This document shows positions 1 to 64,000 of a stretch of 64,000 bases of DNA, piece by piece (the stretch's first letter is position 1; each line of letters starts with the position of its first letter). The notes below the pieces were generated by a model. It had not been told where the DNA came from. It saw only the letters and a program-made list of their open reading frames with translations, and ran no database searches. The position numbers and the translations under genes were made by a program. Source of the DNA: Desulfovibrionaceae bacterium (GTDB lineage Bacteria; Desulfobacterota; Desulfovibrionia; Desulfovibrionales; Desulfovibrionaceae); NCBI GenBank assembly GCA_050251715.1, contig JBFWMG010000005.1, positions 139,766 through 203,765 of the forward strand, read 5' to 3'.

Positions 1-54
1 CGCCATGCAAGAGCGGCTCCGCCGCCAACCCTTGACCTGACGGAAACTCCCGGT

Positions 55-867
55 ATGAACACGGACGTGATGGACAAAAAACCACCCTTAGCCGAGGCGC
101 CGCCAGCCGCGCCACACGCGGCCCGGCCCGCGCCGCCCGACGCACCGCCAGCCGCGCCCACCGCCGCGCGGACGGCGCGGGAAGCCCAGGGATCCGCCTG
201 GGCCGCCACGCTGCGCCATGCCGCGCCCATCGTGCTGGGCTACGTGCCCGTGGGCTTCGCCTATGGCGTGCTGGCGCAGAAGAACGGCCTGGGCGTGGCC
301 AACACCCTGCTCATGTCCCTGCTGGTCTACGCCGGGTCCGCGCAACTCATCGCCGTGGGCCTGTTCGGTGCGGGCGTGGGCGCGCTGTCCGTCATCGCCA
401 CCACCTTCGTGGTCAACATCCGCCACCTGCTCATGTCCGCCGCCCTGGCCCCGCACCTGCGCGGCTGGAGCCGCCCGCGCATGGCCCTGTTCGGCTACGA
501 GATCACGGACGAGACCTTTGCCGTGCACGCCACGCGCTTTGCCAGGGGCGACACCGCGCCGGGCGTCTCGCTCGGCATCAACGCCGTGTGCCACACGGCC
601 TGGGTGGCCAGCACGGCCCTGGGCATCGCCTTTGCAGGCCTTGTGGGCGACGTGCGGCCCATCGGCCTCGACTTCGCCCTGCCCGCCATGTTCATCGCCC
701 TGCTCGTGGCGCAGATGCGCCACGCGGCCCACGTCTTTGTGGCCCTGTTCGCGGGCGCGGCCTCCGTGGCCCTGTTCGTGGGCGGCGTCACCCAATGGAA
801 CGTCATCCTCGCCACCATGGCGGGCGCCACCCTTGGCACGGTGCTGGAACAATGGACCAAAAACTGA
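55..867 (+). CDS. azlC: AzlC family branched-chain amino acid transport protein
   Basis: 270-aa multi-TM ORF. The motif run PIVLGYVPVGFAYGVLA...LLVYAGSAQL is typical of AzlC. It is followed by an overlapping small AzlD-like gene. Confidence 0.85.
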   Translation: MNTDVMDKKPPLAEAPPAAPHAARPAPPDAPPAAPTAARTAREAQGSAWAATLRHAAPIVLGYVPVGFAYGVLAQKNGLGVANTLLMSLLVYAGSAQLIAVGLFGAGVGALSVIATTFVVNIRHLLMSAALAPHLRGWSRPRMALFGYEITDETFAVHATRFARGDTAPGVSLGINAVCHTAWVASTALGIAFAGLVGDVRPIGLDFALPAMFIALLVAQMRHAAHVFVALFAGAASVALFVGGVTQWNVILATMAGATLGTVLEQWTKN

Positions 868-1178
868 TCCTCCTGGCCATCGTGGGCATGGCCGCCGTAA
901 CCTACATCCCCCGCGTGACGCCCATCTGGGCGCTCGCCTCGCGCGCCCTGCCCGACCTGGCCGTCAAGTGGCTCGGCTACGTGCCCACGGCCGTGCTGGC
1001 CGCCCTGCTCGCGCCCTCGCTCCTGCTCGCCGACGGCGCGCTCGACCTCTCGGCGCGCAACGTCTTTTTGTGGGCCGCCGCCCCCACCCTGCTCGTGGCC
1101 TGGAAAACCCGCAGCTTCTTTGGCGCCGTGGCCGTGGGCATGGGCTGCGTGGCCGCCCTGCGCCTCTTTTTGGCCTGA
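852..1178 (+). CDS. azlD: AzlD family branched-chain amino acid transport protein
   Basis: In-frame ATG at 852 inside track ORF 588..1178. The 108-aa hydrophobic product starts MDQKLILLAIVGMAAVTYIPR. It overlaps the azlC 3' end by 16 nt, the classic azlCD pair. Confidence 0.8.
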   Translation: MDQKLILLAIVGMAAVTYIPRVTPIWALASRALPDLAVKWLGYVPTAVLAALLAPSLLLADGALDLSARNVFLWAAAPTLLVAWKTRSFFGAVAVGMGCVAALRLFLA

Positions 1179-1374
1179 TCCGCCCGCCGCCCGCCACGGC
1201 GCAGGCAGGGCGCCGCCCAGGGCAGACGCCTCCCCGCATCCGGCTCCCAAAAGGCTTGCCGATTGACAGATTCCGCAGGAAAAGGATAGCGTTCATACTG
1301 CCCTACCACCCAATCCGGCCCGCCGCGCCCAGCCAAGACCGCGCCTGACGGGGCCGCCACGCGGGAGCAGCCCC

Positions 1375-2754
1375 ATGACGTGGAACGTGACGTTGTATTA
1401 CGTCGCCCTGGTGCTCGGCGTCGTGCTCGCCCTGGTCACCGTCATCAAGATCATACGCACGCAATTCACGCCGTCCGCCAAAATCGCCTGGCTACTGCTC
1501 ATCATCCTGCTTCCCTTTGCGGGCGTGCCCCTCTACCTGATCTTCGGCGGCCGCAAGCTCCGCCGCAAGGCCCGCAGCAAGGCCGACATCCACCTCCTTG
1601 CCCTCGACGAGGTGCCGCCGCACCAGGCCGCCCCCCTCGACCACCTGCTGCGCTCCTTCGGCCTGCCGGGCGCCACCCCCGGCAACCGCATCACCCTGCA
1701 AACCACGGGCGGAGAACGGTACGAGGCGCTGGCCGCCATCATCCGCAACGCCCAGCACTCCCTGCACCTGTGCACCTTCAGCCTCGGATGGGGCGAGGTG
1801 GGCCGCTCCATCGTGGACATGCTGGCCGAGCGCGCCCGCGACGGCGTGCGCGTGCGCCTGCTGCTCGACGACGTAGGCTGCATGTACCTGCCCAAATTCA
1901 TCCTGCGCCCCCTGCTGCGCTCCGGCGGGTCCGTGGCCTGGTTCATGCCCGTGTTCAGCCCGGTGCGCGCCTTCAACCTCAACCTGCGCAACCACCGCAA
2001 GATCGTGGTGGCCGACGACCGCATCGCCATGTCCGGCGGCGCCAACCTGTCCAACAAATACATGGGGCCGCCGCCCTGGCGCGATCTCTGGCGCGACCTT
2101 TCCTTTACCGTGGAAGGCCCGGCCGTGCGCCAGTTCTCCGACATCTTCCGCTCGGACTGGGAATACGCCCACGGCGAAACCATCGACCCGCCCATCACCC
2201 CCCCGGATCAACCCGGCGCGGCCATCGCCCAGGTCGTGCCCTCCGGCCCCGACGTGCCCCGCGACATCTTCTACGACTGCCTGCTCTCCCTCATCTTCCA
2301 GGCCCAACACCGCCTCTGGCTCGTGACCCCCTACTTCATACCCGACTACGCCCTTGAACAAGCCCTGCGCCTCGCGGCCCGCAAGGGCGTGGACCTGCGC
2401 ATCATCCTGCCGCACCGCTCCGACCACCTGCTGGCCGATCTCGCCCGCGCCGAACATCTGCGCACCCTCCAGGAGGCCGGGGCGCGCATCTGCCTGTGCC
2501 CCGCCCCCATGCTCCACGCCAAAGCCCTGCTCGTGGACAACGGCCCCGTGCTCATCGGCTCGGCCAACCTCGATGTGCGCAGCCTGCTCTTCAACTACGA
2601 ATCCATCATGGTCGCCTACGACACCCAAACCACCACCCAAATCACCGACTGGATGCAAACCCTCATGGCCAACACCCGCACCGGTATCGCAAACCCCGGC
2701 CCGGTCCGCGCCTTCTGCGAAAGCCTGGCGGGCATCGCCGCGCCGCTGCTGTAG
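1375..2754 (+). CDS. cls: cardiolipin synthase (phospholipase D family)
   Basis: 459 aa with two N-terminal TM helices. It has two HKD motifs (HRKIVVADD...GGANLS and HAKALLVDN...GSANLD). Confidence 0.9.
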   Translation: MTWNVTLYYVALVLGVVLALVTVIKIIRTQFTPSAKIAWLLLIILLPFAGVPLYLIFGGRKLRRKARSKADIHLLALDEVPPHQAAPLDHLLRSFGLPGATPGNRITLQTTGGERYEALAAIIRNAQHSLHLCTFSLGWGEVGRSIVDMLAERARDGVRVRLLLDDVGCMYLPKFILRPLLRSGGSVAWFMPVFSPVRAFNLNLRNHRKIVVADDRIAMSGGANLSNKYMGPPPWRDLWRDLSFTVEGPAVRQFSDIFRSDWEYAHGETIDPPITPPDQPGAAIAQVVPSGPDVPRDIFYDCLLSLIFQAQHRLWLVTPYFIPDYALEQALRLAARKGVDLRIILPHRSDHLLADLARAEHLRTLQEAGARICLCPAPMLHAKALLVDNGPVLIGSANLDVRSLLFNYESIMVAYDTQTTTQITDWMQTLMANTRTGIANPGPVRAFCESLAGIAAPLL

Positions 2755-2957
2755 GCCGCCCACTGGCGATGCCGGGGCGTCGCCCCAGCCCCAAGCCCCC
2801 AGCCGTCGGCACCCGGGGCGCGGCATCCCTGCCCTCGATATCCGCACGGTGCGCGTTGCCCACCACAGCGTGGCGGCCCGCCCCCTCGGCAGGGGGCATA
2901 CGGCGCGGCGCGTTCCCCGTTCGCCGCAATTATTTTCCGTCAGCCCGCCGCTAGCGC

Positions 2958-2987
2958 TTGGCACTTTGGTTTATCAGGCATTATACT
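2958..2987 (+). promoter_or_regulatory. candidate sigma70-type promoter for the PLC-like gene, possibly giving a leaderless mRNA
   Basis: TTGGCA at 2958-2963, an 18-nt spacer, then TATACT at 2982-2987. The hexamer ends 7 nt before the ATG at 2995, and no Shine-Dalgarno sequence lies between them. Confidence 0.35.
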
Positions 2988-2994
2988 GTCTTCC

Positions 2995-3903
2995 ATGCGA
3001 ATCCATTCCCTTCTTGCGTTGTGTGCGGGATGCGCGGCCACGGTTGCGCTCGTGGTGGCGCTGCCGCCTGCGGACGCCTGGGCCTGGGGACCGGGGGTGC
3101 ATTTGGCCATGGGCTCGTATTTGTTGGACAATATATCCCTGCTGCCCGTGCAGGTGGCCACGGTGCTGGCGGCGCATGCGGAGCCCTTCTTGTACGGGGC
3201 GTTGTCCGCGGACATCTTCATCGGCAAAGGCTCGCGGTTCACGCTGGGGCACAGCCATTCGTGGGACACGGCGTTCGCGTTGTTGCACGCGGCGGAGGAG
3301 GAACGGCGGCGGGCATTCGCATTCGGCTATCTGGCGCATCTGGCGGCGGACGTGGTGGCGCACAATTACTATGTGCCCAATGTGTTGGCGGCGCACCCCA
3401 CGCGGGGCAAGTGGAGCCACGTGTACGTGGAGTCACGGGCGGACGCCAAGGTGGAATGGGACAGGGCGCTGGCGGCGCGGCTGTTCCGCAAGCGGTTGCG
3501 GCGGTCGGACCGGCAATTGCTGGCCGCCACGGGCAAACAGGTGTTGACGTATGTCATCAAGAAGGGGGTGTACGGCGGCAGCGTGCGGCTGGTGGGGCGG
3601 ACGGCATGGCGCAGGCTGGTGGCGTCGGCGGACGCCGTGCTGCCCATGGCGCGGGCGGACCGGTTTCTGGAATGGATGCTCGCCCTGGCCCTGGCGGTGG
3701 CGTTGGATTGCCTGAAGAATCCGGAGCGCTCGCGGGCGCGGCTGTTCGATCCCATCGGCAGCCGCAATCTGGCGTTGGTCAAGGGCATGGAAGGGCGCGT
3801 GCGGCGACGGGATCTGCTGGAGGCGCCGCCCTATGCGCCCGATCCGCGCTTGACGGCGTTGTTGGATGCGGCTGGTTTTTCGTGGTTGCCCGCGCAGGGA
3901 TGA
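2995..3903 (+). CDS. zinc-dependent phospholipase C family protein (secreted)
   Basis: 302 aa with a signal peptide (MRIHSLLALCAGCAATVALVVALPPADA). The mature N-terminus WGPGVHLAMG and a His-rich core match the Zn-dependent PLC / S1-P1 nuclease-like fold family. Confidence 0.7.
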   Translation: MRIHSLLALCAGCAATVALVVALPPADAWAWGPGVHLAMGSYLLDNISLLPVQVATVLAAHAEPFLYGALSADIFIGKGSRFTLGHSHSWDTAFALLHAAEEERRRAFAFGYLAHLAADVVAHNYYVPNVLAAHPTRGKWSHVYVESRADAKVEWDRALAARLFRKRLRRSDRQLLAATGKQVLTYVIKKGVYGGSVRLVGRTAWRRLVASADAVLPMARADRFLEWMLALALAVALDCLKNPERSRARLFDPIGSRNLALVKGMEGRVRRRDLLEAPPYAPDPRLTALLDAAGFSWLPAQG

Positions 3904-3926
3904 GCGGGAAGAGGCGCCGGGGCGTG

Positions 3927-4030
3927 AGCGCATTGTCACATTGAAACACTGCAATGATTTGAAATAATGAAGCATTATTGCAACACAATACATAAGAGCA
4001 TCGCATCTTTTTCAAAGGCAAGATGCCCTA
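3927..4030 (+). repeat. AT-rich ~103-bp MITE-like repeat, copy A (most diverged)
   Basis: Aligns over its full length with 27268-27370 and with the reverse complement of 30199-30301. It has the same internal hairpins (TTTGAAATAATG-aag-CATTATTGCAAC and AGAGCATC...GATGCCCT). The GC content is far below the flanking DNA. Confidence 0.8.
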
Positions 4031-4402
4031 GAAGTTGTAGCGATAGAAAAGGCCGTCGGAAAAATCCTGCAGGGTGACGAGATTGCGGCGCACCGTGCCG
4101 GTAAAGGTTGTGGCGGGCGCGCCGGGCGCGGTGGTCACGGAACCGTGGAAGGTTTCGGCGGCTATGGAAAGGGTGATGCGCAGGGTTGTTCCGGGCATGG
4201 AAAGGAGCATGCCGCCTGGCTGCGGCGCGCCCATGAGCCGTCTGCCGCCATGGGGGTCGAACAGGTCCGCGCCGTGGGGCGTGGCATGGCCAGCCAGCGG
4301 CACGGACACGGCGCTGTGGCAATCGAAGACGCAGGCCACGTTCTGGCCGGTGACGAGCCGCGCCGCCACGTTGGCCAGACATGCGCGAAGGTGGTCGTCC
4401 AT
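4028..4402 (-). CDS. hypothetical protein (124 aa)
   Basis: ATG at 4402 is preceded by GGAGAAAGGAATCCC (RBS). The product starts MDDHLRACLANVAARLV and ends FYRYNF. I recognise no family. The stop codon (CTA at 4028-4030) lies inside repeat copy A. Confidence 0.55.
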   Translation of the reverse strand: MDDHLRACLANVAARLVTGQNVACVFDCHSAVSVPLAGHATPHGADLFDPHGGRRLMGAPQPGGMLLSMPGTTLRITLSIAAETFHGSVTTAPGAPATTFTGTVRRNLVTLQDFSDGLFYRYNF

Positions 4403-4577
4403 GGGATTCCTTTCTCCATGACAAGGGGCCAAACGCCGCTCGCCCGGTTGGCTGGTGCGCCGAATTCCTTGCCAAAAAAAGGAAAACACCGCACTATCCA
4501 AATACCTTGCCCCGTTGAAGGCATGCCGCCACAACACAACCGCGTCGTCTCTGGACGCGCTGTTGACGGGAGACACC

Positions 4578-6356
4578 GTGCAGGATTTTCGTACAAGACT
4601 CAACCACTGGCGGTTCAGCAATTGGCCGCGCCACATCCGCTGGCTCGTACTCAGCATCCTTGTGGGCATAGTGGCAGGTTTTGGCGCGGTGTTTTTCGAC
4701 AAGCTGCTTGACCTGTCCCTGAAATACCTGCTGCACCTGCCGCTCAGCTTCTTCCACCCCGGCGTGGGCGACCCCATGAAGGCCGAGGCGCGGTTCGGCG
4801 CCCTCTATTCGGGGTGGATCGTGCCCATCGCCACGCTGGGCGGGCTGCTGTCCGGGCTGCTGGTCTTTCTGGTCGCGCCCGAGGCGGAGGGACACGGCAC
4901 GGACGCGATGATCGAGTCGTTCCACCTGCGCGGCGGGGCCATCCGCAAGCGCGCGCCGTTGGTCAAGATCATTGCCTCGGCCCTGACCATCGGCAGCGGC
5001 GGTTCGGCGGGCAAGGAGGGGCCCATCGCGCAGATCGGGTCCGGCTTCGGGTCCATTCTCGCCTCGGTGTTGCGGCTGAAGCCGCAGGAGCGGCGCATCC
5101 TGCTGCTGGCGGGCGCCGCCGGGGGCATCGGGGCCATTTTCCAGGCGCCGCTGGGCGCGGCGCTGTTCGTGCCCGGCGTGCTGTACCGCGACACGGAGTA
5201 TGAATTCGAGGCCATTCTGCCGTGCATCATCTCGGCCATTGTGGCGCACTCGATCTTTTCCCAGGTTTTTGGCCGCCACGCCCTGTTCCAGCCCGGCCCG
5301 CTTGATTTCGCCATGCCCGGCGAGCTGTTGCCGTACGCCATCTTCGGGGTGGTGTGCGCGGCGGTGGGTTATGCGTACATCAAGGTCTTTTACGGCATGC
5401 GCGACCATTTTTTCAAGCGCATCCCCGTTCCCCGCATTTTCAAGCCCGCCATAGGCGGGTTCCTGCTCGGCTGCGTGGCCATGTACTACCCCCAGGTCAT
5501 CGACGGCGGCTATGCCTGGATACAGGCGGCCATGGAAGGCAAGCTGGTGTGGAACGTCATGCTGGCGCTGGTGTTCGTCAAGATCCTCGCCACCTCCTTC
5601 ACGATCAGCTCCGGCGGCAGCGGCGGCGTGTTCGGTCCGTCGGTGTTCATAGGGGCCATGCTGGGCGGCGCGTTCGGGTTCATGGGGCACGAATTCTTTC
5701 CGCACTGGGTGCAAAACCCCTCGGCCTTCATCCTGGTGGGCATGGGCGGGTTCTTTTCCGGCGTGGCCAAGGTGCCCATTTCGTCCATCATCATGGCGTG
5801 CGAGATGAGTTCGAGCTACACGCTGCTCGTGCCGCTCATGGTGGTGTCCACGCTGTCGTTCCTGCTGCTGGGCAAGGTGAGCCTGTATGAAAAGCAATAC
5901 GCCACGCGCCTTGACTCGCCCGCGCACATCACGGAGTTCGCACGGGGGCTCTTGTCCAACATGTACGTGCGCGACGCGGTGACGCAGCAGTATGTGAGCG
6001 TGCTGGAGGAGAACATGCCGTTCCGGCTGCTGGTCAAGATCATGACCAGTTCCCCGGAATCCTATTTCCCCATTGTCAACGACCAGGGCAAGATGACGGG
6101 CATCATCTCCATCAACGACATCCGGGAGGTCATGTTCGACGACCATCTGGACGATCTGCTGGTGGCCAAGGACGTGGCCACATCCAAGGTGGTGCGCGTG
6201 CTGTGGAACGATTCGTTGCAGCAGGCGTTGGACAAGATGGTCAAGCTCAACGTCAACGAGCTGCCGGTGGTGCATGAAAACGACCCGGACCGCATCGTGT
6301 CGCTGATCACCAAGCAGGACATCATCACCTATTATTACGAAAAGGGCGGGCTGTAG
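4578..6356 (+). CDS. ClC-family voltage-gated chloride channel / H+-Cl- antiporter with C-terminal CBS pair
   Basis: Contains GSGGSAGKEGP and GGSGGVFGPS selectivity-filter-type motifs and many TM helices. The C-terminus has tandem CBS-like domains. The start is set at GTG 4578 (GGGAGA RBS upstream); the ORF is open from 4455, so the start is uncertain. Confidence 0.85.
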   Translation: MQDFRTRLNHWRFSNWPRHIRWLVLSILVGIVAGFGAVFFDKLLDLSLKYLLHLPLSFFHPGVGDPMKAEARFGALYSGWIVPIATLGGLLSGLLVFLVAPEAEGHGTDAMIESFHLRGGAIRKRAPLVKIIASALTIGSGGSAGKEGPIAQIGSGFGSILASVLRLKPQERRILLLAGAAGGIGAIFQAPLGAALFVPGVLYRDTEYEFEAILPCIISAIVAHSIFSQVFGRHALFQPGPLDFAMPGELLPYAIFGVVCAAVGYAYIKVFYGMRDHFFKRIPVPRIFKPAIGGFLLGCVAMYYPQVIDGGYAWIQAAMEGKLVWNVMLALVFVKILATSFTISSGGSGGVFGPSVFIGAMLGGAFGFMGHEFFPHWVQNPSAFILVGMGGFFSGVAKVPISSIIMACEMSSSYTLLVPLMVVSTLSFLLLGKVSLYEKQYATRLDSPAHITEFARGLLSNMYVRDAVTQQYVSVLEENMPFRLLVKIMTSSPESYFPIVNDQGKMTGIISINDIREVMFDDHLDDLLVAKDVATSKVVRVLWNDSLQQALDKMVKLNVNELPVVHENDPDRIVSLITKQDIITYYYEKGGL

Positions 6357-6380
6357 CCCGCGCGTCCGGCGACCGGTTCC

Positions 6381-7280
6381 ATGAGCGACACACCCTATCG
6401 CATCGGCATTGACCTGGGCGGCACCAAGATCGAGGCCGTGCTGCTGGGGCCGGACCTGGCCGAGGTACGGCGCGAGCGCACGCCGTCGCCCGCCGCCCTG
6501 GGGTACGAGGCCATGCGCGCGGCCTGCGCCGCCCAGGTGGCGGCCATGGCGGCGCACGTGCCCAAGGGCGCGGCCTGCACCGTGGGCGTGGGCATTCCCG
6601 GCTCCATCAACGCCCGCACCGGGCTGGTGCAGAACGCCAACTCCACCTGCCTCATCGGCCATGCCTTTCAGGCGGACCTGGAGGCGGACCTTGGCCGGGC
6701 GGTGGCCATGCGCAACGATGCGGACTGTTTTACCCTGGCGGAATGCCGGGCCGGGGCGGGCCAGGGGTACGGGCTGGTGTTCGGCGTCATCATGGGCACG
6801 GGCTGCGGCGGCGGCATCTGCGTGGACGGGGTGGTGCGCCAGGGGCCGCACGGCATTGCGGGCGAGTGGGGACACGTGAGCGTGGACCCGCTGGGACCGC
6901 CCTGCTACTGCGGCAAGCGGGGGTGTGTGGAAACGCTCATCAGCGGTTCGGGCGTGGAGCGCGCCTTTTACGGCGCCACCGGCAGACGGCTGGCCATGCG
7001 GGACATCGTGGCCGGAGCCGCAACGGGCGACGCGGCGTGCGCACGGGCCATGGACCGCTTTTTGGAGGATTTCGGCCGCTGCCTGGGCGGGCTCATTTCC
7101 GTGCTCGACCCGGACGCGGTGGTGCTGGGCGGCGGCCTGTCCAACATCGACGCCCTGTACGGCGCGGGCCTGGAGCGGGTACGGCGCTACGCCTTTCACG
7201 GCGACCTGCGCACGCCGGTGCTGCGGCATCGGCTGGGCGACGCGGCGGGCGTGCTGGGCGCGGCCTGGATAGGCATCTAG
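6381..7280 (+). CDS. ROK family sugar kinase (fructokinase/N-acetylglucosamine kinase-like)
   Basis: N-terminal IGIDLGGTKIE ATP-binding motif and the ROK zinc motif CYCGKRGCVETLISG. Confidence 0.85.
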   Translation: MSDTPYRIGIDLGGTKIEAVLLGPDLAEVRRERTPSPAALGYEAMRAACAAQVAAMAAHVPKGAACTVGVGIPGSINARTGLVQNANSTCLIGHAFQADLEADLGRAVAMRNDADCFTLAECRAGAGQGYGLVFGVIMGTGCGGGICVDGVVRQGPHGIAGEWGHVSVDPLGPPCYCGKRGCVETLISGSGVERAFYGATGRRLAMRDIVAGAATGDAACARAMDRFLEDFGRCLGGLISVLDPDAVVLGGGLSNIDALYGAGLERVRRYAFHGDLRTPVLRHRLGDAAGVLGAAWIGI

Positions 7281-7497
7281 ACCGCGCCACGGCAGGACGG
7301 CCCGCGCGCCGTCCGCAACCACGCGAGCCATGCTGCCCACGTGATTGTATTGACCGCCGCGCCTCGTGTGTGGGGGGGGAACGCCCGCCCCCGGCGCAAG
7401 AGAGCAAGGCAAGGCCTTGCCGCTGCATCAAAATAGGGTATCATGCCGCAAGGCCTTGCCCCGTTTTGGCACGGCTCCCGCGACAAGGAGAACAGAG

Positions 7498-8637
7498 ATG
7501 CGCATTGAGCAACGAGCGTGGACCAGGGAACAGGGATGGACGGAACCCGGAACGGATCCCCTCCTGTCCGCGCCCCAACTCGTCCTGGTCTTCGGTGCGG
7601 GCCAAGCCCTGGCCGACCCCGCGCTCCTGCGCGCTGTGGAGGCCATGTACCCCGGCGCGTTGCGCTTCGGCTGCTCCACTGCCGGAGAAGTCGACCGCGA
7701 CGTGGTGCGCGACGAATCCCTGGCGGTCACGGCGGTGCGTTTCGACCACACCACCATCGCCAGCGCGGCGTGCGACCTCGACGCGTGCGGCGACATGGCG
7801 GCCACGGGCAAGGCCATCGCCTCAAGGCTGCCAAGGGAAGGGCTCCGGCACGTTCTCCTCCTGTCCGACGGACTGCACGTCAACGGCACGGCCCTGGCCA
7901 ACAGCCTCATGAAGCACCTGCCGCCAGGCGTGACCGTGACCGGAGGGCTGGCGGCCGACGGGCCGCGTTTCCAGCAGACCCTTGTGCTGCTCGGCGACGA
8001 GGCCCGGCCGCGCATCGTGGCCGCCGTGGGCCTGTACTCCGATCGCCTGCGCCTGGGGTTCGGTTCGCGCGGCGGCTGGGATCCCTTTGGCCCCGAACGG
8101 ATCATCACCCGGTCGCGCGGCAACGTGCTGTACGAGATGGACGGCGGCTCCGCCCTCGCCCTTTACAAAAAATATCTGGGCAAGCATGCCGCGGGCCTGC
8201 CCGCCACAGGCCTGCTTTTTCCCCTGAGCCTCAAGGGTGACGACTCGGACGCGGATGGCATGGTGCGCACCCTGCTTGCCGTGAACGAAGAGGATCAATC
8301 CATGACCTTTGCGGGCGACATGCCCGAAGGGAGCCGCGCCCGGCTGATGAAGGCCAACCTTGACAGGCTGGTGGACGGGGCGCACCGTGCGGCTGTGGAA
8401 AGCCTGGACGGGCTTGACGGCATGACGCCCGCGTTTGCCCTCTGCATCAGCTGCGTCGGCAGAAAGCTCATCATGAAGCAGCGCGTGGAAGAGGAGGTGG
8501 AAGCCGTGCGCGGCGTGTACGGCCCGGATGCCGCCATTGCGGGCTTCTATTCCTATGGCGAGATATCCCCCACCCCCACCGGAACCTGTGGGCTGCACAA
8601 TCAAACCATGACCATCACCACGTTTGCCGAAATATGA
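7498..8637 (+). CDS. FIST domain sensor protein
   Basis: ATG at 7498 follows an AAGGAGA RBS. The 379-aa product shows FIST_N/FIST_C-like features (LVLVFGAG..., FGCSTAGEV, FYSYGEI). Its stop overlaps the start of the downstream kinase (ATGA at 8634-8637). Confidence 0.8.
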   Translation: MRIEQRAWTREQGWTEPGTDPLLSAPQLVLVFGAGQALADPALLRAVEAMYPGALRFGCSTAGEVDRDVVRDESLAVTAVRFDHTTIASAACDLDACGDMAATGKAIASRLPREGLRHVLLLSDGLHVNGTALANSLMKHLPPGVTVTGGLAADGPRFQQTLVLLGDEARPRIVAAVGLYSDRLRLGFGSRGGWDPFGPERIITRSRGNVLYEMDGGSALALYKKYLGKHAAGLPATGLLFPLSLKGDDSDADGMVRTLLAVNEEDQSMTFAGDMPEGSRARLMKANLDRLVDGAHRAAVESLDGLDGMTPAFALCISCVGRKLIMKQRVEEEVEAVRGVYGPDAAIAGFYSYGEISPTPTGTCGLHNQTMTITTFAEI

Positions 8638-10436
8638 GCGACGCGCACCACCACCGGCTGCTGCTGCGGCAAATCAAGAAGCACCTCGGCTCTCCGGAGG
8701 ATATGCCCGAGCCTTTGCAACGGTTTATCGCCGCGGTCGACGAGGCGTACAGGCAGTTCGACGACGACCGGGAAATGGTGGAACGCTCCCTGGAATTGAG
8801 TTCCCAGGAGCTGCTGCACAGCAACGCGGCGTTGCGCGCCGTGTTCAGCGCCTTCACCGACACCTTGTACTGCTGGATAAACAGCGACAATGTGGTGACC
8901 CGCCATACGGCGGGGTTTGCGCAGCATCTGGGCCAGGCGCAGGGCTCGCTGGCGGGCCGCCCGCTCCTTGAGGCGCCGCAGCGGGATCTGGCCATTCTGT
9001 TTGCCCACGCCTTGCGCCGGGTGCGCCAGCGCGGCAAGCATGTGACCATTGAATACGCCAACGCCAGCAAGGGGGGCGACCGTTCCTATGAGGCGCGGCT
9101 TGCGCCTTCCCTGAACAACGAAATCATCGTCATCGTCCGCGACATCACGGACCAAAAACGGGCGGAAACCGCGCTGAAGCGGGCGCTGGACGACACGGAG
9201 CGGCAGGTGTCGGCCCGCACGGCCGAACTGACCCAGTCCAACCAGCTCTTGCTGCAGGAGGTGCTCGACCGCAAGATGGCCGAGACCAAGCTCGCGGAAA
9301 GCGAGGAGCGGTTCCGCAAAATAACAGCGGCGGCCCACGACGGCATCATCATGGTGGATGATGCGGGCCGCATTTCCTTCTGGAACAATGGCGCCACCTC
9401 GATTCTGGGCTTTTCCGTGGACGAGGCCATGGGCAAGGACGCCCATGGCCTGCTGCGTCCGTTCAAGGATGCCAAACCCCTGCACAACACCTCGCTCTGG
9501 GGCGCTTCCAACGCCACGGGCATGGAGCCCGGCCGCACCCTGGACCTGACCGTGAGCAACAAGCAGGGCACATCCATTGCCGTGGAAGTCTCCATTTCCT
9601 CCGCGGCCATCAAGGGACGGTGGCATACCGTGGCCATCATCCGCGACGTGACCGCGCGCAAGGAGGCCGAAGAGACGCTGCAAAACGCCAAGCGCGCCGC
9701 CGAGGAAGCGAACCAGATCAAGTCGGATTTCCTGTCCATGGTGTCGCATGAGTTGCGCACGCCGCTCACCGCGGTGCTCGGCTTTGCCAAGATGATTAAG
9801 AAGCGGCTGGTGGATACGGTCCGGCCCAAGGCGGAAGCCGGGGCGCCCGTTCCCCTCAAGGCGCTGGGCCAGATGGAGGCCAATATCGCGGTCATCGTGT
9901 CCGAAGGCGAGCGGCTCACCGAACTCATCAACAACGTGCTTGACCTGGCCAAGTTGGAGGCCGGGCGCTTCGAGTGGTCCATGCGGCCGCTCGGCCTGGA
10001 CTCGGTCATCGAGCAATCCCTGAACGCCACGGCCATCCTGTTCCGCGACAAGAATCTGCGCCTTGTCCGCGACGTGCCCGCAGACCTGCCCCATGTGCAG
10101 GGCGACAAGGACCGGCTTGTGCAGGTGTGCATCAACCTCTTGTCCAACGCGGCGAAATTTTCCTCGCACGGCACGGTGTATGTGAGCGTCCGCCGATCGG
10201 TGGACAACCTTGTCGTGTGTGTGCGTGACGAAGGGGTGGGCATCCGGGAAGAGGACAACCAGGCCGTCTTCGACAAGTTCAAGCAGCTTGGGGATACGCT
10301 CACGGACAAACCCAAGGGCACCGGCCTTGGGCTACCCATCAGCAAGGAAATCGTGGAGCACCATGGCGGCTCCATGTGGGTGGAAAGCGCCCAGGGACAG
10401 GGCAGCGCCTTTTATTTCAGCCTTCCCATCCTATAG
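8634..10436 (+). CDS. cytoplasmic PAS-domain sensor histidine kinase
   Basis: 600 aa with no TM segments and with PAS regions. It has the HisKA H-box SHELRTPLTAVLGF and HATPase N/G boxes (NLLSNAAKF, GTGLGLPISKEIVEHHGG). It is translationally coupled to the FIST gene. Confidence 0.9.
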   Translation: MSDAHHHRLLLRQIKKHLGSPEDMPEPLQRFIAAVDEAYRQFDDDREMVERSLELSSQELLHSNAALRAVFSAFTDTLYCWINSDNVVTRHTAGFAQHLGQAQGSLAGRPLLEAPQRDLAILFAHALRRVRQRGKHVTIEYANASKGGDRSYEARLAPSLNNEIIVIVRDITDQKRAETALKRALDDTERQVSARTAELTQSNQLLLQEVLDRKMAETKLAESEERFRKITAAAHDGIIMVDDAGRISFWNNGATSILGFSVDEAMGKDAHGLLRPFKDAKPLHNTSLWGASNATGMEPGRTLDLTVSNKQGTSIAVEVSISSAAIKGRWHTVAIIRDVTARKEAEETLQNAKRAAEEANQIKSDFLSMVSHELRTPLTAVLGFAKMIKKRLVDTVRPKAEAGAPVPLKALGQMEANIAVIVSEGERLTELINNVLDLAKLEAGRFEWSMRPLGLDSVIEQSLNATAILFRDKNLRLVRDVPADLPHVQGDKDRLVQVCINLLSNAAKFSSHGTVYVSVRRSVDNLVVCVRDEGVGIREEDNQAVFDKFKQLGDTLTDKPKGTGLGLPISKEIVEHHGGSMWVESAQGQGSAFYFSLPIL

Positions 10437-10551
10437 ATATTAATAATCCATCCCTGCCATGCCTATTTAATTTTTCTATTTACCTTTATATGCCCCTTTT
10501 TTATTGTATACTCTAATCGGGCACCGAGAACCGCGAGAAAAGGACGACGTC

Positions 10552-11250
10552 ATGCCCAGCCAACAAACTGAACAACCCCGCGATGTTGACGCCACGCCAT
10601 CGTTGCGCGGAGAAACGCCGGCCCTGGACATGCAGATCGGCGCCAGGGTACTGCTGCAACTCCAGGACACCGGGGAAAAGCTCTGGGGCGAGACCGTGGG
10701 CATGGTGCAGGACAAGTTTATCATCATCCGCATTGCGACCAATCCGGCCATCCGCCAGGCGCTGCAACCGGAAACCCCCGTGGCGGTCCGCTATGTGGTG
10801 CGCGACTGTTTGGTCTTCGGGTTCACGGCCACTGTGGCCAGGCTTACGACCAACCCCTTGCCGCTGCTGTATCTCCACTTCCCTGCGTCGGTGGAGACGG
10901 CCAACCTGCGCACGCATCACCGCGTCTGCTGCTACCTCCCGGCCACGCTGTTTCTCGAAGGGCAGGAGGTGCATGGCGCATTGGTGGACATTTCCCGTGG
11001 CGGATGTAGAATATTGGTGAGCCACGCCAATGACACCCAGGCGGTGGAGGCTCCCGTGGACACGGAGGTCTTCTGCCAGCTGAACATTCTGGGCGATGAC
11101 GGGGCGCTGTTTCTCAAGGGGGTCGTAAAAAAAAACACGACCTCGGGTGACAAAACCATGCTGGGCGTGGCGTTCGACGACATCACCGAAGAGGCTGCGG
11201 CGCACATCGAGCGGTATGTGCAATGCGTGCATGAGCTGTCCGACCTGTAG
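10552..11250 (+). CDS. PilZ domain protein (YcgR-like c-di-GMP receptor)
   Basis: ATG at 10552 follows AAGGA. The PilZ signature is intact: RTHHR (RxxxR) and DISRGG (DxSxxG). An N-terminal PilZN-like region is present. Confidence 0.75.
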   Translation: MPSQQTEQPRDVDATPSLRGETPALDMQIGARVLLQLQDTGEKLWGETVGMVQDKFIIIRIATNPAIRQALQPETPVAVRYVVRDCLVFGFTATVARLTTNPLPLLYLHFPASVETANLRTHHRVCCYLPATLFLEGQEVHGALVDISRGGCRILVSHANDTQAVEAPVDTEVFCQLNILGDDGALFLKGVVKKNTTSGDKTMLGVAFDDITEEAAAHIERYVQCVHELSDL

Positions 11251-11283
11251 TTGCCGAGACCGCGCAAGCGGAATGGGGGATAC

Positions 11284-12576
11284 ATGACCAAGACCACCAA
11301 GGCGGAAAGCCAATACGAACCGATTTTCATCGCTCGCCAGGCGATCTATACCCCTGCTCGCGACATCTGGGGCTATGAACTGCTTTTCCGGCACAGCGGC
11401 GAGGCCAAGACCGCCCACGTGACCGATGCGGACACCGCGACCTCCAAGGTCATTGCGGACGGCCTGTCCCTGGCGCTGACCGGCGTGCCCCAGGACAAGC
11501 GCGTACTCATCAATTTCCCCTCCAAGCTCATCCTGGACGACTCGGCCCTGGCGCTGCCCAAGGAACGGTGCGTGGTGGAGATTCTGGAAACCGTGGATCC
11601 GGAACCCAACATCATCGCGGCCTGCCAGCGCATCAAGGACGCCGGGTACACCCTGGCGCTGGACGACTACGTGGGCCAGGCCGGCTTCGAGGCGCTGGTG
11701 GCGCTGGCGGACATCGTCAAGGTGGAAATCCTGGGCATGGCCAAGCCGCAACTCATCAAGCTGACCCAGCAATTGAAGAAGCTGGGCCGCAGCCTGCTGG
11801 CGGAAAAGGTGGAGGACAAGGAAACCTTCGATCTGTGCAAGCAGTTGGGGTACCAGTATTTCCAGGGCTATTTTTTCAGCAAGCCCGAGGTGGTGCCCGG
11901 CCGCAAGATCGCGTCCGGCGCCCTGGCCAAGCTGCAATTGCTGCAAGCGCTCAACCGCGAATCGAGCGAATTCTCTGAGTTGGCCCGGATCATCTCCATG
12001 GACATCTCCCTGAGCTACCGGCTGCTCAAGTTCATCAACTCCGCGGCGTTCTCGCTGCAACGCAAGATCCAGTCCATCGACCAGGCCGTCACCCTGCTGG
12101 GCAAGGAGCCCCTGCGCCAGTGGGCCATGATCGTGGTGGTGTCGGACATGGACACCAGCCCCAAGGCGGGGGAAATGGCCTTTGCCGCCATCCAGCGCGC
12201 CCGGTTCCTGGAAAAGCTGTGGGGCAACATGAAGAAGAAGCCCCAATCCAAGGAAGCCATGTTCATGCTGGGGCTGTTTTCACGCCTGGACGCCATGCTC
12301 GACCAGCGCATGGAAGACGTCCTGGAGGGCATGCCCCTTGACGACATGATCCTCGACGCCCTGCTGGGCAAGGAAAATGCCGCCCGCGACTGCCTGGTGC
12401 TGCTGGACGCGGTGGAACAGGGGGACTGGGACAGCGTGACGGAACTGCTGGACCTGTACGGCGTGGACTCGGCCCAGGCCGCCATCCACTACATCGAGGC
12501 CTCCACCTGGGCCAGCCAGATGCTCGGCTTCGCCAAGTCCACAAAGGCGGAAGGGGACACGGCGGCCAAGGCATAG
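11284..12576 (+). CDS. EAL and HDOD domain-containing protein
   Basis: The N-terminal EAL-like domain shows GYELLFR, VEILET, LDDYVG, VKVE, AEKVE and QGYFFSKP. It is followed by an HDOD-type domain. Start at ATG 11284. Confidence 0.8.
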   Translation: MTKTTKAESQYEPIFIARQAIYTPARDIWGYELLFRHSGEAKTAHVTDADTATSKVIADGLSLALTGVPQDKRVLINFPSKLILDDSALALPKERCVVEILETVDPEPNIIAACQRIKDAGYTLALDDYVGQAGFEALVALADIVKVEILGMAKPQLIKLTQQLKKLGRSLLAEKVEDKETFDLCKQLGYQYFQGYFFSKPEVVPGRKIASGALAKLQLLQALNRESSEFSELARIISMDISLSYRLLKFINSAAFSLQRKIQSIDQAVTLLGKEPLRQWAMIVVVSDMDTSPKAGEMAFAAIQRARFLEKLWGNMKKKPQSKEAMFMLGLFSRLDAMLDQRMEDVLEGMPLDDMILDALLGKENAARDCLVLLDAVEQGDWDSVTELLDLYGVDSAQAAIHYIEASTWASQMLGFAKSTKAEGDTAAKA

Positions 12577-12616
12577 GGCGTCCCGCCGCAGCGTTTCGGG
12601 GCGAGGGGCACGACGG

Positions 12617-13303
12617 TCAGCGCCGCGCCACGACCAGCAGGTTCTTGCCGAAGAACGGGGAGGCCAGCGTGTCGAGCAGGAGGCTGCACGGAAAGGCGAC
12701 GCGGTCGTACAGACGCAGGGCGCGGGTGTTGATCTCCCCGGTGTCCGACCCCAGCCACTTGTAGGCCAGGGTGGCGAAAAAGCCCAGGCTGTCCACATAG
12801 CGGCTCGTTTCCACAGCAAAGCCGGCTCCCGCGAGCAGGGGAACGAGGGTCTGCCTGGTGTACCGCCGCACATGGCCCACCTGCCGGTCCATGGCGGTGT
12901 ACAGGCAGGGGAACGCGGGCACGTACACCAGCAGCCTGCCGCCCGGCCGCAACACCCGCCGCATGTGGCCGATGACCGCCTCATGGTCGTCGATATGCTC
13001 CAGCACATTGAGCGAGTACACGTAGTCCACGGAGGCGTCGGGGAACGCATCCAGGGCGGCGTGCGCCACAAAGCCCTGGCGTTCGAGCTGGCCGCGCTGG
13101 GCCGCGTCCAATTCCACGCAGACCACATCGAGCCCCGCCTCGCGCACAAACCCGCTGAAGGTGCCTATGCCGGCCCCAAAATCCACCGCCCGCGCCGCGC
13201 CGGCGGCATGCCGCACCACAAGGCCCGTGAGATGGGCATTGTAGCGCACCGCCTCGCGCATGGCCTCAAGCTGCTGCGACCCGGAATATTCCTTGTGTTC
13301 CAC
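12617..13303 (-). CDS. class I SAM-dependent methyltransferase
   Basis: Only the C-terminal 228 aa of track ORF 12617..14554 look coding. It has the SAM motif VDFGAGIGTF and post-I/II motifs (VLRPGGRLLV). The GTG start at 13303 follows a GGGAG RBS. Confidence 0.8.
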   Translation of the reverse strand: MEHKEYSGSQQLEAMREAVRYNAHLTGLVVRHAAGAARAVDFGAGIGTFSGFVREAGLDVVCVELDAAQRGQLERQGFVAHAALDAFPDASVDYVYSLNVLEHIDDHEAVIGHMRRVLRPGGRLLVYVPAFPCLYTAMDRQVGHVRRYTRQTLVPLLAGAGFAVETSRYVDSLGFFATLAYKWLGSDTGEINTRALRLYDRVAFPCSLLLDTLASPFFGKNLLVVARR

Positions 13304-13411
13304 CAACGGCTCCCTGTGTGCTGGCAATGGGCAACGCCCTTCACGGCGCCGGGTAGCATGAACCGGACCCCCCGGCAAGGCGCCCGCGGGCCCGATTGTG
13401 AAAACCCGCTT

Positions 13412-13427
13412 TGGCTTGCGGACCGCT
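13412..13427 (+). promoter_or_regulatory. candidate sigma54 (-24/-12) promoter upstream of dctP
   Basis: TGGCTTgcggaCCGCT has GG and GC at the canonical 10-nt spacing. It lies about 93 nt upstream of the dctP ATG. The match to TGGCAC-N5-TTGCW is only partial. Confidence 0.3.
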
Positions 13428-13519
13428 GGGGGCTGTGATAAAGAGCACAATTCAAAAAAAATGCCCGAAAACTCCAGCGCCGCTTCCGGCATGGTCGGGC
13501 CAGCCGAAGGAGGGGTTTC

Positions 13520-14551
13520 ATGCTTCGCTTCAAGGGTTTGCATCTGCTTCTTGCCGCCGCGCTGACGGTACTCATGCTGCCTGTCTCTCCGGTCGCGGCG
13601 TCCGGCCCCATCACCCTGACCTACGCCAACTTCCCGCCCGCGGTCACCTTCCCCTGCGTCCAGATGGAGCGGTGGAAAACCGAGGTGGAAAAGCGCACCA
13701 GCGGCGCGGTGGAGGTCCAGACCTTCCCCGGCGGCACGCTGCTCGGCGCCAAGAACATGTTTGACGGCGTGAAGCAGGGCCAGGCCGACATCGGCTGCCT
13801 GTGCATGAGCTACCAGCCCGGCGTGTTCCCCGTGACCACCGCCCTGGAACTGCCCGTGGGATTCTCCTCCTCCGTGGTGCCCAGCGTGGTGCTGTACGAC
13901 CTGTGGGAAAAATACCAGCCCAAGGAATTCGCGGACGTGAAGGTGCTGGCCATGTTCACCACCGCGCCCTCGAACATCATGAGCAAAGCCCCGGTGCGCT
14001 CCCTGGCCGACCTCAAGGGACTGGAGCTGCGCGCCTCCGGCGGCGCGTCCACCGTGCTCAAGCTGCTCGGCGCCACCCCGGTGTCCATGCCCATGCCCGA
14101 AACCCCCGAAGCCCTGCAAAAGGGCATCGTCAAGGGCTTGCTCTCGTCCCTGGAAGTGCTCAAGGACTTCAACTTCGCCAACTACACCCGGCACGAGACC
14201 ATCACCAATTTCCAGGTCTATCCCTTTGCCGTGGTCATGAACAAGGCCAAGTGGGAATCCCTGCCCGCGGATGTGAAGCAGGTGTTCGACGCCCTGCGCC
14301 GCGAACAGTCCGAATGGACCGGCAAGTACATGGACGACCACGTGAAGGAATCCCTGCAATGGTCCGCGGACAAGTACCAGATCGAGGTCATCAAGCTGCC
14401 TGAGACGGAACTGGCGGCGGCCCGCGAAACCCTGCGCCCCATGGTGGACGAGTGGAAGACGCGCGCCGTGGCCGCTGGCCTGAACGCGGAAGACATGCTG
14501 CACACCACCATGACCCTGAAGACCAAGTACGAGGCCGTGTACGGCAAATAA
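13520..14551 (+). CDS. dctP: TRAP transporter substrate-binding protein (DctP family)
   Basis: 343 aa with a signal peptide and a DctP-like sequence. It follows an AGGAGG RBS. The DctQ and DctM genes come next. Confidence 0.9.
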   Translation: MLRFKGLHLLLAAALTVLMLPVSPVAASGPITLTYANFPPAVTFPCVQMERWKTEVEKRTSGAVEVQTFPGGTLLGAKNMFDGVKQGQADIGCLCMSYQPGVFPVTTALELPVGFSSSVVPSVVLYDLWEKYQPKEFADVKVLAMFTTAPSNIMSKAPVRSLADLKGLELRASGGASTVLKLLGATPVSMPMPETPEALQKGIVKGLLSSLEVLKDFNFANYTRHETITNFQVYPFAVVMNKAKWESLPADVKQVFDALRREQSEWTGKYMDDHVKESLQWSADKYQIEVIKLPETELAAARETLRPMVDEWKTRAVAAGLNAEDMLHTTMTLKTKYEAVYGK

Positions 14552-14578
14552 CAACCGTGCCTTGACGTCGCATCACGA

Positions 14579-14610
14579 GGGGCCGGAGCCGTCCGGCCCC
14601 TTTTCTGCTT
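14579..14610 (+). terminator. intrinsic terminator/attenuator hairpin between dctP and dctQ
   Basis: GGGGCCGGA-gccg-TCCGGCCCC followed by TTTTCTGCTTTT. Confidence 0.6.
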
Positions 14611-14635
14611 TTCAAGGCGCGTGACCGGATGCACC

Positions 14636-15151
14636 ATGAACGTGTTTGACCGCATCAATGCTTTTTTGTGCAACCTCCTGCTGGTGGCGGGGGGCGTCTG
14701 CCTGGTGGCCATGATGCTGCTGGCCTGCGCCAACATGGTGCTGCGCGCCGTGTGGCTGCCCATCACGGGCAGCTACGAGCTGCTCGGCTTCCTGGGCGCG
14801 CTGGCCACGGCCTTTGGCCTGGGCGCCACCCAGATCCGCAAGGGCCACATCGCCCTCACCATTTTGGAAGGCGTGTTCCCGCCCAGGGTGGAGCGCGTGG
14901 TGGACATCTGCGCCCACGCGGCATGCGCGGCGTTGTTTGTTCTCGTGGCGTGGCGCACCACGGCCTGGGGCACGTCCCTCATCGACTCCGGCGAATTGTC
15001 CGAAACCCTGCGCTTCGCCTACCATCCCTTTGTCTTTGCCGTGGCCTTTGGCTGTCTCGTGCTCGCGCTGGCCATCTTCTGCGACATGCTGCACGCCATC
15101 CTCGACCCCATGACCCGCCATGGCCGCAAACGCGGGGGAGCACGCGCATGA
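14636..15151 (+). CDS. dctQ: TRAP transporter small permease (DctQ family)
   Basis: 171 aa with 4 TM helices. It sits between dctP and dctM. Its stop overlaps the dctM start (ATGA). Confidence 0.85.
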   Translation: MNVFDRINAFLCNLLLVAGGVCLVAMMLLACANMVLRAVWLPITGSYELLGFLGALATAFGLGATQIRKGHIALTILEGVFPPRVERVVDICAHAACAALFVLVAWRTTAWGTSLIDSGELSETLRFAYHPFVFAVAFGCLVLALAIFCDMLHAILDPMTRHGRKRGGARA

Positions 15152-16452
15152 GCCTCATCACCATAGGCATTCTCGGCGTCGTCGCGCTCCTGCTCCTGCT
15201 CTTCTTCCTGCGCATGCCCGTGGGCTTCGCCATGGGCCTGGTGGGCTTTGTGGGATTCTGGAAGGTCATCAACCTCCAGGCCGCGCTCGGCATGCTGGGC
15301 ACGGAAATATGGAACGTCTTCTCCTCCTACGGGCTCACGGTCATCCCGCTGTTCATCCTCATGGGCCAGATCTGCTTTTACGCAGGGGTGAACAAGCGGT
15401 TGTACCAGACCGCCTTCGCCTGGCTGGGCCATGTGCGCGGCGGCCTGTCCATGGCCACCATCCTCGCCTGCGCCGGTTTTTCCGCCATCAGCGGCTCCAA
15501 CACCGCCACGGCGGCCACCATGTCCACCGTGGCCCTGCCGGAGATGCACAAGTACAAGTACAACCCCATCCTCTCCACCAGTTGCGTGGCCGTGGGCGCA
15601 ACCCTCGGCGTGGTCATCCCGCCCAGCGTGGTGCTGCTCATCATCGGCCTGCAAACCAGCCAGGACATCGCCAAGCTGTTCTGGGGCGGGGTCATTCCCG
15701 GCCTCCTGCTCTGCCTCTTTTTCATCCTCACCGTGACCTGGCTGTGCCACCGCCATCCCGACTGGGGACCGGCCGGCCCCAAAACCACCTGGAAGGAAAA
15801 ATTCGCCTCCCTGCCCGGCTCCATCGAGATGGTCGTGCTCTTCTGCCTGGTCATGGGCGGGCTGTTCGCCGGGTTCTTCACGCCCAGCGAGGCGGGCGCG
15901 GCAGGCTCCATGCTGGCCATCATCATCAGCTGCATAGGCCGCAAGCTCTCCTGGGACGGATTCAAGAGCGCGGTGTTCGACACCATCCGCGTCTCGTGCA
16001 TGATCCTCATGATCGTGACCGGCGCGGTGCTCTTCGGCAGGTTCCTGGCGGTCACCCGCCTGCCCTTCGAGGCGGCCGACTGGGTGGCGGCGCTCAACGT
16101 GCCGCACGTCGTCATCATCTTCGCCCTGTGCGCCATCTACGTGCTGGGCGGCATGATTATGGACGCGCTGGCGCTGTTGCTCATCACCATCCCCATCTTC
16201 TTTCCCCTGGCCGACGCCATGGGCTACGACCCCCTCTGGTTTTCCGTGCTCATCACCGTGGTCACCACCATGGGTGCGGTCACCCCACCCGTGGGCGTGA
16301 ACACCTTCATCGTGGCCTCCATGGCCACGGGCGTGCCCATGCACAAGATATTCCGGGGCGTGAGCCTGTTCCTCTTCTCCTATCTGGCCTGCATCGGCCT
16401 CATGCTCCTCTTCCCGCAGATCGTGCTTTTCCTTCCCAGCCTGATCCAGTAA
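15148..16452 (+). CDS. dctM: TRAP transporter large permease (DctM family)
   Basis: 434-aa polytopic membrane protein starting MSLITIGILGVV. It occupies the downstream part of track ORF 14668..16452. Confidence 0.9.
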   Translation: MSLITIGILGVVALLLLLFFLRMPVGFAMGLVGFVGFWKVINLQAALGMLGTEIWNVFSSYGLTVIPLFILMGQICFYAGVNKRLYQTAFAWLGHVRGGLSMATILACAGFSAISGSNTATAATMSTVALPEMHKYKYNPILSTSCVAVGATLGVVIPPSVVLLIIGLQTSQDIAKLFWGGVIPGLLLCLFFILTVTWLCHRHPDWGPAGPKTTWKEKFASLPGSIEMVVLFCLVMGGLFAGFFTPSEAGAAGSMLAIIISCIGRKLSWDGFKSAVFDTIRVSCMILMIVTGAVLFGRFLAVTRLPFEAADWVAALNVPHVVIIFALCAIYVLGGMIMDALALLLITIPIFFPLADAMGYDPLWFSVLITVVTTMGAVTPPVGVNTFIVASMATGVPMHKIFRGVSLFLFSYLACIGLMLLFPQIVLFLPSLIQ

Positions 16453-16462
16453 AAGACAGGGC

Positions 16463-17749
16463 ATGAGCGGTTCGGGAACCACTGAATTACGGCAGCGCTC
16501 CTTCCGGCTGGTCTGCCCGGAGCACCACGCACCCCTGGTGGAGGCGCTGCTCGCGGCCCAGGGCTTCGCGTTCGAGCCCGAGCCGTTCCACCCCCTGACC
16601 CGCCGCTGCATTGCCGCGCCCCTGGCCCTGGGCGCCAGCCTGGCCGCGTTCTTCGGCTACATCTACATCCAGGACCGCTCGTCCATGCTGCCCCCGCTGG
16701 CGCTCAACCCCCCGCGCGGCGCGCGCGTTCTGGACATGTGCGCCAGCCCCGGCAGCAAGACAGGCCTCCTGGCCCAGCTGGTGGGCCCGGACGGCTTCGT
16801 GCTGGGCAACGAGCCCAGCCGCGACCGCCACGCCACGCTGCGCCAGAACCTGGCCCACTGCAATCTGGTCAACACCGCCACCTGCTCCTACCCCGGCCAA
16901 CGCCTGCCCATGGCCGACGGTTCGTGGGAATACATCCAACTGGACCCGCCGTGCAGCGGCTGGGGCACCACGGACCGCCACCCCAAGGTCATGGAGCTGT
17001 GGCGCGACGACAAGGTGGAGCCGCTCATCGCCCTGCAACGCGAGCTGCTGGCCGAGGCCGCGCGCCTGCTCGCGCCCGGCGGGCGCGTGCTCTATTCCAC
17101 CTGCACCACCAACGTGCGCGAAAACGAGGAACAGGTGCGCCTTGCCGTGGAAAGCCTGGGGCTTGTGCTCGAACCGCTGACGCCCTTTCCCGGCTTTGTC
17201 TTTGACGCGCCCCTGCTGCCCTGCGCCGAGGGCGCCCTGCGCGTGAACGGCGACCGCTCCGAGGCGCAGGGTTTTTACCTGGCCGCGCTGCGCAAGCCGG
17301 GCCACGCCCCCGCAGCCATGCCCGGCCCGGACGATCCCGGCCTGGCGGGCAAGGGCGAAGCGCTGGACAGAGGCCTGCTTTGCGCGGATACTGCGGCCTG
17401 CGACCGCCTGCCTGACGGCGCGCTGCGCCGCTTTGGCGACACGGTGTTCTTTTTGCACCACCAGGCACTGGCCGCGCTGCCGCACACCCTGGCCTGGCAA
17501 GGTTTTCCCCTGGGCCGCATGGGCAAGGCGGGCTTCCGGCGCAACGCGCGGCTGCGTGTGCTGCTGCCGGACCACGCGCCAGGCCTGGGCCTCGACCTGG
17601 ACGACGCCGCGCCGCTGGCCGCGCTGCTCACCGGGCAAAGTCTCACGCCGGGCGCCCCCCTGCCCAAGGAGGCGGGCCTCTACTTCAGAGGGCTGCCCCT
17701 GGGCTGGCTGCGGGTCAAGGGCAACCGCGTGCTCTGGGCCGAGCGGTAA
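16463..17749 (+). CDS. RsmB/RsmF (NOP2/Sun) family RNA cytosine-C5 methyltransferase
   Basis: SAM motif DMCASPGSKT. The catalytic Cys motifs DPPCSGWGT and YSTCT are present. Confidence 0.85.
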   Translation: MSGSGTTELRQRSFRLVCPEHHAPLVEALLAAQGFAFEPEPFHPLTRRCIAAPLALGASLAAFFGYIYIQDRSSMLPPLALNPPRGARVLDMCASPGSKTGLLAQLVGPDGFVLGNEPSRDRHATLRQNLAHCNLVNTATCSYPGQRLPMADGSWEYIQLDPPCSGWGTTDRHPKVMELWRDDKVEPLIALQRELLAEAARLLAPGGRVLYSTCTTNVRENEEQVRLAVESLGLVLEPLTPFPGFVFDAPLLPCAEGALRVNGDRSEAQGFYLAALRKPGHAPAAMPGPDDPGLAGKGEALDRGLLCADTAACDRLPDGALRRFGDTVFFLHHQALAALPHTLAWQGFPLGRMGKAGFRRNARLRVLLPDHAPGLGLDLDDAAPLAALLTGQSLTPGAPLPKEAGLYFRGLPLGWLRVKGNRVLWAER

Positions 17750-17820
17750 CGCCGGGCCGTCAACCACCCATCCGCCCCGCAGGGGCGCACCCCCCTCCCC
17801 GGAGGGGCAAAGGACGCCAC

Positions 17821-18648
17821 ATGATCGGAAGTCTCCGCAAGCTGCAACGGTTCTTCGACCCCGACACCCGCCGCGCGCTCATCCTGGCGCTGGACCACGG
17901 GGCAGGCGAGGGCATGCTGCCCGGCCTGGCCGCCATTCCCGACCTCATCGAAGCGGTGAACCGCCTGAACGTGCAGGGCGTGGTGCTGCAAAAGGGCTTG
18001 GCCCGGGCCTACGCGTCCCAGGTGGATCCGGACGTGATGCTCACGGTGCAGCTTTCCGCCGGAACCCGCCATGGCGTGCCCGGCTACAACAAGAGCCTGG
18101 TCTGCTCGGTGCCCGAGGCGCTGCGCCTGGGCGCGGACGCGGTCAGCGTGCTCATCAACATCGGCAACGACCTGGAAGACCGCATGCTGCAGGACTGCGG
18201 CATGGTCACGGACGAGGCGCACCAGCTGGGCCTGCCGGTGGTGGCGGTCATCCAGGCCCAGGGCGGCCAGATCGTCAACGAGCGCGACCCCATCCTGGTG
18301 GCCCACTGCATCCGCCTGGGCGGCGAACTGGGCGCGGACCTGGTGTGCACCCCCTATTCCGGCGAACCGCAATCCTTTTCCCAGGCCGTGCTGCACTGCC
18401 CCGCGCCGGTCATCGTCACCGGCGGCCCGGCCCAGCAGGATTTCGACACCTTCCTGAAGACCATGCACGAGGTGCTGGAACTGGGCGCCTCGGGCGTGAG
18501 CGTGGGGCGCAACATCCTCATGCAGCCCAAGCCCGTGGCCGCCCTGGAGGCCCTGGTGGCCCTGGTGCATGGCCCGGAAATGGACGAGCCCGGCGCGAAC
18601 GGGCCCGGCGGGGCCGCAACGCCCGCCCCAGGCGCGGCCAAGGCATGA
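17821..18648 (+). CDS. DhnA-type class I aldolase family protein (ADH synthase/FbaB/LsrF family homologue)
   Basis: Family motifs LALDHG, GADAVSV, NERDP and CPAPVIVTGGP are present. The expected GAD(I/L)(I/V)K Schiff-base lysine reads GADLVC (Cys codon at 18346-18348). The C-terminus is a low-complexity Pro/Ala/Gly tail. Confidence 0.75.
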   Translation: MIGSLRKLQRFFDPDTRRALILALDHGAGEGMLPGLAAIPDLIEAVNRLNVQGVVLQKGLARAYASQVDPDVMLTVQLSAGTRHGVPGYNKSLVCSVPEALRLGADAVSVLINIGNDLEDRMLQDCGMVTDEAHQLGLPVVAVIQAQGGQIVNERDPILVAHCIRLGGELGADLVCTPYSGEPQSFSQAVLHCPAPVIVTGGPAQQDFDTFLKTMHEVLELGASGVSVGRNILMQPKPVAALEALVALVHGPEMDEPGANGPGGAATPAPGAAKA

Positions 18649-18749
18649 CCAGCCCGGCCCGCCCGGAATTTTGACACGGCAACCGCTTGAAACTTGGGCG
18701 GCAACGCGGTAACCCCTCTCGCAAACACACCCCATCCCCCGGAGGAACA

Positions 18750-20759
18750 ATGCCCACACGCAAGGAAATGGCCAACGCCATCCGATTCCTGAGCATGGAC
18801 GCGATTCAGAAAGCCAATTCCGGCCACCCCGGCATGCCCATGGGCATGGCGGACATCGCCCAGGTGCTGTGGTGCGATTTCCTCAAGCACAACCCCGCCA
18901 ACCCCGCCTGGGCGGACCGCGACCGCTTCGTGCTCAGCAACGGCCACGGCTCCATGCTGCTCTATTCGCTGCTGCACCTCACCGGGTACGGCCTCACCAC
19001 GGACGACCTGGCCAGCTTCCGCCAGCTTGGCTCCAAGACGCCCGGTCACCCTGAAAACGGCGTGGCGCCCGGCGTGGAAACCACCACCGGCCCCCTGGGC
19101 CAAGGCCTGACCAACGCCGTGGGCATGGCCATGGCCGAAAAGGTGCTGGCCGCCCAGTACAACCGGCCCGGCTTCGACGTGGTGGACCACTACACCTATG
19201 TGTTCCTGGGCGACGGCTGCCTCATGGAAGGCATTTCGCACGAGGCGTGCTCCCTGGCCGGCACCCTGGGCCTGGGCAAGCTCATCGTGCTCTACGACGA
19301 CAACGGCATTTCCATCGACGGCGCGGTGTCCGGCTGGTTCGCCGACGACACGGCCAAGCGGTTCAAGGCCTACGGCTGGCACGTGCTGGTGGTCAACGGC
19401 CATGATCCCAAGGAAATCCGCGCCGCCATCAAGCGGTCGCGCGAGCGCACGGACAAGCCGTCCCTCATCTGCTGCAAAACCACCATCGGCTTTGGTTCGC
19501 CCTCCCTGGCGGGCAGCCACAAGACCCACGGCTCGCCCCTGGGCGACGAGGAGATCGCGGCCACGCGCAAGGCGCTGGGCTGGGAATACCCGCCCTTTTC
19601 CGTGCCGCGGGAAATCAAGGACGCCTGGGACGCCACCGCGCGCGGTGGCGAGGCCGAAGCCGTGTGGAACGACATGTTCGAGGCCTATGCCCGCGCCTTC
19701 CCGGCCGAGGCCGCCGCGTTCACCCGCCGCATGAGCGGCGCACTGCCCGCCGACTGGACCGCCAAGGCCGACGCCTTTGTGGCCGCCACCGTGGCCAAGG
19801 CCGAGAAAAAGGCCACCCGCCAGGCCTCGCAGGCCGCCATCAACGGCTACGCGCCCGAGCTGCCCGAACTCTTTGGCGGCTCCGCCGATCTCACCCCGTC
19901 CAACGGCACCTGGTGGACCGGTTCCGTGGCCCTGACCAGGGACAACTGGAACGCCAACTACGTGCACTTCGGCGTGCGCGAATTCGGCATGGCCGCCATC
20001 ATGAACGGCATGGCCCTGCACGGCGGCTTCATCCCCTACGGCGGCACCTTCCTGGTCTTTGCCGACTACTCGCGCAACGCCATCCGCATGGCCGCGCTCA
20101 CCGGCGCCAAGGTCATCCACGTGCTCACCCACGACTCCATAGGCGTGGGCGAGGACGGCCCCACCCACCAGCCCGTGGAGCACACCCCGTCCCTGCGGCT
20201 CATCCCCGGCCTGTCCGTGTGGCGGCCCTGCGACACCCTGGAAACCGCCGTGGCCTGGCGCGCCGCCCTGGAGCGCGCCAAGGGACCGACCGCCCTGGCC
20301 CTCACCCGCCAAGGCCTGCCCTTCATGCCCCGCGACGCCGCCACCCTGGCCAACGTGGCCAAGGGCGGCTACGTGCTGCGCGACTGCGACGCCACGCCGG
20401 ACGCCATCCTCCTCGCCACCGGCTCCGAGGTGCACGTGGCCATGGCCGCCGCCGACCAGCTGACCGCCAAGGGCTACGCCATCCGCGTGGTCTCCATGCC
20501 CAGCGTGGACACCTTCGAGGCCCAGGACGCGGCCTACAAGGAAGGCGTGCTGCCCAAGGCCGTGACCATCCGCGTGGCCGTGGAGGCCGCCTCGCCCGAC
20601 GGCTGGTACCGCTACGCCCCGCGCGTCATCGGCATGACCACCTTCGGCGAGTCCGGCCCAGGCGGCGCGCTGTTCAAGCACTTCGGCTTCACCCCCGAAA
20701 ACGTGGCCGCCACCGTGGAAGAGGAACTCGCCACCGCGAACGTGTCCCTGTCCAACTGA
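18750..20759 (+). CDS. tkt: transketolase
   Basis: ATG at 18750 follows GGAGGA. The N-terminus [32 protein letters not shown] and the TPP-binding [12 protein letters not shown] motif are canonical for Tkt. Confidence 0.95.
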
Positions 20760-20972
20760 TCGCCCGCCTGCAACCAGGCGCGGCAATACGAAAAGACGCC
20801 TGAAAAAAGATCCGGGGGAGATGGATACGGCAGGGACAAGCGAGTTCCCCAGGCGGACGGCCTCGCTGGTTGCGGACAAGAACATGGAGGGAGGGGACGC
20901 CCCACGCCATGGGCCGCAAGGCATGGAAAAAGAAACAGCAGGGAGGCAGCATGGCGGTTTGTCAGCTGCCTG

Positions 20973-21009
20973 AAAAGGGTTCGCGCCGTAGCGGCGCGAA
21001 CCCTTTTTT
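20973..21009 (+). terminator. intrinsic terminator ~210 nt downstream of tkt
   Basis: AAAA-GGGTTCGCGCC-gtagc-GGCGCGAACCC-TTTTTT. A second hairpin, GGCAGC...GCTGCC, lies just upstream. Confidence 0.7.
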
Positions 21010-21162
21010 CACGTCCTTGCCCCCACCGCGCCCCCTCCGCCGCGCATGGCACGTGTTTTCTTTCACAAGGCGTGACAACCATTCATGTTTTTCGTATACG
21101 ATCATCCTCCGTCCCGACTCCTATGGCGTAGCGGGCCGAGTATCTCACACAATGAGGGTGTC

Positions 21163-22287
21163 ATGAGCGCATTCATGAACTTCGCCTTTTTGAGCGGCAA
21201 GCCGCCCAAACCCAACGGCCGCAGCGTGGCCGTCATAGGCGCCGGGCCCAGCGGGCTTGCGGCCGCCGGGTACCTGGCCAGTATCGGGTACAAGGTCGAT
21301 TTGTACGACAAGCTGCCCAAGGCGGGCGGCCTGATGGTGTTCGGCATCCCCGGGCACCGCATTCCCGAGGAGCGCATTCTGGACGGGGTGGCGCATCTGG
21401 AGGCGCAGTACGGCGTCACCTTCCACCCCTGCACCAAGATCTGCGGCAGCGAGCCGCTCAACGGCGAGGCGGGCGACCATTTTTCCGCCAACCTGGTGAG
21501 CCTGGGCGAACTGGGCCGCGAGCACGACGCGGTCATCATCTGCACGGGTTCGTGGAAGTCGCGCAAGATGGGCGTGCCAGGCGAGCATCTGCCCGGCGTG
21601 TTGTCCGGCCTGGAATATCTTTTCCCCATCCGCGCGGCGCGGTATGCCGCGGACCACATAGCGCCCATCGACGTGGCGGGCAGGCGGGTGGTGGTGGTCG
21701 GCGCGGGCCATTCCGCCGTGGACGTGGCGCACTCCGCCGTGGCCCACGGGGCCAAGGCCGTGACCATGCTCTACCGCCGCACCCGGGCCGAGGCGCCGTG
21801 CGGCAGCTATGAGGTGACGCAGTTGCAGGAGCGCGGCGTGCGCTGGATGGAGCTGGCCACGCCCGTGCGCGTGCTGGGCACGGACAAGGTGGAGGGGCTG
21901 GAATACGTGCAGTGCACGCTGGGCGCGCCCGACCGTTCGGGCCGGTGCTCCTTTGTGCCCGAGGAGGGCTCCAACCGCGTGCTCCCGGCGGACACGGTGG
22001 TCACGGCCATAGGCGAGATAGCCACGCCGCCCTTTGCCGACGACCTGGGCCTGGCCAACGTGCGCAAGGGCGAGATCCACTGGTTGCAGATGACGCGCAT
22101 CCCCGGCGTGTTCGTGGCGGGCGACGCGCTCACCGGGCCCAGCAAGATCGGCAAGGCCGTCTATTCGGGCCTGCGCGCGGCCAAGTCGCTGGCGCAGTGG
22201 CTCGATCTCAAGGCGCTGGGCCGCCTTGAGGAATACAAGGAAGACGCGGTCATCACCCGCGAAGACTGGGTGGAGGACCGCATATGA
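21163..22287 (+). CDS. FAD/NAD(P)-dependent oxidoreductase, glutamate synthase small-subunit (GltD)-like
   Basis: Two Rossmann motifs (VAVIGAGPSGLAAAGYL and VVVVGAGHSAVD) and GIPGHRIPEE. ATG at 21163 follows GAGGG. Confidence 0.8.
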   Translation: MSAFMNFAFLSGKPPKPNGRSVAVIGAGPSGLAAAGYLASIGYKVDLYDKLPKAGGLMVFGIPGHRIPEERILDGVAHLEAQYGVTFHPCTKICGSEPLNGEAGDHFSANLVSLGELGREHDAVIICTGSWKSRKMGVPGEHLPGVLSGLEYLFPIRAARYAADHIAPIDVAGRRVVVVGAGHSAVDVAHSAVAHGAKAVTMLYRRTRAEAPCGSYEVTQLQERGVRWMELATPVRVLGTDKVEGLEYVQCTLGAPDRSGRCSFVPEEGSNRVLPADTVVTAIGEIATPPFADDLGLANVRKGEIHWLQMTRIPGVFVAGDALTGPSKIGKAVYSGLRAAKSLAQWLDLKALGRLEEYKEDAVITREDWVEDRI

Positions 22288-22787
22288 GCAAGACCCTGTA
22301 TATCGACTACAACAAGTGCATCGGCTGCGAGACCTGCGAGGCGGTGTGCAAGACCTTGTACGACAAGCCGCGCATCAACATGACCCGCACCACCGAGGGC
22401 GTGCTCATGCCGCTGTACTGCCGCCACTGCGACCGCCCGGCCTGCGCCAACGTGTGCCCGCGCGGCGCGCTCATCAAGGCGGCGGACGGCTCGGTGATCC
22501 TGCAACCGCTCCTGTGCGCGGGGTGCGAGTCCAAGCCGTGCCTGATGGCGTGTCCCTTTGGCGGCGTGTTCACCTCCAGCCGCGAGGCGCCGGTGACCAA
22601 GTGCGACCTGTGCACCCATCGCCGCGCCGTGGGCATGGGCCCGGCCTGCGTGGAAATGTGCCCGTGCCAGGCCATCCAATACGTGGAACGCGAGGCCATT
22701 CCCGCCTTGCAGACCGAGGCGGCGAGCAAGGCCGAGGCCATGGTGCTGGCCCACATCCGCCCTCCGTCAACCAAGCTGGGCAGATAG
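22284..22787 (+). CDS. 4Fe-4S dicluster domain protein (ferredoxin-like partner subunit)
   Basis: Cys clusters CIGCETCEAVC, CRHCDRPACANVCP, CAGCESKPCLMACP and CDLC...CVEMCP. The start overlaps the upstream oxidoreductase stop. Confidence 0.85.
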   Translation: MSKTLYIDYNKCIGCETCEAVCKTLYDKPRINMTRTTEGVLMPLYCRHCDRPACANVCPRGALIKAADGSVILQPLLCAGCESKPCLMACPFGGVFTSSREAPVTKCDLCTHRRAVGMGPACVEMCPCQAIQYVEREAIPALQTEAASKAEAMVLAHIRPPSTKLGR

Positions 22788-22976
22788 ACGTGCCCGTTGC
22801 GGGCTGAGCGCACGCCCGCACCAGGCACCGGCATGCCCTTTCACGGGGCGCTTCCCAGTGGGGATGCGCCCCTTTTTTATAGACAAATCCACTGAAAATG
22901 TTAGAACAAATTTGTCGCACGGCACTTGGCCCTCCCTTTTTCCCGTTGTCTCAACGCGCGTCGCAAGGAGCAGCCC

Positions 22977-24155
22977 ATGAAAATCACCACCATGAAGGAA
23001 CTCGATCTCAAAGGTAAACGCGTCTTCATCCGGCAGGATCTCAACGCCCCCATCAAGGGCGGCAAGGTCACCAATGACAAACGCATCCGGGAAAGCATCC
23101 CCGGCATCACCATGGCCCTCGACGCCGGAGCGGCGGTCATGGTCACCTCGCACTGGGGACGGCCCAAGGCGGGGGAATACGACACCGCCTTTTCCCTGGC
23201 GCCCATCGCCGACTACATGGGCACCCTGCTCGGCAAGCCCGTGCCCCTGGTCAAGGACTGGCTGGACGGCGTGGACGTTGCTCCGGGCGACGTCGTGATG
23301 CTGGAGAACGTGCGCTTCTTCAAGGGCGAAAAGGAAAACGACGACGCCTTGAGCAAGAAGATGGCCGCCCTGTGCGACGTGTACGTGATGGACGCCTTTG
23401 GCACCGCGCACCGCGCCCAGTGCTCCACCCACGGCATCGCCAAGTTCGCGCCCCAGGTCTGTGCCGGGCCGCTGCTTGCGCGTGAGCTGGAGGCGCTGGA
23501 AAAGGCGCTGGACAAACCCGCCCGGCCCCTGGTGGCCATAGTGGGCGGCTCCAAGGTGTCCACCAAGCTCAAGCTGCTGGAAAACCTGCTCGGCAAGGTG
23601 GACCAGCTCATCGTGGGCGGCGGCATAGCCAACAATTTCATCGCCGCCGCGGGATTCAAGGTGGGCAAGTCGGTGTATGAACCCGACCTCATGGACATGA
23701 CCCGCCACCTGAACGAGGTGGCCAAGAAGGCGGGCGCGGAAATCCCGGTGCCCGAAGATGTGATCGTGGCCAAGGAGTTTGCCGAAACCGCCATGCCCAT
23801 CCTGAAAAAGGTGGACGAGGTGGCGGACGACGAAATGATCCTGGACATCGGCCCCATGACCGCCAAACGCTACGCGGACATGATGCGCCAGGCGGGCACC
23901 GTGGTCTGGAACGGCCCCGTGGGCGTGGCGGAATTCGACCAGTTCGCGGGCGGCACCAAGGTCATTGGCCACGCCATTGCGGACAGCGGCGCCTTCTCCA
24001 TCGCGGGCGGCGGCGACACCGTGGCGGCCGTGGAGGCGTTCGGGCTCAAGGACGGCATCTCCTACATCTCCACGGGCGGCGGCGCGTTCCTGGAATTTTT
24101 GGAGGGCAAGAAGCTGCCCGCCGTGGCCATCCTGGAAGAGCGGGCCAAGGGGTAG
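22977..24155 (+). CDS. pgk: phosphoglycerate kinase
   Basis: ATG at 22977 follows AAGGAG. The sequence [25 protein letters not shown]...TSHWGRP...GGGDT is canonical Pgk. Confidence 0.95.
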
Positions 24156-24230
24156 CGAGCCAAGGGCGCGAGACGGAAAACTTGCGGCGCGGTGGCGTGC
24201 ATGTGTGTCGGCGCCACCGCCCATTCGCTG

Positions 24231-24305
24231 GGCAAGGGGCTTTTGTGCCCAATGGGGCAGGCGGCCTTTCAAGCCTGTTCCCATTGGGCGCAAAAGCCCC
24301 TTGCC
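24231..24305. repeat. long imperfect hairpin (about 26-bp arms) in the pgk-downstream spacer
   Basis: GGCAAGGGGCTTTTGTGCCCAATGGG ... CCCATTGGGCGCAAAAGCCCCTTGCC with one mismatch and an inner CAGGC/GCCTG stem. A second hairpin, GCGGTGGCG/CGCCACCGC, lies at 24189-24220. Confidence 0.6.
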
Positions 24306-24456
24306 GCATGGACGCCCCGTCCCATGGAGTGCCATGGAGCGCCTCGGATCACCTGTTGGATGGGTAAAGGCACAGCCCCGGCGGACGCAACGGGGCAAGG
24401 CCTGCAACATGGGCCAGCTGGCCAAAAGCGGCGGCATGCCGCCATGAGGAGGGTGT

Positions 24457-24705
24457 ATGGAGAGCGTCTTGACCTGGGTGCTGACCGCCATGTCCCTCAC
24501 TGGCATCGTGCTGAACATAAAGAAGAACCGCAAATGCTTCCTGATCTGGATCGTGGCCAACATGGGGTGGATCGTGGTCAACCTGCGCCACGGCATCCAG
24601 GCCCAGGCGCTGCTGTTCGTGGTCTACACCGGCATGTCCATCTGGGGATTCGTGGAGTGGGGCAGGCACCCGCCCCGCGACGACGCGAAAAAGGCCGAGA
24701 GTTAA
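24457..24705 (+). CDS. small 3-TM membrane protein, PnuC-like half-size unit
   Basis: 82 aa, preceded by a GAGGAGGG RBS. Three predicted TM helices. The pattern NIKKNRKCFLIWIVANMGWIVVN...LLFVVYTGMSIWGFVEW resembles the repeat unit of PnuC-family transporters. Confidence 0.6.
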   Translation: MESVLTWVLTAMSLTGIVLNIKKNRKCFLIWIVANMGWIVVNLRHGIQAQALLFVVYTGMSIWGFVEWGRHPPRDDAKKAES

Positions 24706-25055
24706 CCCTCCGGGGCTGCGGGCGGCGCATCCGGGCCGGTCTTCGCGTGGCGCGCTTCCGGCGCGCGTGGGGGACGTGTGGCGCGTCCTGGGGCCATATC
24801 CCACACGGCAAGGGGCATGGCCGTGGCCAACCCGTCCAGAAAGGCGCGCACCTCGGCCTCCTGATGCGGGGAAAAGACCACCTGGACCACGGCCTCGAAG
24901 CGGTCGATGACGCTCATGTAGGCCAGGTTGTCCACGGCTTCGAGCAGAAACTTCATGCGCGCCAGATCCGCCTGCGCCACGCGCACGTACAACCGCCGCG
25001 ACCGCTCCGGCGGGGGAGGCGGTGCGGGTCGCCGCCGCTTCTTCATTCTGGCCAT
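24702..25055 (-). CDS. DUF4911 domain-containing protein
   Basis: ATG at 25055 follows GGAAGGAAGG. The 117-aa product has the core RRLYVRVAQADLARMKFLLEAVDNLAYMSVIDRFEAVVQVVF, typical of DUF4911. The longer track ORF upstream is not supported. Confidence 0.65.
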   Translation of the reverse strand: MARMKKRRRPAPPPPPERSRRLYVRVAQADLARMKFLLEAVDNLAYMSVIDRFEAVVQVVFSPHQEAEVRAFLDGLATAMPLAVWDMAPGRATRPPRAPEARHAKTGPDAPPAAPEG

Positions 25056-25372
25056 GCCTTCCTTCCTGTTTGCTTTGTGATGCTGTTGCCGTTGCGCCAT
25101 GCGGCGCCTTGTCCGGGCCGCGTCTCCCAAGCCGTCCCATGCCCCATGGCCCGCGCACCATGACCAGCGCCGCCGCAATGCGTTTGGTTGCTCGCGCATT
25201 GCGGTTGCGCTGCTCCGCAACCTTGGCCGCGTTTCCCGCGCCTCGGGCGGGATACCCGCACCAACCGTCCGGCGACGCGACCGTAGGACGCGCGCAAGGC
25301 GCACCACAACACGCCGCACAGGCCGGCCCGGACCGGGCCTACCCGTTGCGCCGCCCTGCCGCGCGATGCAAG

Positions 25373-27013
<1,641 letters not shown>

Positions 27014-27198
27014 GGTGTTCCCCCCATGTGTGCGTGGGCTGCGGATTGTTGCGGCCGACAGTGACCGCAATGCCTTTGCGCCCGCCCCTGGCCCTCGGGA
27101 GACCCGGACGCCAAGCACGGACGATGGTACTATACCCTACAAGACGCGGCCCCGCAAAGGGGCAGGAGCCCCGCACCGCCCCCCCCACCGAGCCGCTC

Positions 27199-27260
27199 GG
27201 GAACTAACGGGAACGGGCGGGAACGGGCGGGAACGGGCGGGAACGGGCGGGAGGGGATGG
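27199..27260. repeat. tandem 10-bp repeat (GAACGGGCGG x4, with degenerate flanking units)
   Basis: GAACGGGCGG occurs exactly four times at 27211-27250. It is flanked by GAACTAACGG and GAGGGGATGG. The tract is ~190 nt upstream of the pgi start and directly abuts repeat copy B. Confidence 0.85.
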
Positions 27261-27267
27261 CGGGTTA

Positions 27268-27370
27268 GCGCATTTTAACATTGAAGCAATGGTGCACGTT
27301 GAAACAATGAAGCATTATTTCAACAAAATGCATTAGAGCATCTAAGCTTTTTCAAAGTCAAGATGCTCTA
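27268..27370 (+). repeat. AT-rich ~103-bp MITE-like repeat, copy B
   Basis: 7 mismatches over 103 nt against the reverse complement of 30199-30301, by hand alignment. Imperfect terminal inverted repeats match at 13 of 17 positions (AGCGCATTTTAACATTG / CAAAGTCAAGATGCTCT). TA dinucleotides flank both ends. Its last 3 nt form the stop codon of the response-regulator gene. Confidence 0.85.
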
Positions 27371-28741
27371 ATGGCCCGAGATTTTATACTTCTTGAGCTT
27401 GTACTGGAGCAGGCTCTTGGACACGCCCAGCGCCTCGGCGGCCTTGACCTGCACGAACTCGTTGCGCGCCAGGGCGCGGCGGATAAGGGCGGCCTCGATC
27501 TTTTCCAGGGTGTCGCCCAGGTTGAGGCGGGCGGGCAGCAGATCCACGGCGCTCTTGAACTGCGCCTCCTCGTCGCGGATTTCCGGCGGCAGGTCGTCCA
27601 CGCCCATGGTATCGCCCGAGGCCAGCACCATGCAGCGCTCCACCACGTTTTCCAGCTGGCGCACGTTGCCCGGCCACTCGTACCCGGTGAGGAAATCCAG
27701 CGCCTCCGGGGCAAAGGAGCGGCGCACGGCGTTGTTGTCCGTCACGAACTTGTCCACGAAATGCGCGGCCAGCAAGACAATGTCCTCGCGCCGTTCGCGC
27801 AGCGGCGGCAGATGGATCTGCACCACGTTCAGGCGGTAGAACAGGTCTTCGCGGAACGAGCCGTCCGCCACGGCGGCGGCCAGATCCTTGTTGGTGGCGG
27901 CCACCAGCCGGATATCGACCTCGATTTCCTCCGACCCACCCACGCGCTCGAAACGGCGCTCCTGCAACACGCGCAGCAGCTTGACCTGCATGTCGTGGGA
28001 CAGCTCGCCGATCTCGTCCAGAAACAGCGTGCCTTCGTGGGCCAGTTCGAACCGGCCCCGCTTGCGCGCCACCGCGCCGGTGAACGAGCCCTTTTCATGG
28101 CCAAAGAGCTCGCTTTCCAGCACGCCGGGGTTCAGCGCCATGCAGTTGACCGAGATGAACGGCCCCTTGTTGCGCGGCGAGGCGAAGTGGATGGCCTTGG
28201 CCACCAGCTCCTTGCCCGTGCCGGACTCGCCGGTGATGAGCACGGTGCTGCGGCTGGGCGCGGCGCGGTCCACCATGCCCAGCACCTGCCGCATGGGCTT
28301 GGACTTGCCGATGATGTGGTGCAGGCCGTAGCGCTCTTCCAGGTTGGCGTACAGCAAACGGTATTGCTGCTGCGCCTTGGCCATCTGCATGGCCTTTTGC
28401 ACGGACAGCAGCAGTTCGTCATTGGAAAAGGGTTTGGTGATGAAGTCGAACGCGCCGAGCTTCATGGCCTCCACAGCGGCCTCGATGGAGCCGAACGCGG
28501 TCATGATGAGCACGGGGATGTGCGGGTAGTTGCGCTTCACGTGCTCCAGCACGTCCTGGCCCGTGAGCTTGGGCATCTTCATGTCCGTGATGACCACGTC
28601 CACTTCCGACTCGTCCAGAAAGGCGAGCCCGGTCTCGGGGTCGGGCAGCGCGGTCACGCCATAGCCCGCCCCTTGCAGCAACATTTCCAGCACAAGCAAA
28701 TAGTTCTGCTCGTCGTCCAGGATGAGGATGGTTCCCGCCAT
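27368..28741 (-). CDS. sigma54-dependent response regulator (NtrC family)
   Basis: 457 aa from the ATG at 28741. It has a receiver domain (ILILDDE...[10 protein letters not shown]), an AAA+ sigma54-interaction domain ([14 protein letters not shown]-like [16 protein letters not shown]) and a C-terminal Fis-type HTH. Confidence 0.9.
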
Positions 28742-28749
28742 GATGACGC

Positions 28750-30180
28750 CTAGGCCTTGGGGAAACGCAGGCGCACCCGCGCGCCGCCTTCCGGGTTGTT
28801 GTCCAGTTCCAATACGCCCTTGTGACTTTTGACGATATTGCTGACGATGGCAAGCCCCAGGCCGGTGCCGTGGTCCTTGGTGGTGAAAAACGGATCCACG
28901 AGCTTTTCCCGCAGGGCGGGGTCGATGCCCGACCCTGAATCGTCCACCGTGAGCACGATCTCCTTGTCCGCAATGTCTGACGTGATGGTCAGCGTACCGC
29001 CCTGGGGCATGGCCTGCAAGGCGTTGGTGACGACGTTGTACACGGCGCGGTACAGGAAATCCGTGTCGCCCAGGATGAACAGGCCCGGCGCATAGCGCCG
29101 CTCCACCGCCACCTGGCACTTGCCGCATTCGCTTTCCAGAAAGCCCAGGGCTTGGTCCAGCACCATGGCGGCGTCCATGCGCTCCAGCTTGGGCTCCTTG
29201 GGCCGGGCATAATCCAGGAAGTCGTTGACCGTCTTGGACAGCCGCTTGGACTCGTCGTGGATGGCCTTGAGCACGCGGTAGCCGGGGTCGTTGTCCTTTT
29301 GGGCGCGTTGCAGCAATAGTTCGGCGCTGGAACGGATGATGCCCAGCGGATTGCGGATTTCATGGGCGATGCCGGACACGGTGCGGCCCATGCTGCCCAG
29401 CTTTTCGGCCTGGTGCAACTCCTGCTGCAACGCCTCCTTCTCGGCCTGCCGTTCCACGTTCACGCGGTCGGCGCGGCGGATAATGATGAGCAGGATGATG
29501 AACAGCGCCAGGGACGAGGCGCAGGACGTGCTGATGATGAGCCACTGGAAATTGACCACCGCGCGGTAGTCCGCCGTAATGTCCTGGGAAAATTCGAGCG
29601 CCCCCATGATGGGCGCGGTGGAGGTGCGCAGCGCGGTAAGGCTCTGCTCCGCCTTGAGCGGATAGTACGTCTTGAGGGTCACGCTGCCCGGCTTGGGGTC
29701 GAACTGGAACATGACCATGAACGGCGAGATGTCGCTCACGATCTCGAAGCTGTGCTTGCCGTTGTCCAGCGCCTCGTCCACGGCCTTGCCCGCCAGGGTG
29801 GCGTTGCCCAGCAGGGTGCGGTCCGTGGAGTAGGACACCTGCCGCTCATAGTCGTAGATGCGCAACTCCTGCACGTGCAGGCCGTGGATGGTGGACTGGA
29901 TGACCTGCTCCAGCCGGTCGTACTGCACGGGCTGGCGCAGGGCGATGCGGCCCTGGCCGATGAGCGTGGGCAGGGTGAAGCGGCGGTATATCTGGTGGTT
30001 CAGGTTCTCGGCCAGCAGCAGGGCGAATTCCTGCTGCTTGGTGAGCAGCGTCTTGTTGGCGGAATTGGCGATGACGATGGACACGAACAGCGTGGAGGCC
30101 AGGATGACGATGAACGAGCTCCACGACAGGAAGCGGGCAAAGCCCAGGGGTCGTTTGGAATCGGTGGTCGCCGCGCTCAC
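28750..30180 (-). CDS. membrane sensor histidine kinase
   Basis: 476 aa with a GTG start after a GGGAG RBS. It has two TM segments around a periplasmic region. The H-box is SGIAHEIRNPL, with HATPase N/G boxes. It ends 8 nt upstream of the response-regulator start. Confidence 0.9.
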   Translation of the reverse strand: MSAATTDSKRPLGFARFLSWSSFIVILASTLFVSIVIANSANKTLLTKQQEFALLLAENLNHQIYRRFTLPTLIGQGRIALRQPVQYDRLEQVIQSTIHGLHVQELRIYDYERQVSYSTDRTLLGNATLAGKAVDEALDNGKHSFEIVSDISPFMVMFQFDPKPGSVTLKTYYPLKAEQSLTALRTSTAPIMGALEFSQDITADYRAVVNFQWLIISTSCASSLALFIILLIIIRRADRVNVERQAEKEALQQELHQAEKLGSMGRTVSGIAHEIRNPLGIIRSSAELLLQRAQKDNDPGYRVLKAIHDESKRLSKTVNDFLDYARPKEPKLERMDAAMVLDQALGFLESECGKCQVAVERRYAPGLFILGDTDFLYRAVYNVVTNALQAMPQGGTLTITSDIADKEIVLTVDDSGSGIDPALREKLVDPFFTTKDHGTGLGLAIVSNIVKSHKGVLELDNNPEGGARVRLRFPKA

Positions 30181-30198
30181 TGCATGTGCTCCCGTGGC

Positions 30199-30301
30199 TA
30201 GAGCATCTTAACTTTGAAAAAGTTTAGATGCTCTTGTGCATTTTGTTGAAATAATGCTTCATTATTTCAACTTGCAACATTGCTTCAATGTTAAAATGCG
30301 C
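30199..30301 (-). repeat. AT-rich ~103-bp MITE-like repeat, copy C (inverted relative to A and B)
   Basis: The reverse complement aligns with copy B at 96 of 103 positions. It starts 19 nt upstream of the kinase start codon. Confidence 0.85.
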
Positions 30302-30392
30302 CAGCCCCGGGGGCGGTTCCGGCATGGTTTCCCGCCTGCCGCGGCATGAAAAAAGCGACCGGGGCAGCGCCCCGGTCGCGGGTCTCTCGTTG

Positions 30393-31565
30393 CTAGCCGA
30401 ACAGGACGTCGGCGATTTTGCCCATGGCCGTTTTCAGGGTGGCCTCGTCCAGGGCGTAGGAGATGCGGATGCAGCGGTCGTCGCCGAACGCCGCGCCGGG
30501 CACGGTGGCCACGCCCGCCTTTTCCAGCAGATAGGTGCACAAGGCGGCGGAATCAGGATATTCCGGCTTGTAGTGGGCGTGCACGTCCGGGAAGATGTAG
30601 AACGCGCCTTCGGGGCGCGGGCACAGCACGTCGGGCCATTCGGCCACCAGCTCCATGATGCGGTCGCGGCGCTGGGCAAAGGTGGCGTTCACGGTCTTGA
30701 GCATGTCCCACGGGCCGTTCAGCGCCTCGGTGGCCGCCTTTTGGGCAATGGAACAGATGTTGGACGTGGACTGGCCCTGGATCTTGGACAGCGCCTTGAT
30801 GAGGTCCGGGTGGGTGAGGATGAAGCCCACGCGCCAGCCGGTCATGGAAAAGCTCTTGGCCAGGCCGTTGACCACGGCCACCTGCTCGGGATGCTTCACC
30901 CACCAGCCCGCCAGGGTGCTGGGCTGGGCCGGGGCGAACACCAGGCGGTCGTAGATCTCGTCGGACACGATGAACAGACCCTTGGCAATGGCGTATTCGG
31001 CCAGGGCGTCGATCTCGGCCTGGGAATAGTGGCAGCCCGTGGGGTTGGAGGGGCTGTTGAGGATGAGCATCCGCGTCTTGGGCGTGGTGTACTTTTCCAG
31101 ATCCTCCACCGTGATCTTGAAACCCCTCTCGGCCGGGCTGGGCACGGTGACCGGCACGCCCTGGGCAAGCTCCACCATGGGCGGATAGCTGACCCAGTAG
31201 GGCGCGGGGATGAGCACCTCGTCACCCGGATCGAGCAAGGCCTGGAACAGGTTGAACAATCCCTGCTTGCCGCCGTTGGTGGTGATGGTGGCCTCCATGG
31301 GCGCGCTGATGTCGTAGCAGCGTTTGAAATAGCCCGCCACGGCGGTGCGCAGTTCCGGGGTGCCAGGCACCTGGGTGTACCGGACGAACTGCTCGTCGAT
31401 GGCCCGTTTCGCCGCCGCGCAGATGTTGTCCGGCGTGGGAAAATCGGATTCACCCACGGACAGGGAAATGATCTCCCGGCCCTGGGCGCGCAGGTCCATG
31501 GCCTTGGCGCTGACGGCCATGGTCGCGGACGGCTTGAGCTGCTGCAAACGCTGAGAAATGCGCAT
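30393..31565 (-). CDS. pyridoxal phosphate-dependent aminotransferase (aspartate aminotransferase class I)
   Basis: 390 aa from the ATG at 31565. Motifs GESDFPTP, NPSNPTG and the PLP-lysine region SKSFSMTGWRVG are present. Confidence 0.9.
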   Translation of the reverse strand: MRISQRLQQLKPSATMAVSAKAMDLRAQGREIISLSVGESDFPTPDNICAAAKRAIDEQFVRYTQVPGTPELRTAVAGYFKRCYDISAPMEATITTNGGKQGLFNLFQALLDPGDEVLIPAPYWVSYPPMVELAQGVPVTVPSPAERGFKITVEDLEKYTTPKTRMLILNSPSNPTGCHYSQAEIDALAEYAIAKGLFIVSDEIYDRLVFAPAQPSTLAGWWVKHPEQVAVVNGLAKSFSMTGWRVGFILTHPDLIKALSKIQGQSTSNICSIAQKAATEALNGPWDMLKTVNATFAQRRDRIMELVAEWPDVLCPRPEGAFYIFPDVHAHYKPEYPDSAALCTYLLEKAGVATVPGAAFGDDRCIRISYALDEATLKTAMGKIADVLFG

Positions 31566-31737
31566 GACTACTTCCCTCAAGGATATGAAAGGGTTGCAGA
31601 ATGGAGTTGACAACGGGCCACTGTTGCGGACTTGCAAAGACAGGCCACACTAGTGCAAAACCGTGCCGCAGTAAATACGGCGCGGCCCGCATACCCCTGG
31701 CCGGACCTTTTTTTTCACTTTTTTGCAAATAATAACG

Positions 31738-32457
31738 ATGCCCACACCCGCCCCGCTCCTTCCCTTTGGCCTCCCCACCCTGCCCGCCCGCTTCCTGCGC
31801 CGGGAAAAACGGTTTCTGGTCGAGGTGGCCACCGGCGCGGCACGCTTCTGGGTCCACACCAACAATTCCGGCAGCATGCTGGGCCTGTTGCGGCCCGGAT
31901 GCGAGGTGCTGTTGTCGCTGTCGGACAACCCAAAGCGCAAGCTGGCGCACACGCTGGAACTGGTGCACACGGGCGGCTGCTGGGTGGGCGTGAACACCAT
32001 GACGCCCAACCGCCTGCTGCGCGCGGCGTGGCGCGCGGGCGCGCTGCCCGAGGTGGCGGGCTACGGCGATTTCCGGCCCGAGGCCACGGTGGGCGACAGC
32101 CGGTTGGACGCCCTGCTCACCGGGCCGGGCCTGCCGCCGCTGTGGGTGGAGGCGAAAAACGTGACGCTTGTGGAGGACGGGGTGGCGGCCTTTCCCGACG
32201 CGGTGACCGTGCGCGGCCAGAAGCACCTGGCGGAACTGGCGGCGCTGGCGCGGCGCGGCGTGCGCACGGCGTGCTTCTATCTGGTGCAGCGGCCCGACGG
32301 CGCGTGCTTCGGCCCGGCGGACTATATCGACCCGGCCTTTGCCGCCGCGTTCTGGGACGCGGTGGATGCGGGCGTGGCCATGTGGCCCTACCGGGCCGGG
32401 GTTTCAGCCGCAGGCATCACGCTTGGCGAACGGCTGCCCCTGGCGCCGAGGCGGTAA
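31738..32457 (+). CDS. sfsA: sugar fermentation stimulation protein SfsA (DNA/RNA nuclease-like)
   Basis: [13 protein letters not shown]...HTNNSGSM...VEAKNVTL is characteristic of SfsA. Start at ATG 31738. Confidence 0.85.
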
Positions 32458-32537
32458 TATGGACAATGGCCGTTTCGCATGAGCGGCGGCTGGCGGCCGT
32501 GGCGCAGGCCAGGCCCGCAACAGGACGGCAGGTGCGG

Positions 32538-33287
32538 CTAGAGCAGCGACCAGGCGAACCGCGCCAGGAGGATGGCTCCGGCCTGGGCCACGTTGATGGA
32601 GTCGAGGGGGCGGGCCTGGGGGATGGAGAGCATGGCCTCGCACCGCTTGGCCACGCCGGGGCGCACGCCCTTTTCCTCGTTGCCCAGCACCAGCACCGCA
32701 GGCAGCCGCAGCGTGGACGTGAAGGCGTTCAGCCCGTCCGCCGCCGCGCCGTACACCGCAAACCCCTCGTCCGCCGCCGCTTCCAGGGCATGAGACAGGT
32801 TGGCCACCCTGGCCACGGGCGTGCGCGACAAGGTGCCGGACGAGGCCCGCTCCGCCGCCGCGCCCAGATGGGCCGCGTTGTGGCGGGGCACGATGATCCC
32901 GCCGCCGCCCAGGGCATACAGGGTGCGCGCCAGGGTGCCCGCGTTGCCGGGATCCTGCACCTGGTCCAGCGCCACGGCCACGGGCAGGGGGGCGTTGCGC
33001 ACCAGCGCCCACATCGTCTCCAACTCCACATAGCCCTGGGCAAAGATGCGCGCCGCAACGCCCTGGTGATTGCCTGGAAAAAGGGCGTCGAGACGTTCCT
33101 TGGGCACAAAGGAAAACCGCACCCCGGCCTTGCGGCATGCATCGACAATGGAGTCGAACCCCGAACCGTGCAGGCCGCGTTGCAGGAAAACATGCTCCAC
33201 CTGCTCCGGATCTTCCCGCACACGCTCGGCAACGGGTTTTCGGCCTGTCAAAACAACATCTGCCTGCGGGGTGTTCTTTACATCCAT
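32538..33287 (-). CDS. rlmB: TrmH/SpoU family RNA 2'-O-methyltransferase (RlmB-like)
   Basis: 249 aa with SpoU motifs (LDQVQDPGNAGTLARTL, LVLGNEEKG, IPQARPLDSINVAQAGAI). Confidence 0.85.
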   Translation of the reverse strand: MDVKNTPQADVVLTGRKPVAERVREDPEQVEHVFLQRGLHGSGFDSIVDACRKAGVRFSFVPKERLDALFPGNHQGVAARIFAQGYVELETMWALVRNAPLPVAVALDQVQDPGNAGTLARTLYALGGGGIIVPRHNAAHLGAAAERASSGTLSRTPVARVANLSHALEAAADEGFAVYGAAADGLNAFTSTLRLPAVLVLGNEEKGVRPGVAKRCEAMLSIPQARPLDSINVAQAGAILLARFAWSLL

Positions 33288-33523
33288 TTCGCATTCCTGG
33301 GGTGCGCCATTATGGCACTGTTATAGTCCATATGTTGCATATATGCTCTTTTTCTGTTGCAGGGCGCTCGCAATTCCGTTACCTAGCAAGGCTAGGAATG
33401 ATGACGCGCTCAATGCACAGGGCTTTTTGGGGCGTTTGCGCCACCCAGGCGCGCGTCCTGCCGCGCGCCGCGCCCGGCCTGGAGCACTGCCATGACCTTT
33501 ATCCGCTAACTACAGGGGATTGC

Positions 33524-35152
33524 ATGAAACGAGCTGTTTTTCCCGCCCTCTTCATCGCCCTTCTCGTCTTCACTGGTTGTGCCTCCAAAACCATCCCCTC
33601 CGCGCCGCAAGAAACCGTTGCCAACGACGCGGTCCTGACGGCCGATGCGCCCGGGGAGTCCCTTGCCGACACGGAAAAGGCTCCGGTGGACGCCGAATTG
33701 AACGATGCCACGGACAACCTTGTCGTGGTGGACGACAATGCCCCACTTACCCCGCAAGAGCAACTGGCCCTGGATACCCAGGACTCGCTCCTGGTTCCCG
33801 ACGCCGAGGATAACGAAGATATTCAACTGTATTTCAAGTACTTTACACATAAGAAACGCGACACCTTCGCCGCGTGGCTCACCCGTTCCGAACGGTACCT
33901 GCCCTTTGTCAAAAAGGTCTTCCGCGACAAGGGGCTGCCCGAAGAGCTGGCGTATCTGCCCTTTGTGGAAAGCGGATACAACGCCAAGGCGTATTCACGG
34001 GCCGGGGCGGCGGGGTGCTGGCAGTTCATGTCCTTTACCGGACGCAAATACGGTCTGAACAAGAGTTGGTGGATCGATGAGCGGCGCGACCCGTTCAAGG
34101 CGACCTACGCCGCCGCCGCCTATCTTTCCGACCTCTACAAGATGTTCGACGACTGGTACTTGGCGCTGGCGGCCTACAACGCGGGCGAGGGCAAGATCAA
34201 GCGCGCCATCGACGGCACGGGCGCGGAGGATTTCTTTGAGCTGGCCGAAAAAAACCATTCCCTGAAGCGGCGCGCCCGGCTCAAGCTGGAAACCCGCCAT
34301 TACGTGCCCAAATTCCTGGCCGTGCTCAAGATCCTGCGCAACCTGGAATCCCTTGGCTTCGACCCCATTGACGAGACCGCCGCGCCGGAATTCGCCACGG
34401 TCACGGTCAAGGGCGGCACCGACCTGCTGGCCCTGGCCCAGGCCTGCGACATGGAGTGGAACGATTTTTACCAGGACAACCGCGCCTTTGCGCGCTACGT
34501 CAGCCCGCCGGACTATGAGGCCACGGTGTACCTGCCCGCGGACAAGCTGGAACAGGCCACGGCCTTTCTCAAAAAACCCACGGCCACGCCCTATGCGGGC
34601 TACCGCATGTACCGCGTGCGCTCGGGAGACTCCTGGTACCGCATCAGCGGCCGCTACGGCGTGCCCGTCGCCATTCTGAAGACGGTGAACAAGACCCGCA
34701 GCAACACCCTGAGCATAGGCCAGCAGGTCATGATCCCCAGGGCCGGACAAAGCATGGCCGTTGACTCGCCTGCGGAAAAAACCCGCAAGATCGCCCAGAA
34801 ACGCGGCAACTACACCGTGCACAGCGGCGACACCCTGTCCGAAATCGCCCAGCGCTACGGCGTGAGCACCTCGACCCTGATGCGGGCCAACGGCCTGTCC
34901 TCGCCGCGCCGCCTGCGCAGCGGCCAGACCTTGTACATCCCTGGCCGCGACGCGCCCGCCGCCGACACCAAGCTGACGCTGGCCAAGGCCGAAAAGGTGA
35001 AGCAGGCCATCACCTACAAGGTGCGCAAGGGCGACTCCCTGTGGGCCATCGCCCGCCGCTTCGGCGTGTCCTCCGCCGACCTCATGCGCTGGAACAAGCT
35101 GTCCAGCCGCTCGGTGATCCAACCCGGCGACACGCTCAACGTGTACCGCTAG
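33524..35152 (+). CDS. mltD: lytic transglycosylase lipoprotein with three LysM domains (MltD-like)
   Basis: ATG at 33524. It has a lipobox (LVFTGC), an SLT catalytic region (ESGYNAKAYSRAGAAGCWQFM, AYNAGEG) and three C-terminal LysM repeats (YRVRSGDSWYRIS, YTVHSGDTLSEIA, YKVRKGDSLWAIA). Confidence 0.9.
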   Translation: MKRAVFPALFIALLVFTGCASKTIPSAPQETVANDAVLTADAPGESLADTEKAPVDAELNDATDNLVVVDDNAPLTPQEQLALDTQDSLLVPDAEDNEDIQLYFKYFTHKKRDTFAAWLTRSERYLPFVKKVFRDKGLPEELAYLPFVESGYNAKAYSRAGAAGCWQFMSFTGRKYGLNKSWWIDERRDPFKATYAAAAYLSDLYKMFDDWYLALAAYNAGEGKIKRAIDGTGAEDFFELAEKNHSLKRRARLKLETRHYVPKFLAVLKILRNLESLGFDPIDETAAPEFATVTVKGGTDLLALAQACDMEWNDFYQDNRAFARYVSPPDYEATVYLPADKLEQATAFLKKPTATPYAGYRMYRVRSGDSWYRISGRYGVPVAILKTVNKTRSNTLSIGQQVMIPRAGQSMAVDSPAEKTRKIAQKRGNYTVHSGDTLSEIAQRYGVSTSTLMRANGLSSPRRLRSGQTLYIPGRDAPAADTKLTLAKAEKVKQAITYKVRKGDSLWAIARRFGVSSADLMRWNKLSSRSVIQPGDTLNVYR

Positions 35153-35183
35153 CCGCACGGCGGCACGCCCCCCCGCAACGATT

Positions 35184-35232
35184 GGCGGGCAGGGATTCCG
35201 GTCCAATCCGGCACCCTGCCCGCCTCATTTTT
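35184..35232 (+). terminator. intrinsic terminator after mltD
   Basis: GGCGGGCAGGG...CCCTGCCCGCC stem followed by TCATTTTTCTT. Confidence 0.65.
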
Positions 35233-35430
35233 CTTCCCTGTCCCTGCCGCCGCGCTGCTGGACGCGGCCTTTGGCGGCGGTCTTCCCGGCCGCCACGTCG
35301 CCATCCCATGCCCTCGCCGGTGCGCCGCCGGGAGCGCACCGGCCCTTCATGCCGGACGCCCGGCGGGCGTTTCAACGGCACAAAGAGGTGAGACCGCGCA
35401 TGACGCGGACGGCCTGGGCTGCGCGCACCG

Positions 35431-36279
35431 CTACGCCGCGCCCAGCGCGGCCAACAGCACGGCGCGGCCTGCGGCGGGATCCAGGTCAAGGCCGGTCCAC
35501 AGGCGGAACTGGGCGGCGGCCTGGGCCATGAACATGTCCAGGCCATCGCACACCGCGCAGCCCGCGGCGGCGGCCTCGCGCAGGAACCGGGTGCGCAGGG
35601 GGTTGTACACGATGTCGTAGGCGATCATGCCCTGGGCAAAGGCGGCTGCGGGCCAGGGGGTTTCCGCCTCGCGCTCGCCGTGCATGCCAAGGGGGGTGGT
35701 GTTGACCACGCAGGCCGCGTTGCAATGGGTGCGTTCTTCCCAGGGCACGCAGTCCACATCAAAGGCCCGGGCCAGCGCCTGGGCGCGTTCGGGCGTGCGG
35801 TTGGTCACGATCACGCGGCCCACGCCCAGGGTCTTGAGACCCGCGATGACGGCGCGCGCCGCGCCCCCCGCGCCCAGCACCATGGCAGTGGCGGGCGGGG
35901 TGGCGGCCATGCCGGCGCGTTGCAGGGGGGCGATAAAACCTTCCAGGTCGGTATTGTCGCCATGCAGGACGCCGTCGCGCCAGTACAGGGTGTTGACCGC
36001 GCCCACGGCGCTGGCCGTGGCGGTCACGTGGTCCACCAGGCCAAGGATGGTCTCCTTGTGCGGGATGGTGACGCTGGCGCCCGCAATGGGCAGGGTGCGC
36101 GCGGCCTGGACAAAATCCGCCACCTTGCCGGGCGGCAGGGGCCAGGCCATGTACACGGCGTCCAGGCCGTGGCGGGCGAATCCCCAGTTGTGGATGGTGG
36201 GGCTCAGGGTGTGGCCCAGGGGATGGCCGATGATGCCGTAGAGGTGTTGGGGCGGGCGGGGCAAGGTCTCGTGGCTCAC
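35431..36279 (-). CDS. aroE: shikimate dehydrogenase
   Basis: LYGIIGHPLGHTLSPTIHN, the SVTIPHK motif and NTD..G are AroE hallmarks. The start is set at GTG 36279 after AAGGAG; the ORF is open to 36342. Confidence 0.9.
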   Translation of the reverse strand: MSHETLPRPPQHLYGIIGHPLGHTLSPTIHNWGFARHGLDAVYMAWPLPPGKVADFVQAARTLPIAGASVTIPHKETILGLVDHVTATASAVGAVNTLYWRDGVLHGDNTDLEGFIAPLQRAGMAATPPATAMVLGAGGAARAVIAGLKTLGVGRVIVTNRTPERAQALARAFDVDCVPWEERTHCNAACVVNTTPLGMHGEREAETPWPAAAFAQGMIAYDIVYNPLRTRFLREAAAAGCAVCDGLDMFMAQAAAQFRLWTGLDLDPAAGRAVLLAALGAA

Positions 36280-36590
36280 GGGCGGGCTTCTCCTTGGGCC
36301 TGATGCGGCGCGTTGGTTGCGGTGCGGCGTTGCGGTATGCAAGGACCGGATGCACGGGGCTGCCTGTCCGTTGCGGCGGCGGACGCCAGGGCACCCTTTT
36401 TTCTTTATGATACTGTCTTGTTATTGGAATATTGCGCCTCGCGCAACCGTCGCCCTCCACAGGCTGCGGCGGCGTTGCGGCTTGGCTGCCCGCCGCAAGG
36501 GCTGGACAGGCCGCTGCAAGCACATACCCCGATGGCCGGGACGAACGCAAGCGGGACCACGGGCAGCCGTGCGCGCCTGCCGCCACGCGA

Positions 36591-37730
36591 TCAGGGCGCG
36601 GCGGAAGGGGCGGCAGGGGATGCGGCAGGGGATGTGGCTGGCGGCGCGGACGCCGTGGGCGCGGCGCACAGGTCCAGGCGTTGCGCCTCGCGCAGGGGCG
36701 CGCACAGCCCCAGGACGCAGGCACGGTCAAAATCCGCGCACATGCGCGCGGGCTTGCCCAGCACGTCATACGCATAGCCGCGCGAGGCAAGGGCCGCCGC
36801 ATCGTCCGGCGCGGTGGCCAGGGCCATGTCGTACAGCCGTGCCGCATCCTGCCACTGGCCGCGCCGGGCCAGGGCACGGCCTTGGGCGAGCAGGTCCGCT
36901 GCCGTGCCGCCCGCCGTGTCCAAAGAAAACGGCTCGGGCGCAGCCGGTACGGGCGCGGCTGGCATGGCCGCCTGCGTGCCGTTTGAGGACTGCGTGGAGA
37001 CGGTGGAGGCGTTGGCCGCACCATCCGTTGCGGTTTGTGGTGCGGCGGCAACACCCGTTTGAGCGACCGGAGCCGTAGCGTTGGCCGCGCCTTCCGGTCT
37101 AGTTGCGTTCGCCACGCCTTCCAGCCCGATAGCGTTCGCCACGCCTTTCAGTCCGGTTGCGGCAGCCGCTGCGGCCAGCCAGGGGTCGGCCAGCCGTCCC
37201 TTGCTCACGCTCACATCCGGCACGGCCATGTCCGCCCACGGGGCAGGCAGGGCGGCGTCCAGCGCGTCCATGGCCTGGGCCCGTTGCCGCGCGGGTTGCG
37301 GATCGGGCTTGCCAAGGCTGCGGTTGTACAGCACGTCGCGCGCATAGGCGGCAAAGACCGCCACGTCCACGCTTACCTGCGCCTTGACGAACACCCCCTG
37401 CCCGCCCTGGGCGGCAAACGGCTCCGACGCCACGATGCCCGGCTCGAACAGCCTGCCCACCAAGGCGGCCACCTCCGCGCGGGACAGCGTTTCCGCGCCC
37501 GCAATGCCGCGCAGGCGCGGCAGCACGATGGATACGGCCTTGTCGAGCGCACCCTCGACCGCCGCATCCCTGGCCCGCGCCACGGTCTGGTCCACGGCTT
37601 CTCCCGGCGCCGCGAGCAGCCGCACATCCCGCACCACGGCCACGGCGGCCTCGCCAAAGGCGCTGGCTGCAACCGCAACCAACATCGCAACACACACCGC
37701 CGCCGCCACCCCTCGCGCCATCCGTTTCAT
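36591..37730 (-). CDS. secreted Ala/Pro-rich protein with C-terminal TPR-like region
   Basis: ATG at 37730 follows GGGAG. It has a signal peptide (MKRMARGVAAAVCVAMLVAVAASAFG), an internal GVANA(I/T) repeat block and a TPR-like segment (AQGRALARRGQWQDAARLYDMALATAPDDAAALASRGYAY). Confidence 0.65.
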   Translation of the reverse strand: MKRMARGVAAAVCVAMLVAVAASAFGEAAVAVVRDVRLLAAPGEAVDQTVARARDAAVEGALDKAVSIVLPRLRGIAGAETLSRAEVAALVGRLFEPGIVASEPFAAQGGQGVFVKAQVSVDVAVFAAYARDVLYNRSLGKPDPQPARQRAQAMDALDAALPAPWADMAVPDVSVSKGRLADPWLAAAAAATGLKGVANAIGLEGVANATRPEGAANATAPVAQTGVAAAPQTATDGAANASTVSTQSSNGTQAAMPAAPVPAAPEPFSLDTAGGTAADLLAQGRALARRGQWQDAARLYDMALATAPDDAAALASRGYAYDVLGKPARMCADFDRACVLGLCAPLREAQRLDLCAAPTASAPPATSPAASPAAPSAAP

Positions 37731-37928
37731 ACCGCCGCTCCCTGTCTGGAAAGAGTGCCCGCGCCCCACCGGATACGGTCCTTGCCGTCATCGTGCCTCA
37801 ACCGCGCCGTCCCTGTCCAACCTTTCCCTTCCCCTCATGGCCCAACCCGCCGCCCCTGTGCGGCGTTTCCACAAAAAAGGGCGGGAGCCAAGCCCCCGCC
37901 CAGTATAAGCGCACATCCCCAGCGTGGG

Positions 37929-38492
37929 CTATGCCGTGGCCATGGCCTCGCAGGCGCGGTCCGCGCCCGCCTGGATCGCCTCGGCGTTCTTGGGAATGAG
38001 GTGTTTGTAGTGTGCGGAGATGACCTTTTCCAGGCTCTTCTTCACGATGTCGAGGGGCAGCACGCCCGTGGCCTGCACATAGGCGCCCAGGGCGACCATG
38101 TTGGCCATGCGGGAGTTGCCCAGCCCATCCGCAATCTCGTTGGCCGGAACCGCAATGCAGCGCACGCGCGCGGCATCGGCCAGGGCCGGGTCCACCAGCG
38201 AGGAGTTGATGACCAGCACGCCGCCGTCCTCCAACCGGGACTGGAACTTGTCCAGGGACGGCCGGTTCATGATGATGAGGCTCTTGGGGGTGTGGATGAT
38301 GGGCGAACCGATCTCGTCCTCGCTGATGACCACGGTGCAGTTGGCCGTGCCACCGCGCATTTCCGGGCCGTAGACCGGGATGTAGGTCACGTTGAGGCCC
38401 GCGTTCATGCCCGCGTAGGCCAGAAGGTTGCCGATGAGCATGACGCCCTGGCCGCCGAATCCGGCAATGATGGCATCCTGGTACAAACTCAT
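37929..38492 (-). CDS. korC: 2-oxoacid:ferredoxin oxidoreductase, gamma subunit
   Basis: IIAGFGGQGVMLIG...YGPEMRGGTANCTVVIS is the canonical gamma-subunit signature. It is the last gene of a 4-gene operon. Substrate specificity (2-oxoglutarate versus another 2-oxoacid) cannot be determined from the sequence. Confidence 0.85.
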   Translation of the reverse strand: MSLYQDAIIAGFGGQGVMLIGNLLAYAGMNAGLNVTYIPVYGPEMRGGTANCTVVISEDEIGSPIIHTPKSLIIMNRPSLDKFQSRLEDGGVLVINSSLVDPALADAARVRCIAVPANEIADGLGNSRMANMVALGAYVQATGVLPLDIVKKSLEKVISAHYKHLIPKNAEAIQAGADRACEAMATA

Positions 38493-39274
38493 TTCGACGC
38501 CTCCTTTGCCGCCACGTCCTTGAACGTGCCCAGCGGGAAGTAGGGAATCAGTTCATCCGCAATGCGCTGGTTGGCCTGCACCGGCGTCATGCGCCAGTTG
38601 GTGGGGCAGGTGGCCAGCACCTCCACGAAGCCAAACCCCCGGTCCTCGATCTGGCAGGCGAACGCCTTGGCAATGGCCTTTTCCGCCTGCTTGATGTTCT
38701 TGACCGAGTTGAGCGCCACGCGGGCGGAATAGGCCACGCCCGCCAGGTTACCGATGATCTCGGCCATCTTGAAGGGCTCTCCGTCGCGCTCGGCGCAGCG
38801 GCCGCCGGGACAGGTTGTGGTCTTCTGCCCCACCATGGTGGTGGGAGCCATCTGGCCGCCGGTCATGCCGTACACCGTGTTGTTCACGAACACCACGGCC
38901 AGCCGCTCGCCACGGTTGGCCGCGTGCATGATCTCGGCCATGCCGATGGAGGCCAGGTCGCCGTCGCCCTGGTAGGCGAACACGAACTTGTCGGGCCGGG
39001 CCCGCTTCACGCCCGTGGCCACGGCCGGGGCACGGCCATGCGGCGCTTCCACGGTATCGACCTTGAGGTAATTGTAGATGAACACCGAACAGCCGATGGC
39101 GCTGACGCAGATGGTCTTGTCCACCAGCCCCATCTTGTCCAGCGCGTCGGCCACCAGGCGGTGGGCCGTGCCGTGCTGGCAGCCGGGGCAGTAGTGGGTG
39201 GGCCGGTCGGCCAACACGTCGGGCAGGGTGAAGGCAACCTTTTCTTTCGGGGTTGCGGTTGCGGTTGCGCTCAT
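38489..39274 (-). CDS. korB: 2-oxoacid:ferredoxin oxidoreductase, beta (TPP-binding) subunit
   Basis: CPGCQHGT at the N-terminus and the TPP motif GDGDLASIG...NNTVYGMTGGQ. Confidence 0.9.
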   Translation of the reverse strand: MSATATATPKEKVAFTLPDVLADRPTHYCPGCQHGTAHRLVADALDKMGLVDKTICVSAIGCSVFIYNYLKVDTVEAPHGRAPAVATGVKRARPDKFVFAYQGDGDLASIGMAEIMHAANRGERLAVVFVNNTVYGMTGGQMAPTTMVGQKTTTCPGGRCAERDGEPFKMAEIIGNLAGVAYSARVALNSVKNIKQAEKAIAKAFACQIEDRGFGFVEVLATCPTNWRMTPVQANQRIADELIPYFPLGTFKDVAAKEASK

Positions 39275-39276
39275 GG

Positions 39277-40347
39277 CTACTTCCTCCCCAGGCTTTCGAG
39301 AATCGGGCCTTCAAAATCGTTGGGGCTCGGTATCTCGCCGGGCATGTGCCCGTGGAATTCGGAATCGGCCAGGCCGCGCACCGCAAGGCGCACGTCGTCC
39401 ACCATCTGGCCGAGGTTGTGTTCGATGGTCAAAAACCGCTTGCCCTTTTGGGCCAACGCGCGCAGCACGCCGTCCGGGAAGGGATACAGGGTGATGGGCC
39501 GCACCAGGCCGACCTTGTGGCCCGCCGCGCGCAGCGTGCGCACCGCGCTCTTGGTGATGCGGCCGATGGAGCCGTAGGCCACCACCACCAGTTCCGCGTC
39601 GTCCACCGCGAACTCCTCGGCCATGATCTCGGCCTTCATGGCTTCGTACTTGGCCTGGAGCATGCGGTTGTGCGCGGCCAGCGCCCCGTCTTCCAGGAAC
39701 AGCGACTTGAGCAGCCGCGAGGGGCGGCCCTTGGCTCCGGACAGGGACCAGTCCGACGCCTCGTTGGCGTCCAGGTGATCGGGCTGCCAGGGCACGATGG
39801 GTTCCTTCATCTGGCCCAGGATCGCGTCGCCCAGGATGAGCACCGGGTTGCGGTATTTGAAGGCCAGGTCAAAGGCCTTTATCATCAGGTCATAGGCTTC
39901 CTGCGCCGTGGCCGGAGCCAGCACCAGGGTGCGGTAGTCGCCATGGCCGCCGCCGCGCGTGGCCTGGTAATAGTCGCCCTGGGAGGGGTTGATGTCGCCC
40001 AGGCCCGGCCCGCCCCGGTTCATGTTCACGATGACGCCCGGCAGCTGGCTGCCCGCCATGTAGCTGATGGCCTCCTGCTTGAGGGACACGCCGGGGCTGG
40101 ACGAGGAGGTGCAGGCGCGGATGCCGCACGCCGCGGCGCCCAGCAGCATGTTGGCCGCCGCCACCTCGCTCTCCGCCTGCACGAACGCGCCGCCCGCGTC
40201 GGGCATGGCCTTGGACATGAACTCGGGGATGTCGTTCTGGGGCGTGATGGGGTAGCCGAAGTAGCAGGTGCACTTGGCCGCCAGCGCGCCGTAGGCGATG
40301 GCCTCGTTGCCCTTGATGAAAATCCGTTCAGGAGTGGTGTCGGGCAT
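39277..40347 (-). CDS. korA: 2-oxoacid:ferredoxin oxidoreductase, alpha subunit
   Basis: 356 aa from the ATG at 40347 (AAGGAGAAG RBS). GNEAIAYGALAAKCTCYFGYPITPQNDIPEFM is the typical alpha-subunit N-terminus. The upstream part of the track ORF is the delta gene read in another frame. Confidence 0.9.
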   Translation of the reverse strand: MPDTTPERIFIKGNEAIAYGALAAKCTCYFGYPITPQNDIPEFMSKAMPDAGGAFVQAESEVAAANMLLGAAACGIRACTSSSSPGVSLKQEAISYMAGSQLPGVIVNMNRGGPGLGDINPSQGDYYQATRGGGHGDYRTLVLAPATAQEAYDLMIKAFDLAFKYRNPVLILGDAILGQMKEPIVPWQPDHLDANEASDWSLSGAKGRPSRLLKSLFLEDGALAAHNRMLQAKYEAMKAEIMAEEFAVDDAELVVVAYGSIGRITKSAVRTLRAAGHKVGLVRPITLYPFPDGVLRALAQKGKRFLTIEHNLGQMVDDVRLAVRGLADSEFHGHMPGEIPSPNDFEGPILESLGRK

Positions 40348-40348
40348 C

Positions 40349-40636
40349 TTACTTCTCCTTGGACTTTTTGGAGGCCGCCGTGGACTTTTTGGCGACCGCC
40401 TTGGCCTTTGTGGCGTCCGTCTTGACCGTTTTGTAGACCCGGATGGCGAAATCCGGACACATGGTCGCGCACGAGGCGCAGCCCGTGCATTTTTCCATGT
40501 TGCCGTCCGCAACCTCCGCCACCTTGTATCCCTGCTGGTTGAACCGGCCGGACTGGACGATGATCTCCTTGGGGCAGACGATGGTGCACAAGAGGCATCC
40601 CTTGCACCGTTCGTCCACGAACTCCACATGCGACAT
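40349..40636 (-). CDS. korD: 2-oxoacid:ferredoxin oxidoreductase, delta (4Fe-4S ferredoxin) subunit with Lys-rich C-terminal tail
   Basis: 95 aa from the ATG at 40636. It has two Cys motifs, CKGCLLCTIVCP and CTGCASCATMCP. The C-terminus is KTVKTDATKAKAVAKKSTAASKKSKEK. Confidence 0.85.
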   Translation of the reverse strand: MSHVEFVDERCKGCLLCTIVCPKEIIVQSGRFNQQGYKVAEVADGNMEKCTGCASCATMCPDFAIRVYKTVKTDATKAKAVAKKSTAASKKSKEK

Positions 40637-40955
40637 GGCGCCATTCCTTGTTGGAGGTGTTGATGGAAAAGCCGCGTCCGCCTGGGGCGGCGCGGCGCAT
40701 GCCCCCTGCCGCGCCCGTGCGTCTTGCGGCGCAGCGGCGCGGACCGCAGGGAACAGTACGGCAAAAACGCCTCGATTTAAACCCCCCTTTCGCAAGGCGG
40801 CCTTCCCGGCTGGCGCAACCATTTTCGGGACAGGGACCGATGTGGCGGCGGCATGAGCCGCAACCTCACAATGGGGGGGGTATGGCTTACCGGGATAATT
40901 GAAAGAATATAATATGTTCCCTAAAAACACAGCCATGCCCACCAGGGACGCGGCA

Positions 40956-42143
40956 CTAGAGCAAGAGCATGGAATCGCCGTAGGAAAAGACGCGGAATCC
41001 GGCGCGTAGCGCCTCGGCATAGGCGGCCAGGATGCGCTCGCGCCCCGCGAACGCGCTGACCATGAGCAACAGCGACGACTCCGGGAGATGGAAATTGGTG
41101 ACCATGTGGTCCACCACCCGGAAGGTGAAGCCGGGATAGACGTACAGGTTGAGCCAGCCGGACCAGGAGCGTATTGCACCGAATGTGTTGTGGATGCCTT
41201 CCAGCGTGCGCACCGAGGTGGTGCCCACGGCCACCACGGGCCGTCCCGCCGCCTTGGCCTCGGTCACGGCGCGCGCCGTGGCCTCGCCCAGTTCCACGTA
41301 TTCCGGGTGCATGGCGTGCTCGCGCACGTCCAGGCAGCGCACCGGGCTGAACGTGCCATAGCCCACGTACAGCGTGGCCTCGGCCCAGGCCATGCCCCGC
41401 GCGGCCATGCGGGCGCGCACCTCGGGGGTGAAATGCAGGCCCGCCGTGGGCGCGGCCACCGAGCCGAGCTTGTCCCGCGCCGCGTACACGGTCTGGTAGC
41501 GCTCGGCATCGGCCCTGGCCTGGGCCGCGCACGCCGCGTCCCCATCGCCTTGTCCCGGCCCGGTGTCGCACGCCTCGCGCTTGATGTACGGCGGCAGCGG
41601 CATGGATCCTATGCGGCAGAATATCCCCGCCAGATCGCCCTGCCACGCCAGCGCCACCCGGCAGCGGCCAAAGTCGCCCACCTCGGCCACGGTGAGCCGG
41701 CAATCCGGGGCAAAGGCCACCGTGTCGCCGGGCTTGAACCCCTTGGACGCCTTGAGCAGGCCTTCCACCGTGGCCTCGCGCCACGCGCCCTGCCCGTCCT
41801 GTCGGCCCGTTCCTTCCGGCCCCGCCGCCCCTTCCGCTACCGGCTGGCCCGCGCCGATGAGCGGCAGGGGCGTGAGCAGCAGAAATTCCACCCGCCCCCC
41901 GGTGGGCTTGCGGCCATGGATGCGGGCGGGCAGCACCCGCGCATTGTTGGCCACCACCAGCGCGCCCTCGGGCAGCAGATCCGGCAGATCGGCAAAGGAA
42001 ACCATGCGCGTGCCGCCCGTGGCACGGTCGAGCACGCACAGGCGCGACGCGTCCCGCCTGTCGGCGGGAACCTGGGCGATGCGATCCTGTTCCAGATGAT
42101 ACCGGTAGCTGTGCAGATGAAAATCCGGCGGAATGTCGCTCAT
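40956..42143 (-). CDS. queA: tRNA preQ1(34) S-adenosylmethionine ribosyltransferase-isomerase
   Basis: ATG at 42143. The QueA hallmarks YHLEQDRIAQVPADRRDASRL, VGYGTFSPV, VAVGTTSVRTLE and SYGDSMLL are present. The product is longer than I expect for QueA because of Gly/Ala-rich insertions. Confidence 0.9.
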   Translation of the reverse strand: MSDIPPDFHLHSYRYHLEQDRIAQVPADRRDASRLCVLDRATGGTRMVSFADLPDLLPEGALVVANNARVLPARIHGRKPTGGRVEFLLLTPLPLIGAGQPVAEGAAGPEGTGRQDGQGAWREATVEGLLKASKGFKPGDTVAFAPDCRLTVAEVGDFGRCRVALAWQGDLAGIFCRIGSMPLPPYIKREACDTGPGQGDGDAACAAQARADAERYQTVYAARDKLGSVAAPTAGLHFTPEVRARMAARGMAWAEATLYVGYGTFSPVRCLDVREHAMHPEYVELGEATARAVTEAKAAGRPVVAVGTTSVRTLEGIHNTFGAIRSWSGWLNLYVYPGFTFRVVDHMVTNFHLPESSLLLMVSAFAGRERILAAYAEALRAGFRVFSYGDSMLLL

Positions 42144-42434
42144 GCGTCCTCGTTGTGGCCACGCGGGCCAAAATGTCCGATCCATGCGGCCCGGCAAATT
42201 GCAGTTTTGCCCAACCTGGGCTAATGGTCAAGCAGGCGTGGCCGCGCATGGCCTCTTTGGTCCGACACACATCGCGGCACAAGCTCCACAGCCTTGTGCG
42301 CCGGTCCAAACCGCAGCCATGCCGTAAGGACGTTCTTGTTGCCGCGTCCTTATCACGTGACGGAGCCGACGCACCCCGGTGGTTGCCCGCCAGGCCGCCA
42401 CCGCACACAACCGCTCAACAGCAAGGAGACCGCA

Positions 42435-42998
42435 ATGCGCTCGATACATCTGGCTTGTTCCATCCTCATCCTCCTCGCGCTCGTTGGTTGCACAACCCTC
42501 ACAGGATCGTCCTCCACGACCAAAAAAACCACGCCGCCGCCGGTGGGCGCCACCACGAGCAGCCAATCCGGCAATTACTATTATGACTTCGACGACGTGC
42601 TCATTCCCAAGGAAATGTCGCTCGACGCCGACGAAACCTTCATCATGGAAACCACTTCGGAAAAGGTGGGGGTCATGGTCTTTGACGGCCGCGTGGAACG
42701 CCTGTCCCTGACCAAGCGGATCATCGACAACATGACCACCAACGGCTGGACCATGCGCAGCGCCTTCAAGTCGCCGCGCTCCATCCTCATTTTCGAAAAG
42801 CCGGGCCGGTTCTGCATCGTGAGCATCACGGACGGCCACTACACCACGCACATGGAAATCTGGGTCGCGCCCTCCACGGGCGTCGCCCCCGCGCCGCCCG
42901 CGACCACGTTCGCCCCCGGCCAGCCAGGCGCAGCCCTTGAACCGCCTGTCCAAATACAACCTCTCGAGTCCTTGCCCGAACAGGGATTGACCCAATAG
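42435..42998 (+). CDS. lipoprotein of unknown function
   Basis: ATG at 42435 follows AAGGAG. It has a lipobox (LALVGC), a Ser/Thr/Pro linker, a ~110-aa globular region and a Pro/Ala-rich tail. Confidence 0.7.
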   Translation: MRSIHLACSILILLALVGCTTLTGSSSTTKKTTPPPVGATTSSQSGNYYYDFDDVLIPKEMSLDADETFIMETTSEKVGVMVFDGRVERLSLTKRIIDNMTTNGWTMRSAFKSPRSILIFEKPGRFCIVSITDGHYTTHMEIWVAPSTGVAPAPPATTFAPGQPGAALEPPVQIQPLESLPEQGLTQ

Positions 42999-44212
42999 TG
43001 CTGCCGCATCTCGCCTTTACCGGCTTTCTGGGCCGCCGCATCCACCTGGGCGTGACCGGCAGCGTCGCGGCCTACAAGATGCCCGACTGCATGCGCCACT
43101 GGCAGGCATGCGGCGCACCCATTGGCGCAACCCTCACGGCGGCGGCGCAGCGGTTCATCACCCCGCTCACCTTCAAGGCGCTGGGTGCCGACCCCGTCTA
43201 TACCGGCCTGTTTGCGGCGGATGACGCCGTGTTCGGCCATCTCGACCCCGGCCAGACCGCCAAGGCCTTTGTCATCGCGCCCGCAACGGCCAACACCCTG
43301 GCCAAACTGGCCCATGGCCTGGCCGACGACATGCTGTCCACCCAGGCGCTGTCGTTTCCCGGACCGCTGGTCATTGCCCCGGCCATGAACCCCCGGTTGT
43401 GGCAGGCCGCCGCCACGCGCGCCAACTGGTCCCTGCTCAAGGACCGTGGCCACGTCTGCCTGGAACCGGATTGCGGTTCCATGGCCTGCGGCGAGGAAGG
43501 CAAGGGCCGTTTGCCACGCCTGGAAGCCATCTTCCTGCACGCACTCAAGCAACTGTGCCCGCAGGATATGGCGGCCCGCGCCGTCATGGTGACCCTTGGC
43601 CCCACCCGCGAGGCCTTTGATCCGGTCCGCTTCTGGTCCAACCCGTCCAGCGGCGTCATGGGCGCCTCCATCGCGGTTGCGGCCTGGTTGCGGGGCGCTA
43701 CCGTGCATGCCGTGTGCGGGCCCGTGAACCTCTATCTTCCCGACGGCGTGGCGCGGCACGATGTCACCACCGCGCAGCAGATGTACGACGCCTGCATGGA
43801 CCTATGGCCAAACATGGATATGGGGTGCTGCACCGCCGCGGTGGCGGATTTCAGGCCGCAACCGCACGGCGACAGCAAATTCAAGAAGGAAGGCGCGGCA
43901 GCGGGCATGACCGTACCTTTCCTGCCCAATCCCGACATTCTGGCCGCCCTGGGCGCCGCCAAGTCGCCACGGCAGCGCCTCATCGGCTTTGCCGCCGAAA
44001 CCGACGCCGTAGCCCAACGCACCCGCGACAAATTGCAGCGCAAAAACGGCGACCTCTTTGTGGGCAACAAGGTGGGCGTGCCTGGCTCCGGCTTCCAGTC
44101 GCCCACCAATACGGTGTGCATCGTGGACCGCACAGGCCGCGAGGAACAGTGGTCCGACATGCCCAAGCCGGAAATCGCCATGAGGATCTGGGATTGGCTG
44201 CTTCAACTGTAG
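42998..44212 (+). CDS. coaBC: bifunctional phosphopantothenoylcysteine decarboxylase / phosphopantothenate-cysteine ligase
   Basis: 404 aa with the flavoprotein N-domain (HLGVTGSVAAYK, APATANTLAKLAHGLADD) and the CoaB C-domain (FDPVRFWSNPSSG, AAVADF, FAAET). The GTG start overlaps the upstream stop by 1 nt. Confidence 0.9.
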   Translation: MLPHLAFTGFLGRRIHLGVTGSVAAYKMPDCMRHWQACGAPIGATLTAAAQRFITPLTFKALGADPVYTGLFAADDAVFGHLDPGQTAKAFVIAPATANTLAKLAHGLADDMLSTQALSFPGPLVIAPAMNPRLWQAAATRANWSLLKDRGHVCLEPDCGSMACGEEGKGRLPRLEAIFLHALKQLCPQDMAARAVMVTLGPTREAFDPVRFWSNPSSGVMGASIAVAAWLRGATVHAVCGPVNLYLPDGVARHDVTTAQQMYDACMDLWPNMDMGCCTAAVADFRPQPHGDSKFKKEGAAAGMTVPFLPNPDILAALGAAKSPRQRLIGFAAETDAVAQRTRDKLQRKNGDLFVGNKVGVPGSGFQSPTNTVCIVDRTGREEQWSDMPKPEIAMRIWDWLLQL

Positions 44213-44214
44213 GC

Positions 44215-44991
44215 ATGCACCAGACCCTGCGCCCATGGTTCGCCTCGGGCTTGCTGTTTCTCTTTGCGGATGATTTCCTGCCGCAAGATGCGGCATCCAT
44301 CCATCCGGCTTCACAGGATATCCAACCGCAGCAACCGCAATACGTTCCTGATGCGCCTCCTGCGCACGGGGTATCTATCGCCCCGTCCGGCGCATCCCGC
44401 GCGCAGGGGCGAGGGGGCGGCGCCCCGCAGCCGTCTGGCAACGCAACGCCGCCCCCTGCCAACGCCGCGGCGTCCACAGTACCCCAAGCCGTCCCCTCCG
44501 AGGCCCAAGACCCCTCTGCCGCAACCACGTGGCCTACGCCCTGGGATGCTTACTGGGTCAAGGCCGGGCGGTTTGGCGCGCGCGGCTTCTGCATCACCTA
44601 CATGGAGCTTGGCAAAAACCTGGGCGGCCACGCCAGCCCCGAGCGCAGCCATTTCTTCAACCAGCTCATCGCGCGCCTTGCCCCGCTGACCGGCCAGACC
44701 GCGTTCTGGCCCGTAGCCGCGTTCCGCACCGGCTCCCTGCATCCTGACGCGGACCAGTTCATGGCCGGCGTGCGCCGCTTGAGCGCCCATTCCGTTCTCT
44801 GCTTCGGGCTGGACGCCTATCGCGTGCTCGTACCCAACGCCCCCGCCCCACGCCAGCCCGTCACAGCGCACATGGTCGATGGACTCACGGTCTATCTTCT
44901 TCCTCAAGTTGATGCTATTCTGCAAAAGGGTGCCGAGGGACTGGACATCATTGCCAACGCCCTTGGGCAATTGATCCTTACGCATCCGTAA
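44215..44991 (+). CDS. hypothetical protein (hydrophobic N-terminus, Pro/Gln/Ala-rich linker, ~150-aa C-terminal domain)
   Basis: ATG lies 3 nt after the coaBC stop. The product is 258 aa. I recognise no family with confidence. Confidence 0.55.
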   Translation: MHQTLRPWFASGLLFLFADDFLPQDAASIHPASQDIQPQQPQYVPDAPPAHGVSIAPSGASRAQGRGGGAPQPSGNATPPPANAAASTVPQAVPSEAQDPSAATTWPTPWDAYWVKAGRFGARGFCITYMELGKNLGGHASPERSHFFNQLIARLAPLTGQTAFWPVAAFRTGSLHPDADQFMAGVRRLSAHSVLCFGLDAYRVLVPNAPAPRQPVTAHMVDGLTVYLLPQVDAILQKGAEGLDIIANALGQLILTHP

Positions 44992-45155
44992 CCCTGGCGC
45001 GCGCTGGGACTGCCCAGGCCCACGGCCTTTTCCGTGGGCGGACGACAGCGCCCCCGCCTTGTGGACCATGACCACGCGTCGGCACCGCAATCAGCGTTGT
45101 GGTCCTAAAGGCATGGGGGGTGCCGCTCCCTGGGACGCGTTATCCATAACCGCCG

Positions 45156-46514
45156 ATGCGGACACATGCCATGAATCACGGGGCACCATACATACGCTAC
45201 GCCGCCATTTGCCTGCTTTGCCTGCTGGCCGTGGCCCTGCTCGCGCATTCGCATCGCGTGGAAGCGGGCGCACCGCAGCCTGTGCGCATCCTGACCGTGT
45301 CTTTGCACGGCGCCGTGTCCCCGGCCATGGAAGAGCTGCTTGCCGCCGCACTGTCACAAGCCGTGGAATCCTCGGCCGAGGCCTTGCTCATCGAACTCGA
45401 CACTCCAGGCGGGCTCATGGAATCCATGCGCACCATGGTCCGGCACATCCGCAATGCGGCAATACCCGTCCTCATCTGGGTTGGCCCCTCGGGCGCGCAC
45501 GCGGCCAGTGCGGGCGTGTTTCTCGTCGCCGCGTCCACCATGGCGGGCATGGCCCCGGAATCCACCATTGGCGCGGCTTCTCCCGTGACCATGGGCGGCA
45601 AGGACATGGACGAAACCATGGCCCGCAAGGTCATGAACGACACGCTCAGCCTTGTGCGCGGCATGGCGGTTGCCCGCAACCGCAATGTGGCCTGGTATGA
45701 GGACGCCGTGCGCAACGCCGTGAGCATCACCGGCCCCGAGGCCGTGCTCGCCCGTGTCGTCGAGTTTCTCGCCACATCCCCCGAGGATTTTTTGACCCAA
45801 TGCGGCGCGCGCGGCATACCCATGGCGGACGGCTCATTGCGCCGTTTCGCCGCCGACGGCTTTGTCCTGGAACGGCACAGCCCTGGCCTGCGCCACGCCT
45901 TCCTTTCCTGGCTGCTGCATCCGCAGGTGGCCTATCTGCTGTTTCTGGGCGGCCTTGCCGGGCTGTTCTTCGAGCTTGCCACGCCGGGCGTCGTGCTGCC
46001 GGGCGTGATCGGGGGGTTGAGCCTGCTGCTCGGCCTGTACGCCATGAGCGTGCTGCCCACCAATGTGGCGGGCGTCCTGCTCATCATCTTCTCGGTCGTC
46101 CTGTTCCTGCTGGAGATCAAGATAACCAGCTATGGCATGCTTTCCGTGGCCGCCATCATCTCCCTTTTCTCCGGCTCCATGATTCTCTTCAACGACGCCA
46201 CCGGCATGCATCTGCCCCTGGCCACCATCATCGTCACGGTTCTGGGATTATCGCTTTTGCTGGGCGCCGCGGTTCTTGTCGTGGGCAAGGCCCAGGCGCA
46301 GCGGCCTGTTTCCGGCATAGACGCCATGGTCGGCCAGACGGCGGTGGTGCGCGCCTGGCGCGACGGTATCGGGGAAGTCCTGGCCCATGGCGAGATATGG
46401 TCCGCCAGCGGCCCTGAAACACTTGCGGTTGGCGACGTGGTCACCATTGCCGCCGTGCACGGCCTCGTGCTGCATGTCATGCCCGCCCCACCCGCGCCCG
46501 ACATGCATTCCTGA
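45156..46514 (+). CDS. NfeD family membrane-bound ClpP-class serine protease
   Basis: It has a signal/TM segment, a ClpP-like domain ([24 protein letters not shown]), a multi-TM region and a C-terminal OB-fold NfeD domain. An alternative start at ATG 45171 is possible. It is paired with the downstream SPFH gene. Confidence 0.85.
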
Positions 46515-46575
46515 CACGTTTAACAGGTTGCGGTCTTTCGATATTCCGCACCCTTGGCAAGCCCTGGGAGACGCC

Positions 46576-47322
46576 ATGTACACCATCCTTCCGATCCTTT
46601 TTGTCGGCGCATTGCTCCTGTTTTCCACCCTCAAGGTGCTCAACGAGTACGAACGCGGCGTCATTTTCCGGCTGGGCCGCATCATCAAGGCCAAGGGACC
46701 GGGACTCATCATCCTCATTCCCATTGTGGACCGCATGGTCAAGGTGAGCCTGCGCGTGCTTACCCTGGACATCCCCAACCAGGACGTCATCACCAAGGAC
46801 AACGTCACCATCAAGGTCAACGCGGTGGTCTACTTCCGCGTCATCGACCCCATCAAGGCCATAGTCGAGGTCGAAGACTTCCTGTTCGCCACCTCGCAGC
46901 TGGCCCAGACCACCCTGCGCAGCGTGTGCGGCGGCGTGGAGCTCGATGAGATCCTGTCGCACCGGGACAAGGTCAACAGCCAGATCCGCAGCATCCTGGA
47001 CCAGTCCACCGACCCCTGGGGCATCAAGGTGAGCACGGTGGAACTCAAGCACATCGACCTGCCCCAGGAAATGCAGCGCGCCATGGCCAAGCAGGCCGAG
47101 GCGGAACGCGAACGGCGCGCCAAGATCATCAATGCCGAGGGCGAATTCCAGGCCGCGGCCCAGCTTTCCGAGGCCGCCGCCATCATTGCGGCCCACCCCG
47201 AAGCCCTCCAGCTGCGCTATTTGCAAACCATGCGCGAGATGGCCTCCGAGAGCAAATCAACCATCATCCCCATCCCCCTCGATTTTCTTAAGGGGTTGAC
47301 GGGGGGAAGCAAGGACTCGTAA
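46576..47322 (+). CDS. SPFH/Band 7 (stomatin-like, slipin) family protein
   Basis: ATG at 46576 follows [23 protein letters not shown]...[14 protein letters not shown]...[17 protein letters not shown] is the canonical stomatin-type sequence. Confidence 0.9.
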
Positions 47323-47394
47323 GAACAGGCCACATGCCGCCCCTGGGCGGCTCTTCTGTGACCTTAACCTGCTACCTTCAGAAGGATACCCACG

Positions 47395-48402
47395 ATGCAC
47401 GTATTGGTTACCGGCGCGGCCGGTTTCATCGGCTTCCACCTGTCCAAGCGGTTGCTTGCAGAGGGGCACACGGTCGTCGGCCTCGATATTCTCAATGATT
47501 ACTATGACGTACGCATAAAGATGGCCCGTTTGGCCCAGTTGCGGGACCAGGCTGGGTTCACCTTCGCCAAAATTGACCTTGCCGATGGACCGGCCATGGC
47601 CGACCTGTTCAAGAACAACCGCTTTACGCACGTCGTCAATCTGGCGGCGCAGGCAGGCGTTCGGTACAGCCTCATCAACCCCATGTCCTACGTCAACGCC
47701 AACATCGTCGGTTTCACGCATATTCTGGAAGGCTGCCGCCACAACGGCGTGGAGCATCTGGTCTTCGCGTCTTCCAGCTCCGTGTACGGCCTGAACACGA
47801 ACATGCCGTTTTCCGTGCACAACAACGTGGACCATCCCGTGAGCCTGTACGCGGCGTCCAAGAAATCCAACGAGCTTATGGCGCATTCCTACAGCCATCT
47901 GTTCGGCCTGCCCGCCACGGGCCTGCGGTTCTTCACCGTATACGGTCCCTGGGGCCGTCCGGACATGGCGCTCTTCCTGTTCACCAAGGCCATTTTGGAA
48001 GGCCGCCCCATCGACGTGTTCAACTACGGCAAGATGCGCCGCGACTTCACGTACATCGACGACATCGTGGAAGGTGTTTTCCGCGTCATGCGGCACGTGC
48101 CCACCGGCAACCCCTCATGGTCCAGCGACGCGCCCGATCCGGCCACCAGTCCCGCGCCGTACAAGCTGTACAACATCGGCAACAACAACTGGGTGGAACT
48201 GGGCCGGTTCATCGAGGTCATTGAAGAGCATTTGGGCATGAAGGCGGAAAAGAACCTGCTGCCCATGCAGCCAGGCGACGTGCCCGCCACCTATGCGGAC
48301 ATCGACGACCTCATCAACGACGTGGGGTTCAAGCCCGCCACCACCATTGAGCAGGGTATCGGGGAATTTATCGCCTGGTACCGGTCGTATTTCGGCCTGT
48401 AG
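47395..48402 (+). CDS. NAD-dependent epimerase/dehydratase (UDP-glucuronate 4-epimerase-like)
   Basis: Rossmann motif [14 protein letters not shown], the catalytic YAASK and an SDR extended-family layout. Confidence 0.85.
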
Positions 48403-48499
48403 GCTGAAAACGGTTGACACACAGTTTCCACATCATCTAGCTGTACTTGCAATACGGATTGCATAAAGATCATATCTGAACTGACGCAAGGGCTCTTTC

Positions 48500-48790
48500 A
48501 TGAATTTCACGAAACTCAAGCAAGACCTTCAGACGTTGTTCAACACATTGCGCGAAAAGGCGCTGCTCGGCGAAGCCCCGACTGAGGAAGAATGCACGCA
48601 GTTTGTGCGCCTTTTGAAGCTCATGCAGCGCGATGCCGCCACCGAATGGGCCGATGAATGCGACGATTTCGTGCACATGGCCGGCGAGCTGCACGTGTCC
48701 GTGCGCAAGGGAAACATTCCCGAATCGGTCCGTTTGATCGAAGCCTTGTCCGAAGCCAAGGCGTATTGCCATCGGACCTTCAAGGATTGA
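48500..48790 (+). CDS. small hypothetical protein (96 aa) ending ...AKAYCHRTFKD
   Basis: Helical, acidic product in a lower-GC stretch. It carries a C-terminal CH dipeptide motif. It may belong to the XXXCH-domain small proteins, but I cannot verify this. Confidence 0.5.
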   Translation: MNFTKLKQDLQTLFNTLREKALLGEAPTEEECTQFVRLLKLMQRDAATEWADECDDFVHMAGELHVSVRKGNIPESVRLIEALSEAKAYCHRTFKD

Positions 48791-48799
48791 TGCAGCTTT

Positions 48800-48815
48800 T
48801 GTTTCCCGTGAAACA
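48800..48815. promoter_or_regulatory. parS: parS-like centromere site
   Basis: TGTTTCCCGTGAAACA matches the TGTTNCACGTGAAACA consensus at 15 of 16 positions. It lies 51 nt upstream of the parA start. Confidence 0.7.
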
Positions 48816-48866
48816 TCCTGTCAACGAATCCTTGAACTGTTCCGTGGTGACTGCAACCCAACCGAG

Positions 48867-49652
48867 GTGCTTGTGGCTCGAACCATTGTCATAGCAAACC
48901 AGAAGGGCGGGGTGGGCAAGACAACGACCTCGGTCAACCTTGCCGCATCCTTGGCCGTCATGGAAAAGCGGGTCCTGATCGTGGACTGCGACCCCCAGGC
49001 CAATGCGACCAGCGGCCTGGGCATCGACCCCGACGAGTTGCAGGAAAACCTGTACACGGTCTTTTTCCATGCGGACCGCGCCATGGATGCCGTCATTGAC
49101 GCTGGCCAGCCCAACCTGTCCATCATCCCCTCCCACACCAACCTGGTGGGCGCGGAGCTGGAACTGGTGGACAAGATGGCGCGCGAGTATTACCTGCGCG
49201 ACCTGCTCCATTCCCTGGAAAGCCATTTCGACTACATTCTGCTCGACTGCCCCCCCTCGCTGGGCCTGTTGACCCTGAACGCCCTGTGCGCGGCCCGCGA
49301 AGTGCTGGTGCCCTTGCAGTGCGAATATTACGCGCTGGAAGGCATCGTAAAGCTGCTGCAAACCTACGAACAGGTCAAGAAACGCCTCAATCCCAGCCTG
49401 CGCCTCCTGGGCGTGGTGCTCACCATGTACGACATCCGCAACAGGCTCTCGCGGCAGGTCAAGAACGAGGTGCGCAAGTGCTTCCCCGACCACCTGTTCG
49501 AGACCGTTGTGCCGCGCAATGTGCGCCTGTCCGAGGCGCCGAGCTTTGGCAAGTCCATCGTGGGCTACGACGTCAAATCCAAGGGCGCGGAAGCCTATTT
49601 GGCCCTGGCGCGCGAGGTGGTGCTACGCAAGCCCAAATCCGTCGAAGGGTAA
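48867..49652 (+). CDS. parA: ParA/Soj chromosome partitioning ATPase
   Basis: Deviant Walker A IANQKGGVGKTTT, followed by VDCDPQANAT. The start is GTG 48867 or GTG 48873. Confidence 0.9.
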   Translation: MLVARTIVIANQKGGVGKTTTSVNLAASLAVMEKRVLIVDCDPQANATSGLGIDPDELQENLYTVFFHADRAMDAVIDAGQPNLSIIPSHTNLVGAELELVDKMAREYYLRDLLHSLESHFDYILLDCPPSLGLLTLNALCAAREVLVPLQCEYYALEGIVKLLQTYEQVKKRLNPSLRLLGVVLTMYDIRNRLSRQVKNEVRKCFPDHLFETVVPRNVRLSEAPSFGKSIVGYDVKSKGAEAYLALAREVVLRKPKSVEG

Positions 49653-49667
49653 GTTGTCATTGTGCAC

Positions 49668-49704
49668 AAAAAAGGCCCGCTCCTCTCGGAGCGGGCCTTT
49701 TTTT
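49668..49704. terminator. bidirectional intrinsic terminator between parA and the antisense Cys-rich gene
   Basis: AAAAAA-GGCCCGCTCC-tctc-GGAGCGGGCC-TTTTTTT. Confidence 0.8.
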
Positions 49705-49721
49705 ATCGCTCGCAGGCAGGG

Positions 49722-50162
49722 CTATTCGCACACGGCGTCGTTGGAAGCCTTGCACTCGCAGGTTATCTTGTCCTTGAAATGCCGCTTGATGACCCGGGCA
49801 TGGCATTTTTGGCACACAAAGATGGCCATGCCGCCCATATTGCACGCGCGCAACCGGAACAGGCGGGGCGAGTCCTTTTCCCAGTCCTCCGTGGCGTTGC
49901 CGCACACGTCGCAATGCACCTCGGCCGTGTAGGGATAGCGAAAATCCCAATAGGATTTGAGCTGTTCCCAGTCATGGAGGGGTTCCACCATTTCTGGCGC
50001 GGAAATTTTCCCACCACGCGCCTCCAAATCCTTTATGCCTCGCTCCAATATGGGCCACAGGGAATCCTCCACCTGGCTCCACAGTTCCGGACTGATGACC
50101 ACGCCAAACAAGACCCTGTCTTGCTTGTACAATGGCATGATGTGTTCTTTGTCTTGGGGCAT
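49722..50162 (-). CDS. Cys-rich zinc-ribbon-like hypothetical protein (146 aa)
   Basis: ATG at 50162 follows GCGGAGAAACGC (RBS). The CxxC pairs are CDVCGN and CQKCH, with further Cys in the C-terminal CECKASNDAVCE. GC content is lower than in the neighbours. It is convergent with parA and divergent from parB. Confidence 0.65.
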   Translation of the reverse strand: MPQDKEHIMPLYKQDRVLFGVVISPELWSQVEDSLWPILERGIKDLEARGGKISAPEMVEPLHDWEQLKSYWDFRYPYTAEVHCDVCGNATEDWEKDSPRLFRLRACNMGGMAIFVCQKCHARVIKRHFKDKITCECKASNDAVCE

Positions 50163-50262
50163 GCGTTTCTCCGCGGTCTTGGGGTATGGCTGGCACGGGC
50201 GTGGCCTTGCGCAGCGGTTCGTAAAGAGATAGTCTGCACGCGAATAAAGTCAAGGAGGGGTT

Positions 50263-51201
50263 ATGGCGGCAAACGATCGCGGGCTTGGCAGAGGGTTGGA
50301 CGCGCTGCTCAAGGGCTACCAAAGCAGTAATGACGCGCCGGAAATTCATGAGTTGTCCATAGCCTCCATAGTGCCCAACCCATACCAGCCCCGCCGCGAA
50401 TTCGCGCCCGATGCGCTGGACGAACTGGCCCTGTCCATCAAGCAACAGGGCGTGCTGCAACCCGTCCTGGTCCGCGCCGTGGCAGGACCCAATGGGCAAA
50501 ACTATGAGCTGGTGGCAGGGGAACGCCGCTTGCGCGCCTCGCAACTGGCCGGCATGAGCACCATTCCGGCCATGGTGCGCGAGCTTTCCAATGAGGAAAG
50601 CCTGGCCATTGCCCTGATCGAAAATTTGCAGCGGGAAGACCTGAACCCCATTGAAGAAGCCCTTGGCCTGCAACAGCTCAAGGACCAATTCGGCCTGAAT
50701 CAGGAAGATCTGGCCAAGCGGATCAGCAAAAGCCGTCCTGCGGTCGCCAATCTGCTGCGGTTGCTCAATCTGCCGCAGGCCATTCAGGACGACATCCGGC
50801 TCGGAAACCTCAGCTCAGGCCATGCCCGCGCCCTGCTGGCCATTGACGAGGCCATTGTCCAGACCGCCCTGCGCAACCGGATTGTGGAGCACGGTCTCAC
50901 GGTGCGCGACGCCGAGGCGCAGGTCGCTTTTTGGCGCGAACACAAGGAGCTGCCGCCAGCGGCCGCCGCTCCCCTGCCTGCCACATCGCGTAAGCGCGTT
51001 GCCAAGGAAGAGTCTTCTCAGGCCAGCGATCTGGATGTGCTGGCGGACAAACTAACCGACGCCTTGCAGGTCAAGGTCGCGGCGCGGGGCTCCATGTCCC
51101 GTGGCCATCTCATCCTTTCCTTCCGCTCCCACAAGGAGCTGGAAGCCGTGCTGGGCGCCATCGGCATTGATCCGACATCGTTTTTCGCCAACCAACCCTA
51201 A
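50263..51201 (+). CDS. parB: ParB/Spo0J chromosome partitioning protein
   Basis: GLGRGLDALL at the N-terminus, the ParB box GERRLRA and an HTH region. Confidence 0.9.
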   Translation: MAANDRGLGRGLDALLKGYQSSNDAPEIHELSIASIVPNPYQPRREFAPDALDELALSIKQQGVLQPVLVRAVAGPNGQNYELVAGERRLRASQLAGMSTIPAMVRELSNEESLAIALIENLQREDLNPIEEALGLQQLKDQFGLNQEDLAKRISKSRPAVANLLRLLNLPQAIQDDIRLGNLSSGHARALLAIDEAIVQTALRNRIVEHGLTVRDAEAQVAFWREHKELPPAAAAPLPATSRKRVAKEESSQASDLDVLADKLTDALQVKVAARGSMSRGHLILSFRSHKELEAVLGAIGIDPTSFFANQP

Positions 51202-51225
51202 TACGATACGTCATACAAAACATCC

Positions 51226-52281
51226 ATGCCACTGTCATCAAAACAGCCCATGACGCTTAGCACTCCCCATCTCCTCGCCGCTGTCGGCGCCATGCGGGAC
51301 AAGCGCGTTCTCATTGTCGGCGACCTCATGCTCGACCACTATGTGTCCGGCGAGGTGGAGCGCATCTCGCCCGAAGCCCCGGTTCCCGTGGTGCGGGTTT
51401 CCTCCGAACGCCATCTGCTGGGCGGCGCGGGCAATGTGGCGCGCAATGTGGCGCAGCTGGGCGGTGCGCCCCATCTCATCAGCGTGGTGGGAGCCGATAC
51501 CAATGGGGCATTCCTTGCCACGCTCTTGCAGCAGGAATCCATTGCCATGGATCTGGTGCGGGACACGGCCAGGGCCACCACGGTCAAGACGCGCATCATT
51601 GCCCACAACCAACAGGTGGTACGGGTGGACCACGAAAGCGACGGTCCTGTGAGCGAGGCCACGCGCGATGCGATTCTGGTGGCGGTGGACCAGCGGATCG
51701 ACGACTTTGAGGTGGTACTGCTTTCAGACTATGGCAAGGGATTGGTCACGCCCGCGTTCATGGACGCCCTGCGTGCCCGCATGCAGGCATGTCCCACCCG
51801 CCCCAAACTGCTGGTGGACCCCAAGACCCGCAATTTTTCCCTGTACCGCAATGCCTTTATCCTGACTCCCAACGCCAAGGAGGCCGTCGAGGGCGCGGGA
51901 TTATACGCGGGCTCGGGCAAGAGCGGCGCACTCCGTTCCGGCGAGGCCATCTTTCAGAAGTTGGCGTGCGACCACCTGCTCATCACCCTGGGCGCGCAGG
52001 GCATGGCGCTCTTTCAATCCCTGGACGCCATCCAGCACATCCCAACCGTGGCGCGCAAGGTGTTTGACGTGACCGGCGCGGGCGATACGGTCATCGCCAC
52101 ACTGGGCCTTGCCCTGGCCGCAGGCATCGACCTGCTTACCGCCAGCCTGTTGGCCAACTTTGCCGCAGGCATCGTGGTGGGGCAGATAGGCGCGGCCTGC
52201 GTGTCGCCGGACGAACTGGCCCAGGCAATAGACGCCCTGCCCGTGCCCCACATCACGCCCTGGTCGTTGCACGAGGCATGA
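51226..52281 (+). CDS. hldE: D-glycero-beta-D-manno-heptose-7-phosphate kinase (RfaE domain I, PfkB family)
   Basis: VLIVGDLMLDHYVSGEVERISPEAPVPVV and the C-terminal DVTGAGDTV motif. Confidence 0.85.
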   Translation: MPLSSKQPMTLSTPHLLAAVGAMRDKRVLIVGDLMLDHYVSGEVERISPEAPVPVVRVSSERHLLGGAGNVARNVAQLGGAPHLISVVGADTNGAFLATLLQQESIAMDLVRDTARATTVKTRIIAHNQQVVRVDHESDGPVSEATRDAILVAVDQRIDDFEVVLLSDYGKGLVTPAFMDALRARMQACPTRPKLLVDPKTRNFSLYRNAFILTPNAKEAVEGAGLYAGSGKSGALRSGEAIFQKLACDHLLITLGAQGMALFQSLDAIQHIPTVARKVFDVTGAGDTVIATLGLALAAGIDLLTASLLANFAAGIVVGQIGAACVSPDELAQAIDALPVPHITPWSLHEA

Positions 52282-52365
52282 GGCTCAACCAGCAGCCCGC
52301 GCACGCCACAAAACCCTTGAGCTTGCGATTTTCGTTGCCCGTTGCGGCCAAACCGCAAGACCTCA

Positions 52366-52381
52366 TGTTTCATGTGAAACA
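52366..52381. promoter_or_regulatory. parS: parS-like centromere site
   Basis: TGTTTCATGTGAAACA matches the parS consensus at 15 of 16 positions. It lies in the hldE-downstream spacer, about 1.2 kb from the parB end. Confidence 0.7.
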
Positions 52382-52471
52382 TACTGAAAGGATTGGTTGA
52401 ATACCAATAAAAGCCGTTAAACAGGAATGTTACAGACGCCCGCCCACTCTCGTCGGCAACAGGGTACCGCC

Positions 52472-52870
52472 ATGAGCATCTTTCAACGCATTGCAGAAGA
52501 ACGCATCCAAAATTCCATCCGCAACGGCGCATTCGACGACCTGGACGGCGCGGGAAAACCGCTGGCGCTCGATGACGACAGCATGGTGCCGGAAGACCTG
52601 CGCATGGCGTACAAGATGCTCAAGAACGCCGGATTCGTCCCGCCCGAGATAGCTGACGCCAAAGAAATTCGGTCCATCGTGGACATGCTCGAAACCTGCC
52701 AGGACGAAAAAATCCGCTTCACCCAGATCAAGAAACTGGGACTGCTGCTCGCCAAAACCGCCCAGCATCGCAACCGCGCCGTTGTCCTGGACGAAAACTC
52801 GGACTACTACCGCAAGGCCGTGGCGTGCCTGTCCGTGGCGGCCCAGACAAAGACAGCCGGTTCGCGCTGA
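52472..52870 (+). CDS. DUF1992 (DnaJ-like subfamily C member 28-type) domain protein
   Basis: ATG at 52472. IAEERIQNSIRNGAFDDLDGAGKPL...LKNAGFVPPE is the typical DUF1992 signature. Confidence 0.75.
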   Translation: MSIFQRIAEERIQNSIRNGAFDDLDGAGKPLALDDDSMVPEDLRMAYKMLKNAGFVPPEIADAKEIRSIVDMLETCQDEKIRFTQIKKLGLLLAKTAQHRNRAVVLDENSDYYRKAVACLSVAAQTKTAGSR

Positions 52871-53965
52871 CACCATCCAACATCCCGCCCTCCCCTGCGC
52901 GGCCAAAACAGGTGCGCAAAAAACGAACCACGCCTACCAGCCTCATGCCCTGCTTCTCCCTGTCCATGCTCCCATGCTCCACTGCCCCCGCGCACATGGC
53001 ACCGTGTCGCCCAACGGTCCCCTGCCGCACGCGCCCATGGGGGCATCACAAACCGATCGCCAGGTCGAGCGACCCGAACCCGACACATTGCCCACCCGGA
53101 TCAGCATGCCGCCGCACAAATCATGGACGGCATCATACCGTCACCTTCCAAAATTCCCACGCGTGAGCCCCCCCGAAACGCGTCAGGCACCCATAGGCAC
53201 CCAACCTACCAGCACCTCCTCCAGCTTCTGTGTTCTCGTTCCACAGCAGCCGATCACACGCCCAGATCCATCCGACGAAAACCACACTCAAGCCATCGGC
53301 CGAGAACATCGGGGCCGACATGATTCCCGACCGAAACTATCGAGTACCCGTCACGTCGCCCACAAAGACGAAATGGCCAGGCGGACACCAGCGCCTCCTG
53401 CGTGCGTCTCTTGTCCCAATCCCCCAGAAGGGATCCCGGCCCCAAACCGCCCTCGCCTCTTCCTGCGCATCGCTGACCCATGGATCACACCGCACCCTAG
53501 AATTGAAATGCCCTCACCCATCCCAGACCAGGCAGTCTTCACATCCGTCCAGCCCTCCATCCTCATCCACTCCGAAATCATCGCCCTCTCGCCTACACGT
53601 TACGCATGCCTCCCAGCATGGCCGTTGGTCTGCCATGACCAACCTCCCCTTCATCAACCTCGCACCATGGGTCAAGCCATCGGTCGATACCACGATCTCG
53701 CTTTTGTCATTTCTTAGGCTTTGCCCGGATCCCTCTTTTTGCTCGTGATGGCAGTTCTTGCCGACGTGGGCCTGCAACGCGCTGAAAATAGACCTTCCAC
53801 AACCCACGCGCGGGCATCATATATCGGACAACCCGAAACAGGACGGTCGCAGGCATCACGGCCACGGGTAGTCGCCCCCAACACCCTCGATTTCGCGCGG
53901 AAAGGGGGTTTTCCGGGGTGGAAGGCGTGGACGCGACCAACGGGTCGATTTTTGAAAAATAACGG

Positions 53966-55276
53966 TCAGGAGCGACGAAAAAGGGCGGCGAAAAAGAACT
54001 CGCCCAGAGGGGAAGAGGCGGGCGTGGCCCACGATGTCTCAATGGAAAAGCCGGCATGCTCGGCCACAAGGCGCGCGGCCTGCTCCTCGTTCTCCGCAGG
54101 CGAGAGCGTGCAGGTGATGTAGGCCAAACGGCCACCGGGACGCACCCTGCCCGCGCACGCCCGCACAATGGCCTGCTGCGTGCGCACAAGCGTCTCCAGG
54201 TCGCCTGGGGTGCGCCGCCACTTGGCGTCGGGCCTGCGGCTCAGCACGCCCAGGCCGGAACAGGGAACATCGAGCAGAATGGCGCCAAAAGACCCCTCGA
54301 ACGGAGCCTGTGCCCCATCGGCGGCAGCGACCGCGACCGGGACGTCCGGCAGCCCCAGCCGGGCGCACTGGCCAGGCAGTTGCGCCATGCGCCGCGCGCT
54401 GGGGTCGCTGGCCAGCACGTCGTCCCTGCCCTGCTCCACAAGGGCCAGTGTCTTGCCGCCGCGCCCGGCGCACGCATCCCATATGGGGCCGTCCCAGGAT
54501 TCGGGGCGCAGCGCCTGCAAGGCCTCCTGCGCGGCCAGCGACTGGAAGGAAAGGATTCCCTGCGCATGCCGCTCCTCAAACGACAGGGCCGCACCGGCCG
54601 CGAACGCCAGCCCCGGACGCAGCGCGGCGACACAGTCGTCCCTTTGCGCAAGGGTGTCGTATGTGGCCGGGCCCGCCGCGTGGCGCATGTTGACGCGTAC
54701 GCCCGTGGGCGGGGCCGCCACACCGGCGCGCAGATAGGCCTGCGCGGTCTCGTCGCCGTACGCGCCGCGCCACAGCCGCACCAGCCATTCCGGGCAGGCG
54801 TAATAGCGCGCCCACAATCGGTCCACCCCGCCCTTGCCGTCATCCACAAAGGCCATGGACGACGCGTCCGCACCCGTGCGCGCCACGTTGCGCAGCACCC
54901 CGTTGGCCACCTTGCCCAGGCCCGCGTGGAACGCGGTGCGGGCAAAGGTCACGGCCCAGTCCACGGACGCGTAATCCGGCACCTTGGCCAGGAACAGCAG
55001 TTCATACACCGCCACGCCCAATGCGAGCCGCAACCGGGAAGGCAGTTTTTCAGGGGAACGCAGAAAATGTTCGAGAATCGCGTCGAGCCGCCCTTTCAGG
55101 CGCAGATAGCCATAGCACAGCTCCGTGGCCAGGCCGCGATCCTGCGGCCCCAGGGGCGTGTGGCGCAGCGTGTGGTCCAGGGCGGCCTGCACGTCCTGGC
55201 CGCCGCGCAGCACGGCGTCAAGGCACGCCAGCGCCGCCGCGCGCGCCGGAGGCAGGGATTCGCGCGTGTGGGCCAT
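53966..55276 (-). CDS. rsmB: 16S rRNA (cytosine967-C5)-methyltransferase
   Basis: 436 aa with a NusB-like N-domain and a methyltransferase domain (DACAGRGGKT, DVPCSGLG, YITCT). It is the last gene of the def-fmt-DUF116-rsmB string. Confidence 0.9.
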   Translation of the reverse strand: MAHTRESLPPARAAALACLDAVLRGGQDVQAALDHTLRHTPLGPQDRGLATELCYGYLRLKGRLDAILEHFLRSPEKLPSRLRLALGVAVYELLFLAKVPDYASVDWAVTFARTAFHAGLGKVANGVLRNVARTGADASSMAFVDDGKGGVDRLWARYYACPEWLVRLWRGAYGDETAQAYLRAGVAAPPTGVRVNMRHAAGPATYDTLAQRDDCVAALRPGLAFAAGAALSFEERHAQGILSFQSLAAQEALQALRPESWDGPIWDACAGRGGKTLALVEQGRDDVLASDPSARRMAQLPGQCARLGLPDVPVAVAAADGAQAPFEGSFGAILLDVPCSGLGVLSRRPDAKWRRTPGDLETLVRTQQAIVRACAGRVRPGGRLAYITCTLSPAENEEQAARLVAEHAGFSIETSWATPASSPLGEFFFAALFRRS

Positions 55277-55279
55277 GGC

Positions 55280-56092
55280 CTATTCCTTGCGCAGGAAATG
55301 GGCCAGAGCCTGCTCCAGGGCGGGAATGGGCACCAGCGTGTCGAGGCAGGGGCCGTTGGGCCGCTCGTTGAGCACGCCGAACACGGGGATGGGATAGGTG
55401 TCCTGGATGCCGCTGGACAGGTCGCGCTCACAGGCAACCGCGATGATGAGCTTGGGCCGGGTCTGCACCACGATGCGCCGGGCGATGGTGCCGCCCGTGG
55501 CGATGGCCAGGTGCACGCCCCAGATTTCGGCCAGTTCGAGCAGCTGCTTGATGGGGCATTTGCCGCACCGCTTGCAGTTGTTGATGTCGTAGGTCAGGCG
55601 CATGTCGCAATGGCTGTTCTGCAGGCAGTGCGGCATGAGCAGCAACACTTCGTCGGCCGTGTAGGTGCGCGCCTCGCTGAGCACCAGTTCGTTGTTGACC
55701 TTGATGAACGAGTTGCGGATGCGCTCCTTGTTGATGCCGATGAGGCGGCCGAACAAGGTCATGAGGGGCAGAAAGAGCTTGATGGTGATGCCGCGCAGCC
55801 GTTTGGAAAAAAGGATGGGACGGCCCAGGATGATATTGAAGACCAACCCGAGCCAGGCCCAAATGACCAGCACGCCCAACAGGGTGAACACGACGCCGGA
55901 GAGCACGGGCGCGGCGGGATGCAGGGCGCGCAGGCCGATGTAGGGCACCACCCAGAGCATGACCAGGATGAAGCAGACGAACAGGGACGTGCCGCTGATG
56001 AGGCCGATGAAGAGCCGCTTGCGCGACGCCACAGTGGTGTTGTCGGCAAGGGCCGCGAGACGGGAAAGAGGATCGCGCGGTGTCTGCATCAT
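55280..56092 (-). CDS. DUF116 domain-containing membrane protein
   Basis: N-terminal TM helices, then the Cys-rich region CLQNSHCDMRLTYDINNCKRCGKCPI and ...VACERDL, typical of DUF116. Confidence 0.8.
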   Translation of the reverse strand: MMQTPRDPLSRLAALADNTTVASRKRLFIGLISGTSLFVCFILVMLWVVPYIGLRALHPAAPVLSGVVFTLLGVLVIWAWLGLVFNIILGRPILFSKRLRGITIKLFLPLMTLFGRLIGINKERIRNSFIKVNNELVLSEARTYTADEVLLLMPHCLQNSHCDMRLTYDINNCKRCGKCPIKQLLELAEIWGVHLAIATGGTIARRIVVQTRPKLIIAVACERDLSSGIQDTYPIPVFGVLNERPNGPCLDTLVPIPALEQALAHFLRKE

Positions 56093-56110
56093 GCGACTCG
56101 GGGAAGGGCG

Positions 56111-57079
56111 TCAGCAGCGGTGCAAATAACCGCACACAAAGGAACGCCCATCCATGGCTTTGCGCCCTTCGGGGCGCACACAGGGTATTTCGTACAACTT
56201 GTCCGTACAGGTAAAGGCCAGATACCCGTCCTGCTCGCCCACCAGCGTGCCGGCAGGCAGCGCCTTCTGCTCCTCGGTCAGGTCCGGGCCAATGCGGCCG
56301 GGCTCCAGGGTAAGGCGCAGCGGCTCGCCCGTGCCGGTGTCGAAAAAGTAAAACGCGCCAGGCCAGGGATGCACGCCCCGGATGTGGTTGTGCACGCGGA
56401 TGGCGGGCCGGTCGAAACGCACCTCGCCTTCCGCCTTGGTCAACTTGGCGGCATAGGAGGACAGGGCATCGTCCTGCGGCATGGCCAACAGGCGGCCATC
56501 CGGCAACCGGTCCAGAGCCTCCACGAGCATGCGCCCGCCCATGTCGGCCAATTGGTCGTGCAGGGTCTCGGAGGTGTCGTCGATGCCGATGCCAAGGGCG
56601 CGCTGCAACAGCATGGGGCCGGTGTCCAGGCCCGCCTCCATCTGCATGATGGTGATGCCGGTGACCTGTTCGCCGTTCATGATGGCGCGCTGGATGGGCG
56701 CGGCCCCGCGATAGCGCGGCAGCAGCGAGCCGTGTACGTTGATGCACCCGTAGCGGGGGATGTCGAGCACGGAACGGGGCAGGATGAGGCCGTAGGCCGC
56801 CACCAGTATGGCGTCCGGGGCAAGGGCGCGCAGCGCATCCACATCGGCGTCCCGCTTGAAATGCTCGGGCTGCATGACGGGAATGCCATGCTCCATGGCC
56901 AAGACCTTGACCGCGGAAGGCTTGCACGACTTGCCCCGGCCGCAGGGCCGGTCGGGCTGGGTGTAGGCGGCAACGATTTCGCCCCCATCCCACCCAAGCG
57001 CATGGCGCATGATGACCGCGGCGAAATCGGGCGTGCCCATGAAAACCAGTCTCAATCGTCCGTTGCCTTTTTCTGCCAT
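56111..57079 (-). CDS. fmt: methionyl-tRNA formyltransferase
   Basis: ATG at 57079. LVFMGTPDFA, the HGSLLPRYRGAAPIQ motif and the C-terminal domain are present. It overlaps the def 3' end by 28 nt. Confidence 0.9.
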   Translation of the reverse strand: MAEKGNGRLRLVFMGTPDFAAVIMRHALGWDGGEIVAAYTQPDRPCGRGKSCKPSAVKVLAMEHGIPVMQPEHFKRDADVDALRALAPDAILVAAYGLILPRSVLDIPRYGCINVHGSLLPRYRGAAPIQRAIMNGEQVTGITIMQMEAGLDTGPMLLQRALGIGIDDTSETLHDQLADMGGRMLVEALDRLPDGRLLAMPQDDALSSYAAKLTKAEGEVRFDRPAIRVHNHIRGVHPWPGAFYFFDTGTGEPLRLTLEPGRIGPDLTEEQKALPAGTLVGEQDGYLAFTCTDKLYEIPCVRPEGRKAMDGRSFVCGYLHRC

Positions 57080-57564
57080 TTCTTCACTTTCTTGTCGTAA
57101 AGCAGCCGCTTGAGCCTGCTGATGCGGTCCACAAGGATCACGCCGTCCAGGTGATCCAGTTCGTGCTGCAGGCATACGGCCAGCAGTTCGTCGGCCTCAA
57201 TGGTAACGCTCTTGCCGTCCAGGTCAAGGGCTTGCACGGTGACCCGCTCCTTGCGCGTCACGGTGCAGCGCAGGTTGGGCAGGCTAAGGCACCCTTCCTC
57301 CGAGTCCACCTCGCCCTCGCTGGCCACGATGCGGGGATTGATGAGCGTCATGAGCCCGGCCTTGTTTTCAGGGCCGGTCACGTCCACCACGACCATGCGG
57401 ATGCTCTCGCCCACCTGGGGCGCGGCAAGGCCGATACCGCTGTCTCCGTACATGGTTTCCGCCATGTTGGCGGCCAGTTCGCGCAGTGCGGGCGTCATCT
57501 CGCCGATCTCCGCGGCCTTTTGGGCCAGCACCGGGTCGGGATAGGTGCGGATGGTCAATTTCAC
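57052..57564 (-). CDS. def: peptide deformylase
   Basis: GTG at 57564 follows GGAGA. It has the three Def motifs GIGLAAPQVG, EGCLS and QHELDH. Confidence 0.9.
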   Translation of the reverse strand: MKLTIRTYPDPVLAQKAAEIGEMTPALRELAANMAETMYGDSGIGLAAPQVGESIRMVVVDVTGPENKAGLMTLINPRIVASEGEVDSEEGCLSLPNLRCTVTRKERVTVQALDLDGKSVTIEADELLAVCLQHELDHLDGVILVDRISRLKRLLYDKKVKKWQKKATDD

Positions 57565-57620
57565 GGTACGATCTCCATCCCGTTTACGTAAGCACTGGCC
57601 ACGCAAAAGGGAACCCCCTG

Positions 57621-59447
57621 TTACGCCTGGCCGTCCTTCACGCCCTCGCGCAGCTTGATGCCGAGTTCGCGCAATTGCTTGGGCGCCACGGTATCGGGCG
57701 CTTCGGTCATCAGACAGGTCGCCTTCTGGGTCTTGGGGAAGGCGATCACGTCGCGGATGGACTTGGACCTGGTGAGCAGCATGATGAGCCGGTCAAAGCC
57801 AAAGGCGATGCCGCCGTGGGGCGGCGCGCCGAATTCGAGCGCCTGGAGCAGGAACCCGAACTTGGCCTTGGCCTCTTCCTCGTCAATGCCCAGCGCGCTG
57901 AACATGGCCTGCTGCACCTCCTGGGTGTGGATGCGGATGGAACCGCCGCCCAGCTCGGTGCCGTTGAGCACCATGTCGTAGGCCTTGGCCCTGGCCTTGG
58001 CCGGTTCGGTGCGCATGAGTTCCAAATGGCCGTCCTGGGGCGAGGTGAAGGGATGGTGGCAGGCGGCGAACCGCTTTTCCTCGGGGTCGTACTCGAAAAG
58101 GGGGAAATCGGTGACCCAGAGGAAATTGAACTGATTTTCGTCAATAAGGCCAAACCGTTCGCCCAGCTGGAGGCGCAGATAGCCCAGGGCGTTGTTCACC
58201 ATGTCCGGCGCGCCGGCCTGGAAAAACACGATGTCGCCCACTTCGAGGCCCAGGCGCTCCTGCAAACCCTTGCGCTCGTCGTCGCTCAGGAACTTGGCAA
58301 AAGGCGACTGCCATTCGTCTTCCTTGATCTTGATCCAGGCCAACCCCTGCGCGCCGTAGATCTTCACGAACTCGGTAAAATCGTCGATCTCCTTGCGGGA
58401 CAGCTCGCCGCCGCCGGGCACGCGCAAGCCCTTGACCAACTCGGCCTTGGCAAAGACCCGGAAACCACTGTCGCGCACGATGTCGGTCACGTCGGTGAGC
58501 AGCAGGTCGAAACGGGTGTCCGGCTTGTCCAGGCCGTACCTGGCGATGGCCGTGTCATAGCCCATGCGCGGGAAGGGGGTGGCCACGTCGCGCCCAAGGG
58601 TTTTCTTGAAGATGCTGGCGATAAGCCCTTCGCCCATGGCCATGATCCGCTCCTGGTCGACAAAGGAGAGCTCCATGTCGATCTGGGTGAACTCGGGCTG
58701 GCGGTCGGCGCGCAGATCCTCGTCGCGAAAACACTTGACGATCTGGTAGTACCGCTCAAGGCCGGAGACCATGAGCAGCTGCTTGAAAAGCTGCGGCGAC
58801 TGCGGCAGCGCGTAGAACGTGCCCTGGTTCACCCGGCTGGGCACCAGGAAATCGCGCGCGCCCTCGGGCGTGCTCTTGGTCAGGATAGGGGTCTCGATCT
58901 CCAGAAAGCCGTTGTCGTCCAAAAAGGTGCGGGCAGCCTGGGCGGCCTTGTGGCGCAGCACGAAGTTGGCGGCCAGCTTGGGACGGCGCAGGTCGAGATA
59001 GCGGTATTGCAGCCGCAGGTTCTCGGCCGCGTCGATGCGGTCCTGGATGAGGAACGGCGTGGTCTTGGAGGTGTTGAGCAGCTTCCATTCGGTGACGTAC
59101 ACCTCGATCTCGCCGGTACGCATGTTGGGATTGACCATGCCGTCGGGCCGCGCACGCACCTCGCCCTTGATGGCGATGACGTATTCCGTGCGCAGCACAT
59201 GGGCAAGCTCGTGCGCCGAAGGGCTCTCGTCAGGGCTGAACACCACCTGGGTAAGCCCGGCGCGGTCGCGCAGGTCGATGAAGATGAGGCCGCCGTGGTC
59301 GCGGCGGAACTGCACCCAGCCCATGAGGCAGACGGCGTCCCCCACGTTGGCCGCGTTCAGGGTCGCGCAATCGTGGCTGCGTTGCCAGTCACCCAGGGGA
59401 ACAATGTGCTGCTGATGTTGCGCTTGCACGTCACCAAATTCTTCCAT
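57621..59447 (-). CDS. aspS: aspartate--tRNA ligase
   Basis: 608 aa from the ATG at 59447. It has the OB anticodon-binding N-domain ([19 protein letters not shown]) and class II motifs ([34 protein letters not shown]). Confidence 0.95.
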
Positions 59448-59460
59448 GGCCGTTTTCCTT

Positions 59461-60717
59461 TTATTTGGCACGGATGGCGGCAGCCAGTCCGTTGTGGTCG
59501 TTCAGGGGCAGGGCGACTTGCTCACCCGACTCCATGTGTTTGGCAATGATCTGTCCAGCCGCCAGTTCGCTGCCGCCCAGCAGCAGGCAATGGCGCGCGC
59601 CCAGCCGGTTGGCGGCGCGCATGTGGCTCTTGAGGCTGCGGGCGTTGTAGGCCGCCTCGCCTTCCAGCCCGGCGGCACGCAATTGCTGGGCCAGCGCCAT
59701 GCCGGTTTCCAGCCCGGCGGCGTCGATGACCGCCATATAGAAATCCAGGGTCTTGGCCGGGCGCGGCGGCAACAGCAGGGCCAGGCGCTCCATGCCGCAG
59801 GCGAATCCCGTGGCGGGCACGTCCGGGCCGCCCAGCTGCTTGATGAGCCCGTCATACCGCCCGCCACCCGCCACGGCGGTCTGCGCCCCAATATTGCCCG
59901 ACACCACCTCGAAGGTGGTACGGATGTAATAGTCAAGGCCGCGCACCAGGCGGGGATTGAGGGTGTAGGGCAGGCCGCAGCGGTCCAGCACGTCCTTGAC
60001 CGTGGCGAAATGGTCCTGGCACCCCGCGCACAAGGTGTCCGTGATCCTGGGCGCGTCCTTGGTCAACTCCTTGCACGCGGGCACCTTGCAGTCCAGCACG
60101 CGCAACGGATTGGTATCCATGCGGCGGCGGCAGTCCTCGCACAGGGCGTCGCGGTCAATGCCCTGGAAAAAGACGCGCAAGGCATCGTGATAATGCGGCC
60201 GGCATTCGCGGCACCCCAGGGAATTCAACTCCAGGCCCAGCTCGGCCAGGCCCAGCTCGCCCAGAAACGCCCACAGCATGAGAATGAGCTCGGCGTCGGC
60301 ATGCGGCTCGTCCGCGCCGATGATCTCGGCGTCGATCTGGTGGAACTGGCGCATGCGCCCCTTCTGGGGCCGCTCGTAGCGGAACATGGGGCCAAAGGTG
60401 AACAGCTTGGAGGTCTGCCCCTCGGCGTGGCGCTTGTTCTCGATGAACGCACGCAAAATGCCCGCCGTGGCCTCGGGCCGCATGGTCAGCGAACGGTCCT
60501 TGCGGTCCGGGAAGGTGTACATCTCCTTCTGCACCACGTCGGTTTCCTCGCCGATGGAGCGGGCAAACAGCTCGGTCTTTTCCAGGATGGGCACCCGGAC
60601 CTCATCGTAGCCGTAGCGGCCGAACACGCGCCGCGCCGTGGCCTCCAGAAAGGTCATGGCGTCGCTGTCAGGCGAAAAGAGGTCGGCAAACCCTTTGATT
60701 TTGGTAATGTTGCTCAT
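59461..60717 (-). CDS. hisS: histidine--tRNA ligase
   Basis: 418 aa from the ATG at 60717. KGFADLF, the class II motifs ([25 protein letters not shown]) and the C-terminal anticodon-binding domain are present. Confidence 0.95.
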
Positions 60718-60830
60718 GATCCAATTTCGATATTTGGGGAATTTCCGGCGCGGAAGCACGCCGCCGAAGCGGTTCTGCATAGGACATTGAAGGGACAATG
60801 TCAAAACAGGGTAGACGCGGGGAAAAGGAG

Positions 60831-61275
60831 GGAAACGACGGAAGATTTCGCGCTGCGCGCGACCAGGCTACGCGCATCTCTGCTCTCGATATCCGTAAGG
60901 TTCGCTTTGCTCACCTAACGGCTAGTCGGCTGGACTGCGGCAGCGCAACGGCGCTGCACCCGTTTAGGCGGATGAGAACGCGGGGAAGGCTGGCGTGACG
61001 GCGCGATGAGAGAGTGAGAGAGGACGGCGTGGTCGGCAGGCGCGGTTGGCCCTCAGTCCAGACTTGGCAAAGAAAAGGTGGGGTTCGGCGGGATGGGAAA
61101 ACGATCTCCCATCCCGCCGAACCCCACCTTCACGTTATCAATTCCGCACTGCCCCCCATGGGGGGTAGCGACCCCTGCGAGGCTCCGCCCCATACCCCGG
61201 CCCGTGCTGGCGCAGAGAGTGGGGGAAAGAACAAAGCAAAAGAAAGGTTGTTTTGAGGCTGTGCACTCACTATGC
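60831..61275 (+). repeat. left arm of ~855-bp imperfect palindrome (structured non-coding element, copy 1)
   Basis: Aligns with the reverse complement of 61276-61685. Shared blocks are GAAGATTTCGCGCT, CTGCACCCG..TAGGCGGATGAG, GCGCGATGAG, CCTCAGTCCA and ACTGCCCCCAT. It contains a perfect 24-bp-stem hairpin at 61075-61130. Confidence 0.8.
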
Positions 61276-61685
61276 GCATGGCAGAAGCGGGTCAACCGCG
61301 TTTTCAGAACTCCTTCCATCTATCCCGTGTGCCTTGCCGACCCGTTTTCTCCCCCTCCCCCATACAACCGGGAACCGGGGTTTGGGGCGTAGCCCCAATG
61401 GGGGCAGTTCACCATTGATGAAAAGGGGTTTCGGGGCAGCGGGAGGTCGTTTTCCCGCTGCCCCGAAACCCCTTTTTCTTCAAGAGTGGACTGAGGCGCA
61501 CGCACGCCTTCCGCTACCACACCACCGCCACCCTCACCTTCACCTCTTCCCAACCTCATCGCGCCGCAACGTCTGCCCTGCCCGTAACCTCATCCGCCTA
61601 CTCGGGTGCAGGGGCGTGCCCCTGCCGAGGTCCAGGGCGAGCAGCCCTGGTCGCGCGCCAGCGCGAAATCTTCACGCCGTTTCTG
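61276..61685 (-). repeat. right arm of ~855-bp imperfect palindrome (structured non-coding element, copy 2)
   Basis: Mirror copy of the left arm. It contains a perfect 24-bp-stem hairpin at 61421-61476 followed by TTTTTCTT. The symmetry centre is the 8-bp palindrome ATGCGCAT at 61272-61279. Confidence 0.8.
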
Positions 61686-61702
61686 CCAGCCCTACCGAAT
61701 CG

Positions 61703-62437
61703 CTACGACGTTTCGGCAGCCGCGTCGAACGCCAGTAGCGGCGTCAGTGGTTTGCCGCCCACCAGGTCGATGCGCACGGCGCCGTAGGCGCCCACGAGGC
61801 CGAAGCACCAGGGTGCGTTGATCCAGTTCCAGGGCGGGCGGTCGCGCCAGGTCCATTTGGGGCCGGGCAGGGTGGTCTTGAAGGAGGTGGGCAGGGTGCC
61901 GAGCGCCTGGGTGATGAGCCGCCGCATGGCGCATGGCGTGTACCAGCGCGCCGAGCGCATCATGCCCCGCCGCAGCAGGGGCAGGCGCATGCCGTTGCCC
62001 ACGTAGTAGCAGGAGTTGCGGTTCAGGAAGGAGACGAGGATGCCTTTGCGGGTGACGCGGCGTGCTTCTTCGAGCACGCGCACCGGGTCGTCCACGTATT
62101 CCAGCACGGTGAGCAGGGCGGTGTAGTCGAATTCGTTGTCGTCAAAGGGCAGGCAGTCGGCATGGCCCACATGCAATCCGGCGCGGTCGCCCATGCGTTC
62201 CCTGGCCGAGCGGATCATGGCCTGGGACTGGTCGATGCCGGTCACGTCAAAGCCGGATTCCCAAAACGTCTCCAGAAAAAGGCCGGAGCCGCACCCTATT
62301 TCAAGGAATCGCTGGTCCCGCCTGGGCCATTCGGCCACCAACCGCTCCAGCAGGGTCCGTTCGCGCGTGAAGGCAAAGCGTCCCGTAGGCGTGGTGTACC
62401 ACGCCTCATAGCGTCGTATGGCCGTTTCGTCCCACAC
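61703..62437 (-). CDS. class I SAM-dependent methyltransferase
   Basis: 244 aa with a GTG start after GAGGAG. The SAM motif is LEIGCGSGLF, with the downstream motif VTRKGILV. Confidence 0.8.
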   Translation of the reverse strand: MWDETAIRRYEAWYTTPTGRFAFTRERTLLERLVAEWPRRDQRFLEIGCGSGLFLETFWESGFDVTGIDQSQAMIRSARERMGDRAGLHVGHADCLPFDDNEFDYTALLTVLEYVDDPVRVLEEARRVTRKGILVSFLNRNSCYYVGNGMRLPLLRRGMMRSARWYTPCAMRRLITQALGTLPTSFKTTLPGPKWTWRDRPPWNWINAPWCFGLVGAYGAVRIDLVGGKPLTPLLAFDAAAETS

Positions 62438-62549
62438 AGCGACTCCTCATGGCTCACGCCCGACCCGTCGCCCAACGCCCCTTTGACGGTTTCATGCGCA
62501 TGCGCACGGTCCGGGCCAGGACATTGTCCGGCCCGGACCGGCAAAAGCG

Positions 62550-64000
62550 TTATTCGTCCTTGAACACCGCGCCCGTGGCGGACGAGGTGACCATGCGGCT
62601 GTAGCGCCGCAGCACGGACGCCTCGACCGGGCGGGTCTGGGGCACGTGGCCCTTGGCCCGCGCGGCCATTTCGTCCTCGGCCACCAGCAGGTTCAGGGCG
62701 CGGGCCGGGATATCGACCTCGATGAGATCGCCTTCGCGCACCAGGCCGATGGGGCCGCCCTCGGCCGCCTCGGGCGACACGTGGCCAATGGCCGCGCCGC
62801 GCGAGCCGCCGGAAAAGCGGCCGTCGGTGATGAGCGCCACGTCCGCGCCCAGGCCCATGCCCACGATGGCCGAGGTGGGCGACAGCATCTCGCGCATGCC
62901 CGGGCCGCCCTTGGGTCCCTCGTAGCGGATGATGATGACGTCGCCCTTGGCGATCTTGCCGGACAGGATGGCGGCGATGGCGTCTTCTTCACAGTCGAAG
63001 ACGCGGGCCGGGCCGGTGCGCACCATCATTTCCGGCGCCACGGCGGACTGCTTGACCACCGCGCCGCCCGGGGCCAGGGTGCCGCGCAGGATGGCGATGC
63101 CGCCCTGGTGCGAGTAGGGCGCGTCCATGGGCCGGATGACGGTGGCGTCCTTGACCGACGCCTTGCCCTCGGCCAGGTTCTCGCCCACGGTCTTGCCCGT
63201 GGCGGTCATGGCGTCGGTGTGGATGTGGCCGCCCGTGGCGAGCTGGGCCATGACCGCCGGGATGCCGCCCGCGCGGTGCAGGTCTTCGATGTGGTGGTGG
63301 CCCGCCGGAGACAGCTTGCACAGGTTGGGCGTCTTGGCGCTGACCTCGTTGAAGATGTCGAGGGACAGGGGGAGCCCTGCCTCGCCGAACAGCGCGGGCA
63401 GGTGCAGCACGGTATTGGTGGAGCACCCCAGCGCCATGTCCACGGCCACGGCGTTGGCCACGGCCTTTTCGGTCACGATGTCGCGGGGCCGGATGTTCCT
63501 TTCGAGCAGTTGCATGACCTGCATGCCCGCGTGCTTGGCCAGGCGGACGCGCGCAGCGGTGGGCGCGGGAATGGTGCCGTTGCCGGGCAGGGCCAGGCCA
63601 ATGGTCTCGGACAGGCAGTTCATGGAATTGGCGGTGAACATGCCGGAGCAGGAGCCGCAGCCGGGGCAGGCGCCCTCGGCCATTTCCTCCAGCTCCTCCT
63701 CGCTCATCTCGCCCTTGCTCACGCGGCCCACGGCCTCGAACACGGTGATGAGGTCGGAGGCCTCGCCCTTGTGTGCGCCCGCGTACATGGGGCCGCCGCT
63801 GACCAGGATGGCCGGTATGTTGAGCCGCAGCATGGCCATGAGCATGCCGGGCACGGTCTTGTCGCAGTTGGGGATCAGCACCAGGGCGTCAAAGGGATGC
63901 GCCCGGGCCATGATCTCGATGGAATCCGCCACGAGCTCGCGGCTGGGCAGGGAAAAGCGCATGCCCTCGTGGCCCATGGCGATGCCGTCGCACACGGCGA
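62550..64000 (-). CDS. ilvD: dihydroxy-acid dehydratase (partial; N-terminus lies beyond the window end)
   Basis: [46 protein letters not shown] and the C-terminal region are canonical IlvD. The ORF is still open at the window edge. Confidence 0.95.

Follow-up and report, generated by a model that had tools for sequence, protein, structure and literature searches.

Architecture of the methyltransferase–hisS spacer

The locus was examined within a 64-kb stretch of DNA from the metagenome-assembled genome of an uncultured member of the Desulfovibrionaceae, referred to here as the window, in which the neighboring genes are those for an ilvD/edd-type dehydratase, a methyltransferase, hisS, and aspS. 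The spacer between the methyltransferase gene and hisS carries two diverged, head-to-head copies of a noncoding repeat, each built around a very long terminator-like hairpin, and the whole inverted repeat lies between the stop codon of the SAM-methyltransferase gene and a hisS promoter-like site. The left arm (IR-L) spans positions 60831–61205 (~375 nt) and aligns with the reverse complement of 61370–61685, while the right arm (IR-R, 61370–61685, ~315 nt), delimited by its alignment to the reverse complement of the left one, has its outer end 19 nt from the methyltransferase stop codon. Between them lies a unique central spacer of ~165 nt (61206–61369). GC content is lower at 61200–61349, about 55–56%, and, as read by eye, the + strand of this spacer is purine-rich in its left half and pyrimidine-rich in its right half.

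The blocks and hairpins quoted in the original prediction were all located at their coordinates by reading the sequence, and the perfect hairpins were found again by a perfect-stem search. That prediction, however, also had the spacer folding back on itself to a point, centered on the 8-bp palindrome ATGCGCAT (61272–61279). No inverted homology above chance was detected in 61205–61370 (Smith-Waterman score of 14 versus 14.4 ± 2.6 for shuffles, p = 0.6), and therefore the architecture is arm–spacer–arm and the fold-back to a point was refuted. Because perfect 8-bp palindromes occur at 0.34 per 100 nt in the window, ATGCGCAT is a chance-level feature and not a significant center.

Divergence between the two arms

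MAFFT, blastn, and a repeat search all confirmed that the arms are diverged inverted copies of one another. Aligning the left arm (+ strand) with the reverse complement of the right arm by MAFFT gave a mean column identity of 76%; 255 of 365 ungapped columns were identical (70%), the differences comprised 64 transitions and 46 transversions, and 125 columns were gapped, with a K2P distance of 0.40. The alignment also bore out the suggestion of about 50 extra nt in the left arm (~52 nt). By blastn, the arms matched over 252 nt (E = 4e-18), a further 38-nt terminal block matched at 92%, and the repeat finder linked them through the inverted pairs I1, I9, and I13. Shuffle tests found significant arm homology for 60831–61074 and 61131–61210 (p = 0), and the longest identical run between the arms was 29 (p = 0.002).

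Identity was distributed unevenly, falling from 92% and 88% in the two outermost 25-column bins to ~50% towards the center. The best-conserved part is the left terminal block GAAACGACGGAAGATTTCGCGCTGCGCGCGACCAGG (60832–60867; I9 and I13), which recurs as an inverted copy in the right terminal block (61646–61684); the terminal ~36–39 nt, 88–92% identical in inverted orientation, thus constitute terminal inverted repeats. These blocks are themselves partly palindromic, in the forms TCGCGC-TG(G)C-GCGCGA and CTGG(T)CGCGCGCCAG, and the left one contains a small hairpin, TCGCGC-TGC-GCGCGA. Each arm additionally contains direct repeats with GATGAG (D1).

Pairing between the arms as RNA was considered as a target of selection and rejected, given that the bias in G.U-compatible transitions was not significant (26 on the + strand versus 38 on the − strand, p = 0.17). 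Similarly rejected was a long-range helix predicted by folding, CTGGAC...GTCCAG, which displayed no compensatory change and, as counted by eye, formed 10 of 11 pairs in the left arm versus 7–8 of 11 in the right.

Hairpins retained through paired changes

The left long hairpin (61066–61130, − strand) comprises a 24-bp perfect stem at 61075–61130 and the U-tract CCUUUUCUUUGCC on the minus strand, with no U-tract on the + strand. The right long hairpin (61413–61486) comprises a 24-bp perfect stem at 61421–61476, followed by the tail UUUUUCUUCA on the + strand and UUUUCAUCAA on the − strand. Both were recovered by the terminator scan, a perfect-stem search, and folding, and they are the longest of only seven perfect hairpins with a stem of at least 11 bp in the whole 64-kb window. 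Their stems reach 24–26 bp, with an imperfect extension to about 45 bp. The 8-nt loops gain two extra closing pairs on the outward strands only (GAUCGUUU, GGUCGUUU), giving 26 bp on the outward RNA strand, and the sole loop substitution, read from the sequence and the folds, changes A-U to G.U on that strand.

Smaller hairpins flank the long ones on either side. Folding placed the outer hairpins of the left arm (60940–60974) at GCAGCGC-aacg-GCGCTGC (60940–60957) and CACCCG...CGGATG (60957–60974), and those of the right arm (61591–61625) at CATCCG...CGGGTG (61591–61608) and GCAGGGGC-gt-GCCCCTGC (61608–61625). The second left outer hairpin is fully paired, with one G.U, on the outward strand only. 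The small hairpins CCCCCCATGGGGGG (61152–61165) and GCCCC-aatg-GGGGC (61392–61405), read from the sequence, are likewise paired in the folds.

As had been claimed, both long stems are perfectly paired even though 9 of their 24 positions differ between the arms. RNAalifold counted changes on both sides at these 9 pairs of the 24-bp stem and at 2 pairs of the outer hairpin (left versus right copy), and one more was read from the sequence of the small CCCCC/GGGGG hairpin. Preservation of the hairpins by paired changes therefore held, with 12 stem pairs changed on both sides and none broken; the three local hairpins together have 36 stem pairs, every one of them Watson-Crick in each arm, and contain no G.U. 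Nevertheless, template-switch mutation at quasipalindromes is known to turn imperfect inverted repeats into perfect ones (PMC7202029), and thus compensatory changes alone do not prove selection on RNA.

Predicted terminators and C-rich tracts

The long hairpins had been proposed to resemble intrinsic terminators with U-tracts on the strands facing away from the center, and the terminator scan supported this proposal. It returned seven terminator-like sites, all on the two long hairpins, compared with 1.7 ± 1.3 in shuffles. A G+C-rich stem-loop with a loop of 3–8 nt followed by a U-rich tract was found on the minus strand only for the left hairpin and on both strands for the right one. The left hairpin is thus a predicted intrinsic terminator for leftward transcription, that is, for methyltransferase read-through towards hisS. 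The same design of A-tract, G-rich stem, and T-tract was observed in the two other long perfect hairpins of the window (20973–21007 and 49668–49703).

Beyond each predicted terminator, on its 3′ side, lies a C-rich, G-poor tract similar to a Rho-utilization (rut) site. For the left one (60960–61050, − strand), the C/G ratio was 2.65 and the best 78-nt segment reached 3.08, above the 99.5th percentile of the window (2.60). For the right one (61497–61600, + strand), the ratio was 4.2, the best 78-nt segment reached 4.8, above the 99.9th percentile of the window (3.3), and GC skew was −0.5 to −0.63. These outward-strand tracts rank in the top 0.1–0.5% of the window by C/G, and despite a 16-nt indel between the arms, the C-over-G asymmetry is strong in both. 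From these features we infer that the hairpins would stop transcription and that the C-rich tracts may load Rho.

The repeat is noncoding and matches no Rfam family

The original prediction held that no open reading frame (ORF) is shared by the arms. The repeat is indeed noncoding, although each arm has a matching frame that stays open through the hairpin (45% identity over 42 aa). Substitutions in it fell 11/9/13 at codon positions 1/2/3, indicating that the open frame reflects DNA homology rather than coding. The inward ORFs of the two arms are unrelated (E = 0.97), a homology search with the 161-aa ORF returned no homologues, and none of the ORFs of the region was found in a collection of 15 billion proteins. 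A protein-coding gene or pseudogene was consequently rejected, there being neither codon-position bias nor database homologues.

The locus was also correctly judged not to be a standard RNA. In the Rfam check, no family reached its gathering threshold anywhere in the window. Sub-regions without the long hairpins gave nothing or noise, and a search of 60000–62500 at E ≤ 10 hit only eukaryotic or viral miRNA-type models on the long stems, which scored far under their thresholds and were rejected as generic long-hairpin matches. No tRNA or tmRNA was detected in the 64-kb window.

Neither a sigma-70 site of at least 8/12 nor a sigma-54 site was found within the repeat on either strand. The sole promoter candidate in the center, noticed by eye, is a weak minus-strand site, TTGACC-15-CATAGT, at 61296->61270. 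Accordingly, the idea that the center is a symmetry point or the origin of transcripts was not borne out, since it is nonhomologous and has no good sigma-70 or sigma-54 promoter.

A promoter-like site separates the repeat from hisS

The only relaxed sigma-70 match in 60700–61760 was TTGACA-17-TATGCA on the minus strand (60776–60804, read 60804->60776). This site lies outside the repeat, between it and the hisS ATG (60728), so that the leader would be only ~40 nt long. The nearest relative, L081, whose HisS is 72% identical, has a 44-nt block of 84% identity at the corresponding place, and a second relative, L082, has a similar TTTTGACAT-N-TCAATG block; the −35 element and spacing are conserved in both. 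The repeat is thus situated upstream of the hisS promoter-like site. This bears directly on the earlier suggestion that the minus-strand copy serves as a hisS leader or attenuator, in which it would lie in the hisS 5′ untranslated region and sense histidine or tRNA-His. The left predicted terminator does face hisS, and the entire minus strand is able to fold as one giant structure (dG −528 kcal/mol, z = −16). A conserved promoter-like site 3′ of the repeat, however, speaks against it, as do the lack of a match to T-box and other leader families, the absence of the repeat in relatives, and a mirror copy that points away from any gene, and we regard such a leader as very improbable.

Distribution of the repeat

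One segment of the left arm that is largely missing from the right (60870–60915, + strand) has a second copy at 2819–2864, with weaker collinear similarity continuing to ~2900. The two copies matched by blastn at 83% over 42 nt (E = 1e-6), with a Smith-Waterman score of 50 versus 19.9 ± 2.5, and a three-way alignment was also made; the pattern of this module occurred twice, compared with 0.01 expected. A partial third copy of ~46–90 nt is therefore present at 2818–2900, 58 kb from the locus, indicating that the arm is partly a dispersed repeat.

No full extra copy was found by blastn and nhmmer in the 64-kb window or in 100 fetched loci. The plasmid collection gave only one 57-nt match (E = 2e-3), which was taken as chance, and phages and viral contigs gave no match to the repeat. 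Scanning metagenomes with the pattern TGCACCCGNNTAGGCGGATGAG returned 18 contigs, of which 17 were near-identical soil contigs and one was unrelated; by our own estimate, ~1–4 matches would be expected by chance for 20 specified bases in ~1e12 positions. These contigs were rejected as homologues, as their similarity extended over only ~28–45 nt and they had no Rfam match either.

L081 retains the methyltransferase–hisS–aspS order, with a 224-bp spacer in which the promoter block begins 13 nt past the stop codon. This spacer has no arm homology, but at 72% HisS identity L081 is too distant for a true empty-site comparison or for dating or polarizing the insertion. No large inverted repeat occurred within 1.5 kb upstream of hisS at any of 25 Desulfovibrionales hisS loci. 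The best HisS match among 5.8 billion protein clusters was likewise 72% identical, so that the lineage has no sequenced close relative, and a HisS scan of the genome collection yielded relatives at ≤66% identity only.

The flanks (...AAAAGGAGG / element / TGCCAGCCC...) share no direct repeat that would represent a target-site duplication, although an old insertion could have lost one. No transposase was found, and none of the adjacent genes is for a recombinase, replication, or partition. A search of the literature on Desulfovibrio MITEs or small RNAs (sRNAs) returned nothing relevant. The proposal that the locus is a foldback or MITE-like element gained some support from the absence of the repeat at the L081 syntenic site, the conserved termini, and the arm piece 58 kb away. 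However, neither a target-site duplication nor a full extra copy nor a transposase was found, and any mobility of the element is thus hypothetical.

Weighing alternative explanations

Two divergent paralogous sRNAs of ~190–210 nt could be transcribed from the central spacer, each with a CU-rich 5′ part and a common 3′ module (the small G/C hairpins plus the long terminator) and ending at an outward terminator. The outward U-tracts in both arms are as this would require, the extra loop-closing G.U and A-U pairs occur on the outward strands only, pyrimidines predominate on the outward strands in both halves of the spacer (for example UUUCCCCCACUCUCU and UUUUCUCCCCCUCCCCC), and the weak TTGACC-15-CATAGT site might provide a minus-strand start. 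The candidate transcripts are also much more stably folded than their shuffled versions (z = −7.9 and −6.8), but the terminator hairpin dominates these z-scores. Moreover, conservation is poorest in the putative RNA bodies (~50%, not above chance), whereas the best-conserved parts lie past the terminators; together with the lack of an adequate sigma-70 or sigma-54 site within the repeat, of an Rfam match, and of homologues in the collections searched, this makes the sRNA pair unlikely. We consider equally doubtful a purely local accident in which a snap-back (template switch) duplicated the methyltransferase 3′ untranslated region and its terminator in inverted orientation, the copies now decaying neutrally and their short palindromes being perfect only through quasipalindrome template-switch correction and without function. 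It is suggested by the right arm, which begins 19 nt past the methyltransferase stop and whose hairpin is the predicted minus-strand terminator for that gene. The 36 of 36 local Watson-Crick stem pairs without G.U are what a DNA-level mechanism predicts, and quasipalindrome mutation does perfect imperfect repeats (PMC7202029); also in its favor, no long-range helix is compensated, CTGGAC...GTCCAG being weaker in the right arm. Divergence is nonuniform, however, with termini at ~90% and the center at chance, whereas a snap-back junction should begin identical at the center. Nor would local duplication explain the arm piece 58 kb away, and the strong C-over-G asymmetry persists in each arm through sequence turnover and the 16-nt indel.

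The perfect Watson-Crick palindromes of the hairpins, the near-identical and partly palindromic terminal blocks, and the GATGAG-containing direct repeats in each arm could instead indicate a DNA-level site, such as an array of protein-binding palindromes, a cruciform, or a recombination or origin-like site, with the blocks and hairpins bound as double-stranded or extruded DNA. A cruciform will not extrude, though, from arms that are 70% identical and lie 165 nt of unique DNA apart; the neighboring genes include none for a recombinase, replication, or partition; and the similarity to plasmids and phages amounts to the one 57-nt chance-level match (E = 2e-3). Such a site is therefore improbable. 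Finally, there is a small but real chance that both arms function as paralogous members of an RNA or mobile-element family that is as yet undescribed and restricted to this deep-branching Desulfovibrionaceae lineage. Sharing that small chance, this family might take the form of a divergent pair of ~200-nt CU-rich sRNAs with a common 3′ module and an unusually long terminator, or of a new nonautonomous foldback element whose outward terminators and Rho-loading tracts make it a portable transcription insulator.

Discussion

The element is real and, most likely, represents an ordinary lineage-specific insertion of repeat plus terminator rather than a new RNA class. Our preferred explanation, held tentatively, is a lineage-specific, repeat-derived, noncoding inverted duplication that placed outward-facing predicted terminators between the two genes. 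It would consist of two old, diverged, head-to-head copies of a ~320–375-bp intergenic repeat unit with ~165 nt of unique DNA between them, each copy providing a very stable 24-bp hairpin, followed on the outward-reading strand by a U-tract and, beyond it, a C-rich, G-poor tract. Most likely, the locus would serve to stop transcription and act as an insulator. Transcripts running leftward out of the methyltransferase gene would meet the right hairpin, the left hairpin, and a Rho-loading-like tract before the hisS promoter, while rightward transcription would be halted at the right hairpin before antisense entry into the methyltransferase gene. The unit probably derives from a genome-specific dispersed repeat of MITE- or BIME-like type that was inserted or duplicated here, rather than from a purely local snap-back duplication, and its perfect stems may have been kept by selection for termination on two strands, by quasipalindrome template-switch correction, or by both.

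The insulator function is suggested by the terminator scan, the terminator style shared with other hairpins of the window, the outward-strand loop pairs, the rut-like tracts, and the position upstream of the hisS promoter-like site. Lineage specificity and a repeat origin are suggested by absence from L081 and the 25 Desulfovibrionales hisS loci, the conserved termini, and the partial third copy. The noncoding nature and the lack of selection on arm-to-arm pairing (p = 0.17) were also counted for this combined explanation. Against the insulator function, the stems are far longer than termination needs, and ~250 nt of homology past each terminator, including the best-conserved terminal blocks, would have no role in it.

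Among known systems, intrinsic terminators, including bidirectional ones, combine a perfect, G+C-rich stem with a short loop and a U-tract, as the long hairpins do, and the right hairpin, with its A-tract and T-tract on opposite sides, resembles the bidirectional kind. The 24–26-bp stems (~45 bp with imperfect extensions) are much longer than usual, however, and are embedded in ~350 nt of duplicated sequence that is superfluous to a terminator. The locus resembles MITEs and nonautonomous foldback elements (Correia, ERIC/IRU) in being noncoding and shorter than 1 kb, with inverted arms, best-conserved termini, transcription signals, a recurring piece, and an intergenic site that lacks the repeat in the nearest, though distant, relative; unlike them, this element has no target-site duplication, no second full copy in the 64 kb and collections searched, and no known cognate transposase, and its arms are 30% diverged with many indels. 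REP/BIME/REPIN sequences of E. coli and Pseudomonas are opposed palindromic units plus short motifs after stop codons, often involved in termination or mRNA stabilization; REP units are ~20–40 nt long and occur in tens to hundreds of near-identical copies, with RAYT being the REP-associated tyrosine transposase. The present locus is alike in its opposed palindromic units, intergenic location, and position after a stop codon, but has just two related 56-nt units in 64 kb, differing at 9 of 24 stem positions. Snap-back or tandem-inversion duplications and quasipalindrome template switching likewise give an inverted duplication whose short palindromes remain perfect (the correction mechanism is described in PMC7202029); unlike them, this locus has a nonhomologous center, arms that diverge least at their outer ends, and a partial copy 58 kb away. 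Resemblance to 3′-UTR-derived or divergent paralogous small RNAs (reviewed in PMC9438474) lies in the right arm, which occupies the methyltransferase 3′ region and ends at a predicted terminator, and in the common conserved 3′ module that outward transcripts would have; here, though, neither a promoter or processing signal nor homologues were identified.

The 12 "compensatory" changes carry a caution, because in short perfect palindromes they prove no RNA structure, DNA-level template switching giving the same pattern. The locus would matter more if its arms were expressed small RNAs or an active foldback element. If the preferred explanation is true, it would be useful for annotation without establishing a new principle, and it would provide a clear case of an intergenic repeat bringing terminators and Rho-loading-like tracts along, thereby separating two co-directional genes that in the nearest relative appear adjacent without a terminator between them.

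Architecture of the inverted repeat upstream of hisS

Two minus-strand genes, hisS (ATG at 60728, by translation) and a SAM-dependent methyltransferase gene (Pfam; stop codon at 61703), are separated by 974 bp, and the repeat lies in this gap; aspS comes after hisS, and an ilvD/edd-type dehydratase gene before the methyltransferase gene. The source is an uncultured Desulfovibrionaceae metagenome-assembled genome, and among 5.8 billion protein clusters the nearest match to its HisS (MGE4297469.1) was only 72% identical, leaving no close relative for comparison. All blocks and hairpins of the original prediction were recovered in place, and the perfect stems were re-derived. The left half (plus strand) aligned with the reverse complement of the right half, as expected of two inverted diverged copies: blastn of arm against arm matched 252 nt at E = 4e-18, together with a 38-nt terminal block of 92% identity. 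Overall arm identity was 70% (255 of 365 ungapped columns, with 125 gap columns) at a K2P distance of 0.40, and the duplication behind the two arms is old. The prediction that the whole spacer folds back to a central point did not hold, as 61205-61370 showed no inverted homology above shuffled controls (p = 0.6); nor is the 8-bp palindrome ATGCGCAT a meaningful centre, because palindromes of this length have a frequency of 0.34 per 100 nt in the window. Arm conservation was graded, from about 90% at the outer termini to chance level at the centre. The object therefore consists of two arms, IR-L on the left (60831-~61205) and IR-R on the right (~61370-61685), with ~165 nt of unique spacer between them.

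Compensated stems and predicted terminators

The two long hairpins (61075-61130 and 61421-61476) have 24-bp stems that differ between the arms at 9 positions, and all nine are compensated, in agreement with the proposal that the hairpins are kept by paired changes. Two compensated pairs were found in the outer hairpin and one, read from the sequence, in the small C/G hairpin, and 0 of 36 stem pairs were broken or wobble-paired in either arm. This perfect compensation is real.

Every match of a terminator scan fell on the two long hairpins, which supports their candidacy as terminators: the left one was predicted on the minus strand (tail CCUUUUCUUU) and the right one on both strands (tails UUUUUCUUCA on plus and UUUUCAUCAA on minus). 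Across the 64-kb window, no more than seven hairpins have a perfect stem of at least 11 bp. Those at 20973-21007 and 49668-49703, with 16-bp stems, share the same design of A-tract, G-rich stem and T-tract (flanks AAAAGGGTTCGCGCCG/CGGCGCGAACCCTTTT and AAAAAAGGCCCGCTCC/GGAGCGGGCCTTTTTT, respectively) and resemble this genome's typical bidirectional intrinsic terminators. The 24-bp hairpins represent the same predicted terminator design in oversized form. On the outward RNA strands, which read away from the repeat centre (minus in IR-L, plus in IR-R), folding and sequence gave the 8-nt loops two more closing pairs and a UCGU tetraloop, and the sole loop substitution turns A-U into G.U on the outward strands but into a mismatch on the inward ones. 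Directly downstream of each predicted terminator, the outward strand carries a C-rich, G-poor tract of ~100 nt (C/G = 4.2 right and 2.65 left; top 0.1-0.5% among all 78-nt windows), a composition that would be expected for a Rho-loading site. With imperfect pairing included, each long hairpin reaches about 45 bp per side, which explains the sub-threshold matches to Rfam miRNA models.

RNA-family, coding and promoter analyses

Rfam gave no gathering-level match in the window, consistent with the view that this is not a standard RNA, and no match to the arms outside the hairpins; neither tRNA nor tmRNA was found in the window. The region also proved non-coding by ORF look-up, homology search and codon-position test. 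None of its ten ORFs was present in a collection of 15 billion proteins, no homologue of the 161-aa ORF was found, and differences in the only frame shared outward by the arms were distributed 11/9/13 across codon positions. The inward ORFs of the two arms were unrelated to each other, and a coding reading was rejected on these grounds.

The sole relaxed sigma-70 match in 60700-61760 was a promoter-like site, TTGACA-17-TATGCA (60804->60776, minus strand), located between the repeat and the hisS ATG. The site belongs to a 44-nt block for which the nearest relative, L081 (GCA_015709205.1), has an 84%-identical counterpart in the corresponding position, and it can also be recognised in a second relative, L082. 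Inside the repeat, neither a sigma-54 site nor a sigma-70 site at 8/12 or better was detected; a weak candidate, TTGACC-15-CATAGT (61296->61270, minus strand), was picked by eye.

The full minus strand of the repeat is predicted to fold as a giant fold-back. G.U-compatible transitions showed no strand bias (26 versus 38, p = 0.17), and the single candidate long-range helix lacked compensation and, by pairs counted from the sequence, paired more weakly in the right arm; a selected giant RNA fold-back was thus rejected.

Occurrence in relatives and elsewhere in the genome

L081 shares the methyltransferase-hisS-aspS-def-fmt order with the window. Its spacer is 224 bp, the promoter block starting 13 nt past the methyltransferase stop, and arm homology was absent from both L081 and L082. 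At 5855-5945 in the L081 hisS leader, between promoter block and ATG, a ~26-nt unit (GGCCTGGTCGCCCGCGACCGCAGTTC) containing the palindrome GGTCGC..GCGACC occurs three times in tandem; these repeats bear a weak resemblance (78% over 37 nt, E = 0.075) to CCTGGTCGCGCGC, part of the terminal blocks in the window. A large inverted repeat within 1.5 kb upstream of hisS was found in 0 of 25 Desulfovibrionales loci, no copies occurred in the plasmids, phages and viral contigs searched, and matches from a JGI metagenome pattern scan were judged chance only. These included a near-identical intergenic family on soil contigs (L083, L085-L100), rejected as homologues since only 28-45 nt were common with the arm block CTGCACCCGnnTAGGCGGATGAG. 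Located downstream of a gene for a membrane protein and in convergent orientation to a small Gly/Tyr-rich protein, that family has no Rfam match and contains a compensated hairpin variant (GCCAC..GTGGC versus CTAC..GTAG).

The 64-kb window holds no second full copy. The segment 60870-60915, largely absent from the right arm, has a second copy at 2819-2864, in another intergenic spacer between phospholipase-D-like and zinc phospholipase-C-like genes (83% identity, E = 1e-6 by blastn; Smith-Waterman score 50 versus 19.9 +/- 2.5 for shuffles; two pattern occurrences versus 0.01 expected). Weaker collinear similarity reaches about 2900 and matches block CCTCGGCAGGGG of the right arm (p = 0.006-0.017). 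A dispersed intergenic repeat therefore makes up at least some of the arm, and this partial third copy suggests a short one dispersed in this genome. The copy (2818-2900, in spacer 2755-2994) comprises a 46-nt core, CGCGGCATCCCTGCCCTCGATATCCGCACGGTGCGCGTTGCCCACC, followed by GGCGGCCCGCCCCCTCGGCAGGGGGC, and lies upstream of a promoter-like site, TTGGCA-18-TATACT, of the zinc phospholipase-C-like gene.

Two other regions of the window were recorded. A ~1.7-kb stretch (52282-53965) between a pfkB-family kinase gene (plus) and rsmB (minus) has long ORFs without Pfam match, is strongly C-rich on the plus strand around 53380-53620 (C/G up to 4.4) and bears no similarity to the inverted repeat; it represents an orphan gene or, alternatively, another large non-coding region. 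Directly past the end of ORF 8634-10436, a sharply AT-rich spacer of ~115 nt (10437-10552; tagatattaataatcc...ttattgtatactctaatc), in a genome otherwise 65% GC, looks like a promoter or regulatory region.

Interpretation

The locus is real and non-random. Compensation alone cannot separate selection on RNA, selection on two-strand termination and DNA-level mutational bias. A purely neutral snap-back duplication would account for Watson-Crick-only stems, because quasipalindrome template switching turns imperfect inverted repeats perfect (PMC7202029), but it leaves the graded conservation, the partial copy at a distance and the retained C/G asymmetry unexplained, and we consider it unlikely. Divergent small RNAs from the two arms, with which the outward-oriented signals are compatible, seem no more probable, as they would have no promoters and conservation is lowest in their putative bodies. 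A binding or cruciform site at the DNA level is very improbable, and the proposed hisS leader or attenuator, with the promoter-like site downstream of the repeat, can hardly be maintained.

We tentatively favor, as the account that covers all these observations most simply, a lineage-specific, repeat-derived inverted duplication in which local palindromes are demonstrably constrained, above all the two outward-facing predicted terminators. With these hairpins, the locus would act in the manner of intrinsic and bidirectional terminators, here set within a mosaic repeat that resembles MITEs, BIMEs or REPINs and whose membership in such families is unproven because neither a target-site duplication at the repeat nor a transposase was found. 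It belongs to no Rfam family. As a constrained pair of predicted terminators, the repeat would halt transcription in the interval that separates the methyltransferase gene from the hisS promoter, and would also keep rightward transcription from entering the methyltransferase gene antisense.
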